64,000 nt of DNA from Botryllus schlosseri (taxonomy: Eukaryota). Shown here piece after piece: positions 1 through 64,000 of the stretch. The notes beneath the pieces are model-generated. The model saw only the letters and a program-made list of their open reading frames with translations, did not search any database and had not been told where the DNA came from. Both the position numbers and the translations under genes were made by a program. Location: positions 17,796,001-17,860,000 of the forward strand of contig CM119372.1 in the NCBI GenBank assembly GCA_051294905.1, read 5' to 3'. Numbering within the stretch: the stretch's first letter is position 1; each line of letters begins with the position of its first letter.

Positions 1-2
1 AA

Positions 3-1109
3 GACGATATGAAATTTCACCTTCGGACCGTCGAATACTTGCTCGGTTGCTCGTCAAAAGTGAAAGATATCATTGTATTCGGGATGATATCGCAACTCAA
101 AGTTCGGAGATATTTTCTCGAAGATCTCACCGGCGCTGTTGAACTGGATATGTCGAAAGCCAAATTTCACTCTGGATTGTTCACCGAAAACTGTTTTGTG
201 TTGGCAGAGGGCTGGTATGACGACAATATATTTCACATAACAGCAATCGGCTTTCCTCCGTTAGAAACGGCAGCCACCACAAGAGCATATTATGGCAAAA
301 CTAATTTATTTGGAGGGAGTTGCAATCTTTCTGCGAGTGCTTTGTCGAATGCCAGGGAATTTGAGATGCGCAACGATGATGCGATGATAGTCTTATTATC
401 GGATGTATGGCTTGATCAAGAACGAGTTCTCGCAAAACTAGAAGCATTGTTCAGTGGCTTCAAAGATTCCCCGCCAATTTGCTTTATATTTTGTGGAAGC
501 TTCATATCTGACACGCATAGCGCAAACCGTGTTAAAGTACTGAACGATTCATTGAACAACTTGATGAGAGTTATCCTGAAGTTTCCAGATCTGAGCTCAC
601 AATCAAAGTTCATATTTGTTCCGAGTATGGAGGACAGTGGTCCCGCAAAAATCTTGCCGAGACCCGCAATACCAGAAATGATGACCGAAAAGTTTGTTCA
701 AGAGATTCCAAATGCCATTTTTACATCCAATCCATGTCGCGTGCAGTATTGCTCGCAAGATATTGTGATATTTTGTGAAAACGTGTTTCATAAGATGATT
801 CGAAATTGCTTGCAGTGTCCATCTGATGATCTCCCGTCTCATTTTGTCAAAACCATATTTGCGCAGGGCCATCTTTGTCCTTTACCTAACGAAATTGTCC
901 CAGTGTATTGGCAATATGATCACGCGTTGTGGCTTTATCCCCTGCCCGATTTGGTCGTAATCGCAGATAGCCACGCGCCATCTTTCCAACAGAGCGACGC
1001 TATCGGTTGCACAGTCACTAACCCGGGATCTTTTTCCAACGGAGGATTTTCATTCAAGGTTTATTACCCCTCATCGAAAGTAGTTGAAGATAGCATTATT
1101 GGTGATTGA
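3..1109 (+). CDS. POLE2: DNA polymerase epsilon subunit 2 (B subunit), 5'-partial; uninterrupted ORF
   Basis: Motifs KFHLRTVEYLLG, FHSGLFTENCFVLAEG, IGFPPLE, LSDVWLD, LPRPAI, SNPCRVQY, LYPLPDLVVIAD and NPGSF match POLE2/Dpb2. The frame is open to the window start, so the ATG at 9 is probably internal. Confidence 0.96.
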   Translation, partial: DDMKFHLRTVEYLLGCSSKVKDIIVFGMISQLKVRRYFLEDLTGAVELDMSKAKFHSGLFTENCFVLAEGWYDDNIFHITAIGFPPLETAATTRAYYGKTNLFGGSCNLSASALSNAREFEMRNDDAMIVLLSDVWLDQERVLAKLEALFSGFKDSPPICFIFCGSFISDTHSANRVKVLNDSLNNLMRVILKFPDLSSQSKFIFVPSMEDSGPAKILPRPAIPEMMTEKFVQEIPNAIFTSNPCRVQYCSQDIVIFCENVFHKMIRNCLQCPSDDLPSHFVKTIFAQGHLCPLPNEIVPVYWQYDHALWLYPLPDLVVIADSHAPSFQQSDAIGCTVTNPGSFSNGGFSFKVYYPSSKVVEDSIIGD

Positions 1110-1177
1110 TATTGTGCGGTATAGTTCGCTAATTTATTTTATGTGAATTTGTTTATTGTGAATTGGACACCAATCAT

Positions 1178-1198
1178 ATTTTTCTGTATATTTTCCAG
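1178..1198 (+). promoter_or_regulatory. Splice acceptor upstream of KIFBP (candidate trans-splice site)
   Basis: tttttctgtatattttccag|G lies 89 nt after the POLE2 stop and 15 nt before the KIFBP ATG. Confidence 0.65.
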
Positions 1199-1213
1199 GT
1201 CAACGGAATCACT

Positions 1214-2959
1214 ATGACACTGCTGCCACCTAATCTTTTAACATATATGTCGGAAGAGGGTTATGATAAATATAAAAAGATACGCCACTTGTTTGACGAA
1301 GACAGTAAATGCGATCCAGAGAACGACCCCTTCCGGTCAGCATACAAGGCTCGTGAATTACTGCAAGAAATTTCAAATAAAGTTCATGTAGAACGTGAAT
1401 GCGACGGCGCTCATGTCGGATTGAGAGTGCTTGAAGGTTCCTTGTGTTATCAACTTGGATTGAATTACATATTCTGTGAAGAACGACCGTGCGGCGAGGA
1501 ATATTTGCAGAAATCTGTGACCCTACTGAAGGACGATCTCGACACTGGTAATAGCAAGGATGCAGTTTCAATAGTCATGGCTGCTCAAACGGAACTTGGC
1601 ATACTCTGGGCAAGCCGTTATCAAGGCGCAGAACAAGCTTTATCGATCTTGGAAAAAGTGGAATCTTCTTACCACGAATACAAACGCAAGAGCGATCACG
1701 CACCGTTGACAATCGACGAATTGCTCAGCCCGCCAGAGGAACGATTGACTGACGCCGAGCGCAGGGAAAAGTTCGAAAATATATACACGCACGCGCTTTT
1801 TTATTTGGCGCAAGTCCATAAGAACTTAGGGAATAATGATCTGGCCGCGACACATTGCCAGAGAACGCTACGACGGCAACTAAAGATTGGAAATTACGAC
1901 AGGAAAGAATGGGCCGTGAATGCCGCCGGTCTGTCGCAGTATTTCATCACCAGAAACATGTTCGCCCAAGCTAAGCATTGCCTGTGCTGCGCCAATGTTG
2001 TGATCGAAGAATGTGAGACCACTGCGTCAGATATGGAAACCGCCGTGTTTCAACGCAAAGCAGACATTGCTCGGTGTTGGGTGAAATACTTCCTCGCATT
2101 GCTGGAATATTCCAAAGAGAAACTGTACGACGATGTCTTGGAACTGGATCGGGACAGGCAAACCAACGCTCAAATCGCCCAAGACGAAGAGGACGAGATT
2201 AAAAATCCCTATCGCATGCCAATGGAGCTGGGTGTCGAGGAAGAAAACACACGTCACCAGCCGATCGTCACATTTGAGGAGGCGAGACAAGTTTTTCTTC
2301 GATGTAAAACATACGTAGACTTTGCTCTCAAGTTTTTCGTTATGGACGGATATGTGACCGATAACATTGAGCTCGCGCAGGACATGAGCGCTTTGTACAA
2401 GCATCTTTTATTTTTCGAGATCGCGAAAGATAGAAAGTGTAAAATGCACAAGCGCCGGGCGGATCTCATCACCGGCGTACTGGAGGAAATCAATCCGCAG
2501 TTTTATCTTCTGGTCTGCAGGCAGTTGCAATTCGAGCTCGGAGAGATCTACAGTGACATGGTTGATTTGAAAGTAGAAATTGCGAATGAGACAAACCGTC
2601 CGGCTGGGCCGCACGCCGTGAAAAAAATCAACAGTCTCTGCCTCTCCTCCATTAAATACTTTCGTGAATTTTTAGACACGTTGAAAAACCCGAACGGAGA
2701 ATTTCCCGGAACGTTGGATGGCGATGTGGAACGCCCGGCTGTCGTAGCAAACTTCTACCTGGCACGTTTGCATTCTAAAGTACTCGCTTCGGAGCAGCAG
2801 GAAACACTGGATTGGAAAAGACGCAGTCTGCAGTTTTATCAATGGATCGTCGATTACGTTCAACGCAATCCAAAATGCACGCCGTCAGTACAAAAGGAAT
2901 TTGAAATTTGTCAAGAAATGGTTGTGCTCTTGCCCAAATCACTGGACAGGCAACTTTGA
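1214..2959 (+). CDS. KIFBP: KIF1-binding protein (kinesin-binding protein, TPR-like helical); single-exon ORF
   Basis: DPENDPFRSAYKARELL, YTHALFYLAQV, EWAVNAAGLSQY, KCKMHKRR and NPQFYLLVCRQLQFELGEIY match KBP. First ATG after the acceptor (AG 1197-1198) is at 1214. Confidence 0.93.
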   Translation: MTLLPPNLLTYMSEEGYDKYKKIRHLFDEDSKCDPENDPFRSAYKARELLQEISNKVHVERECDGAHVGLRVLEGSLCYQLGLNYIFCEERPCGEEYLQKSVTLLKDDLDTGNSKDAVSIVMAAQTELGILWASRYQGAEQALSILEKVESSYHEYKRKSDHAPLTIDELLSPPEERLTDAERREKFENIYTHALFYLAQVHKNLGNNDLAATHCQRTLRRQLKIGNYDRKEWAVNAAGLSQYFITRNMFAQAKHCLCCANVVIEECETTASDMETAVFQRKADIARCWVKYFLALLEYSKEKLYDDVLELDRDRQTNAQIAQDEEDEIKNPYRMPMELGVEEENTRHQPIVTFEEARQVFLRCKTYVDFALKFFVMDGYVTDNIELAQDMSALYKHLLFFEIAKDRKCKMHKRRADLITGVLEEINPQFYLLVCRQLQFELGEIYSDMVDLKVEIANETNRPAGPHAVKKINSLCLSSIKYFREFLDTLKNPNGEFPGTLDGDVERPAVVANFYLARLHSKVLASEQQETLDWKRRSLQFYQWIVDYVQRNPKCTPSVQKEFEICQEMVVLLPKSLDRQL

Positions 2960-3586
2960 TGGCTGATGAGCATTGTATCAGTATGTTTTAATTTTTAAAT
3001 TGGTCAACGTCACTGTAGCTTCAGCGTTAGTCACCTTTATCGTCTCATGCAGTATTATTAGTTATTACCATCTCGGTAACCGTGTCACTGTAGTTTGTTA
3101 TAATGTTGAAAAATGGTATCAATGAGAAACTGTTCTGCAGCGTTTGCTTATTGTCATGAATCTGTGAAACTAATAATTATGTTGCATTATTAGCTCAATA
3201 CGTGATACGACACATGAGACACTATGAACAGATTGGATGTCGAATTGATCAACAGCTCATCCTACTGGTATTCCTTGTAGCAATACTTGGCTTTTTTGTG
3301 AAGACGCTGTTATTACAGCAGAGCAGGGTATGAGCTGGAATGAACCTACAAAACCTGCTATAACCTTGACAGGAACCACAATCTCTCGAGCGGATGCATT
3401 TAGACCAGTGGTTCCCAACCTTTTTTGACTCACCGCCTCCTTATCAGGATCGACACAATTTTTCACCCCCACACCCCATATTTACGGATTCGATAAAGAG
3501 GACGTATCAACAGGAGATTTGTTCACCTGACTCTGATCGCTGTTGAATTGACTAAAAAAGGACATTTTTTGTGAGACGGTGCTCGG

Positions 3587-4836
3587 CAGGGTTGTAATGA
3601 CTCGAGTCATGACTCGACTCGAGTCACGTTTTTTTTTGTGACTCGACTCGAGTCAATATTTGGATTGACTCGACTTGTACTCGAGTCATTACGCATGACT
3701 CGACCCCAGTCAATGACTCGGCTTATTTTATATGACTTGAAGATGAATAAATTTGCGAATCGTAATGGCTAGTTCAATACATCTGACGAATTCTGCCGAC
3801 ATCGCTATTTGTCACCACTGCTTTCGTTGCACTCGTCTGATATCAAATATGCCGCCGCAAAAACGACAGACAATGGTACCATAGTGTCCTATATGGTGTC
3901 GACACAGCCAAATCTCACGCCTCAGAAATTGATTCACGTCACAATTTCGATTTGGCTACAGGCAATTTGAAGGCCATTTTTGACCGGCTTGACGAGCATT
4001 AAATTTGGTAAAACGGGTATCAATCGAAAGCTGACTCTGCACTGCTTACGAAAATATAAATGTTATTCCGCTCGTGGCCCTGGAACCCCCACAATCGGCC
4101 TCGCATTTTTCATTGTTATGGAGATAGGCATTGAGACGCAACAATGCTGCCAGGCACTTTTGCTCTTGAACTATACTCTCTCGTTTCGCCAGACAGCATT
4201 GTTGCGTCCCAATGCCAATCAGGGTCATACCAACCCTGCTCTCACTCAATAACCATGCGACTAGGTATTTTTAGTGAGAAATTTTTTCATATAATATAAT
4301 TACATACTAGTAGTAAGCCGACTATTTTTTCATATCCAAAATATTCTACTCGAATAACTTCATTTCTTCTAGTTGGAATTTGCTATGAATCATATTTTTA
4401 CACAATGTAACAATATCATGAGATAGCCGGTAAAATTCGAAAATCTCTATTTGTAATTAATCTAAAATTTTCTTTCATAGCATTGCTTTTTACTGGTTGG
4501 AATTGAGCCAAATTTGATTTTTTTAGGCAATCTAACAATTTTAAGAAGTAGCCGGAAGAAGTAGTCAAAACTCTGATAGGGACAAAATGAGCATGTTTGG
4601 CAAGCTAGGAATTCGATATCACCCAAGCAGGATTGAAAACATGAGCTGAACATGACTTCAATACTGTGACTTGGACTCGACTCGAGTCATAACACTATGA
4701 CTCGGACTTGACCCTTTAAACGGTGACTTGGACTCGGACTCGAGTCGGTGATGAATTGAAAATGACTCGACTTGACTCGAGTCAAAACCACAAAAGTAAG
4801 ATTGACTCGGAACCATGTGACTTGGTTACAACCCTG
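3587..4836. mobile_element. hAT-type MITE family A (GACTCGAGTC subterminal repeats)
   Basis: TIR CAGGGTTGTAA / TTACAACCCTG; perfect 8-bp TSD gtgctcgg (3579-3586, 4837-4844). Confidence 0.9.
3880..4220. mobile_element. Foldback element family B, left arm only
   Basis: Begins CATAGTGTCCTATATGGTGTCGACAC; colinear with the copy starting at 51895. Confidence 0.8.
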
Positions 4837-6624
4837 GTGCTCGGAGAACCTGTTTCCTCGACTACTTCCCGCTGTGTCAACTTCCGAGTCATATGCAGAA
4901 TAAGTGTTCATGTGCGTTTTTTGGCCGTGTTAATTAAACATATCCCACTGGAAGTGCTAACATTTTGCCCCTGTCGCCTCCCAATAGCCACCCTTGGTAT
5001 TTTCGCCCCCTCGTTTTTCAAAATCGCCCACATTGGAACCACTGATTTAAACTAACTGCGCGATCTCTCCTGACTATGAAATGTGAAGAGATGTCATTGA
5101 TTATAAATCCTGTTACCACAAAAATGATTTGTTTGATCAAATGCCTCTACACCACATGTCGAGGTTAGGTCTGTAGCGAGATATGACATGTCATATTAAC
5201 AAATGGTGTACATCAGAAGCAATTGAATTGTAGAATTTTCAAGATAATGTTATTGGCGATGTTTGTAATCATTGTTAAAGCAGTTATTGCACTAGCGATC
5301 GTGTGAATCACACATTCCTAATATTCTTGACGTCATGCAGTTGTACGTCTGTTGATATTAAAGTAGTATTGGACTCGTCATTCAAACCGCCTATTGATTG
5401 GATGTATGGTCTCAGTCGGGACCTATTCCAACTGAAAGACTTAGAAGTAGTTATTAAGAGATTTCAGAGTACTGTAATTGTTCCACGCAGATGTAAGCAA
5501 AACATTCATTATTAAGAGGAATGACACTAGTTTTGCAGGTTGCAGGTGAACTCTTTTATAGAAACCAACATAGGTAAATTTGGCAGGAATTGTAACCTTG
5601 AAAACATGGTAAACCACGACCGCCACACAGGGTTGTAATGACTCGAGTCACGATTTTCTGGTGACTCAGTCCGCAACCAAGACCAACATTTATTTCATTG
5701 TAATTTCGAAGAATATAGTAAAGTAACCATGCTATTGTGATTTCGTCTATTGGCACTGGTACTTGAAAATGCGACAGAAACCGTTGAAGTCAGGGAAATT
5801 AGCATATTATAAATGCGAATCATTCGATATCGCCAAACTGAGTTATAAAAAGTGCGTTCAACAAGACTTCTACTGGAAATTGAGCAGTCAACGCAATGAC
5901 TTGGACTCGAGTCATAATACCATAACCCGAACCCACAGGCGCCGAGTTACGGGGTGGCGCAGCCACCCCATGACGCATTTATGGGGTGGCGGCCACCCCA
6001 TACAATAAGATTAAAAGCCCGCTGTGTGCGATATCAAATCAGCCCGTGGTAGCGCGTAAATGCCAACTATTTACCATTAACCGGTACGCGCGCGAATGAT
6101 TGAATACGCAGCTTCGTTGGCGACGACGAACTAGTGCTTATAACGCCCCAATAAATTGTGATCCGTGATTAGTAATCAGACGATCGAAGCAACCTCGCTT
6201 ACGACGTCGATTTCGACACCCTTGCGCTGAGAAACACCATCTTCTTCTCTCTCGACAGACGGCGAATTCAACCGCTCCTTCTCTTAAATTGTATTTGCGC
6301 CCATATTTGTTTACAAAATAATTCATGAGTTAGTTCCGTGATAGTCTCTTTAATTGTAGGCTTGGAGCGCGAAATAGGACAGTGTGTTTGTCTATACGGC
6401 CGTCAACCAAACTTTACGCTGATTGGTTGAGAGACAGTGGCCATGGATACGGCGCAGCAACGGAGGACGCTGTATTTACCTAAGCCTAGTTGTACTACGA
6501 TGTATTCCTATAGCCGTGTAGACTGCATAAAAACGACAAGATTACAGTTAAATGTTTATTTCTTCATCAATAATAAAATTAGGAAAGGATATTAAATATT
6601 TAGTAACGTATACTGAAATATAAT

Positions 6625-6822
6625 ATGCCGAAATACTGCTGTGTTTATAAATGCAGTGCCACCAATGGCGAAGAACTGGGGAAGAACAGATTTGTCCATT
6701 CATTTCCTTCCAACGCAAAGGTCAGGAAGGCTTGGGAATGCAGAGTAAGAAGGCAGGATTTCAAGCCTACTTCCACAAGCTTCATTTGCTCCTCATCGCC
6801 GACCTCACTGCAGTTGCAGTGA
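6625..6822 (+). pseudogene. Truncated THAP zinc-finger ORF (transposon-derived)
   Basis: MPKYCCVYKC...HSFP...RKAW...FKPTSTSFICS is the THAP signature. The final His-Phe and the AVPTIF box are missing and the ORF stops early. Confidence 0.85.
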
Positions 6823-8139
6823 CTTGAAAAGCCCAGAAATCACAGTGAGCCGAGCTACAAGTCGGTAGCTAAAGACCTGATGAATCGCGCGCCGATGCAT
6901 GAGAGAGTGGAAAGAATTTCAAAGACAAGAATAAATGCATTGATCAGTTTAAATACTGCCATGTCGTGGAACACAAAGCCTTAAACAGGTTAAAAGCACC
7001 ACCTTTGTGTACAATAATAATAATAATAATAATTTGCTCCTACCACTTTTGCAAGGGAGATTTTACTGCTAGTGCATTATAGATACACCAATACATAGTC
7101 AAGTCTAAAGAGAGGTGCGATTCCCAGTCGAATTCTTCGTGGTGAAGCAGAAGATAATATGCGCATTGCAAAGAGGTGGACCCTGAACTCCATGCCGTGT
7201 CAACTGTCTTCCTCCAATGTTGTGGATGCTGCACATGCAAATCTTACATTGTCATCTGGTGATACTGATCTAGAATCGCCATCGTGTAGCCTTGAAATGC
7301 AATCTTCAAATCCATCACCTGAATCTTAGGGTTAGAAGCCAACGAAGTCAGTCATATGCAGATTAGCTACCTAAGCCCACATGACATCAGAACAGAGAGG
7401 ATGTGCAGAATGGGGTAAATACTTAGGGCTCTTCGACTCACAAGTAGCAATTTTGGTAGGGTTTTGGACTGCTTTGAGGGGAACAAGACAGCAGGTACTC
7501 CATATGCAACATCTCTTTTCAAATCACTTCAAGGACAGTACAGTATGAACAGGTATTCAGTATTGTGTGGGTTATTGCACGAAGAAAGGGCCATTCAAGA
7601 CTACTAAGCATCACTAATGTGAATGTAGCAAAGATTGGTCTTGCTCTTTTTCCATATGGATATCTGGGTGCTTCACATGATAGAGTGATTCTAGCTGAGC
7701 AGACCTCATCTGCACTGGTGTGCTTGAGGTATTGTAACAGCACATGCGATGAGTTCATTTGAACTTGGGCAGTAATCACAGAAAAAGAGTTTTTATTTGA
7801 CTGCTGCTAGACAAGTATAAATCACTCTTATTGGCATCAAATTCAGGCCCAACAATCGGGCTAAGGCAATCGATATCATAATAATCTGACATATCCAATG
7901 TAGACTACTTAGACGTAGCCTACATATCTCTATCAGCTGAAGGATATTGCGCGAAAATTGGTAGGGCCCTAATACATTCTGTGGACCCAGTTCTACCCTT
8001 ACAAGTCAAGGAAATGCTGGTGTGTGCTCGCTTGTACCGAAGCGCATAGAAAAAGTATCAACAGCGCAGCGTTTCTCTGTGGCGCGGTTGCACATTGCTA
8101 TTGCCGCGACGTCAGCTGATCCCACTCTCGCCGCTCGGC

Positions 8140-8450
8140 CGCATCCTTGCTCTTGAGCTAGTCTCTCGTTGCGCCAGACAGCATTGTTGCGTCACATTGC
8201 CAATCTACTCGACAATGAATAATTTGGGGCTGATTGTGGGGGTTCCAGGGCCATGAGTGGAATAAAATTTATATTTTCGCAAGCAGTACAGCGTCAGCTT
8301 TCGATTGATACCCGATTCATCAAATTTAATGCTCGGCAAGCCGGTCAAAAATCACCGTCAAATTGCCTGTAGCCAAATGGAAACTGTGACGTGATACAAT
8401 TTCATTGAACCGTGCGATTTGCTTGTGTCGACACCATATAGGACACTATG
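8140..8450. mobile_element. Foldback element family B, right arm
   Basis: Ends GTGTCGACACCATATAGGACACTATG at 8450; colinear with 52190-52500. Left boundary approximate. Confidence 0.8.
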
Positions 8451-10434
8451 GTGAAACACATCGCGCGCTGTGTGAAACACAATCTCCTATCGCGATTTGA
8501 CGACCATATATACGTCCGCCTTCTACAAATTAAAGGGCATTAATTATTTGCACCGACGAGGGCCGCAAGCCGCGTTTAATATATTCTGTGAACCATGCTT
8601 TGCGAACGTAGATCGGAAAATGCAGCGATGCAGTCAAAATCCTTGTTTCAATCAGCAACCAATTGTCGCGATGCGAGCTACTCAATACTAAGTAAAAACC
8701 CATTGTGTTGGCGGTAAGGGATAATTACTGATTGGCAGCGCGCGTTTGTACCGTAATCATAATTCTTGTCTGTCTTTCGTGTTCCAGAATTGTCGCGCTG
8801 CGTTGCTGCTCAGTCCAGTGACGAATGCCGAGCGCGCGACGATCAATTAACTAAATTCGCAATCATCTCAGCCGGAGATCGCGTCGCGTTGCATTGTGCG
8901 ATGGGATATGCGTGCACAGACGAATTTCGCTAATTGGGCGCGGCCCCGCGTAACACTGATTTATAATACGTCTTGTTGAATTGCAACGGAATATTAGCGT
9001 CAGAATGGTCATTTCGAAAGGATGGGGTTTTGAGTTTCAAAAGGGGGGGGGTTACACCACCCTGGCTACACGCCTGCCGCCACCCCATGCACAAATAAAA
9101 GTCGGCGCCTATGCCCGAACCTATGCTCGCTGGCTTGGACACCAGTCATAATACCATGACTCGGACTCGAACCTCTGCTCGCTGACTTGAACTCGGTGGT
9201 GAAATGAAAATGACTACAGTCAAGACTATAAAAGTCGGATGACTTGTGACTTAGTTGCAACCCTGCCGCCACACCAGCTCTTAACAACCAACTTATAGTT
9301 CCTGCTTCGGAACAAACCCCTTTATTCTGTCTTTCTTTCAATATTGAACAAGACTGGTCACATCTGCCAAAGCCCGGGACTCACATGCTGTTCTACTGGT
9401 TCATTTATCCGGTCAATAGGCCGACAACTGAGGCAATTGTCGTCACATGTGCACCGTTGAGCTTTCAGATCCTGCACTAAAGCAGGATCGTTGCGCAGGT
9501 CACTGCTGCATTTACGCAACTTACGTAGAACTCAGGATTACGATTACAGCATGTCACGCGGTGTAAAGCGATACAGGTAATGGCAGACACCTTACAGTTC
9601 GGACATTGTAAAACCAGTAGCAGTCCTTATTCAAGCGGTGTATTACGAAAAGTAAAATAGCATACTGACAAATAACTTCATTTACGCGGTACTGGCAAGT
9701 TAGCCAGTAAGGCACGAATAGTATTACAAAGCAATTGCTATCCACATGCAGGAATCTTTACGAACCCTATCATGCACAACGTGATATAATCTTTGTGTAT
9801 TAAACGATAACGAAACATTTCATCACATAGATTTACTTCTGTTTAAATGGCCATAAAAGATACAAGCTTGTGAAAAATAAACTCTGATCGTTTCATCCTC
9901 TGCCACCCTGGATCAGGCTACTGCAATGCAAACGCTCGAAAACAGGGAAAGAATCGCGACGGAAGCAGGAAAAATCGAAGCGTTGGTCGTAGGAAATTTG
10001 CAGAGTTAAGTGCAAAAAAATAGGAGCTACATAAATAGGCATGCGTCAGTGTTGGATGGAGATCGTTCACAATAACGTACCGATAAGCGCTGCATTATCT
10101 CCAATGGCGTGCCGCGAGACATGCTTCAATGATCACACAGTCAATTTTAGGTGGTAAGTAATGTAAAACTTACTTTCAGTACTCATAGGCTTTGCCCACT
10201 AGTACTACTTCTACAGGTGGGAATGTGTTTAGACTACTTCTACTTCAGTTTTTAGACAACATTCTTGTGAGTAAAATTGTCATGACACACGGGAGAAACA
10301 GCTCCTGTATCAAGTTAACTGGATAGTGAATGTACCTAATATTGTTACACCTACTCGCACTGCCATTAGCCATTTTGCGTAAGCCTCGAAGCAGCACTCT
10401 GTAATATCGTAAGTGGTTACCTGTAATCAACTGC

Positions 10435-10684
10435 CAGAGGTGGTCAGTAACGAAGTACTTCTACTTTTTGAAGTACTTGAAGTAGATTTTTCCAACTCAC
10501 AATACTTTTCAAGTAGTTATGATTGTAGACTACTTCTACTCGACAGTTTTCAGTTTTGCAGGCAAAAACAAGCGTAGAATACTTACTTACTTGTGAACCA
10601 CCAGTCCTACTTCTACTCGAGTAGCGACGGTGACTACTTCTACTTCTACTTGAGTAGCGACGGTGACTACTTTGACCACCTCTG
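10435..10684. mobile_element. hAT-type MITE family D (CTACT/AGTAG repeats)
   Basis: TIR CAGAGGTGGTCA / TGACCACCTCTG; perfect TSD tcaactgc. Confidence 0.9.
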
Positions 10685-11145
10685 TCAACTGCATATCGTA
10701 AGTGGTTGCCTGTGATCAACTGCAAGCGACCCACCGGCCAAATCTAGTTGTAAAACTGACTCGAGTACTTTTCAGATCTTCTTTTCGACCTGAAGTAGAT
10801 TTTACATCGGTTGGAAACCGCCAATTATGCTAACGAAGCAAAAATTTATGGAATTACTTCACCACCTGTAGCGAATTTACATTCAGAGACACGAGCAGCA
10901 CGGCTTGTTCCCGGGCTGGTGTCTGTGAATGAAAATTGACAGTGGGACGGATAATAAAGCATACCTCGCATCACGCCCCTGTGTACGCGATCAAAAGCAC
11001 TAAGCACACACTTGTCCCCGTCACACACCCGACAGCATAAAACAGGAAAAATTAATCCTCGTTCTGAACGCGGGCAGGCACAATGAATGAAATATATTTT
11101 GGGTGGATTGCACTGCGGCGTGTAGGCGTCTTAAGAACGCAATTC

Positions 11146-11687
11146 CTACGACCCCTCGTCTTCGCTGTCCGAGAGTAGCTTCGCCGAGTCAACCGCACCC
11201 CATTTGTTGCCATTCGCGAATTTTACGTCGTGTCGCCTGCCGTCACCCAATTCCCCGTCCGTCGAATGGTTCGGCACATAGCTGTACTGCGTAGAGTCTC
11301 CGCGTACGCAGCATTTAGCCTCATTCCCGCCGCGGCAGAAATGCAAACAAACAAACAGAATCCCAAACAAAATCACTGACAACACGCAAACGCCAACGGT
11401 CAAGGCGTAAGTCACGTTAGTCTGTGAATAGCTGATTTCAGATACACACCTTCCGGCGGCCATCTTAAACCCAGATTCACACGACTTGCAGTTATGTACC
11501 TTCGATCCGTTACACGAATCGCAATGCGGCGCGCACAGCCGACAGATCTTAAACCCTGCCGACCTGTCCTGGTCGCTTTCTCTGGGCACTTTTTCCCCAG
11601 TCTTTTCGTCAGCGAGATATTGACCTCGTGGACACCGTTGAATGCATCGAGTGCGATCCACGCTCAGGGCGTAGGCGTCTTCGCAAG
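11146..11687 (-). CDS. FURIN: Furin last coding exon (Cys-rich, TM, cytosolic tail)
   Basis: CEDAY...[10 protein letters not shown]...[13 protein letters not shown]...[28 protein letters not shown]; tail YSYV and [14 protein letters not shown]. Confidence 0.88.
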
Positions 11688-14600
11688 CTTGGTACCGAAA
11701 GTATTCGGTTGAGACAGGGTGAAGTCATCGTAGCGTCGTCAGAGCAGGCCGAGAAGTCGTCGGGGAAGAGATGAAGCAAAAAACAAACAAATTACTACGG
11801 GAGAGTGAGATGGAACTGTTAGTGAGCCACCGAGCTCGAATTGTTTCATTTTAAATCTTTTAAACGGAGCTTATCACACTGTAGAACGGAAGGAGAGCTT
11901 CATGCAGCGACGTGAAACCATGCACTAACGATGAGAAACAACATTCATGCGTTCGCAGAACCACCTTGTGCGCAATGCCAATGCGTATCGTGCAACATTT
12001 TTCTAGTCCTAAACCTGCTACAAACACCACTCCGGATCAAGATATGTACAGAGGCGGTCATGGTTCAAGCTATTAGTTTCGAAATTCAATTTGATGAACG
12101 TTTCGCATGCCTTTAGCAGTCTATCGGAAGTAGCTACCTTCAAAATGGCAAGATGTATCTGTATCTGCACAGTCATATCAAAATCAATTTCTAGTTTTCA
12201 AAACCCAAATTGTAAGAAGCAGTTTGTCTGTAATAGTTTAGTCTGTTCAAGTGAAAGTGGTCTATAAACATAAACATTTGAGTAAGTGATGCAAATACGC
12301 ATAACCTACTTTTGACTACTCTGATAAAGTAGCAGTACCTCGGCACCGGACTGGAAAACACAGAAAATGAATGAGACGGTGGAAATTAATTCGTTAATCA
12401 AGATCAAACATGTGAGATCAATTACAAAACTCGACACACAGTCATATCAATAATAAATGACTCGAGACCTTTCAGTCGGGATGCTAAGAGAACTTTAACT
12501 TCCGCCATTCAAGGCTGCAGCGAAAGCCCAAAAAGTTAATCCACACAAATTGAAAACTAAATGTTAGAGTTAATTTTAAAAAATTCCAGAATCGGAGCAT
12601 CACCGTCAAACGTGACGGCGATCCATGATGAATATTCATGGCCGTCCGGAGAGTTAAACAAGATTAAACATGCGGGATAGTAAAATAAGTTGGGAAAGAA
12701 TACAAAGGAGCAGAGTATGAATATGCACGAGTCAAATACCTTATTTCATCAGACAATCGAAATGCATCTCGAAATTGAAAACCTTCCGTTTTCATTAGTA
12801 GCTCTGGTGGCAAGCTAACAGTTCGTTTGCTGGCTATCGCTAGATGGCACAGGGTTGCGTTAAAATAAGTGTAAAGCAGTCGGCATATTTTACTCTCACT
12901 AGACTAGAAATAAGAAATCAGATATGAACAGGCGTTCTTTGTTAGAAGACACCCCGCAACATATCAAGTCCCAAGTAATTTCACCCCCATGGATTACACC
13001 AGCGCTCTGTGCCGTTCACAAGCGCAAGAAGTCAGCATGCCGAATAGGCTTGGCAAATAACATTGCATCATTGCTTGAGCTTTCCATTATGATATACCAA
13101 CATATAGTCGATCCAGTTTGCTTGCAGCCACATGCCAGAAACGTCAGCGCTTCTTTGGTAATCATCTTTTATCTCACATTATCGGTAAAAAAGCATTGGC
13201 ATGAAGCTTCAAGCAATGTCATCAAAATTTTTTTAGGTACTTTCATTCCTTCAAGGAATATGAATCCTTTCAATTAAAATTTAAAATTCATTTTGAGTGC
13301 CAAACAAAGTCAACCACATTGTTTTAAAATTGAAATTTGCAAAAAATAATGATTAAATCATTACAGATTTCGAGAAACAGTTCCCAGCAACACATTTCAA
13401 CTCTGCGCCACAAGTTTTGCATATTTTTCAATATTTCGTGCATGTTTATCAATATGTTATCCACTAAAAACAAACTGGAACCAAGCCAATTGATATCGAC
13501 TGTCCGATAACCTCAAACAGCTCAAACTACCTCCACTTAAGACTACAGTAGCCAGGTAGAAAATATGACATCTCAAGCACCCGTCACATACAACACTGCG
13601 TAAGTATAATATCGAGTTTGTCTCACTCAGATATACAAAAAACCCAAGCCATGCAAACCAGCATCGCGTGAACAACATCATCCAAACGAGCGCCAGCAAT
13701 CTGGCACAACTCTCTCACATACCAGCACACACGATGCAAGCAATGCTGCCTTTCAACCATCGAAGGTTCCAGTGCCGATTACGTGCCGTAGTAGAATGAC
13801 ATAACGATGTTCACCCCACAACCAACACCGAGCACCAAAATTCCCGGTGAGTCAACGACATTCAAACCTCTCCCATATGAGCACAGAAAGCAAGGCAAAC
13901 GTCAACATACCGAGGCAAATTCGTCCGGCTTCGTCGCGAGCTTTGCAATTGCCAGGGGTGGTCGATTGGTGTTTCCTCACTGCATAAGAAAATGAATTCG
14001 TAAAGAAGTCAGCAGTGAGGCTCAAGTAGAAGTAACATGTAAACTTCTAATCAAATACGGTTCATGTAGAAGTACCGATTTCCAAGACATGTCAAATTTA
14101 GTCAAAAATCAAAGTAAAAAATTTAAGGTCTTAAGAATATTCAAGTGGTTTCAAAAAGCAGATTTGGTGGAGGGATTACATACTTATAGCAGATCATTGT
14201 AGGATGCTACTTTCAAAATTGCAAGATGTTTTTTTCGCGGCAAACGCAAAATGACTAATGACATTAGAAACAGGTAGAATCTTCGAAAGTACGTTAAGCA
14301 ATCATGATACACGTTGTCCTGACAGCTTGAGTATTATGAAAAAGTAGGAGTGGTTCTTTACAGACCACCTCTGCCGTGCATGCGGGCGTCATGAATCTCA
14401 CCTGACTTGTCGTCAACCACCTTGGCTGCAACGTCAGTGGTGCTGGCGGCGTCCTACATAATGAAAAAACAACTTGCTTCACAGACACGATAAAAAACAA
14501 TGGGGCGAGCTACCTTGTCTTCGCCATTGAGGAGACCTGACGGCCAATCTTTGTTCAGCGTTCCAAAGATCACAAGTTCAAAATACTCGACGAAACCTGC

Positions 14601-17600
14601 GCAGAAATGAAAACGATACCAGCGTTGCATTCAGAGAGCTTCAATATTACTATAGTTTTTCCATAAGGCGTACAACAGGCAAGTAGCTCCAACCATAAAA
14701 TATTTATAATCAACGATATTGTTGTAGTTGCAGAGATACACAGCTCAATTGGGAAGACAATGATGAAATAGCGAATAATCGTCATTTATTCACAAGCATA
14801 TCGCCGACCAACGTAATCACCGCGATGTGATCAAGCAGAACAGCTTATTATATCAATAGTTGAGAAATCAATGTGGTTATTGTCTAGCGGCATGTCGAAA
14901 TATCCATTTTCCAAGCAGTGCTGCAACAAGATAGGAATCGAAGCAACCATTAGGTATCCCACACCTTTATACAATTTGGTCATATAGGCCGTGTTCGGCA
15001 GGCCCTTTACAGCACACCAAGTGCAGCAGATATTTTGTGCTATTCTCGAAGCAATCAATAACAACGAGTGGATGACTCATTGTGAAATAGTTACATTCAG
15101 GGGTGGGATTCAAATATTTGTCAGTCTGTTCTATCGACCACTGGTTACATCCTTGATCAAACAGTAAAAGAAATTCGCTAACTCACCTTTGGTAGTCCCC
15201 CTGTTTCCTTTTGTTTCGATCTCCAAAACCCATTCACCGTCCGGGTCCTCGTCCCAACTGTGCGTGGTCATGAACGGCCACTTGTGGAAATTGCCCGATC
15301 TGTCGTCGTAGGCTCTGAGATACAAAAAGAATGTGAAGTTCGCCTCGGAACAAAAATTCCACGAGATTCAGAAGGGGTGAAGAAAACCACGGCCCTACGA
15401 TCCATTCGTGACGGGCTTGTGAAACTTTCAAGTCACATTGTGACAAGAATTCAAAGCAGCACATTGCCGTACGTAAAACTGCAGAATCGCACTCAAGACA
15501 CTAAACGAAAATATCATCACAATGCTTCACAAGTCCAAAACTTATGTCCCGATTCAGGACCATAACATGCAGTTATAGACGACTGACATCTCTATGAATT
15601 TGACTGACCCTAATCAATTCAATTCGAAACAAAATCAAACTCAACTATCTTACGTAAGTTTGGGTGCTACTTATATTTGAACTCGGGCTCAAGCTGGATT
15701 TGATACCTGCTTCCTTGTTATTCGCATTGATGAGTGTCATTTCACTCAAGTGCTGAACTAGAAGATTAACAACCATCAACCAATCACACCGAGGACTCAT
15801 TATGATATCCCAATAATGAGTAAAGTTTTAAAATGTGGTATTGCAATCAACAGAATTCCAAGTTGATTGCGAGATAAACGGCGAGAATATTTGACTACAA
15901 ATAACAGCCTGCTAGTTGAAAATAATCGCTGTAGCACGCCGGATCCGTGCGTTACTTGGCATAAAGTACCACATTCTGTAAGACGGGTGCACAAATGCAC
16001 AAAATTCAAGAAAGTCGTACATCGAAGTCAACAGCTTCATGCACTGTTAAACTGCCTGCCATATGTGTGACACGCTGAGCATCCTGGATTAATGGAGTTT
16101 CGATACCAGAGAGCTTAATTATAAGTACATTAAACCACTTTGAACCGAGTAATTCCAACAACTAATCGAGTACCGCATCAAGAGGAGAGACAGAAGTTTC
16201 ACACTGGACGTCCTTACTGCTGTGACCCTGACCATTTAACTGGGCTCGGCATTGGTTTTGCTTATTGACGGCCGAGTTCTTCACAAGACAGCCAGTAGAA
16301 ATCAAACCTGGGTATCTCTGGTTTGGTCAAACATTTGAAGCTTGAAAACAAGTGGAAATTCCCTAGCAGACCAAAAACAAATTCAGCCCAAGTGCTATAC
16401 TTGTCAATTATGCCCATGTACGAACAACTGATACATAAAGCAATATATTTCGGGTTCTAATGGTCGTAGGTCATTATAGTTTGTTTGCATGAATAGATAT
16501 GGTCAAAAATAATTGGATTATACCAATATATACCATAATAGTCTAATAAATGCTAAATAAACAGTAAACATTGAACATTACTTACATTAGCTCTGGACAA
16601 ACTAGATTAGAGGAGCAAGTCATGATTTCTTGGAGACATGAGATTGAAGGCTTGACATTTCCAAGAGAAATCTCACAAAGGCTCCACATCAGCAAAAGTA
16701 AAAGCACGGTATTCTCTTGAATCAAAAATCGAGAACACATGTAGAACTCCTTTATGATAGCTCAGTAGCGTATGACAGTTGGCGTGGTTGGACAGGGCGC
16801 CATGTCAACTTTCCAGCAACTTATAAATTGCCTGCGCATGTGGTGCAGTTCCTGGTGTTTCACAAAACTTTTCATGTCTGCCAGTTGGTTAATAGAGGCT
16901 GTCCTCGGGTAGAAACCAAATCGTCCCAAGCCATCCCAACCATAACAACCAAACACAAACTCACCTCGAGTCTAACAAAGTGGATTTCGTACCACTGGGC
17001 GACGTCAAATAAATATGCATATCACCACGCCGGTCGCTAGACGCCGAAATCACGGCTTGCACGTGTTCCAGCCTATCCGGCTTGACCCCGCTACAACCCG
17101 ACACCTGTTTGAAATCGAGAGAGCAGGGTGCGTGCCAGAGCCGCACAAGAAACCTTCATCATCAACCGACCTTAAAGGTCTTCTTGTAAGGGCTGGAGGT
17201 GGAGTAGGCAATCCGCGAACCCTCCGGCAGAACTGTGACGCTGCAATTTCTCTGGGCCGGCACCGTCGTCCAGCTTTTGGCCATCGTCGCCATAGCGTGG
17301 GCGTCCATCATCCCATACCCGTAGGAGTGACTCACTGAATAGCGGTACAATCGCAACCAACGAACCACGACAATTTCAATCATAAGGGACCCAAACTTAG
17401 CCTGAAACAACTTTCTACTTTTCGAAATCCAACAAGAGAATATTGAGAAGCTTTGCCAAGCAAATCTTCAGCTAAAACGAAAGTAGTTTAAAACATAACC
17501 CCTTGGTGAATTTTGTACGTCCGTGGACAATTGGACATATTACCATGTGACGCTTGAGCATGTGGATTAAAGTAATAGGTGGTCAAAGTAGTCTTTGTTG

Positions 17601-20600
17601 TTACTGAAGTTGAAGTACATCAGATTAGCGATTTCCAAGTAAATAAAAAGTATTCTAGGCTTGGTTTTGCTTAAAACACTGAAAATTATTAGGTAGAAGT
17701 AAAAGCAGAGTAAAAACATAACCGCTTTAGTAAGTAGTGCAAGTAGGGAAAACCTAGGTGGGTAATCCGTAAAAGTAGAAGTACTTCACAATGACCGCCA
17801 CTGTCCGTTACTGGGTTGGTCTGCCGATTACTTATAAAGTCCGGCTGTCTCAAGCGTACCTTTTCGGCCCGCGCCATTTACAACCCAATCGTTGGCCTTC
17901 AAAAGATCAGGGTTCGCGGTTCTGACGACGATATGCTGCATGTCTCTCCATGTAATATCGCGGCTACCGGGGAAAAACAGCCAATAAGAGCACGGTATCT
18001 TAAAATTATCACAGACCAGCAGCAATATTACTTAGCCTCTAATGCAAGGGCGCAGATCCCCGCCGCTAAAGGGGCCGAAGCTGACGTCCCAGTATGGGTC
18101 TCCGTACATTTTTTATCCAGGTCTGTCGTAACCTGCGAAGCAGAAAAAACGATGAGTGTGATGCAATAAAAGGATGACTGAGATCTTACACCAGTTGGTA
18201 AAGGTAGCTTAGAATGTCGCGAAAAGTTGGAAGAAGGCCTACAGGATGAGCTGTACCCGAATGCAAGTGGATTGAGACATCGCTGTGTAAGAGAAGGCTG
18301 TTTTCTTATGTTTGTGTCTATGCTTTAATACAAACATGGAAAAGAGCAACTTGACATCAGGAGAATTTAATCTATCCTGTAGTTCTGATCAACATAGATT
18401 TTTCAAAACCTCACTCTCATTCTTCGCACAATCGTCGATCATATCACAAAGACAGGGCTGGCCGCGAACAAAACAGCGAAAATGCCACATTTTTTCCTCA
18501 ATTTATCCTTAATTTGAGATCACATCATATTTACAGTGCAGTGCCACTTTAATACTCAACTAAGAATCTAATCTGTAAGGTACTCGATTTTGCCCAGCTC
18601 TATCCCGACACAATTGACATTGACATATACCTGCTGAGTGCATAAGAAATCATCCGTTCAAAAAGTGGAAATATTGCAATTTACTCCTACTGCGTCTCCA
18701 CTGCATCAAACTCCCGACACGACGCGCTGGTTTGACTTACAATTTGCTTTTCTGATGAGATCCCGCTGCTGTACGTCGTGGCGAGTGTAGACGAGCAATC
18801 TTCCGAATACCAAGGCTTGTTCGTGTTCTGCGTCGTGCTGCTTATCGACAGCGTGTAGATCGAGTTTGTGTAACCGTCGCAATTACAGTTGTCGTGCTTT
18901 CGGCCTCCGTTTCCCGAAGCCCACACGAATATCGATCCCTTGCCCCCGCGACCCTTTTGAGATCGTCCAAAATCAATCAATCGGTGTCTCGGGAATTTCG
19001 GATTGACAATCCCAATACGGTAATCAATGGTTTTGTATATGAATTTGTGCGAATGTCAAAACATCAGATATATCGATAGCAAATGCGTAACGAGATTGTA
19101 ACGATCGATTCAGGGAGCGAAGCGCAGGACGTGTAATACTTGTAGCTTGGAAATTCGACAATTCCAGGGCCCAAGGTATACAATTCGGCATAACGTTAGT
19201 GTGACAATGTGAGATTGGTCGAGACAGGAGACGGGAGTCGAAGGGCAGCCGTGAAGAATATTATTACGTTCGTTCGCTTCAAGGACTATCTATTGTAATG
19301 TAATTACTAGTGATACAACCGTTATTCATGAAAACGCTAGTTATCACAACAATGGATCTTATGTTTAGGAGCAACGAGATATGTACAAGCTATGGTGGTG
19401 TCAGTGTCAGAAACAACCACACAATTTACAGCGCGGTCAAAGACATTCGCAAAAATGAAAAGAGCGAAAGTAGGCCAGCATATAAACGTCCAACACATTC
19501 CAACATAGGAAACTATTTGGCTGCGTGAGTAATTTTCCACGTGAAAACTATGGACCGATACTTGAAACACGTCAAAAAGATTGGTTCAACATATTGTTAC
19601 TGCGAGTAAAATGCTTACACAAGAAACAAGTTATAATATTATTAATATGATGTTTTTTGTTAGATACAACCGAAGCAACGTCTTATAAGAGCCTAGAAGT
19701 GGGCCATTCTACAAGAAAATTGGCCAGGTGTAAATGACCATAGTAGCCACTACAAACAATATGAGTAGGCTACCACAAACAAACAAGCATAGAACTGAAA
19801 TATCATTCCACTTAGCGTGCAACGATAAGACACTATTTTTTTGTCAGCGTTCCCCGTAATAATGATTATTACAAAATAAAAGCACCGCATTCGACGAGAT
19901 CCTGCGTGTGTGCAGCAAACCCACCTGGGTGATACCCTTTTTAAAGGCTGCCTTCGCTTGTTTTGCCGGGCCATCGACCGTGCGGCCATCGTCATCGGGA
20001 CCCCAGGAAGCGCTATAGATATCAATGTGCCCCGGATTTAATCCGATGGAGAGGGCTTCTACTGCATCGGTGACCGCACCATCTAGCATACGGACTCCTA
20101 AACAAACGAAACAAGACCTCTGTGGCATCACACAAAAGCATGCTGACAATGCATTACAGTATATACTGCTATTAAAAAGAAAGCCCGATCGAAATGTCTC
20201 CGTAAGAATCAGCCAACTGTCGCTGATATGTGCCGGTGCCGGCCGGTACAATGACATCGGCACTTCATCTATCGAGGCAGTCTTGCTTTCGTGTGCGCCG
20301 CACTTTGTTGAAAATAGTAATGGGATTTAGGGATCAAATTGGAAATCCCCAAATCGGGTTTTTAGCTCCGTAATCCAGGAAAATTTCTGCATTAGCAAAA
20401 GTAGATAAATATGCATGCAAGCTACACAAACCACGTTTATTGTAATGGTACTGCAAAAACACAAGAGCATGGAGAATATCATCCAACCATTTCTGATTTG
20501 ACTGGCAAAATATTCAAGAGCTGAAAATGCACGTTCAGCCAAAACTTCAACTTTTCTATCCCGCATAAGGTTTTCTGCCCTTCTTTGCATGTTCATACAG

Positions 20601-23600
20601 CCGCATTTCTTCAAAATCAGCAAATCTGAGCTAAATTCCACCTGGGGCAAAATTAGCAGAATCCTGGTGGGCAGCCCAGTATGTTTTGAAAAAATTGCAT
20701 GCGCCATCTTGTGGATTTTGTAAAATCCCTGTGGCAACTCGCCAGCAAGCCAACGAGAGATTTAGGTCATGATTTGCCTCCAATCCACTTAGATTTGAAT
20801 AATTGGACATTTGTTTGTCCCATGGGAATTTTGAGAAGTGATGACATCTCTCTCAGTGCCATTTATGAATAAGTCTTAGATATAAATGAATGAGTCACAG
20901 CAAGTTGCTGGCTATAACAGATATATGTGTCAGTGCTATCACTGCTATGACTGGGTAGTTCATTGTTATCCTGTAGTTGGTTTGGTAGTATTATCACACT
21001 AATGTGAAATGTTCAAGACAATCAGCCCATATTGTAACTCTGCTTTAAAACCAATATAAGAGTTATGGATCTACAACGGTTTTGCAGATGCTCTTTCTAA
21101 AAGGTTAACAGTGAATTCGGCACTTGACGGCTCATAATCCTAATCGACTTCTACCGTAGTCCTACCCGACCCTAGTTCAAAACGACAAAAGAAGAAAGCG
21201 GATACCTCCAATTTTAGCATCGTAGGCGATCCCGACGGAACACCATTCATTGTTGGCCACCGCGGCCACTTCCCCAGCACATCTTGTCCCGTGTCTGTTC
21301 TCGTTATTGTACGTCGGTCTCGGCATTGGATCGTCATCGTGATTGTTGATATCTTTCGAAGCTTTCGGGTCCTAAAACGGACCACAAACACAAGATGACC
21401 GAGACAGTCGTACGTGCAAAAACAAAGGATGTAACCACATCCACGTGACTAATACACGCCCAGAGGTGGACAAAGTAGTGGTGCTAGAGTTGAAGTAGAA
21501 GTAACACCGTAAATTTCTACTCAATTGCTACAAACAGGATAATCTTTTGCTCAAGTTGGCATACAGGAGTTTTCCTCTATAGTCCAGGCTTTTCAAACTG
21601 GGCATCAAGTCTTGTGCGATAATAACAACAGCACTTGTTAGCAGAGGCGTTCAAAGTCGTCAGCGTTGGAACTCGAGAAAAAGTAGAATTTTTAATCAAT
21701 TACAAGCAGAATTAGCGATTTCAAAGACATGTCAAAACATCTTGAGCGGAAGCAGAATACGAAACTCTGAAAAGTACTTTGAAAGAAAGAAGTTTCAAAC
21801 GGAAGATTTGGTCAAGGGGTTGCACATACTTACGACAGTTAAAGCAGAGATGAAGACTACTGTCAAAGTTGCAAGTTTGTGACTGACGCGTAACGACTAA
21901 TGAGACCACAAATAGGTGAAATTTTGTAAATGCATCTAGTTACTGTGGCGAAGGGGATATTCTACCCAAAAATGTGCTGTGAAGCGAGTAACTATAATTC
22001 GACCAAGCAGCTGAGTATTGTTTTCTTCGAGGCCAGATTGCAAGCAAACGGAGGTCGCCGACCTCGACATACGTGAAGTGAAAGGATTTATACTTACATA
22101 GTTTTCTGCTAAATCCGGATGTGTATATTCGATACCATCGTCCAATATCGTGACTACGACATCTTTACCAGTGTAGCCGGCTTTCCATGCTTCCACAACT
22201 TTCATGTTGGGTTCCACATTGGTATGCTGCAATTAAAAAGCAGTGGATAAAACTGATCTGCATTTTCGTTACTACACAATCCCCAATTCCCTAAAAGCAT
22301 TTATATTCCATATAAATCACGTTACATATTGCATTTGTGCCAGCGACTGCAAAATGCGCAGTTGTGTCCCAACCAGCTACCAACCCATCTAGCAGTCTTG
22401 TACAACAGCCTTATATCGCACTACGGCACCAGGGTCATGGCTTGATGCTGATTCTGCTGTAAGCATCTCTCAAAATGTGCAACTTGTCAGACAAATGGTG
22501 ACAGATTGCGGCAGGACTGGACGTACTTGTATCAGCAATATTCCTCATTGGCATGTAACTGTCTATTACAATGAAAGGTATAGAAAGTTACATGTTGTGT
22601 ATGTGGAACTCAAATTATAGTCAATCTTGCAGCGCCATAACGAAAGGACATCATTAAATGGAAATTACAATCGACCAATAACACTGGTCAACACATATTT
22701 TTAGGCAGACAAAGTAAGAGTGGTTTTGGGGGTTCTGAAGGGCACTGATTCCGAATATGACCTTAGTTTTTTTTCAAATTGGCTCTTGTTTTGTAAATAA
22801 CCCATGGTGATATTTTGTCTAAAATCTCCCGGTTTCGCTGTAATGACTAGATGGAAAATCGGCTCAGTCGCACTATAAAGTTTAGTAATTCAATCTACTT
22901 GATATTTTTACACACAAAGGACTCTTTTGAATCAAAATACAGCAACAGCACTGTATTTAGGGGTCTTAGATTTATCATAGTAATACACATTCACGGATAT
23001 CATATACGTAAATATACTCCAATCATGTATATAAGTATTTACATAGATACTCAAATAACGTGGCATTAATTCAATCAGTTTTACGTCAACCACGTATTGT
23101 AAATTTGAAATAATCAGCTGGAATATAGTATTATTCATTTATTATAAGGCACAATTGTTTTTTGTACGATTTTCGCCTGTAAGCAATTTAGTGCAGTTTC
23201 TCGAAAGGTTCCAGCAATGATCTGCCATAATATGTTCATCTCATCTGCCCTAATATCTTTCTGTTGTTGTTTTGATGTCTTGGTGGAACCCCTCCACTTG
23301 CTAATCAACAAGATCATGAGGAAATATATCAAGATGGCTGTACAGGAAGTGAACTTTTATGCTCGTTCCAAGTTTTCCATATGCAGATACGAATATTCGG
23401 ACCAACTGTTTGTAGTTGGGTGCTTTGTGATCAGTGATCCTCTAAAAAGTTTCATTTACGACATCTTAGGATAAATGCCATGCAGTGAACTCCTTCCTAA
23501 TATGAAATTGGAATCTTTCATCCGTATTCGAATCGGAAATCTATCAAAGATACCAGACTTGAGCTTCTCGTTTGATAGGGATACTATAGGTATAGGCCTA

Positions 23601-26600
23601 CCCACTTTATTGATTCAGCAGAAAATTAGCCATTTACAAGTCAAAAGAAATGAGACTGATATCAGTCTTGTAGGCTATTCAAGGACAAATTTTATAGCTT
23701 TATACTCCTCTTTAATCTTGGTAAAATGACCAATTGATACAGGAAAATATGTATTTCCGTTGTGCAAAAGTACAATTTTTAGGCTTGACAAACTGCTTTT
23801 TTGACAAAACAAATATTTCGCACCAGGTCATGTTCATATCGATAGAATGACTGAAAACGACATGAGGGTTCTTTATAGTCAATTATCTATTTATGCGCAG
23901 CATAAAATTAGAAAAAACTACGATTTTCTCTCTATCAAGTGAAATATTCAAGGGTAAATACAGTAATTTTGGGCTTTTTTAGGGGTATAAATATCTCCCG
24001 AACATGAGCCAATCTGAAAAAACTAATGTGATATAAGTATTCAAAAACCTCAGAAACCCCAGAAACGGCTCTCAGATGTTCTGCCAAAAAAAAATTATTT
24101 TCATTTTGTTGACCAGTGTAATCAGCGCAATTTCTTTATCAAATCTGGCCTAGATTGCGTATCTATCAATCTATTGATAGAGATTTTTATCATTCGTCTC
24201 ATAGTACTTAAGCTTTAGGAACAAACCTACAATTTCTTAATTCTAAACTGCCCCTGAGGGCACAAGCCAGTCAAGAGAAGAAACAGTCACGGAGTATGCA
24301 TAAAACTTCAAAATGTCAGATTTCAGTTGTACTAAGGCTGATTCACATTACTCCCACAACACATTATGCCCAGTAGGATGTCGTGCGATAAGTTGAATGA
24401 GTATATTTGAGTTTTGATTCTTTGTATATGTGTTTATGTGTAAAGGGAGTGGACTTAATGGCATACTGCATAACATTGTCATAATATATCAAAATTTGCA
24501 GGGATATCAATATTTGATATACAGATGAAACTCAACCCATATCACACACCAAACAAAGCTATGAAACACGTGTTCTTGAGTGAACCGCACAGACAATGAA
24601 GTTCAGATTACTGGAACATAGTAAGTTTATTTTTGTTACTTCATAATAATTAACAACTGCAACTCCAGGCTGCAGGTAGTAGGCTATACTAATTGATGTG
24701 GACTGTGGAGGCAGTAAAATATGGAAGAGCAGGACAAGCTTGCCAAAATGTTATGAAAATACTCAGAAAAGGGAAGGCATTTTTGGCATGTTTGTACCAC
24801 CACCCTTTAAAATAAAGAAACTAGTGTGATAATGTGGCCTAAATTCTTACCAGATACCAGGTGTGTGCCCACAGTGGATCTGCTGGTGGTGTTTCAGGAT
24901 CATAAGATGACACATCCCTCTTTACCCTTTTCTTGATAACTTGCTGCTCCACTGAGCGCACCTGAAGTAGAGCACATCTGCCTGAGTGGTTATTAAGGAC
25001 AGGTCAATCAATGTGCAGCTATGTACTAAATTTGTGGTGATTCATAGAAAGTGCGTGCCTTTGAAACCAGTACACTTGTACATGAGTAACATCAATTTGC
25101 CTACAGCTTTATTAGCTCAAGCAGAACCGTGCAGTAGCTCATACATGGTCGGATCATAATTAATAATAATCCATGTCTTCGCAACATTCCCATGTCCCTT
25201 CTTGCTTTCTATTGGCATTTCAATGACAGCATATCTACGTACTCGAATAGTATAATATTCATAATGTGCATGGTGAGACATTGAACGACGATATTGCGAT
25301 AGGAAGTGCAATCACTTGTTACTGCACATTATTTGCCTTATGATATGGTGAAACCATGTCGGCCTGTGGCGCACCATTATCTGTGACATCTGTGAAACAG
25401 GAGAAACCGTTGGAAGGATGCATGTTTCAATAAACCTTCAAAGAGCTCAACTCAAATGTGAGCCAACGTGGGGATTCAGGAGTATGTGCCTTCACAGTTG
25501 AGGTATATTTGAATGGAAATTGGAAAGTACAGAGCTGTTAACGCCTGGTATCACTTTCAAGTGCTGTTCTGTAAACCTATTCGTTATTGACGACAGAAGC
25601 AATAATAATCTGCGACCAATAAGCACTAGGCCTACTACAAAATTCGGTTCAACATCTTATGAAGTTTACCATACCAGATAAACGAAACCACAAGCCGATC
25701 AAGATGCAATGATAAAAGATAGGCAACATTAATTTACAATAAATTGGTTGATAATGACAACTACCAAAATAAATGCTTAACACCGCATCTACAAATATTT
25801 GAGATGGCAAGATTTTATTCCTCGAAATCTCTAAGTTAATGAACCAGTTCGTGACAAGGGCAGTCAGGCTTCGACTTAGTAACGAGTTGCGGAATGGCAC
25901 CGCTCATGAGCGTGTGTAATGACTAATGGTATGATTCGGAAAAAAGTTTGCTCGAGCACAAATTTTTCGGAAAGAAAATGTCACTGTATTATCAGTGACA
26001 TCATAAACACGAAGCCATCGGACTATTCAAAATAAATAGTCTGATTGGGGCCTATGATAATTTGTAAACGATATAACTTATCGTAGGCCTCGGTCTGATG
26101 AGGAGAGACTGACCTGACGCCGCGCCCATTGAACGGTAACGGTAACGGTAACCGTCTTAAAATGAGATCAAAATCAACTTAATGAAAAGTCGCTATATAA
26201 AGATTTAATTGTGTCAAGCTGATTTGGATTAAGATTAGTAATTAATTGTGATTGCATTTGTTTTTATTTTTTGGTCTTGTAATTGTAATAGCCGGATAGT
26301 CCTGAGGGAAAAAATTCAAACGTAATTGTAATCGTAATGAAATAATTTGTGGAATCTATGGTCTCGCCAAATAGGAGGCCGATCTGTAAGCCAGCCACCC
26401 ACCGACACTTCTTGTCTCAGCAATCAAGCGTCTGTTCTAGTATTGCATCGCACGCGTTTAAACCGCTTACACAGACATTATCCCGAAATGCCAGCCAGGA
26501 GTTTAATGCCGCTTCTGCTTTCACATACTCCAAATCTGCAAGCAATCCGAATCGACCGAAACGTAATCAATCATAAGCGATTCGTAGCACTTCACCAACT

Positions 26601-29600
26601 TAGCCCAACGGGACGGGTAAACGAAAGATCAGCTTTCTGATTACAAGCAAATTTCGGTAACAAATCGCGTTTTCACGCATTCGCGATTGACCTGTAAGTC
26701 GCGCAACACGGTACGCGATTCGGCGAACACATGTTGAGAAGTGCAGAGAAAATCAACAAGGGAGCCCGGCTATGAACTGAGAAGTACCTATGACGAGAGC
26801 CAAGCAAGACACTGGCAACCAGGAAAATGCGCAAAACCATACCGTACCCATTATTATTGGTCAGACAATCAAGCGAAATCGTTTGATACGACAAACGCGA
26901 CTACCGGTGGGACGCTTTTCGTGACGTTAGCGCTCGCTACGGATATTTCAACGTTGGTCAATGACCGCGACCATTTACCACAATTCCGTGTAACATGGAC
27001 CATGTTCATAGGCAAATAAAAGTTCCAGGGAACGTAAACATGGCTAGATGTCCAAAAAATCGCGACTCTCCGCCCTGCCGTAGACAGAGGCTTGCTACGC
27101 GAGTAGCGCCTAATTTCAGCTCCACTCAATGCGTGGCATATGCGCGATATCGCAGACATACAAACACCGACAAGTACTATTCAATCGGAGATCGTCGTCT
27201 TTTGGTGTATATGACACGCAGATAAATTTACTTTCACGTACACCACTCATAACAGCATCCGTTTACCAGTTGTGACGAAACGCGTCTAAGTAGGTACCAA
27301 TAAAATTCCATTCCGAAAAAGTACAATCGTGTCAAGTCCATCGCATGATTCGATATCAAGTTGGCGCTACATTTCACTGCCTGGGTTATTTATAGTTTGC
27401 TTTCATCGGCCAGAATTACCTTTTCATTTCATGCAGCGTAAAGGCCGTATTGCTGACCAATAGTCAGATACGACATCGAAAGCTCACACGTTTCGCGGAG
27501 GTGTCAACGGAAACATATTCGTGTTTGGCCTCCTAACACAGACCGCATAATTCAATATGTGGGCAATGTACAATTTAAACGAGGACACAATTTCAACGAG
27601 AGCAAACGACCTGATACCCAATGCAGTTGAAAGAGAAAAATATATTCATAATATGTATTGTCCGATGCTAGCCGAGTTGATACTCATCAGTCATAAGGGG
27701 TACCGCCAGCTATAATACGAGTATTCAAAAACTATGCATTGGCTTAGTCGCGAAGATTTCCGGGTTAAAATGTGTTATTATTTAGAAATGTCATGACTTT
27801 TCCTATATAGGTTCCCAAATAATTTTCGGCGTGCAACGATCTGCCGATCGCGCTCGACTCGGTTGTGCAAAATCTCTCAAAATCATGGCTAGGTTAGGCT
27901 AAAATCGGCGAATTGGACCCGTTTTACCAACGCTACAGGACTTGACGGTACTTGAATGGATCAGTTGGGTTGTGGATGGCAGATGGGTAATGGAAGGCAG
28001 ATGGGTAATTACTGATTAGACTAATTATAACGAGTGAGATATTCAAACATCGCACGTATACAGTACCGGTATGCGAGTCACATCAATATCTACGACGAAA
28101 ACTAGCAGGCCCAATAGCAGTGTATAACTCCAGCCTTTTTACCGCCACGCGGCCATGCCCCATTTACAAAAATTTACTTCGTCGGGACCCCCACAAGAAC
28201 ATCATAATTCACTGAAAAACGAGCGCATCGCCACTTTTTTCAGACAAAAAGTGCATGCCGAAGTTGCGAAATTCACGATTGCTCACAATGCGAACTGCTC
28301 GGGCTGTAAAAAAAGTCCCGCGGTTTCCGATTCCTCGTAATTGGGTTGTGATTATCTATAGCAGCGCAGCATTTCGCGAGTGCGAGAGTTGAAGTATTCC
28401 TATAGGTATGAGTAGTAAGAAAATCGTATTTAATTTGCGAGATACAACTGTTTCATGTAGACAACGTTGTCTATGCGGGGTAGAACTATATTCAATATTC
28501 ATAGCACATCGGAGAATATGTCCATTGTCCAGGCTCAATTGGACGATATCGGCCACTTAATGGCGACGTAAAATGGCCGAAAGCCCTTCCTCGCACGGCA
28601 AGGACCGATTCTTCTTTTCTGCATGTTTTGAATCAAGATTCCGTTTTAACAGGCTGGGCTTCGTGGTCGCGCTAAAAAACGATTTTCATACAGGCCACGA
28701 AGAGTAGCAAACATAGCGATGAATCCATACTTCATGTATCCTGGATTATACTATCGTTTCGGCATGGCTAAAATTTATCGCACTTGCTGCACAGATGCAT
28801 CAGTATGTTAGCCCAAGTAGCCTAGCTAGCTGATATCGTCGGATGCATGGCTCTCTTTCATGTGGATCCGGTGTGGCTCAATGATATCATCGTGAAATTA
28901 CTGCACAACTGTAGCAATCGTGCATCGTGTGCATTTTTAGTTGTATATTGCAAAGGACAGCAAATTCCAGACTGAATACAATTAAATATCACCTGACAAG
29001 GTCTCGAGTGCCACAGGCTGAGAACGACTGTAGCGGTGTGATAAAATACAACGTGGTAACTTTTAATGAAGTAGTAAGAGCTTTATAAATTTAGATAATG
29101 CTATATACCACTTGATAGTGTTTAAATATGGGTTCATTCGATTAGACGATAGCAACGAATGTGATTCACGATTCTGCATATGCAGTTGTGCACTGTGCAG
29201 ATTTCTACAATCTCAGTAAACTCTAAAAAAATGCGAACATGAATCATCAACGGTTTTCTTCGCGGCAAATCATCAATGATTTCAGAGGATTGGCGAGAGC
29301 CGCAAGGTCAGCGGAGGGCTTGATGTTGAAGGGGTACACTTTTTACAACTTTATTTCCCGCAGAATCCAGCTATTCTATAACTGTGGTTCTTCACCTTTA
29401 CTTGCCAATCTGCGAGCTCTTCGGGGACCCCAAACTTACACATCGAATGCACATCCAACAGATTATTATAGATTTCCGGTGCACAAAATGAACTGTGCAT
29501 CAGCAGAGTGGTAAAAGAAGAAAACATTATAATGATCACTTGATCAGTGTTCCCAGCTTCTGATGTTCCCTTTCAGATACCAGTTCAGAAAATCGACGTT

Positions 29601-32600
29601 TCTTCAACTTGGAAAGCGTCATCGAAACGTAACAGCGTGACACCAACTGCTTAATTGCAAACGAGCTTAAAGTATTGGAGATTGAATTTGAATTTCAGAA
29701 GGTTGTGCTCTTGATTTGCAACCCCACCACACCCCGCGCGCGCCACTGCATCACGTCGTAGGTCGTACGATCGGTCACCACTCCACTGCTGACCGCGCCT
29801 AATTGCCTGCAACCAACGACGGCCATTGGCCAAGACGGACGTGCCACCACAAATCAGGAGTTGAGTGTGTGTCTTGCTCGTGACCCCCCCCCCGAGGCTG
29901 GCTAAGGGAACCCCCGGGTTCCCGGGAACACCGGCTGAAAACCATTGTTCTATAATATCGTCTCGAAGTCGAAATAATATCGGCGCCAATAGAAAAGTCA
30001 AACCGATCAACGATTGATGATTGCGCGCGCTGGAAAAAATGTCATACTGCACTACATAATACATGACTGCAAAGGTACACTCAATTTCCGATGGAGTTCA
30101 ATTAGATGGATATCAACAGCAAACTTCATCAAGCGCTGGTCATCCATAATTCAAACGGAACTCCCCTTTCGGCAGATTAAACAGCGATTGCATTACCGTC
30201 GGGGCAGTTGATCGCCTTTATTCACATTTCCTCGCTTGGAACAGGTTCTTGGAGTTACAGAACTTAAATATACAATTGAATAGTATATACAAGGTATATT
30301 ATACATATTGAAATGAACCCGAATATTTTCGAGTTAGTAGAGAAATGGAAAGAACATTGTATATCCTCGCTTGTCAATGCATTATCGAAAATGTGGCGCA
30401 CAGAGCAATCCATCGGTCAAAGCTCGCGCAGTGATGTCGATTCTTCTCGGATCACAGATCAGTGATCAATGATCATACCATATAAATGATGATTAATCCG
30501 TGACGCTGGTCGTTGATTGGGTGGGATAATCACCGTGACATGGGTCTTGGGTCGACGAAATATACTCCCTTGAGGTCCGGCTAGTGACAACAATACATCC
30601 CATTCGGATTTTTTCTCACGAATGGTCAGGTAACTCAGGTTCCATAAACTCGAATGAGTTATGGGATGCGAAAAGTCCCAGATCATCGAATTGAATTGCT
30701 TTCGAGTGTCGCCGGGCGTTGCATATGTAGCGGGCAACGCGCAATTGAAAACAAGTTTCGGACGTTTCTGGGCTTCCGTATCGGAAAACCAAAATAATGG
30801 AAAAGCACCTAGAAGGCCAGAACTACCCAGTCACGGATCGCGGTCGCGCAATATCTGACAACATCATGGAAGCACAGAATCACACAAATTAGCCACAAGG
30901 CAAATTACGATAACGTTAGGATGTTAACATTGAGAGCGGCAAAACATAGGCCTGCTCACATCAGATATAACATGCAGAGATCTAATAAGGCTTTTGAGAG
31001 GGATTGGATCATGGATATCTAGATATCATGGAACGGATGTACCGAGGCGACAAAAGGAATAGAGAAGCATAAATTCAAAAATTTATCATTGCCACCGAAA
31101 AACTACCGAATCTGATTTTTTCGTTGCAACTTACGCTCTATCCAACGCTACTACCGATGCTACACATCCGCAGAGGCGGTATGTTCCATCTCACTCTGTC
31201 AAAATGGTTTTATACGCATTACGTTGGGATTGGGAGCGTTACCATCAATTAAAGACCAGCAGCATATATAGCTCAGAAACAACGCATCGCTACCTCTGTA
31301 ACAGAAAAAGCGCCCGAAAGATCGCTAGAATTAGTGAAGTTCACATTTGCATGCAACAAGATCCAATCGGATAACAACGCCGCGACAGATTGCAAGTTGC
31401 CGCTTTTCCAAATGAACAAAGTCCGCCTCGTATCGGGAACAGAGCGCAAAGAAAATGATAAACTGAAGTTGAGCGGTGCGAACTTGACGAACAAGAATCA
31501 AAGGAGCCAGATACTCACAACTTCGCCGTCTGACATTAATCGAACACAACGCAAAAAAGGCAATTGCACGCAGGTCTGTTCAACAAGATACCCACTATTG
31601 CTGCACGTATACGTAACAATGGTTATGGCGCGACATGATTGTTTAGTGGTCGATCTCCACGACGCTACCTAATTAAGCTGACGAGGAAATCGAGATTAGA
31701 TACTTCGACGGCGACCCCGACTCTGACACATCAACATCGACCCCTTTCAATATATTATTGTATTACTTCTTACAATATATATGGACAATATGGTATTAGT
31801 ATTAGACGCCAGAACGGGCGCCAACGACGAAAACGCGAAACGGCCGATACGTGGTACTACCGTACAAGGACACTGTACGAGTGTACGTGGTACTATCGAA
31901 ATAAGGCATAAGAATCGCAGAAGGACAATCTTAATAAGCGAATAAACTAATCTACAGCACCATCCAATACATTCGCATTTCCCAAGCGTTTCCCAATAGC
32001 AATCGCATCGTATGCTCCGTGATACTTAATCATAGACATGACTCGCGATTCCTTACGTTGGGAATTTACAATCGACCAAACAGGGGGAAACAAAACGCTA
32101 AGTCACTGTTGTAATGTAACCAGGACATAATCCAAGCCACATGTGGGACTTTTCAATTACTTACCAATCTGTGAGACGTTAAACTCGCGTGATGCTCGTC
32201 GCTGTGCCGCAACGATCTCTTGAGAACTCTCGGGTGCGAGAACAAGTAAATATTTTCATCCTCGAAAACCTGTACAGGGAGAATGTTCAAGATCTACACC
32301 GCGCAAGGAAAACATCGCCAGTACTCGCTACATAATAGGGCGAAGAGAATTTTTGAAATATTTGTGTAATATATTCTTATTGAAATATACTCGAATGTCT
32401 TCGGACGATTCACGTCAGGGGCAGTCATCAGCGACGAGAGTCAGCCGAAAATAGTCGAGTATAAGGAATAAATTATTCGATTGTAGAGTAGAGCGAAAGC
32501 GCACCAAATCGTACGGTAATCGCCGAAGAATAGCCTGGATGCCGGATGTGACATAAGCACGGCGCTCGGCGTCTTTTGAAATAAATAGGTGACGAGATGA

Positions 32601-35051
32601 TGCAGGTCTTCAAAACGGACCCGCGCTTGTAAACCGCAGTGGGGAGAATCGACAACATGCAATTGATGACGATTTTATATAATGTCCAGGACACGCGGTA
32701 CAGTACACGTTTCCCTGCTCGTTTCCGAACTCAGGTGTAGAGAAGCGCTTGGTCGTTTGTGTCGCATAGCAAGCTCATACGCGGGCGAAGATGTGGTGAA
32801 ACCCGAACCAGTCATAGTTTCGTTAAGCGGGTTCTTGGCGAAACGGAAGACTTTCAGAGCCAAATTTGGACGTAAAATACAAACAACAGGGGTCGAACTT
32901 TGGCCGCGGAGTCGCATGCACACTAGGGCTCTTCAAAAATGACTTATTTTCTCAAATCGTACTGGCTACTTGATAAAATTGTTAGGTTACTCAATTTAAG
33001 CCTACACACAAAATTTGGTTTAATTCGAGCCAGCAACCGCTTTGCTACAGGAGAAGAAAGTTTCTATTTATTATATAAAAATAAATCATAAAAAATTTGA
33101 AAATTTTCTGTTCACCCCATGAAAGTGTTTGGCTGTCTATAGAAACGATGCTCACCAAATTTGGTTCAATTCCAACCAATGGAAGCGGAGTTATTACCGT
33201 CGAAAAATTTGGATTTGAATAAAATAGTATTTACGGTGAGCACAACTACAATACATAAACAAAGAATCGGTCACCGTAAATACTATTTTATTCAAATCCA
33301 AATTTCGACACGAGTTTTGCACTGTTCAGAGGTGTCGCGAGAAAATTAGTTAACAAGGTTGCCGTCTATGTATAACAAAATTCTGAGTAGCACTTGACAA
33401 GTTGATGGTTAGATAAGGTCATCACCGTGACCGTGATATTAATGCTTGACCGAGAATGATGATCTTCCTTTGTAGTCAACACCGCCAGAACGTAGGCCTG
33501 AGCCCTGAACAGTGACATGGTGGCATATTAGTCATCAGGTTCTAAAATTTTGCGCTCATGATATACTTGATATTCTATCGTTCATGGTGCCGAAAACTAT
33601 ATTTCGATTTCCGTGGGTGCCGCGAGGTCAAAATGGTTGAAAACCAATGAATCAATCCATCAATCAATTAATTTCACGGGGATGCGATTGGTGAGGAAAG
33701 AACTTCTATAGGTTGGGGAATAATTTGGCGGCGTCAATTCCTCCCTGTTTGGTTTAGAATTGTCAGCTTTTCTATATTCAACTCCATGATTCCGTTGGAC
33801 ACTACTTGCTTTTGCGACGCGTCGCCTTAGGCTCTTGTTACCATAAATGATGATATTGAATAGTATATTCATATTGAAACTCACCCAAATATTTTCGGCT
33901 GACACTTGTCAGGGGTAATCGTCAGCAACTAATAGAGAAATGGAAAGAACATTCTACATCCTCGCTTGTCAATGCATTATCGAAAATGTGTCGCACAAAG
34001 CAATCCATCGCTCAAAGCTCACGCAGTGATGTCGATCCTTCTAGGATCACAGATCAGTGATCGTACAATATAAATGATGATTAATCCGTGACGCTGGTCG
34101 TTTATTGGGTGGGCGTGGGATGATCACCGTGACATGGGTCTTGGGTCGACGAAATATACTCCCTTGAGGTACGGCTGGCGACAACAATACTTCCATTCGG
34201 ATTTTGTTCTTACCAAGGAATAGTCAGGTACCATGAGCCCGAATGAGTTATGGGATGCGAAAAGTCCCAGATCATCGAATTGAATTGCTTTCGAGTGAAA
34301 CACAATTTCGATAATGCATTGACAAGCGAGGATATGCGATGTTCTTTCTTTCCAATTCTCTACTAGTGGCTGACGATTACCCCTGACGAGTGTCAGCCGA
34401 AAATGTTCGGGTTCATTTCAATATGAATATACTATTTAATTGTATATTGAAGTTCTGTACCCCCAAGAAGCTCTTTAAATAATGATATGCGCGTAGCTTT
34501 ATATCAGTATTATTTCTAAAAAAGCGCACTGGCGTTCGCGTGAACGTTCCTTCGCTGACGGTTTTTAAATGGAACATTCTCGCTTCTAACAATTCTTTTA
34601 CATAATCGGACAGCAGCATGTGTTCATTATGTTTGCTAGCGTTTGTGAATGCAAGGGTGGCCATAGTGCAAGGAAAACTGTGGTTAGGATCAATCAAAAA
34701 GGGGTCCGCGACAGTAAGGTTGGGAAACAATGTTCAAGAATGAGTTACAAAGCATGTGAAATTTGCATACTCCTACATACAGAGAAAATACGCCAACAAA
34801 ACCACGACTAACATTATAAATCAGGCCCATACCTTTCCGTGATTCCAAAATCCGTTCGCGCTAGCGATGTTGTCGGCATCTTCTTCATTACCGTCAATCT
34901 CCACCGTCCATTGATTTGCATACTCAACCGACGCCGTACCATAAACCTTTACAACCGCAAGCCACAGGGCCAACATTGTCATTGTCCTTTTCCAAGGAGA
35001 TACCCGCCAATACCGAACGGGAGAATTATCTTCCGCTCCATTTGGAAACAT
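11146..35051 (-). CDS. FURIN: Furin-like proprotein convertase, 16 coding exons, 832 aa as reconstructed
   Basis: Exons 35051-34833, 32269-32165, 24961-24851, 22226-22098, 21371-21206, 20097-19925, 18953-18741, 18132-18032, 17963-17860, 17334-17171, 17104-16965, 15314-15187, 14596-14514, 14453-14402, 13979-13911 and 11687-11146 all have GT-AG introns with matching phases (2499 nt). The protein has a signal peptide, prodomain ending RVKR, catalytic D/H/S, oxyanion N, P-domain RRGD, a short Cys-rich region, a TM helix and an SDSEDE acidic cluster. Confidence 0.92.
13911..13979 (-). CDS. FURIN: Furin coding exon 15 (start of Cys-rich region)
   Basis: ttttcttatgcag|[22 protein letters not shown]|gtatgt. 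Confidence 0.75.
14402..14453 (-). CDS. FURIN: Furin coding exon 14 (linker)
   Basis: ttttttcattatgtag|[17 protein letters not shown]|gtgaga. It supplies the phase 0-to-1 change needed between its neighbours. Confidence 0.72.
14514..14596 (-). CDS. FURIN: Furin coding exon 13 (end of P domain)
   Basis: gcag|(G)[27 protein letters not shown]|gtagct. Confidence 0.82.
15187..15314 (-). CDS. FURIN: Furin coding exon 12 (P domain)
   Basis: [24 protein letters not shown]. Confidence 0.92.
16965..17104 (-). CDS. FURIN: Furin coding exon 11 (P domain, RGD)
   Basis: [34 protein letters not shown]. Confidence 0.92.
17171..17334 (-). CDS. FURIN: Furin coding exon 10
   Basis: [14 protein letters not shown]...[10 protein letters not shown]...KKTFK|gtcggt. 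Confidence 0.88.
17860..17963 (-). CDS. FURIN: Furin coding exon 9
   Basis: [15 protein letters not shown]...[10 protein letters not shown]. Confidence 0.93.
18032..18132 (-). CDS. FURIN: Furin coding exon 8 (catalytic Ser)
   Basis: [33 protein letters not shown]. Confidence 0.94.
18741..18953 (-). CDS. FURIN: Furin coding exon 7 (oxyanion Asn)
   Basis: [17 protein letters not shown]...[19 protein letters not shown]...[18 protein letters not shown]. Confidence 0.94.
19700..19787 (+). mobile_element. SINE 3' fragment
   Basis: ggtgtaaatgaccatag...caaacaaacaa matches the 3' end of the SINE at 54523-54798. Confidence 0.6.
19925..20097 (-). CDS. FURIN: Furin coding exon 6
   Basis: [14 protein letters not shown]...[20 protein letters not shown]. 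Confidence 0.94.
21206..21371 (-). CDS. FURIN: Furin coding exon 5 (catalytic His)
   Basis: [18 protein letters not shown]...[18 protein letters not shown]...GIAYDAKIG. Confidence 0.94.
21460..21930. mobile_element. Degenerate MITE family D copy in furin intron
   Basis: Starts CAGAGGTGGACAAAGTAG and has AGTAGAAGT motifs. Similar decayed copies lie near 12130-12320, 14020-14290, 17575-17790 and 63130-63350. Boundaries approximate. Confidence 0.55.
22098..22226 (-). CDS. FURIN: Furin coding exon 4 (catalytic Asp)
   Basis: [31 protein letters not shown]|gtaagt. Confidence 0.94.
22682..24118. mobile_element. Non-autonomous DNA transposon with long imperfect TIRs (superfamily uncertain)
   Basis: CACTGGTCAACA / TGTTGACCAGTG ends, with inverted similarity extending about 120 bp (ggggttctga...ttggctc vs gagccaa...tcagaaacccc). 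AT-rich interior with no intact ORF. Confidence 0.7.
24851..24961 (-). CDS. FURIN: Furin coding exon 3 (autocleavage site)
   Basis: ttcag|[37 protein letters not shown]|gtaag. Confidence 0.92.
30240..30710. repeat. Partial copy of the foldback MITE at about 33855-34477
   Basis: About 370 bp near-identical to 33935-34297 (agagaaatggaaagaacatt...ttgaattgctttcgagtg). Confidence 0.8.
32165..32269 (-). CDS. FURIN: Furin coding exon 2 (prodomain)
   Basis: tacag|[35 protein letters not shown]|gtaagt. Confidence 0.88.
33205..33305. repeat. Perfect 35-bp inverted repeat with 31-nt spacer
   Basis: aaatttggatttgaataaaatagtatttacggtga (33205-33239) and its reverse complement (33271-33305). Confidence 0.9.
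33855..34477. mobile_element. Foldback MITE with roughly 130-bp inverted arms; right end abuts TTAA
   Basis: aatagtatattcatattgaaa...atgcattatcgaaa is mirrored by tttcgataatgcat...tttcaatatgaatatactatt. Left end is degraded. Confidence 0.75.
34833..35051 (-). CDS. FURIN: Furin coding exon 1 (signal peptide, prodomain start)
   Basis: [13 protein letters not shown] then [11 protein letters not shown]...GFWNHGK|gtatgg. Upstream acceptor ttcag (AG 35205-35204). Confidence 0.88.
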
Positions 35052-35307
35052 GTTTATTCCCCGGGCTGTCTTCCGGCTGTCTCCGTATCGAAAAGGCCGG
35101 GCCTCGGTAACAAATTACTTTCAGACCACGTCAAGTCCCAAAAGGGACCGCGCTAATGAAGCGTTAGCGACTAATAAAGTGCCAAGTCGATAGCGCCAAT
35201 ATCCTGAAATTAGGAACAATAATAATCGCAGCACCGATTATGCAACATCCTCAAATTAGGAACAATCGCAGCATCGGTTGCATGTGTACACTGTACGGTC
35301 TTGTACT

Positions 35308-35343
35308 CAGTCAGTCAGTCAGTCAGTCAGTCAGTCAGTCAGT
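35308..35343. repeat. (CAGT)n microsatellite
   Basis: About 9 tandem CAGT units. Confidence 0.95.
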
Positions 35344-38300
35344 ATGCTTTATTCATCTCACCAACAAACACATGTAAATTGGTATACTACTTGATTTTTA
35401 AAACTGGAGCAAGAACTCATCAAAATTCGCAACAAGAATTAAAACTAGTAAAAAAATCGGTAGTTAGTTGACCATCAACCAACTAGATGGGTAGTTTGTA
35501 CTAATGTACAAGTCTGGCTCTAAACGCAGCAGCCGCGCGTTTGCGCAAGCAAGAACTCTAACGGGAATCGCCGGATGTTTGTAAGAATAGAATAATCACA
35601 TACGTTTACAACGCAATAGAGACCGGTCTTTGAGCGAATACGTATGAATCATGAGGCTCCAGTCACCTCTGGCGCAGGAAATTTCGCAAGGACGTCATTA
35701 CAACAAATTCCTACGAATTGGCACAAAGATGGCATGCTGGTACGTGAGCTACATCGCAATAGGACTCAATCCCTTGTTTATAGGCTAATCGAATAATTCC
35801 AGTACGCGGAATGGGAATTCAGTCAAATCATATAATCCGTGCGCATCCATACGCGAATTTATTCCGCACCTATTTACCAACAGCCGCTGCCACAGATACC
35901 AAAAGCTGATAAAAATGCGCGAACGTAATTACCACAGAATCAGCGCGAACAGCGGGCGATTAATGCGTGTAGCGAAATCCCCAAAGCGATTAATAGTCCT
36001 CAAGCTCGAGCAGATCCCGTACCAAGAAACGGGACGTGTCTGGCAAACATACCCCTGATATATCTCGAACTACAGGCCGGTTAGTCTTAGTACGCGACCT
36101 TGATCTGACGGTTTTATGCCACCATGATTTTATGTACGCAGCCTCGTGTCGTCTGCATTTTACCGTTCGGTAAGCTCACATATACCAAGCTTCACAGCCT
36201 TGAACAATATTCAAGAGGTCAAGGACAAAGTTCGCTCGCATCAGCAAGATTAATAATTGATCGACCAAATTCGCTCTCTTTGAAGTCTTGTTGTTAACAC
36301 ATAGGCTACATCGGAAATGTAAATTACTTGATAAGCCACGGGTTTTTGAATCCCGAGCTCTCGACCCAAATGTGGTCGAGGCGGTGGTCAGATTACGAAA
36401 CAAAAATTGGCAAATTTACACTGAAACATGATAGAAGGATATTCGTGATCCAACTTGAGTCATAATGGCAATTGATCGAATTACGCCGAGACAACACACT
36501 TGTATCTGAAATTCTACTGCTTGCAACGCAGCGTAAACCACAATGGTAAGCTTCTGTTCGCATACTTTCCACTTACGCGTAACTCATATATTGACGGAAT
36601 GTGGTAACGTTGATGCAACCCAGTAATTTTGCTGTAGAAACTCCTTCAATTTCGACTTGAACATTGACCGTGGCTTACGAATCGTGTGACGAATCCACAT
36701 AAAAATGGACACTGGACAGGCAATTGCAGGTGAAAGTCATGTGTTGGCACGAGCAGGAACAATACGCGGTATTGTTATGCAAAAAAACGCAGGCTACATT
36801 CGCAACTTCGTCCATCACGGAATAGTGCAACCACGCCGTCAACGTGGATGGCGCCGATGCTTAATATTGATATGATGTATGAGATGTGTGTGCAACTGTG
36901 CATGTCATACCTCTTCGATATCCTTGTCCGATCAGCCTGATCAGGTATCGGTTTTAATTGTTATTTCAGCGAACAAGGTAATCGCGTAGTAGAATCGGCG
37001 CCACGCATTCGCGCCACGGGGTAAAACGAAATTAACGGCTCCTTCAACATTAGTATTCGTCATTCGAGTAGAGAAAAATGGTTTCGTTGCGTCGTGCGAT
37101 TTGCAACGAAAGAAGACAGCGTATGGTCTGTTGCGCACTTGCACAGCGACCTTATCGCGCGCGGTGCGAACAAGTTCACGACGTGGTAACAATCCGGAAA
37201 ACACCTCGAAAAGGACTTCCCGCGTTGGACGACCTACACAATTTCGAAGCGATACAACAGTCCTTGTATTTCAGTTACTTTACACCTTCATCTGTCGTGC
37301 CTAGCCTACTGATATTCCTACATAAAAGTCATATATATATTTAAAATAGGAATACCAACACAATTCAGGACAACTAAAATTAAGTTATAAGGAACATTTA
37401 TAATATCATACCAAATTATTACTCTCCATCCAGTTCTTACATAACATTGCCCACTGTGTTCCTTTGTTATTTTGTGACCGCAAGAGTAGCCTACATTTGT
37501 TTCCTCACCAATTCAACATACGACATCTGGCACATTCTTACTTCTTGTATTAGAAGAGAAATTGAAGATTACAGTTAAGTCTCCATCATCATGATTGCTC
37601 CAGAGACAAATCAACTATGGAGTAATTAATAATTGATCAGAGACTTCACAGTATTCGAATTCGAGTTGAGTACTGCTTGACATCCAGTTGCGAGACTAGA
37701 AATTACATCACTTGCAACTAAAAAGCATTTGATTAACAATAGTGATTGTATCAGTCTTGTTCTTTCCAATCACTGCATTTCAAAGCTTACATTAGCTGTT
37801 TTTATCTTGGTATCTAAATTTATGAGCTTGATGCACGAGGCGACACAATATTCATGGAAACAACAGATCAGCATCAACCCTTTTTGATAGGCCTAATAAG
37901 TATATAGCCTAAGCAAACTTTTATTCACTTGGATCCAACTTCATAGATCCAAATGTTAATAATCATTTCTTGTGTGATGTCATTTATAATAATTGGTCCT
38001 AGTCAATTTCTGATTCCCACTATGGCTTCTATTGTATGCAAATCAGTCAGGTACTGTAAGATCTCCTACAGATAGCACTCACGGAAGAGAAATACACTTG
38101 GTTCTTGCCTAGGCATTTTACAATAAGTCAAATAAAACTTTCGTAGTGAAAAGCTATACAACCAATCTCAACCACCTTACGCATCCCTCAATTTATCAAT
38201 TTAGCCATGATTGAGTCCGTGCTCTGCTCTCTATCACAATGTTCAGGCTTATTTCAAGGTTGAACCAACGTTCAAAATAAAATGAAAGAAAAATTACACA

Positions 38301-39559
38301 GTCATAGAGTAACAAGAAACCAACGAATTCACCATGAAAAACTGAAAATCTTCCTACAAACATCAGAGAAACTGTAACTTAAACTACCTACATATAAAAT
38401 TGCACAGTTGACTGCAGCCATACGGAGCTATTTAAAAAGGCTCAAAAGCTGTTGATACAAAAGCAATTCTCTTTCATTGAAGACAAGTATGAAAGCAAAA
38501 GACATTCGGCAAACAACAACATTATGGCGTAAACAATAGGTACCAACGAACATAATACAATCAATTGAATACCAAGAAATACTCGGAAAACATGTTAGAT
38601 ATAGCTTGAACCGAGAAGTTTATTACACATTGAAATGCTAGTTTATCAAATAAAATAACCCTACTACTAATATCCATAATTGTTGCATGTTTCCGAGTCA
38701 GACCTATACACAAATATGAATCCTATAGCTTCATTGTTCATCAAGTATGTTGCCATTGTGCACGATGTGCAATTGTGCACTACGTCAGTTCACAACCAAC
38801 ACATCACGCACTAGGCAGCACTATTTCCGCGGAGGAGCAATAAGATATCAACAATAATATTACTGTAGAAGTGTGCAGTGAACGTATATGTGCCATAGTA
38901 CATCAGTGTAAACATTCGTTGGTAATACAATACCCTACTGACACAGCTGCTGTACTCCCATACTGTGTTGTGCGGTAGGTAGTTATCTATAGGTTAGTTA
39001 TCTATATATTAACAGACAGCTCATATTTACATCCAGATCTATAATTGTTTTGTTTCAAATTAGGAAGATAAATAGATTGTATACCACGGTATACAACAAA
39101 GACGAATTTCAACAATATGAATTTGAAGCAGGATACTCTGAAATTGTGTTAGTCTGCAGTATGCACTCAACATTGCCGTATCACGATTTTGACATAACCA
39201 TTTCACACTTTTACCATTAGACATAGCCACTACATTACTACAACTACGTTTTCCGGACTCCTGATATACCAGAATGAAGTGGCAACGGCATTATAAGGTG
39301 GATTTAAATTGATGATGTCAGCAATGTCGACGATGTCACTATATACTTTCATTACTGCAATCAATCAATCATCAGATTATATTTTCATCTGCCCAAGACA
39401 CACACACACAGTGTACAATGCGATATACAAGACACACAATGTGATGTAACGAACAGATAGATGGATGCCGAACGACCAACTATACGATTGACCCACTGCA
39501 AAAACTACAACCTCGGATCATCCGTATCATTGCCAAAGCCCTACGGGGGCCAGATGTGC

Positions 39560-39790
39560 AACTGATTAATCGCTACTCAAAAGATTTGGTGTTCTAAACA
39601 TAGAAGATATGAGGAAGCTAGAAATTCCCAAGTTTATGTATCAGTTACAGTGCGGTCACTGTCCATCAAATTTCAACGACTACTTCACCTCGGAGCCAAA
39701 AGCGCACAAGTACGGCAAACGCGCGTCAGGTCAGTCAGGTTTATTAAAATTTTCATCGTTTCAAAACATCACAAGACTGCGATACAATGA
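39560..39790 (+). mobile_element. LINE (CR1/L2-group) ORF2 C-terminal fragment
   Basis: KLEIPKFMY...PSNFNDYF...HKYGKR resembles the post-RT tail of CR1/L2-group LINEs. Confidence 0.55.
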
Positions 39791-39975
39791 AAAGATAGGA
39801 AGGTGTCGAAACAACTTGGAGTAGCCTTTAAGATCAGACACCCATCTTGGCCCAGGTGCATGCACACTGAATGAAAGAAATGCAGAAAATATAAGACGAC
39901 AGCGACAAAATGAGGTGACATGTGGCGGAGATCGAGGTCGATGTTAGGTCGTGGTCCGGTAATCCTGAAGACTGG

Positions 39976-40110
39976 CTAGTATTGATTTAGAATAAATTGC
40001 TTGTATTTCGACTTGAATGCGGACATGCTCGACGACTGTCGGATAGCCGGCGAGATGCTGTTCCATAATTGGGGTCCGGCATACTTGATAGAGCAATGCG
40101 TTTTCTTGTT
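39976..40110 (-). mobile_element. LINE (CR1/L2-group) ORF2 extreme C-terminus
   Basis: SIKYAGPQLWNSISPAIRQSSSMSAFKSKYKQFILNQY* is the typical terminal WNSL motif. Confidence 0.7.
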
Positions 40111-40273
40111 TTCACTTTTCAGTCCTGACCACTCGCCCTTTACCGATCGAGTGTTCCGTATTTTTGTCATAAGACCGACATTAATTAAAATCCCTAATCT
40201 CGGCGACTGCTCGGCAAAAACTAAAAGGGACGGGTTTACCCCTGACTCCAATGTACAAATACTTAGTGCTAGA

Positions 40274-41206
40274 CAGTGTTGGGATCAAGTCACTACCTTC
40301 GAGTCATTTCGAGTCATTGTACATTTTGACTCGAGTTAAGTCAAGTCAATCGATTTTAGAAGGTGACTCGAGTCAAGTCAAGTCACTCGATTGTTGGAGG
40401 TGACTCGAGTCAAGTCAAGTCAAGTCACGAGTCAAGTCAAAATTCAAGTCAAGTTGCCTTTTCGAGGTATGAGGCGTGATTACGTCATTGTATTTTGCTA
40501 GCTGTCTGAAATACAGATTGAGTGGTCATTGATTTTGAACAGATGAAGGAATATATAGAGAGCTGTATCGCTCACATATAAGTAGAACTAATAAACTACG
40601 TAAGTATACTTGCACAGTCTCAGTTTATAGCCTAGTGACCAGCCAAAATAGAGAATAGAGTAACGAATTGATAAGAATCAATACATTTACCCTTTTGCAA
40701 ATTGATATGATACAATTCGAGCCTGCGCCAATGGTTGAGGACTATATAAATTATTTTCGAATTCAATTTCAATAAAACAAGAGGTTTGGTTAAGTTAAGA
40801 ACACAGAACAGAAATAGACATTTGCTATTAAATTACTTTTACTATAGTTTACGACAACATAGGCTGTAATCTTCGATCACTTCGTTTGCGATCAATATAT
40901 TTATGAGAGAGCAATGGAGGCTCAGTAAAACGCACGATCATTGAATGATTGCATGATCGCTCTCTGCACGCGTTACACCAGCGTTGTGCGAACAATCCGA
41001 ACCTATGTAAGATACAGTGATTGTTATCTACGCCGATTACTTGATGACTTGAAATTGACTCGTGAATTTTGCTCTTAGTCACGAGTCAATCCACATTTCT
41101 GATACGCCGAGTCAAGTCAAGTCAAGTCATTTTCGCAAACTGACTCGAGTCAAGTCAACGAAAAAGTGACTCGAGTCAAGTCATGACTTGAATCATCCCA
41201 ACACTG
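40274..41206. mobile_element. hAT-type MITE family C (GAGTCAAGTC repeats)
   Basis: TIR CAGTGTTGGGAT / ATCCCAACACTG; perfect TSD gtgctaga. Confidence 0.92.
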
Positions 41207-42071
41207 GTGCTAGAAAGTCTGAAGTCTAAACCTTCTTTGAATTTCAGTTTTCAGCTTTCTTTTTTGGCATGTCCGTTAATCCTTTATGGTTGATAGATGT
41301 GATGACTTGATGAGTCATATAGTAATCTCGAGCACTGATTGACTTGTTTTACGAATTAGGGAAGACGAAGAAGAAGGTTTGAACTAAACTATATGGAAAG
41401 AGTGATTTCTTGTTATTTTAATTCCTACTCATACTTTGCCACATTGCCTATATTTTGAATCTGGATTACGCATGCGAGGTACGTAGGCAGCGCAATCGTG
41501 GCATATTAATGAACATGAACATGAACACTGAACAGGCTTCAAAGTAAACTAATATTCCCGTTAAGTTGATACGTAACCTATATGGTTTTAGTCATTCAAC
41601 AAGCAAGTTTTATGTTTTGAATTCCAAGCAACCTTTCGCGGGCCGCACTTTGCCCAGGCCTGCTCTAGGCCAACGTTTACCGTCGCCGATCCATTTGGCA
41701 GCGAACTTCGCATGCCGGTCGGAGCTTATATCTTGATGTGTACCCCTAGATTAGAGCATCACAACGGTCTCAAGCGATATTAGGAATATCATGGAAAACT
41801 GAATTCAGTTTTCCATGGGAATTGTTGTCGTGAGATTTTGAGATGAAAAGAATGAATCACAACGGCATTGCTAATCAAACAAATATGTATTCAGCAGTGT
41901 TGGGATCAAGTCACTACCTTCGAGTCACGAGTCATGTCGAGTCATTTCACATTTTGACTCGAGTCAAGTCAAGTCATTCAATTTTCAAAGGTGACTCGAG
42001 TCAAGTCAAGTCACTCGTTTTTTAGAGGTGACTCGAGTCAAGTCAAGTCACGAGTCAAGTCACGATTCAAG

Positions 42072-42588
42072 TAGGGCTGGGCACAATGATTCGAGTACTC
42101 GAATCTGATTCGAGTATTAATTTTAATGATTCGAGTCGAGTAGTAAATTACGATTTTTTCGAGTAATGAAATTATACGCTTCTCGCCACTGAAAGTTAAT
42201 TTATCAACGAGAATTCTCAGTTTCGATATTAATTTTCACTGTTGAAGCCTCGAAACCTTGATAGGCGGTATTGTAGCTTACGGAATATGGAACAAAACCT
42301 ACGAAGGTTACTGGACGTAGCGCATTTACGAAGTCATGATAATCCCACAACATTTTCACCAAGTGAAATGAAATCGGTATGGTCGATAAAATACCAAAGT
42401 ATCTTTTACGAGATGGATAACCGGCATTATATTCTTTGTGGTAGCAAGAACGGTGCAAATTTGAACTTTGACGTAATACATTCTGTTATGACGTCATAAT
42501 GAGTGATACTCGATTACTCGACTCGACTCGAAGCATATTACCTGATTCAGAATCGAATCACTCAGGTACTCGATTTTGCCCAGCCCTA
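42072..42588. mobile_element. hAT-type MITE (TAGGGCTGGGCA TIR), nested
   Basis: TAGGGCTGGGCA / TGCCCAGCCCTA; perfect TSD gattcaag. Confidence 0.92.
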
Positions 42589-42873
42589 GATTCAAGTCAA
42601 ATTGAATTTTCGAAGTATGAGTGATGATGAAAAATCATTACATTTTGCTGACCGGATTAAGGACAGATGAATTGCCAATTTATCTTGAATCAAATAACGA
42701 ATATAAATTTTAATATACATGCAAATCGATGTTGCAGCACTCACGCAAACGTAGAACTGGTAATAAAATACGCGAGCAATTGTATAGTTACATGCTACAG
42801 TCTGATTTGATCGGCCAATATAGAGGATCAAATACGAATCCTCGAGAAGTTGAAGAAATTGATGTGGTACAAT

Positions 42874-44237
42874 CAGGGCCGTAACAGCACTTCGTCAGGC
42901 CCCCCCAAAACGTTGGTCCTGGACCCCCCATAGGGTGATAAACCTAACTTCTGGGGGGCTTCGCCCCCCAGACCCCCCTTAGGCTGGACGTTGTTTACCG
43001 CTGCTTATCATCTATATTGGGTGTCCGTTTAGTTACTCAGTTTTTATCGCCTAAACGCGCGAAGCGCGAAAAATTTCTATAATTCATGACTGATTCGAGC
43101 AATATGATCAGGAATTGCATATATATTGCTATCAATTTTTATCCTTTCTCTGCTCACGTAATCAGATTTACCGGTAGAGCAGAGTGAGGTGTGTTTGAAA
43201 GGGTAGGACCACTCAATAATAAATAAACATCTCCGGGTGTATTGTATACCCGTTGGAAGGAACGAAACAGCACTTCGTCATAGGCCCCAAAAAAACTGGA
43301 GTCTTGAGCTCCCATAGGGTGACAAACCGACCCGCCAGGCCGCCACTACGTTGTTCACTTCGCCACGAAATTATAGATGTATTGCGTAGTAAGCCAGCGC
43401 GAAGCGCGAAAATTTTCGATATTTTAAGATAAAATCGGCCAATAAGATCGGGAATTGCATATATATTGCTATCAATTTCTTGACCTCTATACTCAGTTGC
43501 TCACGTAATGAGATTTACCGGTAGAGGTGAGTCAGGTGTTGTCTTGGAAAATGTAGAGCCCGTAAATAATAATTAAACATCTTCGGGCAGGTGGACCCGT
43601 TGCTATAACTTTGTTACATGATGTTATTTCGTGACCTCCTGTCTGCTATATCAAAAATATACAATCGCCCAAACGTACTAAACTAAAAGATCTCACGATT
43701 TCAAATTGGTATTTCTTCACTGGCATATAAGTTTTCCCTGCGGGGTGGTATTTGTCTTGTGAGGTTCAGATTGCCAAGACAGGAACATTTAGGTGCCAGT
43801 CATTTAGGCGCCTATGGACTATTAAACCCACATGTATTTTGTATAAATAACGAAGTTTTCGGTCAGCATAAGGGCAGTCCCTTTCGGCCAAGGTTTTCTC
43901 GCTGCCGATCGTTCTGGCACACTTCTTGCAGTCGCGTGTTACATGGCCTAAAACTTTATGCGTCTTGGTGCGTCGTGGCGAGGTAATGGCCGACGCTGAT
44001 ATGCCCATTTCTATAAGTCATGCGTATTTTTTCTTGTGGGAAGAGTATAGGCCTACCCAATATTCAAGATGCTTGGCAGCTCGAAATCGCTCGCGGCGCG
44101 AAAAATTTTAAAAAAGTTGCTTAAATTTTCAAAAAATGCTCAATATTTTATGCTAATTCACGAAATAATTTTGGGCCCCCTTCGAGCTCGGCCCCCCCCC
44201 CAATTGGGGGGTTTGGGGTGCGGCAGTTACGGCCCTG
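42874..44237. mobile_element. hAT (Tip100-like) non-autonomous element, nested, with internal tandem duplication
   Basis: CAGGGCCGTAAC / GTTACGGCCCTG; perfect TSD ggtacaat. Related ends occur at about 51354 and about 57150. Confidence 0.9.
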
Positions 44238-45375
44238 GGTACAATACACTGCCCAACTGCACATCCGTGAGAATATAAACGCGTAAACTACATTCGTTCG
44301 ATTTATATCAAACAACATGGTTGGTAAAGGTGAGCGGATCCGCAATGTAAGCACTGAGCTGTCTAAGAAGCAAAGATACACGTTAGCGGTCAAATTATTT
44401 GTGGTGTGAAAATGGAGAATGAGTGAAATGTACAATCAGCGAATGACTGGTTGCTTTCACTAATGACACCGGCGTATCGAGAACAACCCGAACATACATA
44501 AGATATGGTTATTTAATCGACACAGTTTACTTAATGACTTGAAATTGACTCGTGAATTTTGCTCCGAGTCACGAGTCAATCCACATTTTCGAAGCGCCGG
44601 GTCAAGTCAAGTCAAGTCATTTTTGCAAAGTGACTCGAGTCAAGTCACACGAAAAAGGTGACTCGAGTCATCCTAACACTGGTATTCAGTGCCTATATGT
44701 AGCTTAGGCTACCACCTCTGTGAGAGCCTTTCGTCGAAGCGAATCACATTGAAATCGCAGTAATTGGCATTCACCTCGACCTCGTGCCCGATGACACAGT
44801 TTTTGTTCGATGTTGATCTCTATTCCTCGGCTTTTTCCATTCCTAGTGAGTGCGTTCTTTCGTCGGGTCTATTTCTGGGCTTTTTTGTCGCCGTAGGAAC
44901 AGCGACGCGGGGGAAGAGGAGCCCAGATAAATCTTCGACGCAGAATAGACTCCGGGCCACCCGGGTAGCAGGCGTTTATCGTCACCACTAGGCTACCCCA
45001 TGTCTCTAAAGTGTCCCTACTAGCTGCTACCAACCCTATTTCAGCAATACACATTGAATTACAAAAGGATGTCTTCTCAATTGTCAGCGTGCGTAAACGT
45101 TTTCATTTATTGTGTCACTGTAATGAAAACGTACGATACCGGATAGGATCATGCGACCTCCGCGGAGCGGTGTTTATGTTCAGCTTACTGTCATGTGGGA
45201 GTCATATCAAAATCATACTCGCTGATGATAATCCTGTTGAATGAGTTAAGGAAATCTGAAAAATACGCATTGAAGAATTCCAAAACAACTTCACACGATT
45301 CTGAACAAAGGCAGAAAAATGCCTGCCAATCTACTCGAGAATTTAAATTCAACATCATCCGGCTTCTGAACTTAA

Positions 45376-45857
45376 AGGGGCACTGCGCTCTAAAAATGAT
45401 GTGGTCTCAAATTGAAGGTAAAAACGAACAAAAATTTTTGGCCGCAGCCATTTCCTTCAGAACGCTATCGTAATGGAGCTGCAATTTATTGAAATTTCTA
45501 CAAGACCAGCTGCTTAACCCGTTACATGGCACGATATCTTCACCGTCGCACTTGCTCGACGCGATTAGGCAGTCACGCAGAGAACGAACTTTAGATAGTT
45601 GTCAGCCGAAGTTATGAAGGAAATGTGTCTAAGTTTCGTTCTCTGTGTGACCGCCTTATCGCGTCGAGCAAGTGCGACGATGAAGACATCGTGCCATGTA
45701 ACGGGTTAAGCAGCCGCGGCAGCTGGTCTTGTAGAAATTTAAATAAATTGCAGCTCCATTACGATAGCGTTCTGAAGGAAATGGCTGCGGCCAAAAATTT
45801 TTGGTCGTTTTTTAATTTCAATTTGAGACCACATCATTTTTAGAGCGCAGTGCCCCT
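45376..45857. mobile_element. Palindromic MITE with TTAA TSD (Kolobok-like)
   Basis: TTAA|AGGGGCACTGCGCTCTAAAAATG...CATTTTTAGAGCGCAGTGCCCCT|TTAA; arms about 215 bp. Confidence 0.9.
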
Positions 45858-46188
45858 TTAAGTTTTGATAGATATCAATATTTACCAAATTATTAAATAT
45901 GAACATTCACGATCTCCAATCTCATCCGTCTTGTGAGAACAATAATTGATCCGAACACATTCTGAAAACCCCAAATACACAGATCTCAGTTCACGATGAG
46001 AAAATTCACAAGCATTCAAGGGCGTTATATCATTGAAATTGCACAATACACATACTAAGCAAAAAAACAATGCTACAGATTTTACAAATAGTATAAGAAA
46101 AGAATGAAAGCAGCTCGAGAGGTAATTTCCGATACCCGGAAAACAGGCGTATAGCAGACAGATGCTAGAGCTGGACAGAGTAGGCTTA

Positions 46189-49100
46189 TCAGGACACAGC
46201 GGGAACTTCCAGGCGCGGTAATATCGGGGCGATCTGATTCAACCACAAATTAGCACAGGGAGAATGGTAAAACCGCCCGCAGTATTCCAATCCCGTTACG
46301 TCGGTAGACTCAGTGTCAAGCAAACACAGACTGCACGTAGAACACACCGGCCCCTCCGAATTCGAACGACCTCGGTGTTCCGGAGTTTTATGCACCGAAG
46401 GCGTGTACGGACAGAATCCCAACAAATTGTTCCATGCTATCTCGATCTCTTTGAGCAACAGCACCAAGTCGTCGTCCGTCAGTCTGATAATCTCCATACC
46501 TTTTCGAATACGTCTGGCCACCCCGTACACTTCGCTAGTGCACGCGATGAATTCCTTTCCGCGACTTGAATTCACAACCTCGTGGCAAACCGCCGGACTA
46601 TTCAAAGCCGCAAATATATCTCCGGTCGATACGATTATATCCTTGCACGTCGTGAGACATCGACTCCAATGATCTACAAATACTTCTGTCGGATTCGAGG
46701 AACCTTCCATTCTCGCTTTTATCTGATTGCCTTCTTCTTCCCATTCGGCAGGCTCTGGCTTGAAAGAGTAAGCTGGCTCTGCTTCAAAGACAGTGGGCTC
46801 TAAACTCCAAGCAGCTGGCTTCGTGTCGTTTTTACGTTCTGTATCGGTACTGCCGGTTTCAAATGATGAAGTGTCGTCATTGATTTTGTGTTCAGTGATA
46901 CTTGAGTCCTCTTCGCCGCAGGATTGATCAGCTTGATTTGACGTTGAAGTAGTGCTTTCGTTCGAATGTGCCGGTTTCAAATCGACGACACTCGATTTCA
47001 CAAATTCGCTGAACGCCGTCGCGTCTTCGCTCGTTCTTTTGAACATGGCTTCCTTCTTTTTATGCGCCTCTACTTTAGCTTCCTCGAAATGACCGAACGC
47101 GTCAAAGTCGACAAGCGACGAGTCCCCTTCTTCAGGTTCTAAATCAAGGTCGTGCCGATCAATATTATCGTCGATTGGAGGCGGGGCTGTGGAAAAATCA
47201 CCGAAATCATCATCGGATTCTGAGATTCTCGCACGTATTTTTGCAAGCTTCACTTTAAAAGGCGGTGGCTCTTTCGGACTGGCGGTAACAACAGGCTTTT
47301 TCTGGAACACCGGCGATATCGGGTCGTCCAAATCATACAGACCGTCGTCAGCACTTGATTTCGGTGGATTCGAACTGAATAGGATGGGATCTGAAGCTTT
47401 TTCTGCAAAAATGTTTGGAGTGGGAAGAGATGTCGTGCTGGCGCTAAAAAATAGATCCTCGGACGACTTGCCATTTCCAATAGAATTACTCAGAATTGTC
47501 TTCGATAAACTCGGTAATTCCAGGGATGTGACCGATTGTATGTCATCTGTTTTAGACATATTATTTGAAATAAACGATTTTTGAAAAGGTTCTGGCGCAA
47601 AGACAGGTACGGGAGGCACAGACTGAAAATTAGAAAAATCGTCTTCCACCGCAGGCTCATTGGTGCTACCGATTTCCACACCTCGCAAAACTGAATATTT
47701 ATCAGCGCCGTCGGACTCTCCGTTCGAGCTGGCATCAGTCTTTTGCGAAGATACCGGATTGAGTTCTCGAAAAACAGAATACTTGTCCTTTTTTTCAGCC
47801 ATTATAGTTGGTTGAACGGATATGGATGTGTTGCTCGTAGTGTTGTCAAGCCCCGGAAAAGCTGCAAACAAATTTGCGTCCTGCTTTGGTAATGGTGCTT
47901 GCTCGGCACTTTTAAAGTCGTCAAAATCGTCGTTATTAGTTTTCATTTCCGTAGTGTTCACTCTCTTTGGCTGCTGAGAACCAATGTTTAGCCTCCTAGC
48001 AGCAGAATGGAGCACTTTTGAGGAGGTGTCATCAAATTTTTTGAAGTCAATGCCTCCAAGTAATTGTTTCGGAGGTCTTTGGGGCGATAAATCTGTAGTG
48101 GAAATAGATTTTGGGCTATTCATAATGTCACGGTCAGGATAAGACGTGGTTTGCACTTTTTCGGCACCAGAAAATGTGGAGAAAGATTGGAAATCGTCAA
48201 AATCATCTGAAGCGGCCGCATTTTCAACTTTGACAGATTCAAATGCAGAAAACGACTGAAAGTCTGTAAATGCATCAGCACTGTTGGAGCTGACAGGTTT
48301 AGGTTGTGCTGAAACCAGCGGTTGGATTACGAACCCAGCAGTTTGATTTGTCGGATTTACAACAGGTGCCTGCAAGTTGACAAGTTCACTCAAGGCCGAG
48401 TTAGTCTTCTGAGGTAGCTTTATATCCGGCATCGGCGCTGCTGGTAATCTCATGACGTATCTCACAGTCAGATCCATTTCACCTTTTTGCGCCAATGCGA
48501 TCAAGGCCAGTGCAGTGTAGACTTCTGTGAAAGTTAGCTGCCCAGGGCTAGATTGGTTTACAGCGGTCCATATATGTCCCAAAACATCCTTTGGTAGGCC
48601 AGAGCTCAAGAATATCGGATATAATAAACTTGTGTCTGCGAAACTATTGGAGGTGGCACAATGTTTCAGAACTTCTTTGTACAACTGCGGAATAAGATTG
48701 GGATTAGTCATCCACGCAGGCAAAGTATTTATACGTGGAATAGATGCAGGTGCAGGAGGATGGAAAACAGCATCGGCAATATAAGGTCGAGTTTGTCGGG
48801 CCTCTTGGAAATTCAAGTGAGACTGATGTCCGGGCATCAAGTGAGGATTTGAATTCTGATGTGAAGGATATTTAAGTGCAGTATCCGGGAACACATTGGG
48901 CTGAATAATGGATTGATAACTAGGCGGCATAACAGCACCAGGAGGAATGGCGTTAACGGATGGGCCGGTAGCAGTCACACCCTGCCAGCTTCCTGGAACA
49001 TTTTGTTTGACGTTGGTCTGATTAAATGTTCCTGCCAAAGGAGGTTGAACAAACTGCTGATTATGACTGACACCAGAGCGATCTATTGGATGTAGGTTCA

Positions 49101-49440
49101 AGTTTTGATTACCTTGCGGTAAAACAGTTAGATTTTGCTGCCGCGCGTAAACATTAGGCGCTGTTACAGGCGCAATAAATTCGTTAGACTCCAGACTAAG
49201 ATTCTTCCAATCGGCAGAGCTGGAACTTTGCTTCACTGCGGCGCCTTGTGGCCGTTTTCCGGCATGTCTGGCAGGTTGCTGGAACTTGAAGTTGGCTCTT
49301 TGGTTGGAGCCGGAAAGGTCAAAAGAGGATAATATCTTGGCATTCAAGTCGATAGGTTGCTTCACTCCACCTTGTGGTGCTGGCTTCACCGGAAGACTCT
49401 GCTTCACAGGAGCTTGCAGAAAATCTCCGAAATCGTCCAT
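46189..49440 (-). CDS. SYNRG: Gamma-synergin (AP-1 gamma-adaptin-binding EH-domain protein); single-exon ORF
   Basis: EH domain (DTSLLYPIFLSSGLPKDVLGHIW...PGQLT..EVYTALALIALAQ), repeated DDFxDF gamma-ear motifs, DKYSVFREL, and a C-terminal CSLC...YHSPCANLW. An in-frame TAA 12 nt upstream supports ATG 49440 as the start. Confidence 0.9.
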   Translation of the reverse strand: MDDFGDFLQAPVKQSLPVKPAPQGGVKQPIDLNAKILSSFDLSGSNQRANFKFQQPARHAGKRPQGAAVKQSSSSADWKNLSLESNEFIAPVTAPNVYARQQNLTVLPQGNQNLNLHPIDRSGVSHNQQFVQPPLAGTFNQTNVKQNVPGSWQGVTATGPSVNAIPPGAVMPPSYQSIIQPNVFPDTALKYPSHQNSNPHLMPGHQSHLNFQEARQTRPYIADAVFHPPAPASIPRINTLPAWMTNPNLIPQLYKEVLKHCATSNSFADTSLLYPIFLSSGLPKDVLGHIWTAVNQSSPGQLTFTEVYTALALIALAQKGEMDLTVRYVMRLPAAPMPDIKLPQKTNSALSELVNLQAPVVNPTNQTAGFVIQPLVSAQPKPVSSNSADAFTDFQSFSAFESVKVENAAASDDFDDFQSFSTFSGAEKVQTTSYPDRDIMNSPKSISTTDLSPQRPPKQLLGGIDFKKFDDTSSKVLHSAARRLNIGSQQPKRVNTTEMKTNNDDFDDFKSAEQAPLPKQDANLFAAFPGLDNTTSNTSISVQPTIMAEKKDKYSVFRELNPVSSQKTDASSNGESDGADKYSVLRGVEIGSTNEPAVEDDFSNFQSVPPVPVFAPEPFQKSFISNNMSKTDDIQSVTSLELPSLSKTILSNSIGNGKSSEDLFFSASTTSLPTPNIFAEKASDPILFSSNPPKSSADDGLYDLDDPISPVFQKKPVVTASPKEPPPFKVKLAKIRARISESDDDFGDFSTAPPPIDDNIDRHDLDLEPEEGDSSLVDFDAFGHFEEAKVEAHKKKEAMFKRTSEDATAFSEFVKSSVVDLKPAHSNESTTSTSNQADQSCGEEDSSITEHKINDDTSSFETGSTDTERKNDTKPAAWSLEPTVFEAEPAYSFKPEPAEWEEEGNQIKARMEGSSNPTEVFVDHWSRCLTTCKDIIVSTGDIFAALNSPAVCHEVVNSSRGKEFIACTSEVYGVARRIRKGMEIIRLTDDDLVLLLKEIEIAWNNLLGFCPYTPSVHKTPEHRGRSNSEGPVCSTCSLCLLDTESTDVTGLEYCGRFYHSPCANLWLNQIAPILPRLEVPAVS

Positions 49441-49508
49441 TGGCACAATTTAACACATCACAATCACTTGTAATTAAAATGTAAAAATTAGACTTGACAC
49501 ACAGCTAG

Positions 49509-49522
49509 CTGAAAATAAAATC
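49509..49522 (-). promoter_or_regulatory. Splice acceptor upstream of SYNRG (candidate trans-splice site)
   Basis: attttattttcag| on the minus strand, about 70 nt before the ATG and about 615 nt after the SEC22 stop. Confidence 0.55.
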
Positions 49523-50125
49523 ACCGTACATTGAACTCAATGTTGATAATATTCCGTTCTTTCACTAACACGTCCTTCATGTCTAAGTGTTTACATAAAT
49601 ATCAAAACAACACATCAGTTAGAATATTTTATATAGAGAAATATCACCACTAGAAGAGCGATGGAGCAGATCGGAAATACAGTGATGGTCATACGGTAGG
49701 GAGTGCCACTGTAGTCTATATAGTGAATGCATGCATCATCACAAATTGAGAATCAGGGAGACATGAATATTTTCCACTCATGATAATTTACAAACAAAAC
49801 ACATCTTAGTTACCTTTCTATCATATATAGCCTATGTAATATGCATGCACTGCCATAACAATTGAAAACAACATACATTGTAATAATAATTGAAGCCGCA
49901 TTCATAGTCATGTATGTTCTATCGATTCACCAGATCCAAAGAAGAGCTTGCATTTGCAATCTGGCAGTGATGGCAAGAAAGATATCGCACTGGTGGTATA
50001 TATTCTCATAAAATTCGTATGACCAAAGAGAAAAGATTGCAGATCTATATCATTTTACAAAGTTTTCATAGCAAGCATTCAACATTGCATTGCCTATTTG
50101 TAGAAGATGTTCAGTAAATTCTCAA

Positions 50126-50773
50126 TTAAAGCCACCAATACCTTATCCATATGAAAAAGATAATCAACAGCACCACAACCGCTGCTATTTTGGCATAGGC
50201 TGATCTCAGATTCAACGAATATGCATCTTGCTTATACTTCTGTGACAAAGTGGCAAGGTTACTAGCTTTGTTTCCAAGTTCATCGAGAGCTACTCCACGC
50301 TGCAGGACGTCATCAATGTTGGATACCATGATTCTTTGGACATCTTGTAGTTCGTTGGCGACATGTGATAAGTTATGCTTCGTCCTGGAATCTGCATAGC
50401 TCTTTTTTGTCTTTTGGATATATGTGTCAAACTCTATGAATGCATAGGGCCTTGCTACTGAAGTTACTCTGTTGCCATATTGCACAAAGAATTCTGATTG
50501 CAGTTCCTCTAAGAATGAAAACGCCAATTTTTTGCTGAATGCTCTCTCACATAGGACCAGGTAACATATTCCTTTTCCTATCATGTAGTGAAATACCAGA
50601 GGACCAGTTTCGATCGTGCATCGGTCTGGACTTTGCTGATTCAATTTTCGGAACAACATCTTGGCTTGATTTTGATAGTCTGTCAGACTACGTCCACCTT
50701 GTTCATCTTCTTGCATCGACGCAGCAAGGGGCAAGCCATCTGCCACACGGGCAATCATTGTCAGTAGAACCAT
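50126..50773 (-). CDS. SEC22B: Vesicle-trafficking longin R-SNARE SEC22b; single-exon ORF
   Basis: [54 protein letters not shown] and a C-terminal TM ending RYWWL. Confidence 0.97.
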
Positions 50774-52647
50774 GCTCGTTGGATAAATGTTTATATATAG
50801 CAATATTAATAATACCTTAGAAATATATATGACTTCAGTATTTCGGATATCATTAAAGATCTAATAAACACCTGCATTACTAATGAGTGTGGTATATGGA
50901 CCATATGGTACACACTGTGCCGTACTACACATACACATTATACAACAGTCAGAACAGTGACTAGACTACACGACATAACCGTGGCCTAGTAGGCCATGAC
51001 ATAACACAACTCAAACAAATTTCAAAATTGGTGTAAGAAATAAAAGTGAATCCCATTGTTGTTCCATGTTCGTCTGCCACGTAGATACCTAGAACTACAC
51101 GTCTCATCAAAGACCACTATGTTCTGAAATATCCTGAAGCAACAATTTTCCGGAAATTCATGAACAATTGAACATCAGATTTCGATTTGAAAAGCAATGA
51201 GATCATTACCAGCAATCATAAACAAGCCACGTACTGGGTTGATTATTTTGCATACTTATGTTGCGCATTATCGTAAGTATCAAATCTAGTAGCCTTATCA
51301 CCAATCATTTCGACTGATGAGACTTTATTTTCACCGTAGATATCCATGTACGTCGGGCCGTAACTGCCACACTCCAAACCCCCAATTAGTGAGGACCGAC
51401 ATCGAAGGGGCCTAAAATTATATCGCAGATCAACGTAAATTATAGGAAGTGTCTATTCGTTCGGTCCGTTTATTTTGCGGGAAATTCATACTTCGCAATT
51501 TTCTTTGCGCCTGGCGCGATTTATAGAAATTAAATATCTACTTTTTAATATGTGCACCCTCATCGCCCCACGTAAAAAACACGGATACTAAATAAAACCG
51601 ATAAATACCGCCGCTGAAAGCATCAATAATAAATATGTGGTCCATAGGCGGATGCGCCTAGGTGGCCGGTGCGGAATAGTCATGTGCTTACTATTTGAAG
51701 TCACCATACCTCCCTCAGCTCTACCGAAAAATCAGGTGGGTTGAGACAGGGTGAAAAGTTCATTGCAATATATGCGATTATCAATATTATAGACAAAATT
51801 CAAATCAGAAAATGAATATTTTTTGCGCTTCGCGACACTACGAACATGGTTTTTGAGTGCACTGAAACACCAAAACGTACTGTTATGGTGTCAGCATAGT
51901 GTCCTAGATGGTGTCGACACAAGCAAATCTCACGGCTCAGTGAAATTGTATCACGTCACAATTTCCATTTGGCTACAGGCAATTTGACGGTCATTTTTGA
52001 CCGGCTTGCCGAGCATTAAATTTGGTAACACGAGTATCAATCAAAAGCTGACTCTGCACTGATCACGAAAATATAAATTTTATTCCGCTCGCGGCCCTGG
52101 AACCCCACAATCAGCTCCGAATTTTTCATCGTTTGGAGATTGGCATTGGGACGCAAGCCGTCCGCTCTTTTTCTCTTGAGCTACTCTCTTTTTCTCTTGA
52201 GCTACTCTCTCGTTTCGCCAGACAGCATTGTTGCATCCCAATGCCAATCTCCATAACAATGAAAAATTCGAGGCTGATTGTGGGGGCCGGTTCCAAGGCC
52301 GCGAGCGGAATAAAATTGATATTTTCGTAAACAGTGCAGAGTCAGCTTTCGATTGATACCCGTTTTACCAAATTTAATGCTCTGCAAGCCGGTCAAAAAT
52401 GACCGTCAAATTGCCTGTAGCCAAATTGAAATTGTGACGTGATACAATTTCACTGAGCCGTGAGATTATTGGCTTATGTCGACACCATATAGGACGCTAT
52501 TTACTTCGTTTCCATGCTCGGCCGACGGTCAGCCGAAAGGCCATGACGCATGCGTTGTGCATGTCGGCCGTGTTTCCATGACCAGGCGTAATCCGACCGT
52601 GACTTGGCCGAACTAGGTGGGCGAAGCGATCGCAATGACGTTTTTGG

Positions 52648-53499
52648 TAGGGATGGTGTGAACGTGAGGTTCACGTTCGCGTTCTGTGTGTGAACTTCGG
52701 AAATTTAGAGGTTCGAGTTCACAACAGAACCTTGGTAGGTTCTGCACTGTGAACCTTTTTCATATATTACAATTTTCACTTCATTATAACATCTTTCTTT
52801 GGTTCAAATTTATTGCATTTCAATTGTGGGCCACTCTATGCATGGCGATGGCAGCATTATAAATCAACACTAAACGAGCATGCACCTTGACAATCTCAAA
52901 AGTTGTACTTACTTTGTTACAAAAGTTTGCTCGGAATATCTAACTTTTCATTCGTAAATATTTAGTGACTCTCTGCTGTGAGTTTGACCCGCAATCACCC
53001 AACATCACGAACGAAAGACGTAGTCAGCGAATGATTCTTGTTCAATGTTCAACCAATCAATGAGATTGTTATCGTTTTCTGATGCAAAAAATCTAGCAGG
53101 CGTTACGGGGTCAATCTTAACTGCATCATTATAACCTAATCCGTGCGATTGAGGTGTTGGCTACTGCTATATCTCGTTAATGAGGTCGAAATTGTTGGCA
53201 AAGCGACGAAAGATATTGATTTTAAAGGGATTATTATGTCCTTTGATTGCTCAGTTGATACATTTAGCGACGTTTAAGACGCCAATATGTATTTCGGCAT
53301 CGTGGCATTATGTGGCCCGAGTCGTCGCTAGGTACCGTGTACATTAATATAGGCTATCACTTCACCGAAAGATAGGGTTTGAATTAGCAATATGACGTAA
53401 CGTGACGTCATGAGGCTCACGTTCGTGTTCACACAGAACCTTTAAAAAAGGTTCGCGTTCACACGAACCTGAACCTTTCAGAGGTTCACACCATCCCTA
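52648..53499. mobile_element. hAT (Ac-like TIR) MITE, nested
   Basis: TAGGGATGGTGTGAAC / GTTCACACCATCCCTA; perfect TSD gtttttgg; GTTC/GAAC subterminal repeats. Confidence 0.92.
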
Positions 53500-53510
53500 G
53501 TTTTTGGCTT

Positions 53511-53637
53511 ACTTTATGTAATAATTTCATAATAATCACAAGATTGCGATAAATGACTCGGTAGGAATGAGCCTACTTTATGTAATCATTTCATAATAAT
53601 CACAAGATTTCGATAAATGACTCGGTAGGAATGAGCC
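53511..53637. repeat. Tandem duplication of about 64 bp
   Basis: actttatgtaat..tttcataataatcacaagatt.cgataaatgactcggtaggaatgagcc occurs twice. A second 33-bp tandem pair lies at about 53730-53792. Confidence 0.85.
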
Positions 53638-54522
53638 GAGATGACTTGTAGCGGTCATTCAGTCAAACAACACGCTTTGACCTTGAACACGTAGGCCTAA
53701 ATCCATCCATCATGTAAAATGGTCATGATGGACCAACTGCTTAAAACTAACAGAAGATAGATGAACCAATTGCTTAAAACTAACAGAAGATAAAATAAAA
53801 TGGAAAAAAAGATGAAAATTGGTGGAATATCTTAGTATGTGGGGGATATAGATATGGGATATCGTGGTTCAATAATTTCGAGCGCAGAATAGTAACTTGT
53901 CCAGTAGTCTACCGGTACTACTGTTTCGTCGTCATGATTCAGACATGAACTTCCAGTGTCCTGTTGATGATTTGCTTACAAGGGGAATGTGAATAAGTTC
54001 ACCTAGTTTGTGATCAAACGGTATAGTTTGTATTGTACCCTTGTACCAGAACACAAACCCTCGAATTGTGGCAGCAGCGTATGTGATCATATCGCGAAGA
54101 TTTCGGTAGCCTACGGGTAATTCGTAGCAGTACCGGTACTACTAAATTCCATTGCAATCATAATTAAATTCCGGGTTTTTTCAAGGCGTCCAAGATCCGC
54201 CCGGAGTGCAGCCACAGTTAATTTGATACGAAAAGTGTATTGTAAGTATAGCGAATACCAATTCGCTAATCCAAGACACGGCGCAAGCATGGCCGAAGGG
54301 CTAAGCCGAAGGATTCACTCGATGGCCGACGAGTCGGCCGACGTGGGTGTGCAATCTGCGCATGCGCAACAAAATTCTCTCGTTCGTCGGCCGAATCTCT
54401 CGAAAATGGGCCCATCGGCCGTGCATGGAAACGCAGTTTCTGATTTCACTGAGCCGTGAGATTTGCTTGTGTCGACACCATATAGGACACTATGGTGTTA
54501 GCATCCGACGACGTGGGGGGTC

Positions 54523-54798
54523 GTGTGGCAAGATAGCGCAGTGGTATGATCCGCGGCTGCAACACCAATGGGTGCGGGTTCGAGTCCGACCGAGGTCGAC
54601 TTCCGAATTCCGATACCTAAGTGTTGGAGGTTTACCTAGGCTCCTCCTCGCCACATCATCCGCGTCAGCGGTGTCTTACAAAAGCGTAGAGGTGGGCCGT
54701 GCTATAAGTCGGCAGTTACGGAAAATATGAAGAACATCGGCCTGGTGTAAATGACCATAGCAGTCGACAAACACCATGAATACCCCAAAAACAAACAA
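54523..54798 (+). mobile_element. tRNA-derived SINE, full length
   Basis: Pol III A box TAGCGCAGTGG, B box GGTTCGAGTCC, (AAAC)n tail and 12-bp TSD acgtggggggtc (54511-54522, 54799-54810). Confidence 0.88.
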
Positions 54799-55942
54799 AC
54801 GTGGGGGGTCCGAGGGTCCGGGGCCAAATCCCCTAGAAGTATTTGGCGTGTTTTATCAAATGATCTAATATTGCCATTAATTTACAACTTATTCTAACGA
54901 ATAAACGAAAACCTACTATCTTATACTAGTATGTGACTGCTAATAATAACATTTCCATTATAGGAAATACTCTCGCCGACCTGCTCGCTACAAATTCGAC
55001 AGTTCCAAAGTTTTTTGTCATATTATTCCACAATTTTCAAACTTTAGCATTTAGCAGACAAAGGGTGCGTTTGGTTAAATATTTACGAGCAGAAATTCTC
55101 GCAAAAATCCACAGTGAATCCATCAAATGCGAACCTATTCGCAACAATGGTCCTTTCGAGGGAGATCGCGTAGTGGTGGCCGTCGGCGGACCAGATTCAA
55201 GTCCCGCCGTCAGAGGTTATTCTGGGCTCCTCGTCCCCGCGTCGCTGTTCTTACAGCCACAAAAAAGTCCAGAAAATAACCCAATGAAAAACGAAAAACA
55301 GACAAGAGCAAGAGAGAGCGTCTAACAAAAGATCGACGAATATCCGACACTCGACGAGCATGCTGTACACATTATAATTGAAATATAAGCAATTTCTACT
55401 GAATGAATACTATTGTAAGTCCTCAAGATTACCGGACCACGATCTGACCAATCGATCTCGCCTTCTCTGACATGCCACCTCATTCTGTCGCTTGCTTTTC
55501 TATATTATCTTATTTTACTTTTCATTCAGTATTCATGCATCCTCTTTACATCGCCTAGGTCAGGAGTTGTCAAACTGGAGCATTTTGAGGTGGGCCGCAG
55601 AATTAGTGAAAGTTTAGTTACATTTTTTATGTTTTATTCGCTCAAAAATCGATTCGTATTATGAAATTATACGTAAGCTATTCATTAAACTCATTTTCAT
55701 CCGGCTCTGATGAGACGTTGGCACGTATGGACTGGAGTCATGGTAGTAAAGGGCGCACCACCGCGACGAATCGTATTGGATTTAGGATTTAGCGCAGCAC
55801 ATCAATCTTTGAAGTCCGTTTGAAACGTACGGCCTTGAAATCATTGCACAAAATGTAAGAATAAGAGTCACATGAATTGATTGTATCATTGGAATGAATC
55901 TTCTGATATCGCAACTTTAGTAGGGAAGACATAGGCCTATAC

Positions 55943-56899
55943 CAGTGGTCGGGAACCTTTTTTGTCGGAAGAGCCATATTGGCCCTATTTTTTCGATCTC
56001 CACTACCAAAGAGCCATATATGCCAATCAACTGTTACGTCACAATTTGAAATTCGTGGTGTCATGGTAGCACTAATTCAAACTCACTACATGGGATTTCA
56101 CGTTTGCGCCACGGTGTTTTACAAAAAGCCCAGAAGGGGGCCGTGCTATAAGTTACAGAATAAAAATGGAGAATATCGGCCTGTTGTAAATGACCATAAT
56201 AGTCGACAAACACCATGAATACCTCGAACAAACAAAACAATGAATCGCAATTCATCGTAAGTAGCGTATAATTTATTATTTGTAACTGTTATAAATCGAA
56301 TGTGACTGTCACATTGATTCCGAACATCTAAATACTTATCGACTTCTCAATTCTCAAAGTATTCGGTGGTAACATAACGTTGCGCTACACGCATACATTT
56401 ATCGCCGGTACTACACAGAACGTGAAACGTGGATAGCTATGGCGTTTGTAACTCGAGTTAGTAATTGTGAATCTCACATCCACAACAGTTCATTTCGCGC
56501 CGTAGATCAGGAAGACAATGCGTATTTGGAAACTGCGTTTTGAAATGGGCGTCGCCATGTCTGCTATGCTCTTTGAATCAACGTATTCCACAATTCAAGA
56601 TTTCGATTCGGATACACAGCCCCTCGCCAGGAGGTTTGACTCACAACTGTCACCAGTCACTTCGATGGCGTGGGTTCGAATCCCATCGATGCCACCACGC
56701 CAGGATACAGATTGGCTTTACCTCTCAAAGACATGTTTATACTGCCACGAGAATAATTCTTTTGGCCGTGATGAAAATATACCAACAAGTCGCTGCAATA
56801 TTGATAAATTTAGTACAAAAATAAATATCTGGCAAAGAGCCATATTTTATACCCGAAAGAGCCATATATGGCTCGCGAGCCGTAGGCTCCCGACCACTG
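55943..56899. mobile_element. hAT (Charlie-like) non-autonomous element with nested SINE fragment
   Basis: CAGTGGTCGGGA / TCCCGACCACTG; AGAGCCATAT subterminal repeats; flanks gcctatac / gccatac. A SINE 3' part lies at about 56115-56240. Confidence 0.8.
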
Positions 56900-58020
56900 G
56901 CCATACAGCGTGTACAGTGTACATACAGCGTGCATATTAAAAAATTCTTCCTCCGCGGTCTCTGCAGTATTCCATTCACCAAAGAAATGTTTGAAGCTGG
57001 CTCAGAATGCTGGTTATATTATTCCCCACCATAGTCGAACTAAAACCCCAATCACGCAGTGGATGCGGGGGTTAGATCATTGGTTTCGCGACGTGAATGT
57101 GAGTGGAGCAGCGGACGGCCATAATATACACCAGAATTATACGATCTACCAGTGCCGTAACTTCCGCACCCCAAACCCCCAATTGGGGGAGCTCGAATGG
57201 GCCGAAAACGAATTCGATGGTCATTTCTTTGAGAAGATTTATTTAATCGAATATTTTCGTCGCGCCTGGCGCGATGCAATATTACTGGCGTTCTAGGTTG
57301 AAATATTTTTAGTAGTAAGATAAAATGCGGATGTTTTAGAGAAGTATAGGCATATAGGCGCCGGCGATTACCACGCATTGACTCTAAGGATAAGAGGTGG
57401 GTCACAGAACTTTTTCGAACCACGGCCGAAGAAAGGTTGAGAAACCCTGGCCTAGGCCAAGGCAGATGTCTGATTTCAAAGACTACTCCAAGTCGTTTCG
57501 ACATTGTATTGCAATTTGAACTGAACTGATAAAATTGCAAATATACCGAACCAAAGAAAATCATCAAAAATAATGTGACAGCGGACACTAGGCCGAGGTG
57601 GATGCCAGATCACGAGACCGCAGCTGGTCGGTTCGGTATCTTCCGATCTGTCCATTACATAGCATTGCGTCTTCTATATCGTATTGTAGCCTACATCGTG
57701 TGGGCACATGAAAACTGAATCTGACGATTATTGATAAAGGTTCGCGTCGCAACTACTAAGGTCCGGTAGAGATCCGTGGTTCGTCATTTCTTGGAGCAGG
57801 TTATGTTTATATAGCTCAGTGGTTGAGATTGAGGAGTGAACATTGAACAGAACAATGATCAATTGATCATATCTCTCTCTGGTATGTTGCAGACCATTAT
57901 ACGTTTACAATCTCTGTAGTTGCACTTGTTGGAAAATATACCAGTTCAATTTAGGCAAGTGCTACGGACGAAAAGAAAAGTGAATGAGAGCCTGGATGTA
58001 AAGAGTCGCATACTTGAGTC

Positions 58021-58749
58021 ATGACTTCGTTAGTGTTTTGGGGCTGTTTGTTCACTGCTTTCGGACCAGCTGCATCCATGGTGGTGTTGACGATCGCCAG
58101 ATACCCTCTCCGGGTTATCCTTCTCGTCGTCGGGGCTTTCTTCTGGCTGGTTTCGCTGTTGCTAACATCACTGCTGTGGTTAGCAGTCGTGCCACTCCGT
58201 GAGGAAGCAGCCTTCGGACTATTCATTGGAGTAATGCTCCAAGAAATACTGAGGTTTTCAATGTTAAAACTGATGCACAAAGCAGATGCTGGACTAGAGG
58301 ATTCATTGAGCGAGGAAGAAAAGAAGTCAATCGCCAGACATAGACTGCCTTATGTCATTGGACTCGGATTCGGACTAATGAGTGGATCGTTTTCTATTCT
58401 CAATCTCCTCTCGCTGGCACACGGACCTGGAAATGTTGGAATCAACGGGAATTCTTCCAACTTTTTCCTCATGTCTGCTTTGTTAACTAATGCGTTTGTA
58501 CTTCTGAATACCTTCTGGACCGTAATTGTGTACGATGGATTGTCTAAACGAAAATATTTGTCTGTAATTATTGTGATTTCTTCTCATTTTTTACTTTCTG
58601 GACTTACTCTCCTCAATACTGATGGCGATTTGTATATAATTTCCTTGGTTTTTTCATATGTTTTCCTGTTCTTGATGATGTCATGGTCATTTAAAATTGT
58701 TGGAGGGTCTTTGAACAATCTTAAAACTGTCATCTCATCGCTATGTTGA
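58021..58749 (+). CDS. APH1: Gamma-secretase subunit APH-1; single-exon ORF
   Basis: MTSLVFWGCLFTAFGPA, PLRVILLVVGAFFWLVSLL, LQEILR, the GLGFGLMSG GxxxG motif, GPGNVGI and SHFLLSGLTLLN; multi-pass TM profile. Confidence 0.97.
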   Translation: MTSLVFWGCLFTAFGPAASMVVLTIARYPLRVILLVVGAFFWLVSLLLTSLLWLAVVPLREEAAFGLFIGVMLQEILRFSMLKLMHKADAGLEDSLSEEEKKSIARHRLPYVIGLGFGLMSGSFSILNLLSLAHGPGNVGINGNSSNFFLMSALLTNAFVLLNTFWTVIVYDGLSKRKYLSVIIVISSHFLLSGLTLLNTDGDLYIISLVFSYVFLFLMMSWSFKIVGGSLNNLKTVISSLC

Positions 58750-59344
58750 AAGGATCAAAGCTGAAAGACCAACCACAGTAATAACTTGTAGGCCTGCTGA
58801 TTGTAACATATTTTCATATATAATACCTAATATTCAACTGTTGGGGGTAATAATTAGGCTACTTCATGATTAAGATCAACAGAGAGACATAATTTCTCAT
58901 TGCTGTGTAAGACTCATCACTTCCAGAGCAATGAAGTGAGAAAGATGGTTGTGTCTTGTACATGAGTAATTGCATTATTGTTGCCAGAATCGATAAGCCC
59001 ATATATATTTTTGTCATAATTAGAATGTTGGTATGTTATGATCATGATGTAATTTTTCTAGAATTGATTGTCATGCCCATTGCCATGACCCACCGGATGT
59101 CACACATTTAGATTCAAAACTTTCGTCCAAATTCAATGTGTCGTGAATTACCATATGGGAAAATTGGTAATATTGAAGTTTGATCTGCGTATTGATTCTC
59201 AAATAACATATCTATCAGAAAGAATGCATGAGCAGTACATCTGTATGTTGGCCTACCAGGAGTATTTGTAGAAATTGCAACTAGGGGATTTCAGTGCCCA
59301 TACACTTTCCAATGACCGTTTATCATACAAATTGTTGATGATAT

Positions 59345-59361
59345 CTTTTGTACTCCAGCAG
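59345..59361 (+). promoter_or_regulatory. Tandem CAGCAG splice acceptor upstream of PIGT (candidate trans-splice site)
   Basis: cttttgtactccagcag|G lies about 610 nt after the APH1 stop and about 55 nt before the PIGT ATG. Confidence 0.55.
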
Positions 59362-59415
59362 GTTGAGTAGTTGAATCTTACTTATTTATCAAAATGTGAT
59401 GCAACTGTCGAAACA

Positions 59416-59581
59416 ATGCATAGACTAGATCTCTGTGTGTGTTTGTTTGTGATCATTTGTGGTATAGGCTCTGCGACGGACGTGGCCGAGGAAAGCTTGA
59501 CACTGAAGGTCACAAATCAAGCCCAGCTTTATACAGTTTTCAACTTCTCAGTTATTACAAGCTATGCAGGGGCTGCGGAAG
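59416..59581 (+). CDS. PIGT: PIG-T exon 1
   Basis: MHRLDLCVCLFVIICGIGSA signal peptide, EESLTLK...FNF; donor G|gtaata. Confidence 0.8.
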
Positions 59582-62500
59582 GTAATAATAATACACTCCT
59601 TAATTTTCTTGCTTTGTTATCGCTGTTTGTGTTCGGCGTTGAAGAACCCCTTGAAGGGCCAAATATTCAAACTTATGAGTATGGTACTAAAAAAACAAAT
59701 TGTATTTATTTTTGTGTTACACATGATTTGAGATATATATATTTTCTGGTGTCACAGCCAGAGGTGGTCAGTAATGAAGTACTTCTACTTTTTGAAGTAC
59801 TTGAGGTAGATTTTGCCTACTCGAACTACTTATTGAGTAGTTATGATTTTAGACTACTTCTACTTCTACTTGACAGTTTTCAGTTTCTTATGCAAAAATA
59901 TTTGTGTACAATATCTACTCACTTACTTGTAAACCGCCACTCTTACTTCTACTTGAGTAGAAATTCCGGCGTTACTTCTACTTCCACTTGAGTAGCGGCG
60001 GTGACTACTTTGACCACCTCTGGTCACAGCAAACCGTGAAATTTTGATCTTATCTTTCTTTGTTCCAGGCTACCATTATCACCTTTTCCCCCGAAACATC
60101 GGTAATTTGGTGAAGAAATACAGTGTCGCCGAGTTTCATTTGTCGATGACGCAAGGTCTGTGGAGATATGAAAACTGGGGATATCCGGATTTTTCAGCCC
60201 CACCTGGGGCTCAACTCTGGGTTTGGTTTCAGCATGGTGTGAAAGAGTGAGTCAACGTCTTTATTAAAGGTTCACTGCACTCTAAAAATGATGTGGTCTC
60301 AAATTGAAGGGCAAAACGAAAAAAAATTTGGCCGCAGCCGTTTTTTTCAGAACGCCACCGTAATGGAGCTGCAATTTATTGAAATTTCAATAGCAACTTC
60401 ACGCTGGATCAGTCACGCAGAGATCGAACTTTATATAGTTGTCAGCCGATGTTATGAAGCAAATATGTCGTACATGCCCTATGTCCTAAAGAAATAGAAT
60501 ACACTAGGCCCGATTTTGATATAAATATCCTGACTGAACATCTTCCGTTGAACGCAGTATCTAAACCACCTTGGCGTGTACGACGTATTTTCTTCATAAC
60601 AACTGACAACTATATAAAGTTCGATCTCTGCGTGACTGATGGAGCATGAAGTTGCTATTGAAATTTCAATAAACTGTAGCTCAATTACGGTGGCGTTCTG
60701 AAGAAAACAGCTGCGGCCAAAATTAGTTTGTCGTTTTGCCCTTCAATTTGAGACCACATAATTTTTAGAGTGCAGTGCCCCTTTAACTAGATATCGTGAA
60801 TGTGGTCTCTAAACATTTTTTGTTACACGTAATGTGCTTTAATATTGACTAGGGTAGATTGGTCTGGCATCTAGGGTAGGTTGTCTCGATGCCTACCTTT
60901 GTCATCATAATATAATTTGTGCAGCAGCGGTATCTCTTGAGATACTTGAAAGTTATGAGCATACATGAAATTCAAGCGATAAAATATCTTGCTCAATTCT
61001 AGAATCCAGTATTTGTGCTATCTCTCACCCAACCACTTACCACCAACACATAGCCATCCTAAATACTTCAGGGTTATGCGAAATAATTCTTGTTGTTTTC
61101 CCCGTTACGCATTGACTGCACTAGATGTGTGATGTCTTGAAAATCTCTTGCATGGTCGAAGGCCCAACAGCATGAAACTACTCACTATAGTCTATAGGTG
61201 CTTGATTTTGATTTGATTAAAATTATAGTTTTAAATTTTGATTAAAGATGTATTTTCACGTTGGAAAACCGTTTGTGTATTTTTGTCCAGTGTTGATGCA
61301 GCTTGGAGAGGTTTCGCCAACGCGCTATCTGGATTGCTCTGCGCTTCGCTGAATTTCATCGGTAAAACCGAAACTGTGATCCCAGAGCTATCATTTCAGC
61401 CAGAAGGCTATCTGTCAGGTATAAGCTTGAAATGAAATTTCGTCTTTCGTAAATCCGATGGCCAATTTTCAAATAGGCGAAAATAGGCATTATATAAGGT
61501 ATGCAGTACTGCCGAGGGAGAATCTATGCACTGAAAACCTCACACCTTGGTTGAAGCTGCTTCCTTGTGGATCAAACGTGAGTTTTGCCAGTTGATGAGT
61601 TTTGGTTGTGGCTCGGCCGTGATTCGATTGTGTTTAGAGTCCTTACTTGCAATTCTGTATGATATACACAGATGTGGTCAAAGTAGTCAGCGTTTCCACT
61701 CAAGTAGGAGTAGCATTTTTAAGACCTGTCCAAATTACTTCAAGTAGAACTAGAAAATGAAAGGTTTGAAAAGAAATCAATCTATTTCAAAAATTAGCGA
61801 GCCATCAAAGGGTCACACATCTGTTGTAGTTGATCAAAAGTGGCTACTTTCGAAGAAAAAAAATGGTAACTGTGCATTGGTGGAATCCTCGGAAGTATAT
61901 TTTTAGTATCTGTGCTACAGCCGGGTTCGATTTTACACGGTTCTTATGATAATGTCACTCATGAGTGATGTAAACTCATTCTGACACTACTTTCAACTTT
62001 CTAAAATCCAAATTCAAAAAAGTAAGCAGTATTGCAGAAGAACAGTACAATTAGAAGTGGCTCGTGCAGGCAAAAGATTGTAAAAGGAGAAGTACTTCGT
62101 TACTGACCACCTTTGGATATACCTATTTGAAAGATCCGTCCACAAGCTGTACTATTGCTGTATGACTGCTAGCATATTGTCAATACTTGTCTAAATGCAA
62201 TTTTCGGAATACTCTGGTTCATAGAATTATAGAGTGCCATAACAGCACCAGTAATGAGGTTTGGAACAATATCGATATTTAATGCGATCCGAAAAATGTA
62301 ACGAATATTTTACTATCACAGAACGGGATATCACGCTTGATTGACCCGGCAAATCTTCACCATAGCAGATTTCTTTCGCTCGGACTGGACTTCAAATACA
62401 CCTGCACGGAGGTGAGAATTTACTGTGCTACATAGGGCTCTGTCATGTAGATGTAGCAGCCTGAGCTAGATCCACTACTTGGGCTTGAGTACTGACAGTA

Positions 62501-63033
62501 ATCAGCAGTTCATCAGTTTTGGCAATTTCAATGCTAGGAACGATATAAATTCAACGGTTGACTTTTAATTTGCTGTTCAAGAGGTTGATATTACATTGTA
62601 TTTTGACTTCAAAAACTTATGCTATATGTTGAAGAGTGTCATCTTGCAGGAGATATGTACTCGCAAAAGAATGGAACTTTCCCAGTCCGTCTCGACTGTC
62701 TTTGACCTGCAACTTGGTCCTAAGAACAAACCAGGTATAGAATAATAAGAATAACTCACTTTTCATTGCTAGAAAACTTCGATTCAGACCGATAAAGCAA
62801 ATTATAAATAAAATTTCTAGATTTTTCAATTGAAGAAGTTCTGGGAAGGAGGTTAAAAGGAACGTGCCCCCTGGCAAGCAAGAGCCTGGTCAAATTTGTA
62901 GTTCCGGATAATGTGATCCTGCAACCGTTGCCGACTTACAGCGACGGAAATTTGCGAGTGTACGATTTGGTGTCGATGAAAAAAACCGGGAACATCAAGG
63001 CAAAATGGAGTAATGCCGCTGTTTCCTCATCGG
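59416..63033 (+). CDS. PIGT: GPI transamidase component PIG-T, 5' seven exons (continues beyond window)
   Basis: Exons 59416-59581, 60069-60246, 61291-61418, 61477-61577, 62322-62411, 62650-62734 and 62821-~63033, GT-AG and in phase. Motifs: signal peptide, [66 protein letters not shown] and CPLASKS. Confidence 0.93.
59759..60022. mobile_element. hAT-type MITE family D in PIGT intron 1
   Basis: CAGAGGTGGTCA / TGACCACCTCTG; perfect TSD gtcacagc. Confidence 0.92.
60069..60246 (+). CDS. PIGT: PIG-T exon 2
   Basis: YHYHLFPRNIG...[12 protein letters not shown]. Confidence 0.92.
60268..60782. mobile_element. Palindromic TTAA MITE (Kolobok-like) in PIGT intron 2
   Basis: TTAA flanks; outer arms match 45376-45857, interior differs. 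Confidence 0.88.
61291..61418 (+). CDS. PIGT: PIG-T exon 3
   Basis: [23 protein letters not shown]...SFQPEG. Confidence 0.92.
61477..61577 (+). CDS. PIGT: PIG-T exon 4
   Basis: [25 protein letters not shown], after a 58-nt intron. Confidence 0.9.
61669..62115. mobile_element. hAT-type MITE family D in PIGT intron 4
   Basis: CAGATGTGGTCA / TGACCACCTTTG; flanks gatataca / gatatacc. Confidence 0.8.
62322..62411 (+). CDS. PIGT: PIG-T exon 5
   Basis: acag|NGISRLIDPANLHHSRFLSLGLDFKYTCTE|gtgag. Confidence 0.8.
62650..62734 (+). CDS. PIGT: PIG-T exon 6
   Basis: gcag|EICTRKRMELSQSVSTVFDL...|gtatag. Confidence 0.8.
62821..63033 (+). CDS. PIGT: PIG-T exon 7 (3' boundary uncertain)
   Basis: FSIEEVLGRRLKGTCPLASKSLV...VYDL...NIKAKW. 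Confidence 0.78.
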
Positions 63034-63388
63034 GTGTGTGGTAATTCACCGTTGTCACTCAAGGTTATCATCTTTTTGCAGTCTTTTATGACTGCCCTGC
63101 TCCCTAGTATTATATGTGTCATGCTGAATAGCCTAGCAGGGCTGGACATTGAACAACTTCAGCGAGTCAACGCGTGTGTTATACCCGGAACCAGTCAAAA
63201 GTGGTCATCGTTGGTACTCAAGTGGCAGAAGTAAAAGTAACGCCATATATTTATACACAAGTAAGAGCGGAAGTAACGGCTTCCAAGACATATGAAAACT
63301 ACTTGATGAGGTAGTTGTAGTGAAGATCTGAAAATTACTTACTTGAGTCGCACATTCTATTAGCAGCTGCTTAATGACACTACTATTT

Positions 63389-63886
63389 CAGGGTTGTAAT
63401 GACTCAAGTCACGATTTTATGATGACTCGAGTCATTTTCTCAAAATACGGAAATGACTCGACTCGAGTCAATCTGTGTATTGACTCGACTTGGAACCAAG
63501 TCATATGACTCGAAACTTAGACGACCAAGACCAACATTTCATTGTAATTTCGAATAATAGTAAAGTAACCACACTTGGGATTTCGTGTATTGGTACTGGT
63601 ACTTGCAAATACGACCACAGAAACTGCTTAAAGTGAGGAAAATTAGTATATTATAAATGCGAACCATTCGATATCACCAAACAGAGTTATAGAAAGTGGG
63701 TTTACAAGACTTTAACAGGAAACTGAGCAGTCAACACAATGACTTGGACTCGGACTCGACCCTCTTCCCGCTGACTTGCACTCGAACTTGACTCTGTGGT
63801 CAATTGAAAATGACTCGACTTGAGACAAAACTGTAAAAGTGAGATTGACTTGTGACTCGGAGCCATGTGACTTGGTTGCAACCCTG
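63389..63886. mobile_element. hAT-type MITE family A, uninterrupted copy
   Basis: CAGGGTTGTAA / TTGCAACCCTG; flanks tactattt / atctattt (degenerate TSD). Confidence 0.85.
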
Positions 63887-64000
63887 ATCTATTTTACAAA
63901 ATCCAAAGTGTAAAAATAATTAGTTTTGTCTAAAGAGCTGTTAGTAGCATAATATTGAATGGAGTGCCGTAATGATGAAAACTGAGAGTCTGAAACTCTC

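Follow-up and report, generated by a model that had tools for sequence, protein, structure and literature searches.

POLE2 and KIFBP probably form a Ciona-type operon without intercistronic DNA in a stolidobranch ascidian

In the 64,000-nucleotide stretch of DNA that was analysed (the window), the genes for POLE2 and KIFBP follow one another on the + strand, and it is highly probable that they form an operon of the Ciona type, that is, one without intercistronic DNA. The POLE2 RNA end, reconstructed at 1198 +/- 1, and the KIFBP RNA start lie at the same AG, at 1197-1198. The original prediction, made from the bare sequence, had proposed a dicistronic unit that joins a replication subunit to a kinesin regulator. 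The operon part of this proposal is upheld by the ascidian host, by the RNA ends that coincide at the AG, and by non-genomic letters at the start of the KIFBP RNA; the suggested functional coupling between replication and kinesin regulation, in turn, was dropped, because there is no evidence for it, because the two genes are unlinked in Clavelina, and because the members of Ciona operons are not tightly co-expressed.

Both genes are intact and lie on the same strand, with the TGA of POLE2 at 1107-1109, the ATG of KIFBP at 1214-1216, and 104 nt between them, all as originally placed (Table 1). Approximately 155 N-terminal codons of POLE2 lie upstream, outside the window; the part within it matches Pfam DNA_pol_E_B (E=2.5e-44) and residues 161-523 of human POLE2 (E=8e-138), while KIFBP matches Pfam KBP_C (E=1.8e-113) and human KBP (E=2e-118). 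Since each of the two aligns to its Styela clava counterpart as a single colinear stretch, neither gene carries an intron in the window.

Table 1. Features of the POLE2-KIFBP locus, in positions of the window
Feature	Position	Strand	Basis
POLE2 (DNA polymerase epsilon subunit B) CDS, last 368 codons, intron-free	3..1109	+	Styela POLE2 159-523 in one colinear match, 63%
T-rich POLE2 3' UTR of 89 nt, free of poly(A) hexamers, includes the acceptor signals of KIFBP	1110..1198	+	RNA end reconstructed at 1198 +/- 1
Conserved stretch ahead of the acceptor: likely branch point, pyrimidine tract, AG	1168..1198	+	P0004 read-through match
Acceptor AG, border of the two cistrons	1197..1198	+	Start of the fit of X1 record 5
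KIFBP 5' UTR, 15 nt, presumed spliced-leader addition at G1199	1199..1213	+	Contig start, coordinates
KIFBP (KIF-binding protein) complete CDS, 581 aa, intron-free	1214..2959	+	Pfam KBP_C, human KBP and Styela clava matches
KIFBP 3' UTR, ending mainly near 3190 and possibly extended to ~3350	2960..3190	+	X21, X2 and X1 evidence

The segment between the two coding sequences is 69% A+T and holds only two AGs, at 1123 and 1197. The second of these belongs to the strong acceptor that had been singled out 15 nt ahead of the KIFBP ATG, and its presence is confirmed, in the context TATATTTTCCAG followed by GTC. Counting both strands, the 64 kb contain three exact copies of the 8-mer at 1191-1198, or 0.0024 per 104 nt, and the looser pattern Y6-AG occurs 79 times (0.064 per 104 nt); the acceptor at 1197-1198 is more than a product of chance. 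Its branch point would likely be A1176, with CTAAT at 1129-1133 as an alternative, a choice guided by the branch-point consensus. It is of note that P0004, a KIFBP protein of 92% identity, carries a read-through N-terminus that matches nine of the ten 'residues' encoded, in the KIFBP frame, by the 30 nt before the AG, and the acceptor region is therefore conserved in this relative. The absence of AATAAA from the gap was also borne out, a test for 18 poly(A)-signal hexamers in 1090-1213 finding none of them. Taken alone, however, this absence is weak evidence, because the 3' region of KIFBP (2960-3400) likewise lacks AATAAA and displays only AATAAT at 3172, ATTACA at 3312, and AATGAA at 3339.

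Reads were examined over positions 1-3300 in four of 24 runs (X1, X2, X21, and X23), one from each of four studies. In X21, a single-cell RNA-seq run with 171 reads, all depth runs in one direction and falls into two piles of approximately 120 and 40 reads. Depth is 22.3, 57.6, and 17.7 in the bins 881-990, 991-1100, and 1101-1210, drops to zero in all 11 bins of 1211-2420, and reappears in a second pile at 2751-3300 that peaks at 14.1. These are read as the 3'-tag piles of two separate + strand messages, a chemistry to which their shape points. Internal priming is an unlikely source of the first pile, since no 15-mer in 1100-1240 is A-rich (at most 6 of 15 letters are A). The mature mRNAs of POLE2 and KIFBP are thus monocistronic, as indicated by the two piles, the 11 empty bins between them, and the lack of any bridging X1 contig. 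The end of the KIFBP message is marked by the second X21 pile, by an X2 contig that ends at 3189, and by X1 record 8, which extends 54 letters beyond 3300; KIFBP is proposed to be the last gene of the operon unit, which may include further genes ahead of POLE2.

The junction itself was resolved with X1, which consists of contigs whose RNA nature is presumed. Eight of its 17 records were seen individually, and among these record 5 (402 nt) reveals the start of the KIFBP RNA: its letters 1-398 fit the genome from 1594 down to 1197, while the four letters 5' of the AG, which come from this one contig in one run, misfit it. The last letters of the Ciona leader are AATAAG (PMC1488885), and a leader of that kind would agree with the AG but not with the genomic TTCC. 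Positions for the remaining nine records followed from the depth table: the left edge and 311-462 each take two, 2658-2878 takes one, and 1565-1831 takes at least three, since a chain of two there would be off by 1.0 where rounding amounts to 0.05; one record is therefore left for the POLE2 end. With its start set to 1017, as assumed from the 30-letter overlap in three of three checked X1 pairs, this record is reconstructed at a depth of 15.2-15.4 and with an end at 1196.7-1198.7, from rounded bin means and on the assumption of one record. A model that ends at 1198 predicts 22.9, 15.0, and 10.9 in the three bins, equal to the observed depths; with the end at 1195 the value becomes 14.6, with the end at 1202 it becomes 15.6, and read-through gives 16.7 and 13.1 for the last two bins. 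Outside bins 1-110 and 1541-1870, only a record spanning 1017-1198 accounts in full for the residual X1 depth. As reconstructed from X1, the end of the POLE2 RNA and the start of the KIFBP RNA both map to the AG that had been picked from the sequence. Among the pieces listed, none of 13 bridges 1198/1199, and none that does so is required among the nine further X1 records; no poly(A) loose end is listed in the runs over 1-3300. Since the RNA ends meet at AG 1197-1198, the 104 nt that had been taken for an intercistronic gap are in fact the POLE2 3' UTR and the KIFBP 5' UTR (89 and 15 nt), and the spacer is zero.

The other two runs add little at the junction itself. The POLE2 contig of X2, with a depth of 7.9, reaches no further than 1134, and the KIFBP 5' end is uncovered in that run; the stop falls directly after the branch-point-like word at 1129-1133. 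It is probably due to low coverage, but it could instead mark a minor upstream POLE2 end, analogous to that of Ciona operon 15, which lies 67 nt upstream. In X23, 59 of 62 reads fit only in part. Over 1-3300 the X2 and X21 sequences are nearly identical to the window, and allelic diversity is high: between X1 contigs and the window, dozens of coding positions are mismatched, as many as 14 of them within 253 nt. A loose end of X1 at position 6 was considered as a possible intron and rejected, as X2 record 9 fits from position 1; the 30 letters at this loose end, when read by eye, are further POLE2 codons, from another allele.

Of the known operons compared, those of Ciona intestinalis/robusta are the closest to the arrangement of the window. 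In that species, 19 of 19 mapped operons have directly juxtaposed cistrons, with the upstream poly(A) on the G of the acceptor AG; 16 of 18 lack AATAAA, and dicistronic clones were found for 11 operons only (PMC1488885). The Ciona inventory comprises 2,909 genes in 1,310 candidate operons; of the operon genes 38% are single-exon, versus 15% of other genes, and among 5'-most genes the share is 60% (PMC2760879). With such numbers the layout counts as an ordinary one among ascidians. The likeness extends to unrelated genes on the same strand, an upstream RNA that ends on the acceptor G with the downstream RNA starting at the next base (PMC1488885), the lack of AATAAA, single-exon genes, and an ascidian host (PMC1488885, PMC2760879). 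The window differs in that its host is a stolidobranch, and in that we infer the leader and the precursor. The locus displays every defining feature of the Ciona type for which the result is clear, namely the host, same-strand transcripts less than 100 nt apart, separate mRNAs, and the POLE2 end. Copies of the Ciona leader occur in the window at chance level (three matches with three mismatches, a number reached by 26 of 100 shuffles), and a gapped Ciona-leader motif is absent from it.

Other systems resemble the locus less closely. The SL1-type operons of C. elegans have in common with it a minimal or absent intercistronic stretch and resolution by an ordinary leader, but they are a minor class in a nematode, and in the characterised cases the upstream gene carries the AATAAA that is absent here (PMC1488885). 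In Oikopleura dioica and in the SL2 operons of C. elegans, a polycistronic pre-mRNA is likewise resolved by leader trans-splicing, with spacers of 23-30 nt and of approximately 100 nt, respectively, whereas the pair in the window has none (PMC1488885). An operon of this kind, with a discarded spacer of 23-100 nt, was rejected for POLE2-KIFBP, as the upstream RNA reaches 1198 +/- 1. The fuhc-sec and fuhc-tm genes of Botryllus schlosseri, a colonial styelid in whose literature trans-splicing is cited, are also close, on the same strand, and were once considered an operon (PMC3691228). That pair is separated by a 227-bp intergenic region, its second gene carries no leader, and read-through is preferred by the authors (PMC3691228), whereas POLE2 and KIFBP abut at the acceptor.

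In the mechanism that we propose, RNA polymerase II would start upstream of POLE2, outside the window, and read through KIFBP. The spliceosome would then use the unpaired acceptor AG 1197-1198 to join a capped spliced leader, of which the four non-genomic letters on the KIFBP contig would be a part, to G1199, generating the KIFBP mRNA. The upstream RNA, its last letter the G of that AG, would be polyadenylated without AAUAAA to give the POLE2 mRNA, with the poly(A), by analogy with Ciona, on G1198. Most likely, the cut made by trans-splicing itself would create the POLE2 3' end, to be followed by debranching and tailing, an idea that PMC1488885 brings up for Ciona. The two genes would share a promoter through compactness or historical accident, and not through a common pathway.

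Among the alternatives, the most serious, although we regard it as improbable, is that KIFBP is trans-spliced at 1199 mostly from a promoter of its own inside POLE2, with an outron that overlaps the upstream gene, which would make the pair either independent genes or a hybrid operon. Trans-spliced Ciona genes are mostly non-operonic (9,850 versus 1,404), and regions of the outron type in Ciona have a median of 458 nt (PMC11155486); dicistronic RNA, moreover, was seen in none of the four runs, although contigs drop rare forms. Such a promoter would, however, sit in coding sequence, and it would leave unexplained why the POLE2 RNA ends, within a base, on the acceptor G without a poly(A) hexamer; an end at the AG requires transcription across the boundary, according to an argument made in PMC1488885.

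The two remaining explanations are both far less probable. If 1199 served cis-splicing as a normal acceptor, with a non-coding exon lying upstream of the window as its partner, POLE2 would be nested on the same strand in the first intron of KIFBP, and only chance would have put its end at the AG. AG is a frequent exon ending, and the four misfit letters with the AG could be such an exon end; the contig should nevertheless extend more than six letters into the exon, and there is neither a splice joint listed within 1-3300 in the runs examined nor a GTRAG donor in 1080-1213, making this reading very unlikely. Slightly less credible still is the possibility of two independent close genes, in which KIFBP has a capped start near 1197-1199 and the four letters are an artefact of the contig end. 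The misfit letters do appear in one contig only, and the fuhc pair of Botryllus, across its 227-bp gap, has been interpreted as separate genes, the second lacking a leader, between which read-through is rare (PMC3691228), but here the KIFBP start would have to fall on a strong acceptor of a rare kind, one that a relative has conserved, the spacer is zero, and the adjacency is kept in other species.

An ascidian host is indicated by the best named relatives, those of Styela clava (58% for KIFBP, 63% for POLE2), with Phallusia, Clavelina, and Ciona farther away, and by trees of 14 chosen rows each, in which Styela and Logan proteins join the window in starred sets (100/99). From these comparisons, the host is a stolidobranch ascidian close to Styela, and probably a styelid. 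In the Logan data, the POLE2 proteins P0125, P0127, and P0126 are uninterrupted, 524 aa long, and each on one contig, as are the KIFBP proteins P0007, P0008, and P0009. The POLE2 and KIFBP contigs of these three further species are pairwise equal in length (3980, 7716, and 8362 nt), and of the 3980-nt contig 3360 nt are coding sequence of the two genes, leaving 620 nt for the gap and flanks. The equal sizes suggest that POLE2 and KIFBP are adjacent in all three, and point to the same order and orientation. The three species are mutually 69-70% identical in KIFBP and 83-85% in POLE2, and both trees place them as sister to the window, a position in which long-branch attraction is possible. In Styela clava, both genes lie on one record of 25,446,714 nt with accession numbers 281 apart, a linkage that does not imply adjacency, while in Clavelina they lie on different records in both assemblies. 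Among JGI metagenomes, 32 KIFBP loci included none that was clearly ascidian, and POLE2 accompanied 0 of the 32.

The layout of the pair is ordinary within the window, as two more pairs look alike. SEC22B, an intron-free gene on the - strand (ATG at 50773, stop at 50126) with Pfam Longin and Synaptobrevin matches, is followed on that strand by an intron-free gene for a 1,083-aa EH-domain protein (ATG at 49440, stop at 46189) that resembles synergin gamma. In this pair (50773-46189), a T-rich acceptor ends at 49509, and SEC22B and the synergin gamma-like gene are a candidate for a second operon. A further acceptor is found at 45962 (-), 227 nt past the synergin-like stop, and exons at 19844-20326 and 11146-11724 (-) lie downstream; these two pieces have no Pfam match but look like parts of a furin/PCSK proprotein convertase, possibly a third cistron of the SEC22B unit. 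On the + strand, in the region 58021-60200, an intron-free APH1 gene (Pfam Aph-1) is separated by approximately 610 nt from an acceptor at 59358/59361, beyond which lies a multi-exon PIG-T gene, with Pfam Gpi16 on exon 60071-60199; the two genes form a candidate third operon with a single-exon first gene. The window also contains a dispersed repeat with many short GACTCGAGTC palindromes, identified by eye at 3590-4840 and also at 5635, 5900, and 44580-44670; its tracts at 3595-3720 and 4670-4830 are in opposite arrangement, and it probably represents a family of non-autonomous DNA transposons.

Both POLE2 and KIFBP are multi-exon genes in vertebrates. A tentative account, which we consider possible without favouring it, is that the operon is stolidobranch-specific and arose from two retro-copied, intron-free housekeeping genes, the acceptor of one landing exactly at the 3' end of the other, with the product kept in at least four species. 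A search for literature naming the POLE2-KIFBP (KIF1BP) pair yielded none among the papers listed, and no paper was found on zero-spacer operons in Botryllus or its relatives, subscription journals lying largely outside both searches; two supplementary files of PMC1488885 contained no match for the gene names.

In another sea squirt, approximately one gene in five is already known to be arranged in this way, and the pair described here indicates that the zero-spacer, Ciona-type operon is present in a stolidobranch ascidian too. For annotation, the consequence is that the UTRs of POLE2 and KIFBP abut, and that pipelines may fuse the two genes. How an upstream RNA that ends at an AG and has no poly(A) signal acquires its tail has been called open in PMC1488885 and PMC11155486, a question for which the approximately 1,300 Ciona operons serve equally well. 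If the retroposition account were true, it would extend zero-spacer operons beyond Ciona and provide a dated birth of an operon by retroposition, together with a 3-kb intron-free substrate on which to follow the conversion of a branched upstream RNA into a polyadenylated mRNA without AAUAAA.
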